This document shows positions 1-64,000 of a stretch of DNA of 64,000 bases, one piece after another (within the stretch, counting starts at the first letter, position 1; each line of letters opens with the position of its first letter). A program made the position numbers and the translations under genes. The DNA is from Scyliorhinus canicula. Taxonomy: Eukaryota. The notes beneath the pieces were generated by a model. The model was given only the letters and a program-made list of their open reading frames with translations, ran no database searches and was not told the origin of the DNA. The stretch lies in the NCBI RefSeq assembly GCF_902713615.1, contig NC_052147.1, positions 21,626,276-21,690,275 of the forward strand, written 5' to 3'.

Positions 1-305
1 TACCGGTGCCCAGTCCAGGATACCAATGACCATGACGGACCGTCCCCCTGGGTCCGTGACCATCCTTATCGCTGTGAACCTCATCCTCTTACTAATCAGG
101 ATGGCTGCCCCCAAGTTCTCGTCCCGTAACATGAATGGTACATCTGTCCCATCCAGCCCTTCCTTGCCCGCAATTGATCCTTCTCCATTTGGTGCGTCTC
201 TTGAAAGACTATGTCGGCTTTCAAACTTCTCAAATGGCCGAAGACTCTGGATCTTTTCGCTGGGCTGCTCTCTGACGTTCCAGTTGATAATCCTGGTGGG
301 GGGGT
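1..305 (-). mobile_element. L1-clade LINE ORF2 N-terminus (AP-endonuclease), decayed; runs off window start
   Basis: Minus-strand translation with frameshifts gives RIINWNVR.../KRSRVFGHLRSLKADIVFQETH...RKGWMGQMYHS.../AAILISKRMRF...DPGGRSVMVIG, matching the WNVRG / QETH / GVAIL / D..GR motifs of L1 endonucleases. 306-760 is probably the upstream spacer of the same element. Confidence 0.85.
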
Positions 306-769
306 TTCTGACCCCTACCCCTCCTGGTCTTGCGGGATCAACCATGCTTACCTGGTGGATGTGCCCCTGCACTCTGGAGTTTCCCTTTGTTAGGGGGCCG
401 TCCAAAATGGCCGTGGCTACTGTTCTCACCATGAGGCTGGGCCCCTGTGCTCCGGGTTTCCCTTTATCCAGGGGGCACCCTACATGGCCGTCAACTGTGT
501 GCACAGCACGCAGGTGCTCCCTGCACTCCGGGGCAATCCCTTTGTTTAGGGATCCTCCAAAGTGACTGCTTACGGCTCCATCTTGTTTCCTCAACCCACA
601 CCTTCCCTGCTGAAGCCAATCTGAGAACTATCCCTTTCTTATCCTTGTATTCCCCTTCTGCTCCCCCTTCCCCCCTCTGTCCCGCCTGCTATCCACTCCC
701 CCCAGCACATGTTTTCCCAATACAATGTGTCTACATCTCTACAGGTGGCTCGTTGGTCCATCCTGTTAA

Positions 770-1110
770 TGGTAGCATTGTGGATAGCACAATGGCTTCA
801 CAGCTCCAGGGTCCCAGGTTCGATTCCGGCTTGGGTCACTGTCTGTGTGGAGTCTGCAGATCCTCCCTGTGTGTGCGTGGGTTTCCTCCGGGTGCTCCGG
901 TTTCCTCCCACAGTCCAAAGATGTGCAGGTTAGGTGGATTGGCCATGCTAAATTGCCCTTAGTGTCCAAAATTGCCCTTAGTGTTGGGTGGGGTTACTGG
1001 GTTATTGGGATAGGGGGAGGTGTTGACCTTGGGTAGGATGCTCTTTCCAAGAGCCGGTGCAGACTCGATGGGCCGAATGGCCTCCTTCTGCACTGTAAAT
1101 TCTATGAAAT
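770..1110 (+). mobile_element. HE1-type V-SINE, full length
   Basis: tRNA-like head with B box GGTTCGATTCC, V-domain TGTGTGGAGTCTGCA...GGGTTTCCTCCGGGTGCTCCGG, CR1-like tail GGGCCGAATGGCCTCCTTCTGCACTGTAAATTCTATG. Confidence 0.9.
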
Positions 1111-1135
1111 TCTATGATACTGAGCTTCACGGTAT

Positions 1136-1370
1136 AGGGTGGCACAGTAGCACAGTGGTCAGCACAGCTGCTTCATAGCTCCAGTGTTCCTGGTTCGATT
1201 CCCGGCTTGGGTCACTGTCTATGTGGAGTCTGCCGCTCTCCCCATGTGTGCGTGGATTTCCTTCGGGTGCTCTGGTTTCCTCCCCCAGTCCAAAGGTGTG
1301 TAGGTTAGGTGGATTGGCCATTCTAAATTGCTATTAGTGTCCAAAATGGTTAAGTGGGGTTACTGGGTTA
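1136..1370 (+). mobile_element. HE1-type V-SINE, 3'-truncated
   Basis: Same head and V-domain as 770-1110; ends abruptly at GGGGTTACTGGGTTA. Confidence 0.85.
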
Positions 1371-1745
1371 TGTACATGTGTTCCCCTATTAAGTAGCTGG
1401 CCATGTCTACTTCCATCTCTATAGGTTTACCATTAATGAAAAGCACCACTATCTTGCCCTCTTTCACATTGTTAGGTGAATGATTGTTCAAATCATTTGC
1501 AAGGAAATCTTCTACACCATGTACTTGCGATGCGTTGCTGCCATTAACGCTGAGCAGGTTTAGCATGCTCTTAGACCGGTGCCTCAAGTGTCCCTTCCTG
1601 TGGCATGAACAGCATTCTGCTACTTTAAATCTGTAACTTCTGGGAAGTGATTACCTGCACCAGTAACATTCTGCTTTGATCCTCGGTGTTGCATTCACTC
1701 TTCTAAATCTCCTGACTCAGTTTGCTGCTACATTTTCTTCAAGTT
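1371..1745 (-). mobile_element. Old Gypsy gag/protease remnant
   Basis: Minus strand reads ...RFKVAECCSCHRKGHLRH (zinc knuckle), followed by INGKPIEMEVDMASYLIGE (decayed retropepsin EVDTGAS motif). Confidence 0.7.
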
Positions 1746-2208
1746 TAAAACTTCACTTTTGGCGCCACTGCTGACTGCAGCTTCGTGCCCTAACTGATGT
1801 GGGCCAGCGACTACTTGACAAAGGGGCCCAGAACTTGGAGGATACGGTAGAGCTAGCAACTACTATGGAGGTCGCGTTCCGCAGTCTTAACACATTCCCC
1901 GCGGACCAAGCGACCCCATCGTGGGCCCCCGACCAGCGACTGCCCCAGGCCTGCGCCGCGCAGCCACCCACCCACTATGGAGCGCCAGCGTGCCATTTCT
2001 GTGGCCAGCCCCAACACCCACGCCAGCACTGCCCGGCCCGCAACGCGACCTGCAGCAGCTGCGGTCGCAAAGGACATTATGCCAGAGTATGCCTGGCGAA
2101 ATTGAAACCCTCTAACTCCCCCGTAGTCTAGAACACTCGCCCCCCCAACTCGCAGGCCTGCAGACCCCATAATGCTGCAGCGTGTCTGTCGACTCCGCCT
2201 CCGCCCGA

Positions 2209-2406
2209 CACGTGCGACTCATGGGGGCCGCCATCTTGGCAATCCTCCCCCATGCGGCCAGCCATGTGCGAGTCAAGGGGGCCGCCATATTGGACGCCAT
2301 CTTCCTCGCCGCCCACCACGTGCGATCCACTGGGGTGGCCACCTTGGACTCCATCTTCTTCATCATCCGGCACGTACGATCAACGGGGGCCGCCATCTTG
2401 GCCATC
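2209..2406 (+). repeat. Four ~54-57 bp tandem units inside Gypsy gag
   Basis: Repeated CAYGTRCGA..CA..GGGGGCCGCCATCTTGG unit, translating as (T/M)CDxxGPPxWxPSSS-like repeats. Confidence 0.8.
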
Positions 2407-3945
2407 AACCGAAGTTCACCTCGACGACTACGACCTCAGTGGACAGTCATCACGGGGCCACTCCAGCACTGCTGATCGAGCCGGCGACTACCCACAACTC
2501 AACGCAGTCACATTGGACCAGTCGCGTCCGAAGCACCTCCAGAGCTTGATGATGTCCGTTAAAATCAAAGGGTGCCGGACACCGTGCCTCTTCGACTCCA
2601 GGAGCACCGAGAGCTTCGCACATCCTGACCTGGTTAGACGCTGTTCGCTCCCTATCTTCCCTGCATGGCAAACTATCTCCCTCGCCTCGGGCTCACACTC
2701 GGTCCACATACAAGGGCGCACTGTCGCAACCCTAACAATTCAGGGCGCCAGCTACTCTAATTTCCAGCTGTACGTACTCCCCGACCTCTGCGGCCCACTA
2801 TTACTTGGGCTCGATTTCCAATGTAATCTCAAGAGCCTCACACTCACTTCGGCAGACCCCTACCTCCACTCACTATCTGCAGCTTAACGACTCTAAAAAT
2901 CGACCCCCCTCCGCTCTTCGCTAACCTGACGGCTAACTGTAAACCAGTAGCCACTCTCAGCAGGCGGTACAGCCTGCAGGATAGAGTATTCATCAGAGCC
3001 GAAGTCCAGCGGCTCCTGCGTGAGGGGGTCATAGAGGCCAGTAACAGCCCCTGGAGAGCTCAGGTGGTGGTCGTCAAGACCGGAGAAAAGTTCCGGATGG
3101 TGGTTGATTATAGTCAAACCATTAACCGGTTCACGCACCTTGATGCGTATCCCCTCCCCAGAATTGCAGACATGGTCAATCAGATCGCACAGTACCGCAT
3201 ATTCTCCACGGTGGATCTGAAGTCTGCTTACCACCAGCTCCCAATCTGCCCGGAGGACCGCCACTACACGATGTTCGAGGCAGATGGCCGCCTCTTCCAT
3301 TTCCTCCGGTTCCCTTTGGCATCACGAATGGGGTCTCGGTGTTCCAACGAACAATGGACCGAATGGTGGACCAGTACGGGCTGCGGGCCACATTTACGTA
3401 CTTGGACAATGTCACCATCTGCGGCCATGATCAGCAGGACCACGGCGTCAACTTCCACTGATTTCTCCAAACCGCCCAGAAACTCAATCTCACCTACAAT
3501 ATGGAGAAATGCATTTTCCGCACTACCAGACTAGCCATCCTCGGCTATGTCATGGAAAATGGGGTCCTGGGCCCCAACCCGGACCGTATGCGCCCCAGTA
3601 TGCGGACAAAGCCCGCCCACTATTTAAGACCACAATCTTCTCACTGTCAGCTGAGGCCCGCCAGGCCTTCAACTGCATCAAGGAGGACATCGCCAAAGCC
3701 GCCATGTGGGCGGTGGATGAATCCGTCCCCTTTCAGGTGGAGAGCGACGCCTCAGAGGTCGCTCTCGCCGCCACTCTGAACCAGGCAGGGAGACCAGTAG
3801 CTTTCTTCTCCCGAACTCTCTCCGCTTCGGAACTTCGACACTCCTCAGTCGAAAAAGAAGCTCAAGCCATTGTGGAAGCCGTACGGCACTGGCGGCACTA
3901 CCTCACAGGTTTACCCTCATCACCGACCAAAGATCGGTTGCCTTC

Positions 3946-5136
3946 ATGTCCGACAACGCGCAAAGGGGCAAAATAAAAAATGATAAAATCTTGCGGTGGA
4001 GGATCGAACTCTCCACCTATAATTATGATATCATATGTCAACCGGGGAAGCTCAAAGAGCCCCCAGATGCCCTGTCCCGCGGCACATGCGCCAGCGCGCA
4101 AGATGACCGCCTGAAGGCTATCCACAATGACCTTTGCCACCCGGGGGTCACCCGGCTCGCCCACTATGTCAAAGCCCAAAATCTGCCTTTCTCCACCAAG
4201 GAGGTAAAAGCCATCACCAGGAATTGCCCGATCTGCGCGGAGTGCAAACCGCACTTCTGTAGACCAGACAAGGCCCACCTGGTAAAGGCTTCCCGGCCCT
4301 TTGAACACCTGAGCATCGATTTCAAAGGGCCACTCCCCTCGACCAATCGAAATGTGTACTTTCTTAACATCATCGACGAATTCTCCCACTTCCCCATTGC
4401 AATCCCGTGCCCCGATATGACCTCCCACACAGTCATCAGAGCCCTGCACAGTGTCTTCACCCTGTTCGGTTTCCCCAGCTACGTACACAGCAACAGGGGT
4501 TCATCCTTCATGAGCGATGAGCTGCGTCAGTACCTGCTCGACAAGGGCATCGCCTCGAGCAGGACTACCAGCTACAATCCCAGGGGGAACGGGCAGGTGG
4601 AGAGGGAGAACGCGACGGTCTGGAGGACCGTCCTACTGACCCTCCGGTCCAGGAATCTCCCGACCTCCCACTGGCAGGAGGTCCTCCCTGACGCGCTCCA
4701 TGCGATTAGGTCCCTCCTATGCACCACCACCAACCAGACCCCTCACGAACGATTATTTGTTTTCCCTAGGGGCACTACCACGGGTGCTTCACTCCCATCG
4801 TGGTTGAGGACACCGGGCCCAGTTCTCATCCGGAAGCACGTCTGGACACACAAAACGGACCCGCTAGTAGAGAGGGTGCTCCTGCTTCACTCGAACCCCC
4901 ACTACGCCATTATTGAATACCCCGATGGCCGTCAGGACACCGTTTCCCTCCGGGACCTGGCGCCTGCAGGATCCACCACTACCACCACCACCGCCGAGGT
5001 ACCCCTCACACTACACCCCACCCAACCCCCCACGCCCTGCGCCCCCGCGCCTATAGGTTCCCTGCCCACGCTCTGCGCCCCTGCGCCTATAGGTTTCCTG
5101 CGCCCCACCTTTGCTCGTTGCACCGGCCAGGAATGA
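3946..5136 (+). pseudogene. Gypsy pol 3' part (end of RNase H plus integrase), open 396-codon frame
   Basis: HHCC motif IHNDLCH...CPIC; core SIDFKG...HSNRGSSF...QVERENA, with the second catalytic Asp appearing as Asn. Cut off from upstream pol by frameshifts. Confidence 0.9.
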
Positions 5137-5318
5137 AGCTCGGACCGAAACACCCCTGGAGTCCACCCTCATACCCACACCGACCGTCACCACCCAGCCA
5201 CTTGGAGAGGCTGGAACCCCGGTGCTCCGTGGATCCCAAAGGACGACTCGGCCACCGGACCAGCTCAACCTGTAGACCCGTCACCCCCGCCGGACTTGAT
5301 TTTTTTACAGGGGTTGAA

Positions 5319-5612
5319 TGTGGTGGATGTGATTCACACTATTGTATTGTATAGTATTATGTCCTTGTGGGCTCCGTCTGTGAGCCGTCACGCGGCTCTG
5401 CCCATAGGGGGAGATGAGGAGCTTGTACAGGGCTCCACCCTTGGCTCCACCCATGGCTCCGCCAATGGCCCCTCCCACTACTGGAAGTATAAAGTGCTGC
5501 AGCCATGTGAGCCTGCCCTCAGTTCTTCTGGTTGCAGGCAGGCTCAGTTGTAAGACTATTAAAACCACAATTTACTTCCAGTCGTGTTCCGAGTGAATTG
5601 TTGGTCATATCA
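5319..5612 (+). mobile_element. 3' LTR of the Gypsy element
   Basis: Follows TTTTTTACAGGGGTTGAA (PPT-like); starts TGTGGTG and ends CATATCA; internal TATAAA (~5488) and ATTAAA (~5558). Confidence 0.85.
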
Positions 5613-5863
5613 TATATCCAATGGCCTCCTGTCATTCTGCGTCATTGCCGTCCTCCCCAGCAAGTAGTCACGATTAGTACTCCTTTTGAAAAATATGAAC
5701 TTGGCAGAAGGGCTTCTGTGGGGAGCCCAAGAGGTGAGTAGCCATCTTTGCTCACAGGCAAAGAGCCCTGGGGAGCTGGGCTTGCCGCCCCAGTGCTCGG
5801 CGGGAGGTAGTGGCCCTATGGCCAGGGGAGTGGACCCCAGCTGAAGGTGTGGGACCTTCCACT

Positions 5864-6066
5864 AGGGGCTGGTTTAGCTCAACTAGGGGCTGGTTTAGCT
5901 CACTGGGCTAAATTGTTGGCTTTTAAAGCAGACCAAGCAGGCCAGCAGGACGGTTCGATTCCCGTTCCAGCCGCCCTGGACAGGCACCGGAATGTGGCGA
6001 CTAGGGGCTTTTCACAGTAACTTCATTGAAGTCTACTCGTGACAATAAGCGATTTTCATTTCATTT
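5864..6066 (+). mobile_element. Short tRNA-derived SINE (head B + tail Y)
   Basis: GGGCTGGTTTAGCTCACTGGG A box, GGTTCGATTCCC B box, tail CAGGCACCGGAATGTGGCGACTAGGGGCTTTTCACAGTAACTTCATTG...GTGACAATAAG(CATTT)n; 21-bp duplication of the 5' end (5861-5902). Confidence 0.85.
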
Positions 6067-6313
6067 TCCGCAGGGGTGGGTCGTCATGGGAGGGTGGAGA
6101 AGAGGTGCTGGTGGGGGGGGGCAACCACGCATGCACCACCATGCCTACCCCAGGATCGTGTACCCATTCTGGGGTCAACACTTGTCCCTGCCCGTCTGTC
6201 CCACCAACCATCCATAATCCCCATCAACTGCCTATGGCCGTGCGACTGAAGGCTATCGCTGGGGAATTGGAAATCATGGTTAAGTGACCACTTCTCACTG
6301 CGCACAATCAGTA

Positions 6314-6501
6314 TGGGTTGGTTTAGCACAGGGCTAAAGAGCTGACTTTTAAAGCAGACCAAGGCAGGCCAGCAGCACGGTTCAATTCCCGTCCCAGCCT
6401 CCCCGAACAGGCGCCGGAATGTGGCGACTAGGGGTTTTTCACAGTAACTTCATTTGAAGCCGGCTTGTGATAATAAGTGATTTTCATTTCATTTTCATTT
6501 T
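6314..6501 (+). mobile_element. Short tRNA-derived SINE (head B + tail Y)
   Basis: Near-identical to 5864-6066, with (CATTT)n tail. Confidence 0.85.
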
Positions 6502-6981
6502 CACTTCACACATCACAAGTGGATTCCAGTGGGTGGGCGGGCCATGTAGCATGTGGGGTCATTGCCTAGCATCCCAATCACACCCTGATGCATGGACACT
6601 GTGCCTGAACACTGCACGAGGCAACACCACACACACAGCAGCCAACATCCAAACGCCCAGGGGATAGGGCACAGCCGGAGGGTGGCTGAATGCCACGGGG
6701 AGGTGGGGATGCCTGGAGAGATGGGCCAAGGGGTCAGAGATCGAAAGTGATAGAGGCATCATACTGGTTGTGCACAGGGATGTTTATCACATGTGACAAT
6801 TCCCCACTCTTCCAATAGTGCCGCCCGCTCCCCCCCCACCATCCCTACCTATCCCTGCACCTCCTTCCCCTTCCCCGGTGTTCTCAGTGATCCTCGATGT
6901 GCCTTGCCTTCCTAGCCCTACTGCTACATCTAGGTGTGTCCCCAGGGTGCACATCAGCATTGGTGGCAGCCAGCTGCTTAC

Positions 6982-7528
6982 CACATCCCCGTCCGTGTTG
7001 GTGAACGCTCTGTCCTCAGCCACCCCCGGCGCCTCCAGGGCCTGCTCCTCGAAGGTGGTGAGGATTCTTATGTTCGGCACCCCACCACCAGTCTGGGCCC
7101 TCTCCCGGCAATTGTAGGAGAGACTTTCCTGAGGAGACATAAAGAGGGCATTGTTAGTAATGTGTGGTTCACAATGGTGGGAGGGAGGGTGTGAAGGAAG
7201 GTTTGGGGGGGGGGGGTTTAAGGGAGAGGGGGTGGATGGAAGGTTAGGGGTCACGTGGAGAGTTGGGGGTGGATCCTCGCATGGAGCGGAACCGTCTCCG
7301 GGGGGGAGGGGCGGGGATGGTGTCTATTCACTCGTGCTGCCCTGTTCTTCTGGTCACACTCCTGGCGCTCACAGCTGCCACCACCTCGTCCCAGGCAGCC
7401 CTGGATGCCCTGTGACTGACCCTCCTGGACTCTTGGGGGAACAGGGCTTCTCTCCTGGCCTATACCGTGTCTCGGAGCCTGGTCAGATCTGCATCCCAGA
7501 ATCCTGGGGCCGTTCTCCTGCTCTCCAT
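6982..7528 (-). pseudogene. Harbinger-type Myb/SANT-like DNA-binding protein, two exon remnants (7528-7332, 7128-6982)
   Basis: Exon 1 MESRRTAPGFWDADLTRLRDTV*ARREALFP...AAWDEVVAAVSARSVTRRT; exon 2 ESLSYNCRERAQTGGGVPNIRILTTFEEQALE. GT..AG intron between them and a GTAAGC donor after exon 2. Premature stop; the QCRKK.NDL segment is missing. Confidence 0.8.
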
Positions 7529-7534
7529 AAGCAA

Positions 7535-8410
7535 AGAAGATCTGAAAGAAGAGGAACTGAAGCCCTCAGAAGAGGCAATGGCAAATCTCAGAGTTGGCAA
7601 TGGAAGACCTCAAAAAATTGGCAAAAGATGACCTGAGAAAGAAGTCAATAGAAGGCCACAAAGGAGGACAAAAGACTAACCCCAGAGAGAGGGAAATGAA
7701 AGAACCCTGAAGGCGAGCAACAAAAGACCCCAGAAGAAGGGCTATGGAAGACTCCAGAAGGAGGGCCATGGAAGACTCCAGAAGGAGGGCCATGGAAGAC
7801 TCCAGAAGGAGGGCCATGAAAGACTCCAGAAGGAGGGCCATGAAAGACCCCGGAAGGAGGGACATGAAAGACCCCGGAAGGAGGGCCCTGAAAGACCCCT
7901 GAAGGAGGGACATCAAAGACCCCAGAAGGAGGGTCATGAAAGACCCCAAAAGGAGGGCCATGAAGGACCCCTGAAGGAGGGCCATGAAAGATCCCAAAAG
8001 GAGGGCCATGAAAGACCCCAAAAGGAGGGCTGTGAAAGACCCCTGAAGGAGAGCAACAAAATACCCCAAAAGGAGGGCCATAAAAGACCCCTGTAGGAAT
8101 TCTCCGACCGTTCGAAGCCTACAGAATTCTCTGGTCACTCCAGCAGCACACCCCCACCTGCAAATTTCCTGGTGGCATGGGGTGGCTACAATGGGAGTTA
8201 CCATTGACAGAGGTGGGTGCAGAGAATCCAACTGCTAATGAACGACGCGCTATCTCCTGCCGTTGAGAAACATGCCGTTGCGAGGCTGGAGAATCCCTCC
8301 CCCAGAAAGTGGACAATGAAAGACCTCAGAAGGTGGGCAAAAAAAGACCCCAGAAAGAGGACAATAAAAGACCTCAGATGGACAAAAAAGACCCCACAAG
8401 AAGGGCAATG
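7535..8410 (+). repeat. 24-bp minisatellite, consensus ATGAAAGACCCCAGAAGGAGGGCC
   Basis: About 16.5 units in exact 24-nt phase from 7696 to 8092; degenerate units at 7535-7695 and 8299-8410; split by a MITE. Confidence 0.95.
8096..8298. mobile_element. ~200-bp MITE inserted in the minisatellite
   Basis: Termini GAATTCTCC ... GGAGAATCC; similar to 17141-17312, 34722-34893 and 37992-38201. Confidence 0.75.
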
Positions 8411-9040
8411 AGAAAAGTGCAGAATGGAAACAAGTCAGCACTTCATTGGAAACAGACCTGACTAACAGTGAAGCCAAAAAGAGTTTGGCTTAAGTTAAGT
8501 CAAGTAGAAATGAAAGTTCTATTTGTGTAATGTATACATCCAGTAAGAACATGATGGATTTCCCTCGGAACGAAACACAGAAATTAAAGAAACTGGGAAC
8601 TATTGAACACAAAGAAGAATGAATAAAAAAGAATTAAAGCTCTGGAGAAGACATTGAAACAACAAGATGAAATGACTGACGGCAAACTCAGAGAATAAAG
8701 AAGTTGCAAACAATAAGTTACAAAATAAGTTGAGAAGAATGAGAAATTAATGAGACAATGTAGAATAAGCTGAACTCCATGAAAAAGAACACATCCAGTG
8801 AAGAATTATATTGGAGAGTAAGAGCTTGAAGAAGAGAAGCTTGGCAATGAGAAACTAACCCAAGAGGTAAAAACATTGAAATTGACATCCGAATCAGCAA
8901 TTCAGACAGGGAAAGAAACTGAGATGACGTGCCAAAAGAAGACTGTTGAAACGGTTGAATGGAAAAGCAAAAGAGCTAATGTGATAAAATGTTGATGATA
9001 AAGATGCTGAATTGAAATGCTGGAAAGAGGAGCAACTTTA
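8411..9040 (+). pseudogene. SYCP1: SYCP1-like processed pseudogene fragment (C-terminal part of the coiled coil)
   Basis: 8822-9035 translates (two frameshifts, one stop) to ELEEEKLGNEKLTQEVKTLKLTSESAIQTGKETEMTCQKKTVETV/MEKQKS*CDKML/DKDAELK, in register with recalled vertebrate SYCP1 EIEDKKISEENLLEEVEKAKVIADEAVKLQKEIDKRCQHKIAEMVALMEKHKHQYDKIIEERDSEL. No introns. Similarity in 8411-8820 is weaker. Confidence 0.75.
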
Positions 9041-9396
9041 GCACACGGCCTAAGTACCAGAAACAGAGTACCATGACCATTCCTTCACATGTGACAGACC
9101 AAGGTTGTGGAAGGACTGTCAAGACATAAAACTTTGTTGTATTGCGATATGTGCCTGCATGCATTATAATGTAAGATGCTCGGCAGATCACCGTCAACGT
9201 GGGACTGGAGAGTGGCACTTCCCACAGAGTGCTCTATGTAGTCACATGGTCTGAGAACACTCTGGGATAGAACTTGGCAAGCAGAGTTTTTGCTTGGGAC
9301 AGCTCCATGCAAGGCCACACTTGGAACTGTGCATGGTTAAAACCTACCAATAATTGTGGGTATGTTTAAACACACGAACCACAAGATCTCATCAAT

Positions 9397-9670
9397 GATT
9401 GGATTTGTTTATTGTCACGTGTACCGAGGTACAGTGAGAAGTATTTTCCTGCGAGCAGCTCAGAAAGATCATTTAGTGCATGAAAAGAAAATACAGAACA
9501 GGCCAACGCAAGGTCAAACATGCAATGGAAGATAAAAGAGAAAGGTTAATGACAGTGTTAGTGTTAGAATTAAATTTTAAGACATTAGTACGGTTACTGG
9601 AGATGTAAAAAGAGGGTCTGTTTGGGAGAGCTCGCAGAGAGTCGACACGCTCCGGCGCCATCTTGGAATG
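9397..9670 (-). mobile_element. Rex1/Babar-type LINE 3' end or derivative
   Basis: GATTGGATTTGTTTATTGTCACGTGTACCGAGGTACAGTG is the reverse complement of the 3' end of the element at 12334-12846. Confidence 0.7.
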
Positions 9671-9744
9671 AGCCACCACCGCTGCAACAATAAAAAAAAC
9701 ATATTAATCACGTGAACATAAAGTTCGGTAGTGGATCAAGTTAG

Positions 9745-10353
9745 ACCCCCAGAATTGTTGACCGCCGTTTATCTGGTGGCAGCAGGATTCCCGCCATGCC
9801 GGTTGATTGCCCTTGACAGCGGCCCCCCTGGCAATTTTCCGGTCCCTGATGGGCCGAGCGGCAGTCCATTTTTGGCCAGGCCCGCCGGCGTGAATCACTC
9901 AACTCAGGCACCGGCCGGACCTGGCAGGTGAGTATGCTTGTGCGGTCCTCGGGGGGGGGGGGGGGGGGGGGGGCTCCCACGGTGGCCTGGCCCACGATCG
10001 GGGCCCAACGATCTGCGGGCAGGTTTGTTCCGAGGGGACACTTCTTCCTTCTGCGCCGGGCCCCTATAGGGCTCCGCTGTATTCTCTGGCACGGAGAAGA
10101 GAACCCCCCGTGCATGCGCGAGAATACGCCGGCCTGTCTACCCATGAGCGGAATCACGCCGGCCGTTCCGCGTATGCGCGAACTCACGCCATCCTTTCGG
10201 TGCCGGCTGGAGCACCGCCAACCCCACCGGCGTCAGCCTAGTCCTCTAGAAAGGTGAGACTTCCTCACATTTGGGGGCTGTTGATGCCAGAGTCGTCGGC
10301 GCAGGTTTTCTCGCCGGCGTGGGGACTTAGTCCCCAGAAGGGAGGATCCCGGC
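9745..10353. mobile_element. GC/CpG-rich non-autonomous DNA transposon (Harbinger-like), left end lost
   Basis: Right terminus GGAGGATCCCGGCCC; internal G23 run; composition like 33607-34286. Confidence 0.65.
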
Positions 10354-10399
10354 CCTTGTCTCTGGACTGATTATGATTGCAGACTGATTCTGTTGTCCA

Positions 10400-12215
10400 G
10401 CATTTTTTGTTGGGAAACTAGTAGTATGGTGACTGAACGGCTGATCAGTGGGAACCGGCATAGATTTGTATAAATGGATCTTACACCGAAACCTAATTAG
10501 CTTTTGTTTTGAAGAGGTGACTAAAGTAGCGGACGGGAATTTTTTTGTTTTTGTTTTTTATATGAACCTCCAGAAGGCATTCAACAAAGTCTTTCAAATA
10601 AACTGTTAGATAAAGTTGAAGCTCATGGACCTGAGGGGAAATTATTGACCTGCTTTGAAAATTTGCTCAATGGCAGGAGACAGAATGCAGGGATAATAGG
10701 GAGGGACTGCAATTGTCAGGTCTCCCACATTGATCAGTGTTAGGCCCTCAAGTATTTATTGTATTTATTAATGACTGAGAAAGCATGTTGTAACCATGAT
10801 CGGCCTACAGGGAGGTCCTCTCTCTGCTCATTCCTCTTCTCCTTGCGGTGATACGCCTCCCTCTTCAGTTGTTTGTGGAAGCCTTCCGTTTTGACATTCA
10901 ATGAACAATATTACTCCGGGAAAGAGTACAGGAGCTGGCTTCCCATTGCTTCCCTCATGTGTGCTTAAAGGAAGAACAAGGCCACATCCCAAAGGATTCT
11001 ACTCCTGTGAGCAACCGTTATTCCTCGAAGTTCAATAGCACCTCCGCCATCATCATCCAAAATTTGCTTGTTCTGCCATTCGCCATGGCTCATGACCCTG
11101 AGCATGGCACCCTTACCTGGGCATGGGGTGACTTGCAAAAGGGGTAACCATTTCTTGAAATCTCAAATGGCCCAGCTGGCATGACATAACATGATATAGA
11201 ACCACGTTTGCCATTGACACAAAGATGGGCTTCACCGTTAAACAGTGTGGATGGAAGGTTCAGTCTTCAAAGAGATATTGATAGATAAAGTGATTGGGCA
11301 GAACAATGGGAAATGGATTTCAATGCATGTAAATGTGAGGTCATTCACTCTGGATCTAAAAAAGCTAAAACAGAATATTTTCTCAAAATGGTAAAAGGTT
11401 GGAAACACTGAAAGATCAAAAATACTTAGGGTTCAGGAGCGGAGACCATTAAAATGTCGCACACAGCAAAAAAGCTAATGGGAGTTTCATCTTTCTATCT
11501 ACAGAACTAGGATACAAGGCGTTAGAAGTTGCACTGCTATTTTACAAAGCACTAGTTAGACTACATCAGGCTTATTTTATTCAGTTCTGAGCACAGGTCT
11601 GAGGGGCGAGATTTTCTGGTCACACCCACCTTGAGACCAGAAATCCTGCTCGAGGTCACCGGATCATTAAACGATCCCACCCGCGCTGATTCCCGTGGTG
11701 GGCAGGAAGAGAATATTTACCCCAGGGAAGTACACATTGGCTTTGGAGGGACTGCAGCATATTTTTCTTAGAAAAATCTCTCAGGGCTCGAAGGGCTAAA
11801 CCTCAAAGAGAAATTACTCAAACTAGAGTTGTGTTCCATGGAAATTAGATTTGGGGGCAATTTGATTGCAGTTTTCAAGATATTAAGGGGAGCAGGTGGA
11901 GTAGATAGAATTTATTTCTGTTGATTGGGGAATCTAGGACTTGGGGCAGAGCCAAAATTAGAGCTAGATTTATCAGGGAATTGAAATTGGGAAACACTTT
12001 TGTGAACAAGAGGTGGTAGATGCTTGGAACTGCCTTCTACAAATGGCAGTCAATGTGAGTCCATAGTTCATTTCAAATCCATGATTTGTAGATTTTTGTT
12101 AACTGTTAGTTTTTAAGGCATACGTTGCAGATGTGTAGATGATTTCAGTCACATATCAGATCTCATTGGGTGATGGAACAGGTTTGACGGGTTAAATGGC
12201 CGACTCTCGTTCCAA
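10400..12215 (+). mobile_element. Decayed CR1 LINE (RT to 3' tail), interrupted
   Basis: FEEVTK..YMNLQKAFNKV..KVEAHG, later DWAEQWEMDFNACKCEVIHSG and YKALVRLH, and a CR1 tail. Insertions at ~10785-11191 and a MITE at ~11602-11725. Confidence 0.8.
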
Positions 12216-12333
12216 TACCTTGCTTCTTATGGTCCATATTCTGAATTGCAAAGTCAACATGGAGTAACTTTTGCTGTGATCATGTTGGCAATCATTGTTT
12301 GATTTTGCCTCCGTATTACCAGGCTGTGATGCA

Positions 12334-12846
12334 GCATCCTATCGGGCTGCATCACAGCCTGATATGGCAACTGCTCGGCCCAGGACTGCAAGAAACTTCA
12401 GAGAGTCGTGAACACCGCCCAGTCCATCACACGAACCTGCCTCCCATCCATTGACTCCTACACCTGCCGCTGCCTGGGGAAAGCGGGCAGCATAATCAAA
12501 AATCCCTCCCACCCGGCTTACTCACTCTTCCAACTTCTTCCATCGGGCAGGAGATACAGAAGTCTGAGAACACTCACAAACAGACTCAAAAACAGCTTCT
12601 ACCCCGTTGCCACCAGACTCCTAAATGACCCTCTTATGGACTGACCTCATCAACACTACGCCCTGTATGCTTCATCTGATGCCAGTTCTTATGTAGTTAC
12701 ATTGTATACCTTGTGTTGCCCTATTATGTATTTTCTTTTATTCCCTTTTCTTCCCATGTACTTAATGATCTGTTGAGCTGCTCACAGAAAAATACTTTTC
12801 ACTGTACCTCGGTAGACGTGACAATAAACAAATCCAATCCAATCCA
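12334..12846 (+). mobile_element. Rex1/Babar-type LINE 3' fragment
   Basis: SILSGCITA*YGNCSAQDCKKLQRVVNTAQSIT...SHPAYSLFQLLPSGRRYRSLRTLTNRLKNSFYP; 3' UTR ending GTGACAATAAACAAATCCAATCCAATCC. Confidence 0.88.
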
Positions 12847-13144
12847 TTATCTTGCTGACTATGGGATTGAGTTGAAAACATTTTCTCTCCCCCCTCACTG
12901 TTCCACACAGGGCCACCATTTGACCCCTTGCCTACCCTTGGCAAGGGAACCCGCACACCAATTGGTGGACTGCTCTTCTGCTACTCCCTGGGATGTCTGC
13001 TGATAAAGCTCATGTTGATGTGGATTCCTCTCTCCGTTCCAGTGGAAGTAGAAGTCCGCAAAGAGTCCAGAAAGCAGATGTGGCACAGAGGCAGATTCAG
13101 AAGGTTAATCGCAAAAAAAACTGGTTGGAGCACTGCTTAGCGCT

Positions 13145-13790
13145 GGGGCTGCCGATTTCAGCAGGCGGCAGAATCATAAACTCTACCGGCAGGCCCCTTT
13201 CGCTTCCAATGCAAATTCTGCCCCCACCCGGCAGACCCCCATTTTCCCCTCCCATCAGCAGCCCCATCAACACCCGCCGCACTCCCCCCATCCCCTCCAT
13301 CAGCCACCCCTCCAGTCCACTGCCAATGGTGCATTGCACTTTTGCACCTACACCCGAACAGGGAATCCCGCACCTGACGTGGTGGACCCCACGGGGGAGC
13401 CAAGGGGGTCAGGGCACTAATAGGTTGTCCCTCTACTGCTGCCAGGCTGCAAAGGAGGGGGGATGTCCAACAAGGTCCCTGGGGGTTGATTGGGTTCAGG
13501 TTGCGGATTCGGGCCTGACCCCAGGCGCGCACCCTGGGATGGGGGGAGGGGAGGGGGGGGGGGGGGGGAGGGGGTCCCATGCCTGGTCTGCCCCTTCCAA
13601 ACCTGGACAATCTGAGGATCTCATGCTGTCCTCTGGCGAACAGCAACCTCCTGGTCTGAGGTTTTTAATTTAGACGTGGCCTCCTCAGTCTGAACTGATC
13701 TGCCTGACAGCTGATGGGCCCTCCAGGCAGTCCAGCGAAGAATCAAAGCAGATTTTCCAAACCTGATCCCTCAAGCCTTTAAGACAACAG
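13145..13790. mobile_element. GC-rich non-autonomous DNA-transposon-like remnant
   Basis: GC-rich block with C- and G-runs and a GGCAGAAT..CGGCAGG-like end, resembling other Harbinger-derived blocks. ORFs across it have no recognisable motif. Confidence 0.4.
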
Positions 13791-14479
13791 CTGTTACAAG
13801 TGTCAGAGGCTTCTTCGAAAGCCCACAACACTTGAACAGGCTTCAATTTTTAAAATCAATTATCTGCTTCTTGCTTTGTCTGTGTGTTGCATGGCTGACA
13901 CCTTTCGGACCTTTGTTGACTTATCTACCAAACATTCTCCAGACTGATTTATCAGGCCCTCGGTTTTGGACAATAATGGTAATAAAAGAAGTGAGTTTAG
14001 ATCTAGCGTATGGCTTCCATAAAACAAAAACTTCAGTCTCTATGAAGTGTGATCTCAGTTGTCTACGTTTTCATGTCCTTTACTGGTTGAGCTCCATAAG
14101 TGAATGTTTGTTTGCGCAGGTTGGCTGCCGTATTTATGCTTCTTGGTGTGATGAAGTTGAATAATTTGAATCAGCACCTCAATGGATTTCTTTTAACTTT
14201 CTGCCAGAAGTTAAGCAACGAAAGGTTGTACTTCGTATCAGCAGCTTGGCAGTAAGTATATGCATCTGGTACCAAATAAATGCCTAAGGGGATAGTGATA
14301 TTGCTACTTTCTTATTGAAGCAAAAGCGGTTTCAGGTGTGCAAAGAATTGGAAATGGCAGTAAAATCAGAGTCACGTTGCATCAATAATTTGCTTTCCCA
14401 GTACGCTAACTTGAAAAAATGTGATCCCACCACTAGTAAAGTTTCAACTCTTCAAGTTCATAACAGAAGCAATTTAAAT

Positions 14480-14710
14480 GGGGCAGCACTGTGGCACAGT
14501 GGTTAGCATTGCTGCCTCATGGCACCGAGGGCCCAGGTTCAATCCCAGCCCTGGGTCGTTGTCTGTGTGGAGTTTGCACATTCTCCCCATGTCTGCATCG
14601 GTCTCATCACCCCAAACCAAAGATGGACAGTGTAGGTGAATACGCCACGCTAAATTACCCCTTAATTGGAAAAGAATAATGACTGGGTGCTTTAATTTAA
14701 TTTTTTCAAA
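14480..14710 (+). mobile_element. HE1-type SINE, short-tail variant (tail Z)
   Basis: HE1 head, shortened V-domain, ends CCCTTAATTGGAAAAG...GGGTGCTTTAATTT. Confidence 0.85.
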
Positions 14711-14734
14711 AAGCAATATATACGTACATTTGAA

Positions 14735-15140
14735 CAAACTAATTAGGAGCAGGAGTCAACCTCGCGGCCCCTCGAATCTTCTCCACCATCAATAAGGTCA
14801 TGGCTGATTTGACCTTAACCCTAACCCCATGTTCCTGCATACCCCATAACCGTTCGCCCCTTGTTAATCAAGAATCTGTCTAGCTCTGCCTTAAAAATAT
14901 TTCAAGACTCTGCTACCACTGCCTTTTGAGAAAACAAATTCTCCAGACTCAGGACCCTCTGAGAGGAAAAGTTTCCCTCATCTCCGTCTTAAATGGGTGA
15001 CCCCTTATTTTTAAACAGTAATCCCCTTGTTCTAAATTCTCTGAAAAGAGGAAACAGCCTCTCCACATCCACCCTCTCAATACCCCTCAGGATCTTAAAG
15101 ATTTTGAGCAAGTCACCTCTTTGCTCTTCTAAACTCTAGT
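14735..15140 (-). mobile_element. CR1 LINE 3' end
   Basis: TAGGAGCAGGAGT...GGCTGAT tail and reverse-complement RGHPFK...FSQRV C-terminal motifs. Confidence 0.8.
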
Positions 15141-15174
15141 GAATTCTCTAGTTTTTTAAAAAATTAATTTTTTA

Positions 15175-16445
15175 AGGGATTTGGGCTTCGTTGGCCAGGC
15201 CAGCATTTGTTTCCCCATCTCTAATTGCCGTTGCCAAGGTGATGGGGTGAGCTGCCTTTTTGAACCACTGCAGTCCCTGAAGTGTAGACACGTACCGTTA
15301 TTCGAGGGGCAGTTCAGGATTTTGACCAAGCGGCAGAGAAGCAACGGCAAAATATTTCCAATTCAAGATGGTGAGTGGGTTGAAGGGAAACACCCAGGTG
15401 GTGGGCTACCCAGGTATCTGCTGCCCTTGCCCTTCCAGATGGTAGTTATCGTGGGTTTGGAAGGTGCTGCCTAAGGAGCCTTGATGAGTTCTTGCTGTGC
15501 ATCTTGTAGATGGTACACATTGGTGCGACTGTGCGTCAGTGGTGCAGGGAGTGAATGTTTGTGGATGGGGCGTCAATCAAGTCGACTGTTTTGTCCTAGT
15601 GGAGCTTCCTGAGTGTTGTTGGAGCTGCACTCATCCAGGAAAGTGGGAAGTATTCCATCACACTCCTGACTTGTGCCTGGTAGGCCGTGGACAGGCTTTG
15701 GGGAGTCTGGAGGTGAGTTACTTGCTGCAGGATTCCTAGCCTCTGACCTGCTCTTGTAGCCACAGTATTTATATGGCTAGAAGATTCTCTCTTCTTGGAG
15801 CTAGTCATTGCCTGGCACTTGTCTGCTGCGAATGTTACTTGCCACTTGTCAGCCCGAGCCTGGATATTGTCCACGTCTTGCTGCATTTGCATGTGGACTG
15901 CTTCAGTGCCTGAGGAGTGGCGAATGGTGCTGAACACTGCAATCACTGGCGAACATCCCCACATCTGACCTTATGTTGCAAGGAAGGTATTGATGGAGCA
16001 GCTGAAGATTTTTTTTCATTTTTCCAATTAAGTGGCAATTTAGCGTGGCCAGTCCACCTACCCTGCACATCTTTGGGTAGTGGGGATGAGACCCATGCAG
16101 ACACGGGGAGAATGTGCAAACTCCACACGGACAGTGACCCAGGGCCAAGATCGAACCCAGATATTCAGTGCCGTGAGGCAGCAGTGCTAACCATTGTGCC
16201 ACCATACCACCCAGTGCAGCTGAATATGGTTGGTCCTTGGGCACTTTCCTGAGGAACTCCTGCAGTGAAGTCCTGGGACTGAGATGACTGACCTCTAACC
16301 ACCACAGCCATCCTCCATTGTGCTTGGAATGACTCCAACTAGTGGAGAGTTTCCCCCCTTATTCCCATTGATTCCAGTTTAGCTAGGGCCCCTTGATGTC
16401 ATACACGATCAAATGTTGATGTCAAGGGCAGTCACTCTCACCTCA
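15175..16445 (-). mobile_element. Older CR1/L2-group LINE RT-to-3' fragment
   Basis: ORF 15596-15964: NIQARADKWQVTFAADKCQAM...YQAQVRSVMEYFPLSWMSAAPTTLRKL. Interrupted by a SINE at 16010-16212. Confidence 0.8.
16010..16212 (-). mobile_element. HE1-type SINE, short-tail variant
   Basis: Reverse complement of the 14480 type. Confidence 0.85.
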
Positions 16446-17140
16446 TAACGACCTGAATTTATGTAGTGCCTTTAGCATAGTAAAATATCGCAATGTGCTT
16501 CACATGACTTTTTTCAAACAATACTTGACATGCACTGAACTCCATATTAGGATGGAAAGTGTGACATACCAGCCAAAGATCTGTTGACCTTGGGTGGGAA
16601 TTTCCAGTCCTGCCTGAAAACCCAAGCCTCGATTGAATAGGTACATTTTATGGGTCACATTCATGAATGAGAAAGAGTTAGAAAGGCAGCGAGGTTGAGG
16701 AAATGACAGAGCTCAGAGCCTGTGTAGCTAACTCAGAGACTGCCAGATAGGCTCCAATATCAATGAGCTCAGCATAGTTTGTCGCATAACCTGTGTCTTC
16801 TGACTGAGCCGTGCACTCAGTCACTCAGCCACTTTCGAGTCTCTTTACTCTAGATCACTGCCCCATAAACAATGCCCATTTAATCAAATAGTTTCATAAA
16901 AATCAGGAAGTGAGCTTGTAATGTCGAATGATCCGGCAGATTTGATTTTCAGTGCTATTAAAATGAGGATGGCGAGAAAAAAAAGAGCTACAGATAACTT
17001 TACATTCATTTGACAACATTTACTTGACAGGGCATGAACAGCCAAAAAGGATGTGATTTAAAAGTCTTAATTCTGATAGGTTTACACAGTTATGAAACGG
17101 TTACTGAATTTCAATCTTATTATTTTCCAGATGACTGGAC

Positions 17141-17312
17141 TGGCCGGAATTCTTCGGTCGTTGTGACTCCATATTCCCGCCGGCCGCGCAGCCCCGCCAG
17201 TGGGTTTCGCAGCGGTGTGGGGTGGTTATAACGGGAAATCGCAGATAGAATCCCGCCACAAGCGCACGGCTCGCGCCCGGGAACCGCGCGGCCGACAGAC
17301 TGGAGAACCCCG
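17141..17312. mobile_element. CpG-rich MITE
   Basis: Termini GGCCGGAATTCT ... GGAGAACCCCGC in AT-rich flanks. Confidence 0.7.
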
Positions 17313-17768
17313 CTCAGTATCCCGATTATGCCGTGAATATCATCCAACCCCCCCAGCAAAATCGTGCTTTTTATGAAAGTGTGCAAAAAAGAACAGTCCA
17401 ATCTTCATTTAATGCATTCCCTGTGTGCTAAAAGCAGTTTCACTCCCTACGTCTATAGTGGAATGTGACTAAAAGTTCTTTTTAACATTTATTCTACGGG
17501 GAGATAGCATGACAAATGCAACGCTATTACAGTACATCACGACAGACTGTAATATATTTGTTTTTACTATCTCCATCTAGTTCATCTGCTCTGTACTCAC
17601 CTATAAATGACAGAGAGTCTCAGAATCTAACTGCATACCTGAGCAATATGCAAAATGCCCCTTATCCATCACTTATTGCACTTGTATCATGCACAGGTCA
17701 TTGATCTGCAAACTCTCGGGTGATTTGGGGAAGCTGAGAGGTTTAAAAGTGAAAATAATTTTTATGTT

Positions 17769-18123
17769 GGGGCGGCACGGTGGTACTGTAGTTAGCACTG
17801 CTGCTTCACAGTGCCAGGGTCCTGGGTTCAATTCCGACGTTGGGTGACTGTCTTTATGGAGTTTGCAGGCTCTTCCCATGTCTGTGTGGGTTTCCTCCGG
17901 ATGCTCCGTTTTCCTCCCACAGTCCAAAGATGTGCAGGTTAGGTGGATTGGCCATGCTAAATTTCCCCTTAGTGTCCAGTAAAGGGATGACAGTGCAGGT
18001 TAGATGAGGTTACAAGGATAGGGTGGGGGAAGTGGGCAGAGGTAGGATACTCTTTCAGAGGGTCAGTGCGGACTTAATGGGCCAAATGGCCTTCTTTGGC
18101 ACTTGAGGGATTCTATGGATTCT
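17769..18123 (+). mobile_element. HE1-type V-SINE, full length
   Basis: Head, V-domain and CR1-like tail ending GGATTCTATG. Confidence 0.9.
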
Positions 18124-18285
18124 GACATTGAACTTGCACCTATACAGTACCAAGTTCCCTCTCTATTATTTCAATGGACATACTGAGCTATTTCAAATAT
18201 ACCAACAAGGAAGCAGGGAATTCAGGCCAACCAGTCCATGTTGGGGTTCAACCTCTGCACGAGGTTCTATTCATATTTATTTGCA

Positions 18286-18500
18286 GGGGCTGGTTTAGCT
18301 AAGTGGGCTATACAGCTGGTTTGTGATGCAGAACAAGGCCAGCAGCGCGGGGTCAATTGCCATACCAGCTGAGAATTCTGAATCCTCCCTTCAACAGGTG
18401 CCAGAATGTAACGAATAGGGGCTTTTCACAGTATCTTCATTGCAGAGTTAATGTGAGCCTACTTGTGACAATAAAGATTGATTATTTATTTATTATTATT
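18286..18500 (+). mobile_element. Short tRNA-derived SINE (head B + tail Y)
   Basis: GGGGCTGGTTTAGCTAAGTGGGCTA head; tail ...CCTACTTGTGACAATAAAGATT(ATT)n. Confidence 0.8.
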
Positions 18501-18944
18501 TTATTTAACCGTCCTACTCCCATATTCCTTCAATCCCTTTGAGGGATTTGAATTTAATCTTTTCTGCCTTGGTCTTGCAAGGGGTTTTAAGCGAAAATTG
18601 AAGTTGAACCATTTTTATTCTTAATAATTTAAAAGAAAAATTTATCCACGGTTTCCCTGGTGCCCGATACATCTGGCACTTATAGGAAGCAGGAAACAGT
18701 GGAAGAAACTATTCAGTCTTAACAACTCACTCCTCATTAAGTGCTTATTTTTGTTGACCAAGAGGAGCACGTAAAAATGGCACACTGGACCTTGTCCACC
18801 TGATTTAACCCTAGGTCACAACTGCGTAGGTGAAAGCAAAAGTTCAGCCAGATGTGGGGAGGGGCTGTAGGGGGTGGGGGTTGGGTGGGGTGAGTGGTGG
18901 GGTGTTGGTTCCATTCAGGCTCTTTCCAGCGATGAGATCAAATC

Positions 18945-19307
18945 AGGTATATAAGATGATAAAAGGTACGGATAAAGTAGACGTGCAGTGGATGCTTCCT
19001 CGTGTGGGGCATTCTAAAACAAGAGGTCATAATCTCAGGATAAAGCGAGAAAGTTTAAACATAGACGAGGAGGAACTACTTCTCCCAAAGGGTCGTGAAT
19101 CTGTGGAATTCGCTACCCCACAATGCGGTGGATCCTGGGACAGTGAGAAAGTTTAAGGAGGAGTTAGACAGATTTTTAATTGATAATGAGTTGAAGGGTT
19201 ATGGAGAATGGGTGGGTTGGTGGAGATGAGGCCATGATGAGATCAGCCATGATCGTATTGAATGGTGATAGAATTGCCTGCTCCCGTTCCTAGTCCTTAT
19301 GTTCTAT
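18945..19307 (+). mobile_element. CR1 LINE 3' end
   Basis: VYKMIKGTDKVD...TRGHNLRI, then GATCAGCCATGATC...CCTATGTTCTATG-like tail. Confidence 0.85.
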
Positions 19308-19788
19308 GAAAGCACTATTCTGTCTCATTCCACCTTCCAGCTCTTCGTCTGTAGTCCTGTAGGTAACAGAACCCACCTCAAGCACAAATCTGGTGTTCTT
19401 GATTAATAAGGGGATCGGGATGGAGGCAGGAGAATGGGGATGAGGAACATATCAGCCATGATCGAAAGGCAGAGCAGGCTCGATGGGGCGAATGGCCAAA
19501 TTCTGCTCCTATATCTTGAGGTCAATGTCAAATTGTACCTCCTTTCTCTCTGTGCCCTTTCATTTATTAGCCACTGTTGTAACCTATGAAACCCAGAAGT
19601 CAATTTGCACACAGCAAAGGTCTTGCAAACAGCAATGAGATAAATGACCAGATCATCCCTTTTTTGTCAGAATCACAGAATGGTTATAGGAGACTATTTG
19701 GCCCACGGCATTCATGCTGACTCTCCGCAAGAGATTGAAGGATAAACATTGTCCAAGGTGCTGGAGAATTGCCCTGTTCTTGAATCTT

Positions 19789-20103
19789 ACATAGAACATA
19801 GAACATACAGTGCAGATGGAGGCCATTTGGCCCATCGAGTCTGCCCGACCCACTTAAACCCTCACTTCCACCCTATCCCCGTAACCCAATAACCCCTCCT
19901 AACCGTTTTTGGTTACTAAGGGCAATTTATCATGGCCAACCCACCTAACCTGCGCGTCTTTCGACTGCGGGAGGAACCGGAGGAAACCCACGCAGACATG
20001 GGAGAACGTGCAGACTCCGCACAGACAGTGACCCAGCGGGGAATCGAACCTGGGTCCCTGGCGCCGTGAAGCCACAGTGCTAATCACTTGTGCTACCGTG
20101 CTG
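19789..20103 (-). mobile_element. HE1-type V-SINE, full length
   Basis: (CATAGAA)n tail, V-domain and head on the minus strand; flanked on the left by a DeuSINE-like remnant (~19570-19788). Confidence 0.9.
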
Positions 20104-20969
20104 TCCAATATTGTAGATCAAGTGGGCGTACGAAATGCTGACAACAAAGGCAGCAATGTTTCATTACCCTGCACCCAATGCCCTTGACCTTGATGAGTAC
20201 AAAACTTTGCGTTAAGAGAGAGAGACAAAGATGCGGAGACAAAGAGATGGAAAGAGACAATAACAGACAATGAGGAAAAAAGATGGATAATAAGAGAATG
20301 AAGTGAATGGCGACTGATCTCAAGTTTTTGATTACCGACACACCATAACTATAGCCTTTGTGTCAAAATATTCAAAAGGCAACACTGCACAACATCACTA
20401 TTAACATACCGTGGCCTGCTGACAAAACCTTTAATTAATTTAAACAAAAGCAAACCTCCAGTAATAAAAAAGAAAATTCATCAGCAGTTTGTCCCCTTTT
20501 GCCTTCCGCCCTTCGCTTCTAATCGCAAAAAAACAAATATCTCAGAAGAGACCTTTCAAAGGAAACCACAGATATTTATTTCAGGGGACTGGAATAATGG
20601 CAATGTTATGTAAGTTGAAGTTCTTCAATAATTTATCAGCAAAGTCTTTCAGTGAGTGACAGGATTTTTCTGTTCTGCTCGTACGTGGTCAGGTTCTGTC
20701 CAGTTGCATCTTTTCTGATGGACCGCTTCTGTTCAAAACAGCATAAAATATTTCATTAGCAAAATATTGTGAAATAATTTTACATGTAAGCTCTGAAATA
20801 TTTGGAACATTTAGAACATCAGGTGCAAATTACAATTTCATTTAACTCGAAGTGTGATGAGTTGCTGGGTTCCCACTCTGACTGTTATAGGTACTGACTA
20901 ACCTTTGTATTAAATATGAACAGTTTCAATGCCCTCTCTCTTGACGATCATTGTATGGCCTGATGCAGT

Positions 20970-21297
20970 TGTTGTCTCACTCGCCCCCACCGAGTGGTGC
21001 TCAAGGCGGACCTTTCACTTGTTCCCATCGTGAGGTTTTTCCTGGAATAGGTCTTCACTCGCCTGTCGACAGAGGTTTATAACTTGAGAGGCGTCAATCC
21101 ACACCAAGCATAGCTGACCAGGAGTGTCTCCCACTCTTACCACCTGTCATTGGCGTGTGTCGGAACATTGATACTCAAACCTGTTTGGCCGCGATTTGAA
21201 CACGCCTTCCTCAGCCAACAAGTCCTGCGGTGGGTCTCGAACCCAGAGCTCCTTGGCTCAGAGGTTGGGAGGCCACTTACTGTGCCACAAGACCTCC
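20970..21297 (-). mobile_element. Unclassified tRNA-derived SINE with 11-bp TSD
   Basis: Minus-strand head GGAGGTCTTGTGGCACAGTAAG (A box) ... GGGTTCGAGACCC (B box); ACAACA tail; flanked by CCTGATGCAGT at 20959-20969 and 21298-21308. Confidence 0.75.
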
Positions 21298-21569
21298 CCT
21301 GATGCAGTGCCAAGTGGCAGCTAAGGAACAGCCCTGGATGAATTGCTGCTGTTTGTAGAGTTGGGAGATCGAGGTGAAACCACAGCTAGGGCTAGTACGT
21401 TCCGCCTCGGCATTATTGAACTCAAGTCAGAGTGGGCAGGAGAGGGAATGATATCTGCCAGAATTCCATGTGGCTCCAGCTGGAAAGTGCATGAGGGAAA
21501 ATTATCCAGAAACAGTATCAGGTTTCAGATGGAGTCAATGCCCCAATGTTTGAGTAACTGTGATTAACC

Positions 21570-22090
21570 ATCAGCTTGGCTCAATTGGCAGCTTTTCTGT
21601 GCCTGAATCGGAAAGCTGTAAGTCCAAGGGACATGCATTCTTAAGACAAAATGCCACTTCCACATTGAGTGAGCGCAACAGCTTTTTCTTGAAGGTGCCA
21701 TTTTCCAGCAGAGATGTTAAACTGAGACGCTCCTTGTTTAGCCGACTGTCGAGACTCACGTGGTTCCAATCCTAAATCCCTCAACATGGCCTCATCCCCT
21801 CCCTCGTGCTGTAATCTCCTGCAGCCCTAAAACCCTCTTAGATATTTACACTCATCTTTGTGTGTTCCCAATTTGCTCCAACACTGGCAGCTGTGCCTTC
21901 AGTTGCCTGACACCTAAACTCAGGAATTCCCTCCCTAAATCCCTCCACCTCTTTCTTCCTCCAAGATGCACTTCAGAACCTCAGTCTTCAACCAGGTTTT
22001 TGGCCATTGGCCCTATTGTCAAATTGCACTTGCAAAATTCTTGGGATGTTTGGCTGGATCAAAGGTACGATATCAAAATAAACATTTGGA
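21570..22090 (+). mobile_element. Decayed DeuSINE/SacSINE1-like head (21570-21750) followed by an L2-type LINE 3' remnant
   Basis: GGCTCAATTGGCAGC...GAAGGTGCC...GATGTTAAACTGAG, then TAATCTCCTGCAGCCCT...GGCAGCTGTGCCTTCAG...GGAATTCCCTCCCTAAA. Confidence 0.55.
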
Positions 22091-33606: not shown

Positions 33607-34286
33607 GGGCGCGATTCTCCACTGCCCACGCCGGTTGGGAGAATAGCGGGAGGGCCTCCCGAAAGTTTTCACGCCCTCCCGTTATTCTCCCCCCCCCCCC
33701 CTCGCCCGACCCACATTACGAATCGCCGCTCGCCGTTTTTTACGGCGAGCGGCGATTCTCCGCGGCCGATGGGCCGAGCGGCCGGGCCTTTACGCCCGTT
33801 TTATCACAGCAGCAAACACACCTGCTTGCTGCCGTCGTAAAAACGGGTGCTGGATGCCCGTTTGGGGCATCCAGAGGCCCGTTTGGGGTGGGAGCACCAC
33901 CATTGTGCTCGGGAGCGGACAGGCCCGCGATCGGTGCCCACCGATAGTCGGGCCTGCGTCCAAAAGGGACGCACTATTTCCCCTCCGCCGCCCAACAAGA
34001 TCAAGCCGCCACATCTTGTTGGGCGGCGGTGGAGAAATGCTGAATCGCGCATGCTCGGGTTCTGTCAATGGCGTGATGACGTCACCCGCGCATGCACGGG
34101 TTGGAGCCGGCCGCGCGTCATCTTGGCGCGCGGCCTTAACGACGGTCGTTAAGGCCGCGTCGCCGTGATTCCCGGGGTCCCGCTCCTAGCCCTGATGGGG
34201 GTGGGGGGTGGGGGGGGGATCGGGTCCCGGGAACGGGTGTGAAGGCTGCCGTGAAACATGGCCAGTTTTTGCGGAGAATCTCGCCC
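33607..34286. mobile_element. 680-bp CpG-rich non-autonomous DNA transposon (Harbinger-like)
   Basis: TIRs GGGCGCGATTCTCC / GGAGAATCTCGCCC, 3-bp TSD TAG, internal perfect palindromes. Confidence 0.85.
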
Positions 34287-34454
34287 TAGAAGCGTTGTCA
34301 ACTATGGTGAAGATGGTCTTGAACTTCAAAAGGACACAGATATATTGGTGGATTGGGCAGACAAGTGGCAGGTGACGTTCAATGCAGAGAAGTGTGAGGT
34401 TTTGGCAGGAAGAATATGCAGAGACAGTATAAATAAATGGAGAAACACTTAAGG

Positions 34455-34630
34455 AAAGTGAAAATTGCTTATTGTCACGAGTAGGCTTCAAATGAAGTTA
34501 CTGTGAAAAGCCCCTAGTTGCCACATTCCGGCGCCTGTTCGGGGAGGCTGTTACGGGAATCGAACCGTGCTGCTGGCCGGCTTGGTCTGCTTTCAAAGCC
34601 AGTGATTTTGCCCTGTGCTAAACAGCCCCA
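34455..34630 (-). mobile_element. Short tRNA-derived SINE (head B + tail Y)
   Basis: Reverse complement of the 6314-6501 type. Confidence 0.8.
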
Positions 34631-34721
34631 GGAGCAGCAACAGGAGGTGCAGGAACAAAGGGCCCTCGGTATATATGTACAGAAGTCAATGAAGGTGGCA
34701 GAGCATATTAATAAAACATAT

Positions 34722-34893
34722 GGGGCAGGATTATCTATCCTGCCAACCCCGTTTTCCAGCATGGCGCACCCACACTGGCAGTGGGATCCTCCATTCCGGT
34801 TTTCCCATTGTGGCCATCCCATGCCATTGGGAAATGAGTGGGTGTGGGTCCGCTGCCGGCGAAGCAGAGGATCCCGTCGACGGAGGATCCCGC
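34722..34893. mobile_element. MITE
   Basis: Termini GGGCAGGATT ... GGAGGATCCCGC. Confidence 0.7.
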
Positions 34894-35012
34894 AGATAGT
34901 ATCCGAGGTTTGATTAATAGGAGCATTGAGTACAAGAGTAAGAAGGTCATGTTGAACTAGTAGTCCGGCCTCACCTGGAATGCTGCTTCCAGTTAGAGAT
35001 AGATAGATAGAG

Positions 35013-35285
35013 AAATACAGCACAGAACAGGCCCTTCGGCCCACGATGTTGTGCCGAACTTTTGTCCTAAGTTAATTATAGAATTTTGGACACTAAGGGC
35101 AATTTATCATGACCAATCCACCCAACCTGCACATCTTTGGACTGTGGGAGGAAACCGGAGCACCCGGAGGAAACCCACGCACACACGGGGAGGATGTGCA
35201 GACTCCACACAGACAGTGACCCAAGCAGGAATTGAACTTGGGACCCTGGAGCTGTGAAGCAATTGTACTATCCACAGTGCTGCCC
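35013..35285 (-). mobile_element. HE1-type V-SINE with internal deletion
   Basis: Head and V-domain plus GGCACAACATCGTGGGCCGAAGGGCC tail. Confidence 0.85.
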
Positions 35286-35891
35286 AGTTCTGGGCATCAT
35301 ACTTGAAGAAGGATGTGATGACAGAGGAGATTGACAAGAATGATTCCAAGGATAAATAACTAGCTCTGAGGATAGATTGAGGCGATTTGTTCTGATTTCC
35401 TTGGAAGAAGAAGGCTTGATGGATGTATTGAAGATCCCGAGTGCTACGGACAGGGTAGATAGTGAGAAACTGTTCCCTCTCAAGAACGAGAGGGCACAGA
35501 TTCAAAATAATGGGCAACAGAAGTAGAAGTGAGGTGAGGAAAATAATTTTCATCCAGAGGGTGGCTGGACTCTGAAACAAACTTGCTGAGCGGGCAGGTG
35601 GAGGCAAGTTCGATCAAGGTACTCAGAAAGGAATTTGATAGCTGTCTGAAAAGAAAGAATGTGCAAGGTCACGGGGATAAGGCAGGGAAGTGGGATTAGG
35701 TAGAATGCTCTTTCTGAGCATCAGTGCAGACTTGATAGGTTGAATGGGCCCCTTCTGCATTGTAAAGATTCTATGATTCTGTCTTCTTTCTTCGAGCACT
35801 CCCTGTAACTATGTACCTTTTGTCCTTTTTGCATGCTCCTATGTGGGACATTTCAAGGGTTTGCATACCGAATAGAGTTTGTGAATGAGCT

Positions 35892-36211
35892 CATAGAACA
35901 TAGAACATACAGTGCAGAAGGAGGCCATTCGGCCCATTGAGTCTGCACCGACCCACTTAAGCCCTCGCTTCCACCCTATCCCTGTAACCCCTCCTAACCT
36001 TTTTGGTGACTAAGGGCAATTAATCATGGCCAATCTACCTAACCTGCACGTCTTTGGACTGTGGGAGGAAACCGGAGCACCCGGAGGAAACCCACGCAGA
36101 CACGGGGAGAACGTGCAGACTCCACACAGACAGTGACCCAGCGGGGAATCGACCATGGGACCCTGGCGCTGTGAAGCCACAGTGCTAGCCACTTGTGCTA
36201 CCGTGCTGCCC
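35892..36211 (-). mobile_element. HE1-type V-SINE, full length
   Basis: Same subfamily as 19789-20103. Confidence 0.9.
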
Positions 36212-37054
36212 TGATCCTCATGCACAATCCTCAACTGGAAGTTCATTGGTTAGTTGGAGTGCATGATCAGCTATTGGTTGATTAGCATATTTCCATCTAA
36301 GGATGATTTCCCATCTCACTGTCATTATCTGTCTAGTTTCAACCAACCTTCAATTATTTCCACCAAGTTCTGTAAGTAACAGTTCTATTCAATTCAAATT
36401 GTTCTATTCAATTCAGCAGTATCACTTCAATTAACATTATCAATGCAATTAGCAAGTATCACAACCATCCGGTTTCCACAAAACAAACACTGCTCTGAAC
36501 TTGTATCCAGTCCATTAACTTCCTTCCTGACACAAGAGTAAGGGATTCAGAGACTTTGCAAGTGCATGCTTCTCTGAGTTTGAAGAGAGCAATAGCTAAT
36601 GGAAGAATCGGGTTTGGTGGATTGACACAGGAGTTCCCTCACACGTTAGCACAACATGAGCAGAAAACCTCCTGAAACCTTGGAAAGTGGTATAAACACT
36701 GATTGTGCCATTTTCCTGATGCCCCTGTGGCTTTTTCATCAATATTTCAGCAGACCATTGCTGAATGTTACTGGAAATTCAGCTCCCAGTCCCCCAAGTC
36801 GGGAATGAGCTTCAAGCACAAATAAAGACATATGGACCTCAAGTTGTTGCCAGGGTATGGCCTGCAGCAGCCTCTGGACAATGTTCAGGAGAATACTCTG
36901 ACAAGAACCAGTTGCTGGAACCGGAATGGCTAGAAATGCGGAGCAGTCGGGTCTGGGACACATTGAGGAAAGTGGGATACTGAAACACAGCACACATCTC
37001 ACCCTGTTAATATTACGTCAAATGGGAGTAAGTAGCAGATTAGACATTTTTTTT

Positions 37055-37287
37055 TCATTTAAAACATTTTTTTCAGAGTACCCAATTTTTTTTTTCCAAT
37101 TAAGGGACAATTTAGCATGGTCAATCCACCAACCCTGCACATCTTTTGGGTTGTGGGGGCGAAACCCAGGCAAACACGGGGAGAATGTGCAAACTCCACA
37201 CGGACAGTGACCCAGAGCCGGGATCGAACCTGGGACACCTCGGTGCCGTGAGGCAGCAATGTTAACCACTACGCCACCGTGCTGCCC
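37055..37287 (-). mobile_element. HE1-type SINE, short-tail variant
   Basis: Head and V-domain with tail Z; flanked by repeated GCAGATTAGACAT (TSD). Confidence 0.88.
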
Positions 37288-37539
37288 TGCAGATTAGACA
37301 TCACTTCACATGCCACAAATAGCCATGGTATCATATCTCGTGGAATACTCTCTTCAGCCTCAATGTTAACACTGCCCAAGGAGTACTGCTGCATTGCTGG
37401 CATTGATTTTAATGTACTCACCAATATTTTAGACTAGGGCATCTTGGAATTTGGGTCATTCAGCGGTGAACTGCAAACTGACTGATCTTTGCCAAGTCTC
37501 CTACTATTGCCAGAAGGGAGCGATCCTTGCATGCATCAT

Positions 37540-37985
37540 TAAAATGACAGAAACAGATGTAAAAATTACTCAAAAAGCCTAACTGGATGCTGGCCTTTAT
37601 TTAGAGGATTCAAATACAGGGGGGGGGGGGGGGGGGTGGAAACCATACTTCAGCTATACAAAGTCCCAGTTAGATCATGCCTGGAGTATTATGAGCCATT
37701 CTGGACATCACACCTAAGGAAGCATATATATGTCTTGGGGAGAGTGCAAAGTAAGTTTATCAGAATGCTACCTGGACTCCAAGGTGTTAAATTACTAGAA
37801 GCTATTAAACAAACTAGGGCTTTATTCCCCAGAATTTCAAAGGTAGGGGGAGGATTGGATCAAAGTTTTCAAAAATATTAAGGCAAACTCACCAGGTGGA
37901 TAGGGAGAAATTATTTTGACTGGTTGTGAAGTCTAATGCTAGAGGGCCATAGTCTAACAATTCGAGCAAGACCTTTCAGGAGTGA
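37540..37985 (+). mobile_element. CR1 LINE 3' fragment
   Basis: ILQLYKVPVRSCLEYYEPFWTSHLRK...RVQSKFIRMLPGL. Confidence 0.8.
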
Positions 37986-37991
37986 AACTAG

Positions 37992-38201
37992 GGGCTGGAT
38001 TCTCCGGCCCTTGTGCTTCATGTTTCTCACCGGCGGGAGGCATTGTGCCGTTCGCTGGTGGCAGTATTCCCTGTTCCTGCCGCTATCAATGGGATTTCAA
38101 ATTGAAGCCATCCCGCGCCGCTGGGAGCCCCATGGGCGGGGGTGCACTCCTGTCAGGACCAGAGACTTGCATCACCAGCAAACACCCAGAACATTCCAGC
38201 C
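37992..38201. mobile_element. MITE
   Basis: GGGCTGGATTCTCC ... TTCCAGCC termini with TAG on both flanks. Confidence 0.8.
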
Positions 38202-38206
38202 TAGAC

Positions 38207-40255
38207 AATAGGAACTTAGGAACAGAAGTCGGCCATTCGGCCCCTCAAGCTTGTTCCAGCATTCAATGAGATCTTGGACAATCTGTGACCTAGCTCCATA
38301 TACCTGCCTTTGGCCCATATCCCTTAATATCTTTGCTTCACAAAAATCTATATATCGCAGATTTAAAATTATCAACTTATCTCGCTTCAACTGCTGTTTG
38401 TAGGAGAGTGTCCCTAACTTCTGCCACCCTTTGAGTGAAGAAGTTCTTCCTCACATCTCTCCTAAACGGTCCAGCCCTAATTTTGTGTCTATGCCTGCTA
38501 GTTTTAGTATCTCCAATCAGTGGAAATATTTTATCTTTACCTATCCTGTCTTTTCCTGTTAATATCTTGAATAATTCGATCCAATCGCCCCTTAACCTTC
38601 TAAATGGGCAGCACGGTAGCACAGTGGTTAGCACTGTTGCTTCACAGCTCCGGGGTCCCAGGTTTGATTCCCGGCTTGGGTCTGTCTGTGTAGAGTCTGC
38701 ACGTTCTCCCCGTGTCTACGTGGGTTTCCTCCAGGTGTTCCAGTTTCCTCCCACAAGTCCTGAAAGACGTGCTGTTAGGTAATTTGGACATTCTGAATTC
38801 TCCCTCTGAATACCCAAACAGGCGCCAGAGTGTGGCGACTAAGTGGTTCTCATAGTAACTTCATTGCAGTGTTAATGTATGCCTACTTGTGACAATAAAG
38901 ATTCTTTTTTTTAAATTCGACCAAACAGGTCTAATTTGAGGAATCCCTCCTTGTAATTCAACTCCTGTAGTCTAGGTATCATTTTACTAAACCTACGATG
39001 CACTCCCTCCAAGGCCAAAATATCTTCAATCAGTTGTGGTGCCCAGAACTGCTCACAGTGACTCCAAGTGGGGACTAACCAGGGTTCTGTATAGTTGCAG
39101 CATAACCCCCGTGTCTTTATATTCCAATCCTCTACATAAAAATGCTAGCATTCCATTTGCCTTTTTGATTGTTTTCTGCACTTGTTCGTGGCATTTTAAG
39201 GATCTACACACCTGAACCCCACATCACTTTGAATATCCACTGTATCTAACCTTTTATCATTTAGAAAGTACTCTACTCTATCCTTCTTGGTCCAAAATGG
39301 ATAACATCACACTTGCTTACATCTGCCACAATTTTGCCTATTCATCTAGTCTATCAATATCTCCTTGCAATGTTATGCTATCGCCTAGGTTGTCTACAAT
39401 GCCGCCTAAATTTGTATCATCAGAAAATTTGGAAAGATGACTTTCTATACCATCATCCAAGTCCAAAAGTGTTGTAAAACGTCTTACTGTGATCATCCAA
39501 GTCAACACAGATCTCTATGGCACACCACTAGTCACCTCCTGCCAATTAGAGTAATGACCCATTAACCGCACTTTCTGTCGCCTGCCACTCAACCAATTTC
39601 CTAACCATGTCAATAAATTGCCCTCAACTCAATTCCACCTTATTTCACAGTCTCTTACGTGGGACTTTATCAAATGCCTTCTGGAAGTCCATATAAATAA
39701 CATCCATAGACATTCCCCTGTCCACTACTTTAGTCTCCTCCTCAAAAATTTCAATAAGGTTACTCAGGCATGACCTTCCCTTCATGAATCCGTGCTGGCT
39801 CTCCCTGATCGACCAAATTTTTTTCAGGTGTTCAGTTACCCCATCCCTGATTATAGATGCCAGCAATTTCCCACTACAGATGTTAGGTTAACGGATCTGT
39901 AATTCCCTGGTTTTCCCCTTTCACCTTTTGTAAAAAGCAGAGTGACATGTATAATTTTCCAATCCAGAGGGACTACATCTGAATCTAGGGAACTCTGAAA
40001 GATTATAGTTAGTGCATCTACAATGTGCCCCCCTACTTCCTTTAACGCCCTCAAATGGAAACTGTCACTCTTTAATACCATCAATTTCCTCATTACTGAT
40101 GCCCTACGTATGTTGATTGTATGAAGTCCCTGTCCTCTATTGACTTAATTTTTTGGGGACTTCTAGCAAGTTATTCTCCTCATGAACTATAAATACTGAA
40201 GCAAAGTTATTGTTCGACGTTCCTGCCATTTCCCCATCATCACTGACAATATCTA
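38207..40255 (-). mobile_element. CR1 LINE, ~2 kb RT-to-3' fragment
   Basis: KPGNYRSVNLTSVVG, SQHGFMKGRSCLSNLIEIFEE, DVIYMDFQKAFDKVP and a CR1 tail; interrupted by a SINE at 38605-38905. Confidence 0.92.
38605..38905 (+). mobile_element. Chimeric SINE (HE1 head + tail Y)
   Basis: HE1 head and V-domain plus CCTACTTGTGACAATAAAG tail. Confidence 0.88.
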
Positions 40256-41070
40256 AATTTTCAGCTTTTCGAAAGCACTTCTAATGTCAATTTGGAAATT
40301 TTTTAAATTTTGAACCTGAAATTGATCGTATGTCTGTCATCCATAGGCATTAAGGGATATGGGGAAACTGCTGGTACATGGAGTTAGATCACAGATCAGC
40401 CACAATCTCATTGAATGTTGGAACAGGATCAACAGGACAAATAACCTCCTCCTGTTGCTATTTTCCCATGGCAGAGAAGTTGGATGCCATCACCATTCTT
40501 AACAGCCTCTGGGAGTCATGTTGGTTCCTTATTGGGAGATTGAACTCATGAGGTGGCACAGTTCATCATTGCTGGAGACAAAACCTCTTTCTGCATTGCT
40601 TCTCGATAATGGACATGTTTCCTAGAGCAGTGACTCATCCTAGTAATCCTTCTATCTTCAAATGCTTCTTTGGCCCTTCTCTGATGCACATCTTCTTCAT
40701 CCTTCCACTCCTCTTCTTATCCTTTTTTTCTCCCTCCAACAACACCTCCAGCAATGTTAGATACATTGAAAGATTTATGCCATTCTATCTGCTGTGATGG
40801 ATTTCTGCTAATTCTCTCTATTTCCTTAATGCACCACTAGCACAATGTGGACTGAAAGACAAGCATGAGTAAATTTGTATGTTCAGCTTCAACTGATGCT
40901 TAGCAGCCACATATGTATTTAAAACTAATTCTAAAAGTCAAAATATGTTAAATAATTCCATATTGGGGAGAAACTTGTAAGCATGGACAAAATGCACTAA
41001 CTAATTGTTAATGCTAAAACACCAAATTACGACACATTAATACATGCTTAATAAGTACATTAGTGCCAAT

Positions 41071-41641
41071 TGTAATGTAAACACCTTTAAGAACTGGGTG
41101 TTTATCAAATAGCTGCAGTGATGTCACAGTGTGGGTGGAGCTGGGCTGTCTGTCTGCTTTGCTTTCATTTTTGAGGAGGCAGCTACAGTATATTTTAGTT
41201 TCGTATTCAGAGCTGGATAGCTGCAGGCAAAGTAAGCAGTTGTATATTGATCACTCTCTACAAGCTACAGACTGTCTTCAGCTCATTTGAGGATTTCAAA
41301 GTAATACTGGTTTCTGTAGTGAATTTAAACCTACTGTCTTTTTGTAAAAAGGGTATTTTGGTCTTATGGATGTTGTTAGGAAAGTTATGAAGGTTTACTT
41401 CTAGGATATTGTATCTGTGGGGATTATTGGTGTTGATAGTTGTTAAGATGTTTTCTGTGCGTTTATGAAGTGTTAACTGGATTTATAAATAAACATAGTT
41501 TTGTTTTAAAAGTACTTTAGATCTCTGTTGCATCACACCTGTAAAGTAGGCCCTTTCTCCATAACCACAATCTATTAAAAGTCGTGGGTCAGGTCAACTC
41601 CATGATACACTTTGGTGTTCTCTAAACCCTGGTCCATAACA
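41071..41641 (+). mobile_element. Solo LTR
   Basis: TGTAATG...CATAACA termini, 4-bp TSD CAAT. Confidence 0.85.
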
Positions 41642-41674
41642 CAATGGACAGATTAAATAAACATAAGAACATAA

Positions 41675-42078
41675 TGTCATAATATACACACAAGTATATG
41701 ATGGTGCACAGACAGGCATTGATTGACACACAGGATGACCAATGAACACACAGAACACAGCAGCCAATCACCAGACAGGACACGGCCACTATAAAGCCAG
41801 AGGGCACTAGTTTTCCCGCTCTCTTGGGATGCAGCCTCTGAGACACTCAGAGCCCGTGAGCAACAACTAGAACGTCCACCATATGGTAGTAAGATAGTCT
41901 GGTCAGGTTAGCCTCAGGTTTCCAGTCAACTCAGCATAGTGTCAACCCACAGTTAAAGTATGTTTGATAGTTAAGAGTTCAATAAAATAAAGTTGCATTT
42001 CTTCAAGTGTTGGAAGCCTGTCTCTCTCACTGCTACAGTAAACACAGTCCTCGCAGACCCAGCTTACCCAACACATCA
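41675..42078 (+). mobile_element. Solo LTR
   Basis: TGTCAT...CATCA termini, 5-bp TSD CATAA, two CCAAT boxes, TATAAA, AATAAA; inserted in a CR1 tail. Confidence 0.9.
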
Positions 42079-42083
42079 CATAA

Positions 42084-42740
42084 CAATTAGGAGCAGGAGT
42101 AGGCCATCCGCCCCTCGAGCCTGCTTCGCTATTCAGTGAGATCATGACTGATCTTTTGTGGACTCAGCTCCACTTTCCGGCCCGAACACCATAACCCTTA
42201 ATCCCTTTATTCAAAAATCTATCTATCTTTATCTTAAAAACATTTAAGGAAGGAACCTCAACTGCTTCACTGGGTAAGGAATTCCATAGATTCACAACCC
42301 TTTGGGTGAAGAAGTTCCTCCTAAACTCAGTCCTAAATCTACTTCCCCTTATTTTGAGGCTATGTCCCCTAGTTCTGCTTTCATCCACCAGGGGAAACAA
42401 CCTCCCCACATCTATCCTATCTATTCCCTTCATGATTTTATATGTTTCTATAAGAGCCCCCTCATCCATCTAAATTCCAATGAGTACAGTCCCAGTCTAC
42501 TCAAACTCTCCTCGTAATCCAACCCCTTCAGCTCTGGGATTAACCTAGTGAATCTCCTCTGCACACCCTCCAGCGCCAGTACGTCCTTTCTCAGGTAAAG
42601 AGACCAAAACTGAACACAATACTCCAGGCGTGGCCTCACTAACACCTTATACAATTGCAGCATAACCTTCCTAGTCTTAAACTCCATCCCTCTAGCAATA
42701 AAGGACAAAATTCCATTCTCCTTCTTAATCACCTGTTGCT
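42084..42740 (-). mobile_element. CR1 LINE 3' fragment
   Basis: LYKVLVRPRLEYCVQFWSLYLRKDVLALEGVQRRFTRLIP...TRGHSLKI...FFTQRVVNLWNSLP. Confidence 0.92.
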
Positions 42741-42789
42741 TAGTAGAGAATCAAAATGGAGGAAGGCATAAGGAGATAAAAAGACTGAG

Positions 42790-43150
42790 CTCCCATTCTG
42801 GAGCACTTCATATTTGAACCTATTTTCCTTGTGTTCAAATCCCATCATGGCCTCGTCTCTCCCTATTCCTGAGACCTCTTCCAGTTCTACAACCCTCTGA
42901 GGAACTGCGTTCCTTCAACAAGTGGCATGTTGTGAATTCCCCGATCACTTTGCTTCACCATTGGCAATTGTACCTTCAGGCATCTATTCCTTACACTCTA
43001 AAAATCCCTCCTCAAACCTCTCTGCCTTAATTCCTTTTAGGTGCTCCTTCAAACCCATTGTTTGGTCACTCCCCTTAATAGTTCCATTTTTTTGGCTCAA
43101 TGTGGATTTTTATGTGACTCCCCTACTGCGGAGTGCCTTGGAACACTTTC
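42790..43150 (+). mobile_element. Old L2-type LINE 3' remnant
   Basis: Similar to 21760-22090 and ~61900-62140. Confidence 0.55.
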
Positions 43151-44120
43151 TGCTGATTCTCCAATTCTGGAATGCTTATGAGGAATTCGGCCAACTGAAA
43201 AATGCAAAGCTGGTCAGGTTAAAGAAATGTGCTAATGCTTTGTGCGTGTTGAACAACAATTTACATTTCCACAACATCAATTTTCCATTAAAAACACTTC
43301 CATAAAGATATTTAGCAGAGAAGAAACGGATGCTGAGAGGTGATACAAGTGTTTGGAAGGAAAAGGAATACCAGAGACCAGGCCCGGCAGTAGAAGGCTT
43401 TATTTCCAATGGAGAGAGGGAGGGAGAATGACAATATGGGGCCCAGTGTCAGAGGACCAAAGTGTATGAAACAGGGCCCAGGAGCAGGGCTTTTGCAGAT
43501 GACTGAGGCCATGGAGGTAATTTTAAGGAGGGGTGATGGGCGAGAATGACTTGTGCAGGATAGGATATGGCAACATAGTTTTGAATGAGCTACCATTTGT
43601 ATCGGCTGGAATGCAAACGTTCAATGAGGGGCATGCTGGAAAAATCCAAGTTCAGCGCTAACAAAAGCACGAATAAGAGTTTCATCAGTGGCAGGTGATG
43701 TGTGCCTGGAATTATCTTGGTCATAGATAGGAAATGAAACTTAAGCAAATAGACAAGTAAAGCAGCTGTGAGAATCCCAAAATTTAATTGTGGAACTCTG
43801 TCTTACTCATGATGTGGTTTCATGGCAACCCACCTGGCAGCACACAAGCATAGTGGTGAAGAGGGAGAGTTTGGTCTTGTCACAACATATATGGCTGCTG
43901 CCCACATTGTGGGCAATGGGCAATGATGCAAAGCATGGCAACTTGATATATTCAAGAAGGGAAGGCATTGCTGCAGTTATACTGTGTCTTCTTCACAACA
44001 ATTAGAGGTAGAGAGGAAAGCTGAGCTTCATTGAATGGCCAATTGTAACATATGCAATTAGAACAGACTGATTTCTTTGTCTGTTGCAACTGCCTGACAG
44101 ATGATGTTATTGCTAATTTT

Positions 44121-44317
44121 AGTAAGAAGTCTTACAACACCAGGTTAAAGTCCAACAGGTTTGTTTCAAACACTAGCTTTTGGAGCACTGCTCCTTCCTC
44201 AGGTGAATGAGCAGTGCTCCGAAAGCTAGTGTTTGAAACAAACATGATGGACTTTAACCTGGTGTTGCAAGACGTCTTACTGTGCTCACCCCAGTCCAAC
44301 GCCGGCATCTCCACATC
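44121..44317. mobile_element. Short Penelope-like inverted-repeat element with 12-bp TSD
   Basis: Same family as 24291-24490; ATTGCTAATTTT at 44109-44120 and 44318-44329; hammerhead core on the minus strand with GAAA changed to AAAA. Confidence 0.82.
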
Positions 44318-44347
44318 ATTGCTAATTTTGATTGGAATATGTTCAAA

Positions 44348-45050
44348 CCATAGAATCTCTACAGTGCAGAAGAAGGCCATTCGGCCCATCGAGTCTCCAT
44401 CTTATCCCCTTAACCCTACCTAATCTATACATTCCTGAACACTAAGGGGCAATTTTATCATGGCCAACCCACCAAAACTGCACACCTTTGGACTGTGGGA
44501 GGAAACCAGGGCAGAGACAAGAAGAACGTGTAAAGTCCACACAGTCACCCGAGGCAGGAATTGAACCTGGGTCCTCTTATGTTATACTTTGTGGTAATAT
44601 GTTGTTACTCTTTGCCTTGTGATCCAGAATGGTCAGATGAGTTGATGATAAAGAAACCACCAATCTTTAATTTGAAGCAAAACTGATTTATTGAATAACG
44701 ATTAAAGTAAATAGAGTTTTCACACTCTACAGAGCTGTAACTATTAATAAAGTAAGATTGAGTTTGTTAAACATTAATCTATAATCTAGAATTAACTAAT
44801 GATGTCCTCGTGCTACTTCTCTCTAATCTAAACTAGTCCTTGAGCAGTGATCAATTGCTCTCCTCTGCTAACACTTCACTGACTATCCAGATTGCCTGAG
44901 TTCTAATATTTATACTAAGAACTGGTGGTGTCCTCTAGTGTTTGAATTACACTGAGATGTAATAATTAACCCTTCACTGGCATACATATATACATATCAT
45001 TACAGGCCCCTGGTACTGCGAGGCAGCAGTGCTAGCCACTGTGCCACTGT
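44348..45050 (-). mobile_element. HE1-type SINE split by a solo LTR
   Basis: SINE body at 44348-44574 resumes at 45005-45050. Confidence 0.8.
44575..45004 (-). mobile_element. Solo LTR inside a SINE
   Basis: Ends CATTACA; flanks GGTCC / GGCCC (one mismatch); TTTATT polyA signal on the minus strand. Confidence 0.75.
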
Positions 45051-45169
45051 TTTGGCCCTGTGATGTAAGCAAAATTTGTGGGTGAGTTAGGACCAGAGAT
45101 TGATGGGGATGTTTGGCCGATTACTCCCCTTAACAGGAATGCGACCTCATCACAGAAACCACAAGATAA

Positions 45170-46027
45170 TCATAGGTTAAGAAGGCCATTCAGCCCATCT
45201 CAATTCATCCATACAGAGAGATTTTACAAGAGTAGAAGCAGGCCGCAAAGCCTATTCCATCATTTAATGAGATCACAGGTGAACTATATGGTAACTCCAT
45301 TGACCTGACATAGATCCATATCACTCAGTACTCTGTTACAAAAGACCCATTGACCTCAGATTGAGCTGGAATCAACTGCTTTCTTGTGTGACAACGAGTT
45401 TCACATTTATATCACCCTTTGTGTGAAGAAATGTTTTCTCACTTCCCTCTTGAATAACCTGGCCCTGATTTTACAGTTATATCCCCTTGTCCCCTTGGCC
45501 TAGACTCCCCCACAACCAATGAAAAATGATTCTCTCTATCTCCATTTATCAATTCTTTTCATAAAATTAAAACCTCAATTAAATCGGCCTTCGATCTTCC
45601 ATATCCCAGGGAATCCTAGCTAATAATGACTATTATTAGTGTCACAAGTAGGCTTACATTAACACTGCAATGAAGTTACTGTGAAAAGCCCCCAGTCGCC
45701 ACACTCCGGCACCTGTTCGGGTACACAGAGGGAGAATTCAGAATGCCTAATTCACCTAACAGCATGTCTGTTGGGACTTGTGGAAGGAAACCGGAGCCCC
45801 CGGAGGAAACCCACGTAGATACGGGGAGAGCGTGCAGACTCCACACAGACAGTGACCCAAGCCGGGAATCGAACCTGGGTCCCCGGTGCTGCGAAGCAAC
45901 AGTGCTGCTCATAATTTGACATCTAGAACCCTGGTAGCATTCTGCAATAATTCCTTCCAAGGTTACTAGATCCTTCACAAGGTGTGTTGCCCAGAAATGG
46001 ACATTGTACTCCAGATGTGGCCTAATC
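45170..46027 (-). mobile_element. Decayed CR1 3' fragment containing a chimeric SINE (45622-45906, -)
   Basis: IRPHLEYNVHFWATHL motif and CR1 tail; the nested SINE has an HE1 head and tail Y. Confidence 0.75.
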
Positions 46028-46029
46028 TG

Positions 46030-46431
46030 AAACAAAAGCAGAAAATATTGAATCAACTCAGCAGCATCTGAGGAGAGAAAAACCGACCTTTTTATTTCCC
46101 AATTAAGGGACAATTTAGCATAGCCAATCCATCTAGCCTACACATCTTTGTGTTGTGGGGGTGAGACCCACGCAGGCACGGGGAAATGTGTACACAGACT
46201 CCACACAGGGATGGGATCAAACCCGGATCCTCGGCGAATGAGCCAGCAGTGCTAACCGTTGCACCACCGTGCTGCCCAACATTTCACATCTAAATGATCC
46301 TTCCACAGAACTGAGTTTGTGCAGAAGGATCATTTAACTCTGTTACTCTCTCCACAGATGCTGCTAGACCTGAGTTTAACCAGCATTTTCAATTTTATTT
46401 CAAATTTCCAGCATCCACAATATTTTGCTTT
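46030..46431. mobile_element. Penelope-like inverted terminal-repeat remnant containing an HE1 SINE (46088-46277, -)
   Basis: CAGCAGCATCTG..GAGAGA on the left pairs with TCTCTCCACAGATGCTGCT on the right. Confidence 0.7.
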
Positions 46432-46436
46432 CAGTT

Positions 46437-46839
46437 TGTCGTGTTAAGCACACTAAGATAACACGGGCTGCAACTGGATGCAGCTATGACTGAAATAGAC
46501 TCCAGACCTTTGAAGTTAGTTCAATTTGATTTATTGAACCTGTCACACTGTTAGCACAGTTCTCTGTGAGTTCGACTCTCTGCTAACCTAAGTGTGATCT
46601 CTCTGTCTGACTGAACCAGACTAGCTCTTAGCCACGTGCTGTATGAGTTACGTGGTACATACACCGGACTCACTCTGTAGATGTCCCTAGTGGAAAGAGG
46701 TGGAGTGTGAGTGCCTCATGTCTTTTATGCTGGGAAACCACCCCCAAGTGTTCTGCCTGCTGATTAGTTATGTCCTGTTCTCTGTGCTCATTAGCTGCCT
46801 GTCTGTATCTCATTATGTGCATGTCTGCATATCATGACA
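46437..46839 (-). mobile_element. Solo LTR
   Basis: TGTCGTG...CATGACA termini, 5-bp TSD CAGTT. Confidence 0.9.
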
Positions 46840-47887
46840 CAGTTGATTGGCAAAACTTGCTGAACATTGAATTCTTTCCTTAATGACTTGACTGCTCTCG
46901 AGAAGTTTAGTATATATGTGGACCACAGTGGCCAGCTCACTTCTTTTCCGTGGTTTGTTTAGCTTTGTTGCTTTTCGGGTTTTTTCTTCCCTAGATGAAG
47001 GCAAACTTCTGACCTTAGCATAGAAAGGCGCATGCATGAAACACATAAAGTGAACTGTTCTCAGCGTCACCAAGTTAAACGTGCGCCATTTTAATCAGTT
47101 AATAGGTTAATAATTATATTAAAATCAGGCACAGTGGAACAACACGAGAAGGCAATCGAACACAGAAATTACAAATACCCCTGAGAGTAATCCCACCCCA
47201 AAGATTTTTTTAAAAAGTGTATTTTAACAGTAACCTTTTGTATGACTGCGTTTGTGCATCTCTGCTGTGGAGAATTGACAATGTAGCTGCAAAGTCAATT
47301 CCTGACCAGACACCAGAGGGAAAAGCGGGACCACTTGGAGGTGGCAACCACCGAGCACTTGAATGTGACACCAGATGCGGTATGAACCCACTTTAGAGTC
47401 AAAGCAGACTTAAAGAGTGCTCAGCGCAGAAGGGGTGTTTTAGATATCCTCGGCACTTTGGGAACGTACCCAGAGCTTGTTTTAATGTTTTGAGAGCTCC
47501 CAGTCATGCTCTCAAAATGTTTTAAATCGAAAGGTTGGAAGCGGAGCCCTCTCCGGGCTGGGTGAATTCCAATTGGAGCTCGGCAGTATAAACATGGTAC
47601 TGTCTGGCTCCAGCCTGCACTGCAGTTACCGGTGTCAGACAAACATCCAAGTGGTTGTCACAAATGGATACATTTGCAAACTCGAACTTGCCAGTTACTG
47701 GCATGAAAGAAAAATGTCCAAAATGAGCAGTTAACAGATTTACCACCGGCATCCTGCTGTAAGGCAAAGCAAAAAATCTCGGCCAAAGAGATAAAATCAG
47801 GAGGATGCAGAAAAATAATGTTGATTGTTGCATCCACTCTGTTTGTGCTCAGTGCTGAACTGGATCAGAAACTCACCCAAGCTGCCC

Positions 47888-48200
47888 CCAGCTGTGGCTC
47901 AATTGGTGGCACTCTTACTTCTGAGCAACATGGTTGTGGGTTCAAGTCCCACTCTAGTACCTGAATGTGAAATTCAAAGTTGACATTCCAATGCAGCACT
48001 ATGGGAGGTGCTGTCTATTTGATGAGATATAAAGATGCTCACTGTTCCCTTGGGTGGATATTAAAGATCCCATGTTGCTGTTTTAATGAAGAGCAGGGGA
48101 GCGCTATCTGATATTCCCATTCAACATCATAAAAACAGCTTATGCGGTCATTATCACATTGTGTCCATTGGCTGCTATGTTTTTTTTACATGACAACAGC
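47888..48200 (+). mobile_element. DeuSINE/SacSINE1-like SINE
   Basis: GGCTCAATTGGTGGCACTCT...GGGTTCAAGTCCCACTC head; GTGGATATTAAAGATCCCATG...GAAGAGCAGGGGAG...GGTCATTATCACATTG core. Confidence 0.75.
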
Positions 48201-48213
48201 GACTTTGATTTTA

Positions 48214-48421
48214 AAGCAAAATACTGCAGATGCTGGAAATCTGAAAATATAACAGAAAATGCTAGAAATACTCAGTAGGTCTGGTAGCACCTGTGGAGAA
48301 AGAAACAGGGTTGTTTCAAGTTAAATATGAAAAAGAGTCATATTTGACTTGAAATGTTTTTTTCTTTCCACACATGCAACAAGACCTGCTGGGTATTTTC
48401 ACACTTTCTGTTTTTATTTCA
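48214..48421. mobile_element. Penelope-like inverted terminal-repeat remnant
   Basis: AAGCAAAATACTGCAGATGCTGGAAATCTG arm and its partial reverse complement; decayed hammerhead at 48327-48358. Confidence 0.7.
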
Positions 48422-48524
48422 ATTGAAAAGTGCTTCATTGGTTTTAAAGCACTTCAGGAAGTCTGGTGGTTGCGAAAGGTGCAATTTAAATGCAAGTTTG
48501 TGTTTTCATTCAAAAGGGTTTGCA

Positions 48525-48750
48525 GGGCAGCACGGTGGCACAGTGAGTTAGCCCCACTGCCTCATGGCGCTGAGGTCCCAGGTTCGATCCTGGCCCTGGG
48601 TCACTGCCCGTGTGGAGTTTGCACATTCTCCCCGTGTTTGTGTGGGTTTCGTCCCCACACCCAAAGATGTGCAGGTTAGGTGGATTGGCCATGCTAAATT
48701 GCCCCTTAATTAGAAAAAATGAATTGGGTACTCTAAATTTATTTTTTAAA
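48525..48750 (+). mobile_element. HE1-type SINE, short-tail variant
   Basis: Ends CCTTAATTAGAAAAAATGAATTGGGTACTCTAAATTT. Confidence 0.88.
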
Positions 48751-49907
48751 AGGGTTTGCTGAGAACAATTTCAGACTTAATTCAAGTGGGCTCAGGTCAA
48801 AGAGTGTCAAAGGACGTACCAGAGGCCTTTTTCCTCAACCGAGGATTTCCCACCACACTATCGTGGTTGACAGGAGTCTCGACTGTGCTGGACCCATTTC
48901 CCACACTTCTGCTCTCACCCCTTCCCCTCCCTCCCAGAACCACAGCAGGTTTCTTCCTCTTCTACCTCAGAGCTCTGCAGAATGACACTTGTTTATGTGT
49001 GTAACAGGTTTTATTCACAGTGCTTTACAATGTCTGTTCCTAGCTTCCAGTGATTTCTACAGTCTGTTTGCCTCTCTCTCTCTCTCTCTCTTTCTCTTTC
49101 TCTCTGAGTCCACACTCAGGCTTAACTAATCAAGCACATTGAGCGTCAATAATAAACAGGTTCACATGATCAAACACAGAACAATCAAACAATTGAACAC
49201 CATGCTCATCTTCCACCTCCAGTGTTATTTAACCAGCAAATATATTCTCCCTCCTCTCCACTTCCAGCACTCCAAAGGGATTATTTCCTCTGCAACACCC
49301 CGGTCTCTCCCCAATCTCTTCCCTTCCGACAGCACCTTCTATGTAGGTGCAGGAGGTATAACAACTGCCTATTTACCTCCTCTCTCCTTCCTGTCCAGGA
49401 CCCCACTGCCCAGGTGAAGCAACAATTACACGTACTTCTTACAATTTAGTACACTGCATTCACTGCTCACAATGTGACCTCCTCCACAGTGGGAAGCCCC
49501 AAATGCAGGTTTGATGACCACTTTGTGGAACAGATCCACTCAGTCTACAAGAAGGTTGCTGAGCTTCCAGTGGCTTGCCATTTTAATGCCCCAACTTGCT
49601 GTCACACTGACATCTCTGTCCTTAGTCTGCTGGAGTGTTCCAGTGAAGCTCAATGTGAGCTCAAGGAACAGCGCCACACCTTTCTGTTCGGCACTTTGCA
49701 GCTTTCTGAACTCAACAGTGAGTTCAACTATTTCAGACCCTAATATCTACCCCCCCCCCCCCCCCCCCCCCCACCCCACAATTTGTCTCATTTTCTTTGC
49801 AGCTTTTGTTTTCAGGTGGCAGATGTTCATCATTCTGCCATTGACACCTCCTCTGGACACATCTTTTGTTTCCTTATCTGTTGCATTGGCACAGTCTTTG
49901 ACTATTC

Positions 49908-50655
49908 TAGAATCACAGAACCATTGCGGTGCAGAAGGAGGCCATTTGGCCCATCATGTCTGTACCGGTTCTCCAAATGAGCATTGTGACTTAATGCCGT
50001 TCCCCTGCCTTTTCCCCATAACCGCGTGCATTGTTTCTGTTCAAATAATCATCTTAAAGTCCTCAGTTGAACCTGCCTCCACCACGCTGCTAGGCAGTGC
50101 ATTCCAGACCCGAGCCACTTGTGCGAAAACATTTTTTTCCCACGACACATTTGCTTCTTTTGCAAATCACTTTAAATCTGTGCCCTCTCGTTCTTGGTCC
50201 TTTTACGAGCGGGAACAGTTTCTCCCTATCTACTCTGTCCAGCTCCCTCGTAATTTTGAACATCTCTATCAAATCTCCTCTTACCCTTCTTCTCTCCAAG
50301 GTGAACAGTCCCAACCTCTCCAATCTATTCTCATAACTGAAGTTTCTCATCCCTAGAACTATTCTTCCAAACATCTTCTGCAATCTTTTCAATGCATTCA
50401 CATCCTTCCTATAGTGCGGCATCCAAAACTGTGCACAATATTCCAGCTGAGGTCTAACCCATGTCTTGTATAAGTTCAGCATTACCTCCTTGTTCTTGTA
50501 CTCTATTGACTTATTACTAAAAGCTACTGTATGCTTTATGAACAGCTGTCTCCACCTGCCGTGTAACCTTCAATGATCATGACCCAGGTCCTTCTGCTCC
50601 TGCACCCCTTTAAGAATTTTACCCCTTATTTTGTATTGTCCCTCTATGTTCTTCC
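49908..50655 (-). mobile_element. CR1 LINE 3' fragment
   Basis: MLNLYKTWVRPQLEYCAQFWMPHYRKD...TRGHRFKV. Confidence 0.9.
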
Positions 50656-50734
50656 TACCAACTCTTTTGTCATTTAATGTCTCATATCTTCCACCCTATC
50701 ATAGGCCTTCATACTTGTTTTGTTTTCATCCTAA

Positions 50735-51527
50735 TGAGTTGCAAAAAGTTTGTTTACAGGTGCAACAGGTGATGAAGAAGGTGAATGGAATTTTGTCCTT
50801 CATTGCTAGAGGGACGGAGGTTAAGACTAGGGAGGATATGCTGCAACTGTATAAGGTGTTAGTGAGGCCACACCTCACTATTGTGTTCAGTTTTGGTCTT
50901 CCTACTTGAGAAAGGACATACTGGCGCTGAACGGTGTGCAGAGGAGATTCACTAGGTTAATCCCAGAGTTGAGGGGGTTGGATTACGAGGAGAGGTTCAG
51001 TAGACTGGGACTGTACTCACTGGAATTTAGAAGGATGCGAGGGGATCTTATAGAAACATCTAAAATTATGAATGGAATAAATAGGATAGATGCGGGCAGG
51101 TTGTTTCCACTGGCGAGGGAAAGCAGAACTAGGGGCATAGCCTCAAAATAAAGTGAAGTAGATTTAGGACTGAGTTTAAGAGGAACTTCTTCACCCAAAG
51201 GGTTGTGAATCTATGGAATTTCGTGCCCAGTGAAGCAGTTGAGGCTCCTTCATTAAATGTTTTCAAGATAAAGATAGATAGTTGATACACTATCAATAAT
51301 ACACAACAAGTTAATAAAGTTAACTGAGGCTTTAATACACTAAACAGCAAGCCTCCAGCCTCTGGACCTGAACTGGGCAGGAGGTGGGCAAAGGAATAAA
51401 GGGTTATAGTGTTCAGCCGGGAAAGAGGAGCTGAATCCACAAAAGATCAGCCATGATCTCATAATGGCGGAGCAGGCTCGAAGGGCCAAATGGTCTACTC
51501 CTGCTCCTAGTTCTTATGTTCTTATGT
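50735..51527 (+). mobile_element. CR1 LINE 3' fragment
   Basis: Same subfamily as 42084-42740; (TTCTTATG) tail; short foreign insert at ~51283-51390. Confidence 0.9.
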
Positions 51528-51879
51528 TCTCTCACATTTTACCTCCTTTAAAACTATTACAATTCTGACTTTTCCCAGTTCAGATGGAAGGTCATGACCT
51601 GAACTCTGTTTCTCTCCCCACAGAAGCTGCCTAACCTGCTGAGTGTTTCCAGAATTTCCTCTTATTATTTTTTTTAAAAACCTCCTCCTGTGACTCGGTG
51701 TCAAACTTTGTTTTGATTACCCTCCTGTGAAATGCCTTGGGATGTTTTTTTCTCCATGAAAGCTTCTATCTAAATGCAAGTAGTTGTGACTTAAGAGTGT
51801 GTCGAGTTGGATTTCTTACAGTGGAGATGGTCAGTTAACTGGGGCAACCGTTGCTGAAATGTTAGAGGGTCATCTCTTT

Positions 51880-52421
51880 AATCGGGACAAGGGGAGTCCA
51901 CACCGAGTAAACTAAGAAACAAAGTTTTATTTACACAAATGATATATGGGTAGCACAGTAGCACAGTTGTTAACTCTGTGACTTCAAAGTGCCAGGGTCC
52001 CAGGTTTGATTCTCGGCTTGGGTCACTGTCTGTGCGGAGCCTGCGCATTCGCCCCGCGTCTGCGTGGATTTCCTCCGGGTGCTCCAGTTTCCTCCCACAA
52101 GTCCCGAAAGATATGCTATTGGATAATTTTGACATTCTGAATTCTCCCTCAGTGTACAGGTGCCGGAATGTGGCGACTCGGGGCTTTTCACAGTAACTTC
52201 ATTGCTGTGTTAATGCAAGCCTACTTGCGACACTAATAAAGATGATCATTTTATTATGTGCACTGCCCCATCGATCCCTACCGGGTTCCTCCTTGTTGGT
52301 GCCTTACTGTTTGACCTTATTTACATGGGTTAATTGAAATACCCTGCCCCAAGCGGGGGGAGCTCGTACTCGGTCAGGAGCACAGGGAAGTCAAGCTTTC
52401 CCACCCCATAGGTTCCATGTG
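51880..52421 (-). mobile_element. LTR-like remnant split by a chimeric SINE (51948-52250, +)
   Basis: Ends GATATTACA; resembles the LTR at 56740-56997 (CCACACCGAGT...AAGAAAC...TTTATTTA). Confidence 0.6.
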
Positions 52422-53239
52422 GGATATTACAGTCTCCATTTACAAACAGCCAGGCTCGCTGCAGACAATAGGAAATCCTGACGTCTTGTGTACGACGACT
52501 GGATGGAGCTCATTTAAATTGGTCTGGAGTGGGGACTTTGTGACTTGGTCGGAAATAATTGGTGCTAATAGCTATCAGGTGGCCTGCTGTTGGTGCAGCA
52601 AAAACAAAGCACTTAGGATTGTGTAAGTAATTGGCTTTAAGTGCAGACCCTTGGCTCTCAGAGGCCACAGTGGGACCTATTTACACAAACAGCTGTTTAC
52701 CTCGATTCTAAGAGGCTACAGGGAGATTACGCATTTGCAAAACAAGAAAGGTCACTTTTGCCTGATGCTGACGGTCGAATGCTGCTCAGTTGATCAGGGC
52801 TTTTCATTTTAGGTTGACTTTGGGAGATGGCGCAATCTGAGTTGATACGTGAGAATTGTATAAATCAAAGTGGGAAGCATGTTTAATCTGATTTATCATT
52901 TTCAAACGTTAATACAATTGAAAAACCAATGGCAAACCCAGAATCGCGCCACCTATTTAAACTGGCACCTACTGGAATCCCCGATGCAGATTACCCCCTG
53001 GTAAAACCAGTAAGGATGCCTGAACTGCACTGTTTAAACTGCTCACAGCAGGAAGCTGAGACAAGGAAGAAAGGCATCCTCCCCACATTCCCCCCACCCC
53101 CTCCCCACCACCCCCCGACCCCCTTTGGGCTCTGCGTAACGCCAGTGAGGACTAGGAGGTGTTTGTGTCATGGGATTATACGTAAGTGGTTTTCAGTCAA
53201 TGATGTACCTAACGGGACAGCTATGTGCCATACGTACAC

Positions 53240-53576
53240 GGCAGCGTGGTAGCATAGTGGTTAGCACAATTGCTTCACAGCTCCAGGGTCTCAGGTTCGA
53301 TTTCCGGCTTGGGTCACTGTCTGTGCGGCACGTTCTCACCGTGTCTGCGGGGGTTTCCTCTGGGTGCTCCGGTTTCCTTCCACAGTCCATAGATGTGCAG
53401 ATTAGGTGGATTGGCCATGATCAATTGCCCTTAGTGTCCAAAAAGGTTAAGTGGGGGTTGCTGAGTTACGGGAATAGGGTAGATACGTGGGCTTGAGTAG
53501 GGTGCTCTTTGTAAGGGCCAGTGCAGACTCGATTGGCCGAATGGCCTCCTTTTGCACTGTACATTCTATGGTTCTA
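53240..53576 (+). mobile_element. HE1-type V-SINE
   Basis: Head, V-domain and CR1-like tail. Confidence 0.88.
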
Positions 53577-53579
53577 AGA

Positions 53580-54560
53580 AAAGCGTCCCAAAATGCTTCA
53601 CATGCAATGCATCACTCCAAAGTGCAAACATGGCAGCCATTGTGTACACAACAAGATCCCACTATCAGCAGCAATCGTTTAGCTAGTTTATCCACCGTAT
53701 TTCCGGTGGCCTAGGTTAAAGGAAGATTGTTGGTCGGGGCATCGGAATGATTCTCTTGCTCTTCAAACAGAGCCATGGATTTTTATTTTCATGTCCATCT
53801 GAATCACTGGAACAGAGAGACAGAGCCTCAGTTCAATATGTGATTGAAAGCCAGCACACTGAACATTGCAGCTCCCCCTCAGTACTGCATCGGAATGTAA
53901 GTCAAGATTTAAATATAATCATGGAAATATGAAGCAGAATGTCTTGGCCAGTAATGAAATGTGATGAGACAAGTAACAGGCTCACAACATTGCAGTGAAC
54001 TGTTCTTGTGGGGATATTTTTTATGTTGGTATTTCATCTCAAACGTAAACCAAAGGGGCTGAAATTGGGTTTTCTCCTCTTTCGTTTGCATTCCCACAAG
54101 AACGTTTTAATTTCTTAAAACATTTCTCACCACTTTTTTCCTTTCTCTTTAGCCACTCAGGTCGTGTGGGTCAATTTTCACTTCTATCGCTGGACGTTAA
54201 CAGTGTAGTAATGGACACCAAATGAAAGTGGTAGCCCAAATACTGTCCCATTAAAATTGATGCGCAGGCCGGTGACATTTTGAAATGGGTGTACTGCTGG
54301 GTGCCCAAAGCACTCGACTTCTCAGGCAGGAGATAGATTTCAAAATGTGAATCGAGGTCCTGAGACCTTCATTGCAATTCGAGGTTGGAGCGTGCACCAT
54401 GTCCACTGGCCAGTTCCGTGGGAGAATGGGACATTCTCCCCAATGTCCGTGCCAATATTTATCCTTTGCCCAACAACAGTAACTAAAAGCACTGCCTTAT
54501 TGCTGTTTGTGACATCTTGCTGTGCAAACATGGGCTGCTGTGTTTCCCACATCACAACGG
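53580..54560 (-). mobile_element. Two decayed DeuSINE/SacSINE1-like copies (~53580-53900 and ~54330-54560)
   Basis: TTGCTCTTCAAACAGAGCCATGGAT...CTCCCCCTCAGTACTGCA and ATTGCTGTTTGTGACATCTTGCTGTGC core motifs. Confidence 0.55.
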
Positions 54561-54774
54561 TGACCACACAGCAAGTCTTCTGCCATTTGACATTTGCCTG
54601 ACCTCTGAACACTAACCTCTTCTGGGTCTTGTGCCATTTGCAATCCACCCCCCTCCCCCACAGCACCACCCCCTCCTCTCTCCCCCCCCCCCCCCCCCAC
54701 CCCACCCCACCCCCGACCCACCCCGACCTTCTGCAAAACATTTCTGGATATCCTGAGTTTGTGCAGTGCACTAC

Positions 54775-55086
54775 ATGACGGGTACAGCGGTTAGCACTAC
54801 TGCCTCACAGCGTCAGGAACCTACGTTCAATTCTGGCCTTGGGTGACTGTGGAGTTTGTCAGTTCTCCCCTGTTTCTGCATGGGCTTCCTCCGGGTGCTC
54901 CGCTTTCCTCCCACAGTCCAAAGATGTGCAGGTTAGGCAGATTGGCCATGTTAAATTGCTCCTTAATGTCCAGGGTTTGGTGGAGTTACGGGATGGCGGG
55001 GTTAGGTTGCTCTTTCAGAAGGTCGATGCAGACTCGATGGGCTGAATGGCCTCCTTCTGCAATGCAGGGATTCTGTGAATCTATGA
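54775..55086 (+). mobile_element. HE1-type V-SINE, older copy
   Basis: Head, V-domain and tail with more substitutions. Confidence 0.85.
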
Positions 55087-57530
55087 TAATTGTGTAGGAG
55101 ATGGCCAGTTGTGAACGTATGTATGTCTATATCTGTGTATTTCTTTCTTCTTTTTATCTTCATTGGCACAGATATCAAAGCAGGATGTTCAGGGTGATGA
55201 TCTTTTCTCAGATAACATCAGTGACACTCCATGGTCATTAGATATGAGGGCTGATTGAAGCAGGGCCAGTGGAATTCTGGCAGATGCACACGACAGTGAT
55301 AAAACTCCTTTCTCCTTCAATCTGGAATGATTCATTGTCCGGTCAGCACGCTGACACGGCACACTGTTGTTCCTGTCAAGCACTTTTCAAAAATGTCAGT
55401 TGAATAATCATTGGTCCCACTGAGGTAATTCTGTAAGTCCTTCAGAGCTCCATCTGACCATAGTATAAAACTGAAAATCGGGCTAGTTAAGTAGGACAGA
55501 ATGTTAGTTTGGGTTATATATAAAATGATATTGAAGGCCTGATACTGAAAGTCAATTATAGAGTTAGCAGAATAGGAAGAAGATCCTTCTTCAGTTTTAT
55601 ATTAAGCAGGGTTAATCACAATATTCCACAAAAATAATACTGTACATTATGGACAAGTACTAAACAGTTCTAATACCTTTTCCCTCTCAGATTTATTTGG
55701 AAATTTGGACTTGATCTGTAGTTGTTGTAGTATATGCTGGAATTCCTGTCAAGTTGCACAGAAAATTTTGCCACAAGCCAGTAAAATAGTTCAATCTCTT
55801 CCCGGAGGATATTTATTTCCTCAGCCTCCACCCACACTGCCAGCTCTACTGCTGACCCAGAGCTTCGCAGAATCTATCGCCGGGTGACTTGATCCCATCG
55901 CTTTATCAGCCCTCTTCTGAACCAAGGTTAGATCGCATGCCAGGGAAGTCATGAATTAGCCTGCACCTCCTACAGGGTCAAACACGTCTCTACCTCCCAG
56001 AGGAACATAGCTGAGTGGGGAATCAAGCCAGTGGCACATTGCTCTTCAAATATCCAGCAATAAAATATAAAATTGCTTCTAACTGCATCCAAAACCCTCA
56101 TTCACTGCAAACCAGATGAATCGCTGGAACAGCAGTGAAAAGAGCTGCACTGCTGGTGAGATTCCACATCCCTCAGTGCCAGCAAAGTCTTAAGATGTCA
56201 ACTTCAGCTCAGTGGTAGCACTCTCTCGCCTCTGTGTCAGAAGTTTATGGCACCAATTAGCTGAGGGATAAAAAAGCAGGGAACAGTGGTAAATAGCTGT
56301 TTCACGGGCTGGAGGAAGGTATGTAGTGGTTTTCCCAAGAGGTGGGTCACTGCTCTTTCTGATGTGTGTTAATAACCTGGCATGGGAGGGCACAATTTCA
56401 AAGTTTTCCACTGACTCAAAACACAGTAACAGCGGTTAAACAATGAGGAGAATAGCAACAGACTCCAGACCATTGTGCTTGCCGGGCCTCATCCTCGTCG
56501 GGTTGACAAGGCTGTGGCTGGAAAAGCTCACTGCCTGGGGGCAACCTGCTGGCTCAGGCCCACCACATTGTCAGGGGCTCCAACTGACCGCGAGGATGGA
56601 GGGAGGTAAGTTCTGGGGCTGGGTTTAGGTGGGATGGGGGTTGGGCCATCAGTCCCCATCGGAATTTCCGATGCTTGAGTTTCCATTTCCCAATCTGTGT
56701 CCATGACTTCCTGTTAACTGTTGAGAAAATGGCATTTGGTGTTTTTTATGAGGCCACGAAGGAGCCCACACCGAGTGGTTCAAAGAAACCTAGTTTATTT
56801 ATAATAGCTATTATATACGTCACACGATAGATTCCTGCTGGGTCTGCCATGCTGGTAACAAACTGTCTGCTTTATATTTTGTACAACTATACATTGTTTA
56901 GATGTCTCCTGCCTCCTTAACGGGGCAGCTCATATTTTTCAAGGTTCACGGGGAAGTTAATTGTTCCCAACCCGTAAGACCCTTGTGGTTTATCACAGCC
57001 CCCCCACCTGGTCCCACAATGTCTGAATAATCCTCCGACGTCTGCGGGGAAGGAGGGCACTGGACTCTCTTTGTGTCAAGCTGGGCGTCACGCATCCAAG
57101 GTGCCGGTTCGGGCGGGTGAATTCGGAAGGCGAACGGCACTTTCGGCTGGAACATCGTGGCGATGCTCAGCTGGATGGCTGCTGTGCTGTCGATACCCCA
57201 TCGGACATTTCTAATGCTTGAGATTCCATTTCCAAATCCGTGTCCACGACCTCTCTCGTATCAGCGTCTTGACTCCCTTGGCGCTCCGTCACGGCCTGCT
57301 GTGGCATCAGAGTCGGCTGGATGAAAACTTTATGCTCAAGAGGAGATCTCCCAAGAACTGGTCACCTGGACTGAATGTGCTCAAGGTACTTTCGCATGAT
57401 CCCACCTTGGACTTGCACTTAATTGGAAACTGGCCCTGTCTGGTGGAGGATAGTCCTGGAGATCCATTGGGCACCGTCTGCAATGTTTCAAATGTACATC
57501 CTGTCACCTGGTGCAAACTGTCTGGATGAG

Positions 57531-57745
57531 TGCGGCATGGTGACGCAGTGGTTAGCACAGCTGCCTCACGACACCATGGACCAAAGTTCGATCCTGGCCC
57601 CGGGATACTGTCCGTGTGGAGTTTGCACATTCTCTCCGTGTCTGGTGGGTCACACCCCCACAACCCAAAGATGTGCAGGGTGGGTGGATTGGCCATGTTA
57701 AATTGCCCTTTAATTGGAAAGCAAAATTGGATACACTAAAAAAAA
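57531..57745 (+). mobile_element. HE1-type SINE, short-tail variant, inside the Gypsy element
   Basis: Head and V-domain with tail Z. Confidence 0.85.
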
Positions 57746-57849
57746 TGTTTAAGTGTCTAGATGGTCAACATCGAATGGGGCAATGCCCTTGCAGCTCCTG
57801 GTTGTGTTGCACATTTTCACCTATGTCAGGGAAAATCATTCTGTGCTGA

Positions 57850-58086
57850 CCTGCACGGAACGCACGGGATGGGGATGATTGATTTCCCCATGTGGCTCAA
57901 GGAACATGAACTCCCCCGCTGACTGCGGGGCTGATATCATGTTGTATAAAAGGTTGGCCAGATAGGAATCGACCTACAGAGAGTGAAAGGACCCGGAGAG
58001 GTTCAACCAGGCCCCTTTGTAAATAATCCTTATTATAAATAAACATCTTCTCTGTCTTACTCATCTGACTCCACTCGTCTTTATTA
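57850..58086 (+). mobile_element. LTR-like insert in the integrase of the minus-strand Gypsy
   Basis: Integrase reading RRLRTLV... resumes as ...RMIFPDIG on the far side; insert has TATAAAA and AATAAA on the + strand. Confidence 0.6.
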
Positions 58087-61000
58087 AGCATACTAAGGTT
58101 CGAAGTCTACGACCCATCAGCGTTTCAGCTGGGGCCACCCCAGTCACTGAGTGTGGGGTGGTCCTGCAGCAAAATAAGAAACGAGCCTGCCTCCTGTCCA
58201 GTGAATTAGAAGACTGCTTCTTGGGTCTTTTGAAGGTCTGTACCACCCTCTCCATTAAACCATTTGAAGCTGGGTGGTATGCGACTGTACGGTGTGCCAT
58301 ACCCCATTCGCCTCCAATAACCCAGAGAACTCCTCACTGGCTAAAGGAGTTCCATTGTCTGTAATGAGCACTTCAGGGATGCAATGCGTGAACAATAACC
58401 GCAACTTCTCAATGGCTGCCCAGGAGTTTTTCATCGCCATCTTATGGACCTCCAGCCCTTTTTAATGGGCATCAAACTATAGGAGGAACATTGAACCCTG
58501 AAACAGACCAGCAAAATTGGCATGCAATCATTCTGACGGCAGTCCTGGCCATCTCCAAGGGTGATGGGAAGCAGCCGGTGGGAGCTCCTGATGCTCCTGG
58601 CAGATGGAGCATTGCTAGGTTGTCCTCTCAATGTCCGCATTCAGGCCAAGCCATCAGATGTAACTGCATGCCAACACCTTCACTTTGGACACCCTGGATG
58701 TCCATTGTGGAGGTCCTTCAATATCAGTTCCTGGCATTTTTGTGGAATGACGATGTGCGTACCCCATAGCAGGAAACCGTCCTCCACACTAAACACAGAA
58801 AATTGTGACGAAATGCCCGTAATTCGCCTGGAAACTGTCAAAGCTGACCTCCACAACGTGCCGAACGTTTGCAAGAATCGGGTCTGTCTGAGTCCATTCA
58901 CGGATCCGAGACGCTGTGATCAGCACAAAAATCCAGGATGTTTAGTGTGGCGACCACTTAATCAGCCCTGGTGGAGGGTAATGTTGGGCTATTTGCTAAA
59001 GGCAAATGGTTCAGTACGTCAGTGTTAACTGGGTCCCCGGACGGTTCTTGAACGGATATTCATTGGCGGCCAAGAGCAGGGCCCAGTGTTGGATCCTCTC
59101 GGCAATGGGCGGGATTGCCTTGTCCTCTTTAAAGGTTTATGGTGCGTAATGATAGTAAAGTGGCAGCCATAGACGTGCTGGTGAACTTTTTCACCGCGTA
59201 GACCACCGCCAGACCCTCCCTCTCGATCGGCGCATATTCTCGTTCTGCCGCACCCAGCTTCCGAGAGGCGAAAGCAATTGGCCATTCTCCACCAACTCAA
59301 TCCAATGTGACTGGCCGGCCTCAATGCCGCAAGGCCCCGTATCACATGTGATGAGTAAGTGGTTAGCGGTGTCGTAGTTGGTCATTAAGACGGTAACTTC
59401 TGCTGCTTAAAAGTCCCATCCTGCTGCTTTCTCCATGCCCACACTTGATTTTACTTTGGGGGGCCAGGATGGTCACAAGGTTTGGAATGAACTTGTTGTA
59501 ATAGTTCACAAATCCTAAAAATGAACAAATCTGTGTGGCGTCTGTCGGGGTTGAGGCATGCTGAATGGCGTGCACATTCTCTGCGACAGGGCGTAAACTT
59601 TCACGGTCCACCCGGCAACGGAGATAAACCACCCCCCTTGCACGGAAGACACATTTCCCCTGCAGCAAGTGGACACCAGACCCATCGAACCATTTCAGCA
59701 CTGCCTCAAGGTTTTCCAGGTGCTCTTGTTCAGTCGCTCCCGTTACCAATAGATCATTGAGTAGACCGCCATGCATGGGAACCCTCTCAGGATGTTCTCC
59801 ATTAAATGTTGAAATATAGACTAGGCAGAGGCCACACAGCCAGGTGTATTCATAAAGTCCTCCGTCTGTATTGATTGTAACATATTTCAGGGAGGTCGGG
59901 TCCAAACCGAGCTGTAAATACACGTGGCTCATATTGAGTTTAGTGAACGAGTGTCCACCTCCCAACTTCGCAGAAAGATTTTCAATGCGGGGCATGGAGT
60001 AGCGATCCAACCTTGAAACTGTGTTCACTGTCAGCTTACAGTCCCCAGATAATCAAATTTTCTTGTCCCGTTTTACCACAGGCTCCACTGATGCTTCCCA
60101 ATCCATGAAGCGTACGGGCCTGATGATGCCCAGACTCTCCAGCCAACTGAGTTCAGTTTCTCCTTTTTTTCAAAAATGCATACGGGCATGTCCAGAAATA
60201 ACAGTGATCTACTTACATATCATAATATTCAGATTCCCATCTCAAATGGGCCCATCATTTTTAGCTTCCCAGCATCCAGATTCTGTTGGTAGCAGGACCA
60301 AGGATTCAGTCCAGCATCTAGCTGTGTACAACAAAATGTGCCAACGACCAAACAACTGCAACACTCTCCAGCCATCGAAGTTTGATCAGGTTGCTGCATT
60401 GATACAAATGAATGTGAGATAGGGCTTCCCATACAGTAACATATTCCAGCGACAAAAATGGTAGGGGTAGGGGCTTCAATCATCAGTTTGTTGACCGCAA
60501 ATAAAGGAAAGTCGCACGGTGTTGACGTGAATGACATATCTGACAAAATAGCCCTTTAGGAAGCGTCAAAGCTTTACAACTGTGCTCTCCCAAAGTGCCA
60601 AAGTGAGAGTGGAAATACTGGCAGAACAAGCAGACTGTAAGCACAAGGGAGAATCTCAAGTTTATTATTATTATTATTATTATAAGTCCAACTCTGCCAA
60701 AGATAATGCTTGGCATCTATCCGTAATGGCCACAGCAGCACTGACCTTTTTGACCTTAGCTCATTTGAGGAACCTGCATGGGACATAAACTGGCATCAAC
60801 TGGATCTTCTTGCTGTGATGAATCGTACGCCAGATTGTTGTTTTTATCAAGGAAGCAACATTTAATGTCTGCACCCCACAGAGAGTCTAGCAGAAGTAGT
60901 TCATCTAATAGTGGGTTTCTTTCGATGCGTAAGGTCCAACGGATAACATACATGTTGTTCCTAAGGGGATCTGCCTGGTGCTTATGAAAGACTTAATTGA

Positions 61001-62210
61001 TGGGCCAAGTACGTTGGCTTTCTGACAGACCTCCTGGTAAATTCTATTTAATCTGACCTGGATAACCCTGAAAGAGGCTCAGGCTCAGGCTAACAGTTCC
61101 TCACAATGCCTGGCAACCTCCGAGATAAGGAGCCGAGCTGCCCAGTGGAACACACGGTAAGACTGAATCAATATGAGGATCTCAGCTTGAACTAGTGCAT
61201 TCATTTGTAAAGGGGACTCTTTTTGCCTTTCCCAATACATCACCTGCAGTACAAGATGGTCTCACACCGTCCCAAAATAATGCTACAGGAGCTGTAAACC
61301 ACAGGAATGCTTTGGAGAGCCGTTTGATGGATGTTTTGGGGCAATTCTGATTGTGACAGGGTTGACGTGAGCTGGCCTAAAGTATTCCATGCTGAGCCAA
61401 GCTGTACGTAACTTGGCGATAACGAAACATTGACCAGCTGTGTTTGCTTGTTGCCTGTGATAAGTACTCTTAGGTCAGACAAGCTGTGGGTCAGGAAACT
61501 GAGAAGAGAACCATACGTTCTGCCATCTGATGCCAACTAGACACCTGCTGTCTGAAATCAGCTCTCTCTAATGGGAGTCATGTACATGTGCTGTGAGGTA
61601 CAACCAAAATCCTTTTACACTACATTATAAATTCACAAATCAATCATAAGGCAGAACATAAAACATATTTTAACATATTAACATGATAAAGTAGATAAAA
61701 CACAGATCTTTTGGAAGAATATTTTTATTGTGTTCAGAAATCCTAGTTCATTTTTCTTTAAAAATAAGCATTATGCTGCAGGATTAAAATTAATCAAATT
61801 ATTTTAGTGTCTTTCTCCTTTTTAGTATTAACCATACAACCCTGCATTCCCATGGTCCAGATTTCCATTTAACTTCAGCTTCTTGTACATACCCCATTCT
61901 CTTTGCCTTACCATTGCAACCCGGACTATCAGCTATCTAAGTTGCACATTCTGGAATTCTGTCCTGAAACATCTTGTTCAGTTCATCTCCCTCTCGTCGT
62001 TTGAGATCCTCCTCAACACTCATCTCTGCCACCAAACATCTGATCACACCCACTAATATCTCCTTCTTTAGTTTAGTGTCCATTCCCGTCTGATTAGGAT
62101 GTTTTCTAAGTTATTAAAGTACGTTATAATTGTAAATTGTTGATTTGTGTTGCTCTGGCCTGAGTCAATTCAGGAATCTGTTCATGGGCCTTACACCCTT
62201 AAGTAATAAT

Positions 62211-62507
62211 CATAGAATTTACAGTGTAGAAGGAGGCCATTCAGCCCATCGAGTCTGCGCTGGCCCTTGGAAAGAGCACCCTACGCCTCCACCCTATCCC
62301 CGTAACCAAATAACCCCACCTAACCTTTTGGACACTAAGGGGTAATTTAGCATGACCCATCCAACTAACCTACACATCTTTGGACTGTGGGAGGAAACTG
62401 AAGCACATGAGGAGAAAGTGCCAACTTCACACAGACAGTCAACCGAGGCCGGAATTGAACCCGGGTCCCTGGCGCTGTGTGGCAACAGTGCTAACCACTG
62501 TGCCGCC
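62211..62507 (-). mobile_element. HE1-type V-SINE
   Basis: Tail, V-domain and head on the minus strand. Confidence 0.88.
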
Positions 62508-62699
62508 TATAAAGAACTGATAACCCTTCTCTCGTTTAACACCAATAGGTTTTCTCTCTCTCTCTCTGCCTCTGCTGGAACAGTTCTCATCTCTATTTCA
62601 TCAACTTTATTTTGTTAATACCCTTCTGATCTTTGTGTCATGAAATGTTGGAGCTGTTGGAACTTCTTCCAAATGAACACTGACAAAATCAAAAGCATC

Positions 62700-62980
62700 C
62701 TGGAAGGCTTTCTCTCAGCCCGGGGCCAGGCCGGAGAATCCCCACGACCGGCGCGAATGGCGCCATGCCGCCCCGACGCCAGCACGCGATCCTTCGCAGA
62801 GCAGAGAATCGGCGCCATTGGCGCCGGCATGGTTAGCATGGCACCAGTCGCAGGCCACTCTATGCGATTCTCGGCCCTGGATGGGCCAAGCGGCCGTCGT
62901 AAAAACGGCGAGTCCCGGCGGCACCATCCACACCTGCTCTCAGCCGGCGGGAATTCGGCATTGAAGGGTCAGGGGGGGTA
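62700..62980. mobile_element. CpG-rich non-autonomous DNA transposon fragment
   Basis: GCGATTCTC.GC...GATGGGCC.AGCGGCCG and ACACCTGCT segments shared with 33607-34286. Confidence 0.7.
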
Positions 62981-64000
62981 GCCTGTGAAGTGTGCCACGT
63001 GATCCAGGTTTAGTTTCACTTTTGCCTTAAGCAGTGCACACGCACAGCTCTGCTGCTAGTGCCCCCAAGCTTTATACCTCTGCATAAATGTTCCCATGTG
63101 CCTAGTCTTAATAAATGAACAGACAACATATTTCCCCAATCCCTTGTGAATGACTGGTGCCTTTATCTCATTATCACAGCACGACATACTGAAAAAAAAA
63201 ATGAGAAAGAAATTTAAAAATACTTTTGAGAATAATGCAACAGCAGAAGAGGCAGGAAGGACCCTATCATTCATTTATATTGAAGCACGCATTAGCGAAA
63301 AAAAAACGTAAATTATTTTTAAAAGAAACAATCTCTTCTAAATAATTAGAGATTCTGCAAATAGTCATATTGTGAAGGAATGAAGCAGTTTCAATAAAAA
63401 TCTGTCACTGTAATCAATCAAAGTGCCTTGGCCAGAATCATACTGCATGTGGTATTGTTGCCGCTCATTTAGTGGTCCTAAAGTGTTTGATCCTTTTGGC
63501 GGTAATGCTACTTTCGTTATAATTACTGCCAGTTCATATTTTCCACCTTGAATTAAACACAGCCGTAATGGATTAGCACATGATGACTAAAACACCAATT
63601 GCACCACTAATTAAGGGGCAGGGCTAAATAAAGTAAGCCAAACTGCCATTTTCCACATTTTAAACGTCTGCTAAACATGTGTGCCATAAGACGCATATGA
63701 CATAAAATTTAATGCCTCCTGTACTGTTAGACTAAATGTTTAGTTATAAACACCCCATTTGTCTTAATGTAGATAGGAATGTGTTATGTAGTTGCTGAGA
63801 TTCATTTACATTCACTATTCTGTAATGTTAAAAGTGTTTTAGGACTTGATAGAAATATATGATCATTCGAAACTGTTAATATTTTTAATATCATCTAGAT
63901 TGAAAGAAAGACTAGTATTTATATAACGTCTTTCATGACCTTAGGAAGTTCCTGAGTGCTTTTCCAACAATTAAGTCGTTTCGAAATGTGGTCTCTGTCG

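Follow-up and report, generated by a model that had tools for sequence, protein, structure and literature searches.

The window (the whole 64-kb stretch of DNA analysed here) contains a decayed piece of the gene for synaptonemal complex protein 1 (SYCP1), which forms part of a multi-copy unit of approximately 0.95 kb. The unit comprises degenerate 24-bp repeats beginning at approximately 8316–8370, an 86-bp spacer, the SYCP1 fragment and a tail that reaches to approximately 9288 (Table 1).

Table 1. Features of the SYCP1-derived unit and its immediate surroundings (window coordinates)
Feature	Position	Strand	Remarks
24-bp purine-rich minisatellite, approximately 23 units	7547–8098	+	Purine-rich block begins near 7528
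Old insertion splitting the 24-bp array	8100–8295		Repeat register broken; present in second species
Degenerate remainder of 24-bp repeat	8296–8410	+	TRF 8300–8396
Spacer within multi-copy unit	8411–8496	+	Holds KQVSTSLETDLTN; depth 98–220; not demonstrably SYCP1
Spliced SYCP1 cDNA-derived segment	8497–9038	+	aa 456–706, isoform X4
Match to skate exon	8597–8632		Exon starting at L001 31266
Match to skate exon	8629–8703		Exon starting at L001 31564
Match to skate exon	8711–8769		Exon starting at L001 33472
Match to skate exon	8826–8869		Exon starting at L001 42860
Match to skate exon	8867–8973		Exon starting at L001 45056
Match to skate exon	8982–9036		Exon starting at L001 46550
Tail of multi-copy unit	9039–9288	+	Depth 67–515, against 8–27 in the next bin
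Low-copy flank	9289–9396		Depth 8–27 (bin 9288–9341)
Ultra-abundant retroposon fragment, outside the SYCP1 unit	9397–9525	-	Inverted copy at 12697–12839 (+)

The large minisatellite has one frame open for 138 aa, made up of QKEGHERP-type units, with no homologue among proteins of 76–241 aa and no Pfam match. Only the degenerate repeats at 8316–8410 were seen in the multi-copy unit, the large array lying outside that observation. At the left edge of the array, where the units are most diverged, positions 7597–7644 (+) read AMEDLKKLAKDDLRKK, compared with AMKDTNKSLKDELKKK in SYCP1 (aa 749–764), 9 of 16 residues being identical. This likeness has p = 0.004 against a chosen region of 85 residues but p = 0.08 against the whole protein; at the latter value a derivation of the minisatellite from aa 749–764 is not established, and the resemblance may hint that the array grew from another piece of SYCP1 cDNA.

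The neighbourhood is rich in other repeats. A Gypsy-type LTR retrotransposon Pol region, distributed over several ORFs (aspartyl protease, reverse transcriptase, RNase H and integrase), occupies 2252–5136 (+), and the 5′ part of the element may extend beyond the window. Tandem copies of a tRNA-derived SINE, 428 bp apart and 86–91% alike, lie at 5858–6068 and 6307–6496 (+), and ARAGORN places a tRNA-like fold at 5888–5975 within this tandem. Three DNA runs gave the retroposon fragment at 9397–9525 a summed depth of about 1e6. Reads from poly(A) RNA cover both of its strands, and in other copies its end adjoins short TTGGA-like repeats. Ten pieces of the flanks, taken from both strands, gave no Pfam match; comparison of the flanks with a protein atlas gave low scores only; and Rfam returned chance-level matches only, with no tRNA-like part in the unit.

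Identity and spliced origin of the SYCP1 segment

A prior reading made from the sequence only had proposed that a SYCP1-like retrocopy, missed by ORF prediction, occupies 8411–9040. The peptides it quoted were all recovered where it had placed them, and the stretch is purine-rich as described (A 45% and G 22%, compared with A 26% and G 23% in the whole window). The likeness to SYCP1 is far above chance, tests with Pfam, PDB, phmmer, a profile HMM and shuffled DNA being in agreement, and the best matches in the first four identify the source as SYCP1 and not another coiled-coil protein or a transposable element ORF1. The longest open piece (8822–8992, 57 aa) has SCP-1 (PF05483) as its top Pfam match (E 2.9e-4), at 19.5 bits and so under the gathering cutoff of 23; with the longest piece below this score and the frame broken, the copy is not a functional member of the SCP-1 family. 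The top PDB match of the same piece is the SYCP1 structure 4yto (E 3.4e-3), and alignment to 4yto also confirmed the conserved SYCP1 motif KEIDKRCQHKIAEMVALMEK quoted in the sequence-only reading. Searched with phmmer against 1.84 billion representative proteins, the 57-aa piece returned two matches in total. The better of these, XP_038676775.1 (E 2.2e-6, 63% identity), is isoform X4 of S. canicula SYCP1, a protein of 954 aa that itself matches Pfam SCP-1 with E 1.8e-131.

An HMM built from six chondrichthyan SYCP1 proteins and run against the 3341 stop-free six-frame pieces of the window matched only three of them, at 8627–8695 (1.4e-5), 8822–8992 (6.7e-12) and 8988–9038 (7.5e-5), all on the + strand and colinear with the order of the protein. 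Frameshift-aware protein-to-DNA alignment of 8625–9040 scored 293, compared with 41.5 +/- 6.1 for shuffled DNA (z 41). In the final alignment, SYCP1 aa 456–706 (isoform X4) correspond to the segment at 8497–9038, and 119 of the 174 aligned codons (68%) are identical to XP_038676775.1, although the exact parent may have been another SYCP1 sequence. The secure core is 8597–9038; the part at 8497–8619 is weak by itself, and the single test that backs it is that of colinear position (z 4.2, p = 0.0005). Of the claimed extent, 8497–9038 is demonstrably SYCP1 and 8411–8496 is not demonstrably so; KQVSTSLETDLTN (8419–8490) gave p = 0.19 at the colinear position and matched nowhere else in the protein. 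A weak SYCP1-like match at 20224 was rejected as chance similarity within a GA-rich run.

Exon structure was taken from the little-skate gene (L001, 61 kb), the plover gene (L002, 26 kb) and the catshark isoforms, which together supply the intron positions given here. The parental region consists of many small exons, in agreement with the sequence-only reading, those of skate and plover encoding 20–70 aa each. Skate and plover borders fall on identical catshark residues (494|495, 518, 545|546, 566|567, 587|588, 608, 648, 684 and 715), and indels among S. canicula isoforms X2–X5 independently mark four of these (494|495, 545|546, 566|567 and 587|588). The window DNA matches six separate little-skate SYCP1 exons, which are ordered and abutting here, with 75–91% identity, while the skate introns between them measure 0.2–4.8 kb. 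Six junctions have 0 nt between the exons (8598|8599, 8708|8709, 8769|8770, 8816|8817, 8869|8870 and 8973|8974); two further intron positions fall within deletions of 11 and 44 aa, with no additional DNA there. Since six conserved intron positions are passed without any intron, the SYCP1 segment came from spliced RNA, in keeping with the reverse transcription of a spliced mRNA that had been suggested. The source is SYCP1 and its parental region is multi-exon, the two points on which the sequence-only reading had staked itself.

The segment lacks both ends of the SYCP1 mRNA. Its 5′ homology limit, aa 456, lies within 1–2 residues of an exon start (aa 455), a coincidence to be expected about one time in six by chance, and its 3′ limit, aa 706, lies inside an exon, nine residues before the exon end. 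Comparison of 9040–9400 with SYCP1 aa 700–954, and with the skate gene and its downstream flank, found no likeness.

Coding capacity has been lost through stops, frameshifts and deletions: along 8497–9038 there are approximately ten frameshifts, approximately four in-path stops (8544, 8624, 8761 and 8977) and 77 residues deleted relative to SYCP1, counts that vary with the gap penalties of the alignment. The largest gaps are of 44 aa (aa 594–637, at about 8835) and 11 aa (aa 509–519, at about 8630). Both ends of the former fall inside exons, so that it represents a later deletion rather than the skipping of exons. The copy in the window is a dead scrap of SYCP1 and no hidden gene. One oligo-dT RNA run of unstated tissue had zero reads on 8100–9395, which is no proof of silence, and no RNA run (tissues unstated) is on record as containing the unit.

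Some features of the parent gene were observed in passing. In S. torazame (GCA_047496885.1) the SYCP1 gene spans approximately 749 kb for an 829-aa product; the little-skate and plover genes measure 61 and 26 kb. In S. canicula isoforms X2, X3 and X5 a 35-residue segment (DKVEILLQEIK...AESKE) occurs twice in tandem; S. torazame, batoids and chimaera have it once, and isoform X4 is without either copy; the duplicate may reflect an exon duplication in the catshark SYCP1 gene. A predicted metaclust protein of 1309 aa (P0101), in which a reverse-transcriptase domain (PF00078) is joined to an SCP-1 domain, aligns with catshark SYCP1 at 35% identity across 91% of the query; it probably reflects the fusion of a gene model with an intronic LINE.

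Copy number, lineage and age of the unit

Logan contigs from one DNA run of the first species (X1) and two of the second (X5, X10) were aligned to 8100–9700, and only contigs at least 90% alike were considered, which favours one subfamily. Judging by the pattern of sequencing runs and the best protein match, the first species would be S. canicula and the second S. torazame. Summed contig depth is not copy number, and our estimate of copies rests on counts of distinct contigs. Summed depth was 65–515 over 8370–9288 in the three runs and two species, and 6–27 in the flanks (8100–8153, 8208–8315 and 9288–9341), single contigs having 3–8. At the left edge of the unit, approximately 8316–8370, depth in X1 climbs from 12 to 39 to 98 across 8262–8423; where it falls on the right there is a weak 6-bp hairpin (9281–9299). 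The insertion at 8100–8295 looks mostly single-copy at 90% likeness or above, with a depth of 6–20; a piece of about 50 nt within it (8154–8207) has a depth of about 850–1700.

The window base is in the minority at many positions. An 8656 G>A difference occurs in 32, 25 and 27 distinct contigs of the three runs respectively, and 8855 C>T in 19, 23 and 15; at 8414, 9030, 9033 and 9252 the majority of contigs likewise differ from the window, each of the majority-variant sites being represented by 11–32 distinct contigs. As one diploid locus gives at most two contigs, these counts mean tens of copies. The multi-copy span overshoots the SYCP1 part by approximately 130 bp upstream and 250 bp downstream; with non-SYCP1 sequence multi-copy on both sides, the repeated unit takes in part of the 24-bp repeat and the 250-bp tail. 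No second copy of the unit lies within the window, where the tail matches nothing else, and the tail shows no SYCP1, Pfam or Rfam similarity. The lone retrocopy implied by the title of the sequence-only reading has to be given up, the stretch being multi-copy in two species with up to 32 contigs at one base. Its other suggestion, that the segment travelled as cargo of a mobile unit, fits better, since multiple copies were seen in two species not only of the stretch but also of the non-SYCP1 sequence beside it.

Indel differences among the aligned contigs are few, and some second-species contigs extend across the point of the 44-aa deletion. Another copy, read between the sides of a joint 8614->9399, has GSARRIKAPEKT at the window's 11-aa deletion, so that the deletions of the two copies coincide in position. 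Pieces lost in the window persist in further copies, for instance SKNLRSEVK, corresponding to SKNLQNEVK of SYCP1. From the shared lesions and the scarcity of indels we infer a single origin, the copies descending from one already damaged progenitor and decaying separately thereafter.

Over the secure columns, identity of the copy is highest with SYCP1 of S. canicula (67%), followed by S. torazame (64.5%), three batoids (55–57%), a chimaera (48%) and a bird (35.5%). Among the columns fixed differently in sharks and batoids, it has the shark state in seven and the batoid state in two. A maximum-likelihood tree, in which sharks are represented by the two Scyliorhinus species only, joins the copy to their SYCP1s (support 82/89) in an unresolved three-way fork, with an end branch of 0.41 for the copy compared with 0.014 and 0.044 for the functional genes. 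Judged by these alignments, the cDNA would have arisen on the shark lineage after its split from rays, and its origin would be several times older than the divergence between the two Scyliorhinus species.

Second-species contigs pass from the unit into both low-copy flanks, at 8100–8447 (93% identical), covering the insertion, and at 9158–9423 (94%). The latter extends from the unit across the flank at 9289–9396, as does a first-species contig without differences. By reaching from the unit into both flanks, the second-species contigs place this insertion before the species split, and as a shared, dated insertion it is a possible marker for the two species.

Origin and amplification of the unit

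The SYCP1 and spliced origin of the segment, its decay, its multi-copy state and its occurrence at this locus in the second species too are shown by the observations above. For the rest, the order of events and the route of amplification being what we infer, we consider the following course probable. Germ-line reverse transcription of a spliced SYCP1 transcript would date to a catshark ancestor that lived after sharks and rays had separated but well before the two sampled species did. The cDNA fragment, bearing exons for aa 456–706 and missing both mRNA ends, would then have joined a unit of approximately 0.95 kb together with degenerate 24-bp repeats, the 86-bp spacer and the 250-bp tail. Dispersed copies of this non-coding unit, in the tens, would then have been produced, most likely through its retroposition as a non-autonomous element. 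They would have been decaying ever since, the copy in the window being a fixed, silent member with presumably no function of its own. A non-autonomous, retroposon-like element is our best guess at the nature of the unit. LINEs account for 34% of the S. canicula genome and have been recently active (PMC11979771), representing a potential source of reverse transcriptase. Retroposition is favoured because LINEs are abundant and active, the flanks are single-copy within approximately 1 kb, and no tandem back-joint was present among the best-supported joints. Against it, no terminal repeats, poly(A) or target-site duplication were found at the unit: there is no A-run at 9038, 9288 or 9396, and direct repeats bracketing the unit, whose left terminus is imprecise (approximately 8316–8370), were none of them convincing.

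These same absences are what would be expected if the unit had multiplied at the DNA level, by segmental duplication or by hitch-hiking in a larger DNA element, and the many internal deletions in which copies differ also speak for such a process. Yet a block that returns to single-copy depth on both sides within approximately 1 kb would be very short for it, and the best-supported joints include no back-joint of a tandem array; we regard DNA-level multiplication as a real rival, though an unlikely one.

Also unlikely is a conjecture with two forms: either the minisatellite, SYCP1 cDNA and tail together constitute a catshark-specific composite retroposon resembling SVA, or they belong to a family of germ-line template-switch mosaics of meiotic transcripts. 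In both cases tens of partly antisense copies could feed small RNAs directed against SYCP1.

That the segment is simply a piece of mosaic cDNA, derived by template switching or from circular RNA, would account for the loss of both mRNA ends, for a 5′ limit so close to an exon start and for the weak likeness of the minisatellite edge to aa 749–764. We think this improbable: exon order is strictly colinear with no back-splice junction, the spacer, tail and minisatellite match no part of SYCP1 and no other protein, the exon-edge coincidence is no greater than the one in six already noted, and the minisatellite likeness reaches only p = 0.08 across the whole protein. A wrap-around or circular-RNA reading of 8419–8490 in particular found no support: the spacer, which precedes aa 456, has no match in any exon further downstream.

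Meiocytes express SYCP1 at a high level, and many independent retrocopies of so abundant a message might also yield a multi-copy signal. Such copies should not, however, extend beyond the SYCP1 part into the same upstream and downstream sequence, nor be at least 90% alike when protein identity between each of them and the parent is no more than about 68%, nor have deletions in common, and we judge recurrent retrocopying very improbable. A lone classical processed pseudogene would suit the intronless and decayed state of the segment, but is scarcely tenable given that one position is covered by as many as 32 distinct contigs within one run and that the unit recurs in two species. Finally, the possibility that the likeness is a chance product of purine-rich, coiled-coil-like sequence, a transposable element ORF1 or a DNA-level copy of SYCP1 exons is negligible, for although composition is biased and the Pfam score lies under the gathering threshold, the alignment stands at z 41 over shuffled DNA, the SYCP1 HMM matches nowhere else in the window, and six separate skate exons match in DNA and abut here.

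What appeared to be a hidden meiotic gene is repeat-borne debris and fairly ordinary, and its novelty is modest. For annotation, SYCP1-like matches found in the genomes of catsharks need masking as members of a repeat family. Were the unit indeed a mobile composite with host cDNA at its core, it would provide a rare case, from outside the mammals, of a gene fragment taken up by a retroposon, and it might also give rise to germ-line small RNAs directed against a core gene of the synaptonemal complex.

Comparison with known systems

The hominoid elements SVA, LAVA and SVA_F1 with its MAST2 exon are composite, non-autonomous retroposons that unite a VNTR with gene- or cDNA-derived parts. The shark unit resembles SVA and LAVA in having a minisatellite beside a host-cDNA-derived segment, in being non-coding and in having many copies. 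It differs in its copy number, which is only in the tens, and in that neither poly(A) nor target-site duplications nor a 5′ hexamer came to light; furthermore, of the minisatellite, only degenerate 24-bp repeats were observed in the unit.

The segment is a fragment of a processed pseudogene. It has neither the poly(A) of a classical retrocopy nor a convincing target-site duplication, and its behaviour is that of an interspersed repeat of low copy number. Like vertebrate processed pseudogenes, it is an intron-free copy of a spliced germ-line mRNA, lying apart from the exons of its parent and broken by stops and frameshifts; unlike them, it has no mRNA 3′ end, no poly(A) and no target-site duplication that could be seen, and it belongs to a multi-copy unit that includes non-SYCP1 sequence. 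Approximately 14,000 LINE-mediated retrocopies have been reported in cartilaginous fishes, in a preprint that does not mention SYCP1 (10.64898/2026.06.26.734816). Pseudogenes derived from circular RNA, which are defined by a non-colinear back-splice exon junction (PMC4897178), are similar as exon-only cDNA fragments without either mRNA end or poly(A), but the shark segment has no such junction and its exon order is colinear.

In amphioxus, a complete, functional, single-exon SYCP1 retrogene replaces its parent (PMC5803294). The two cases share the parent gene and the RNA-mediated mode of copying. The shark copy, by contrast, is partial, dead and multi-copy, and its intron-containing parent persists, both S. 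canicula and S. torazame having a multi-exon SYCP1.
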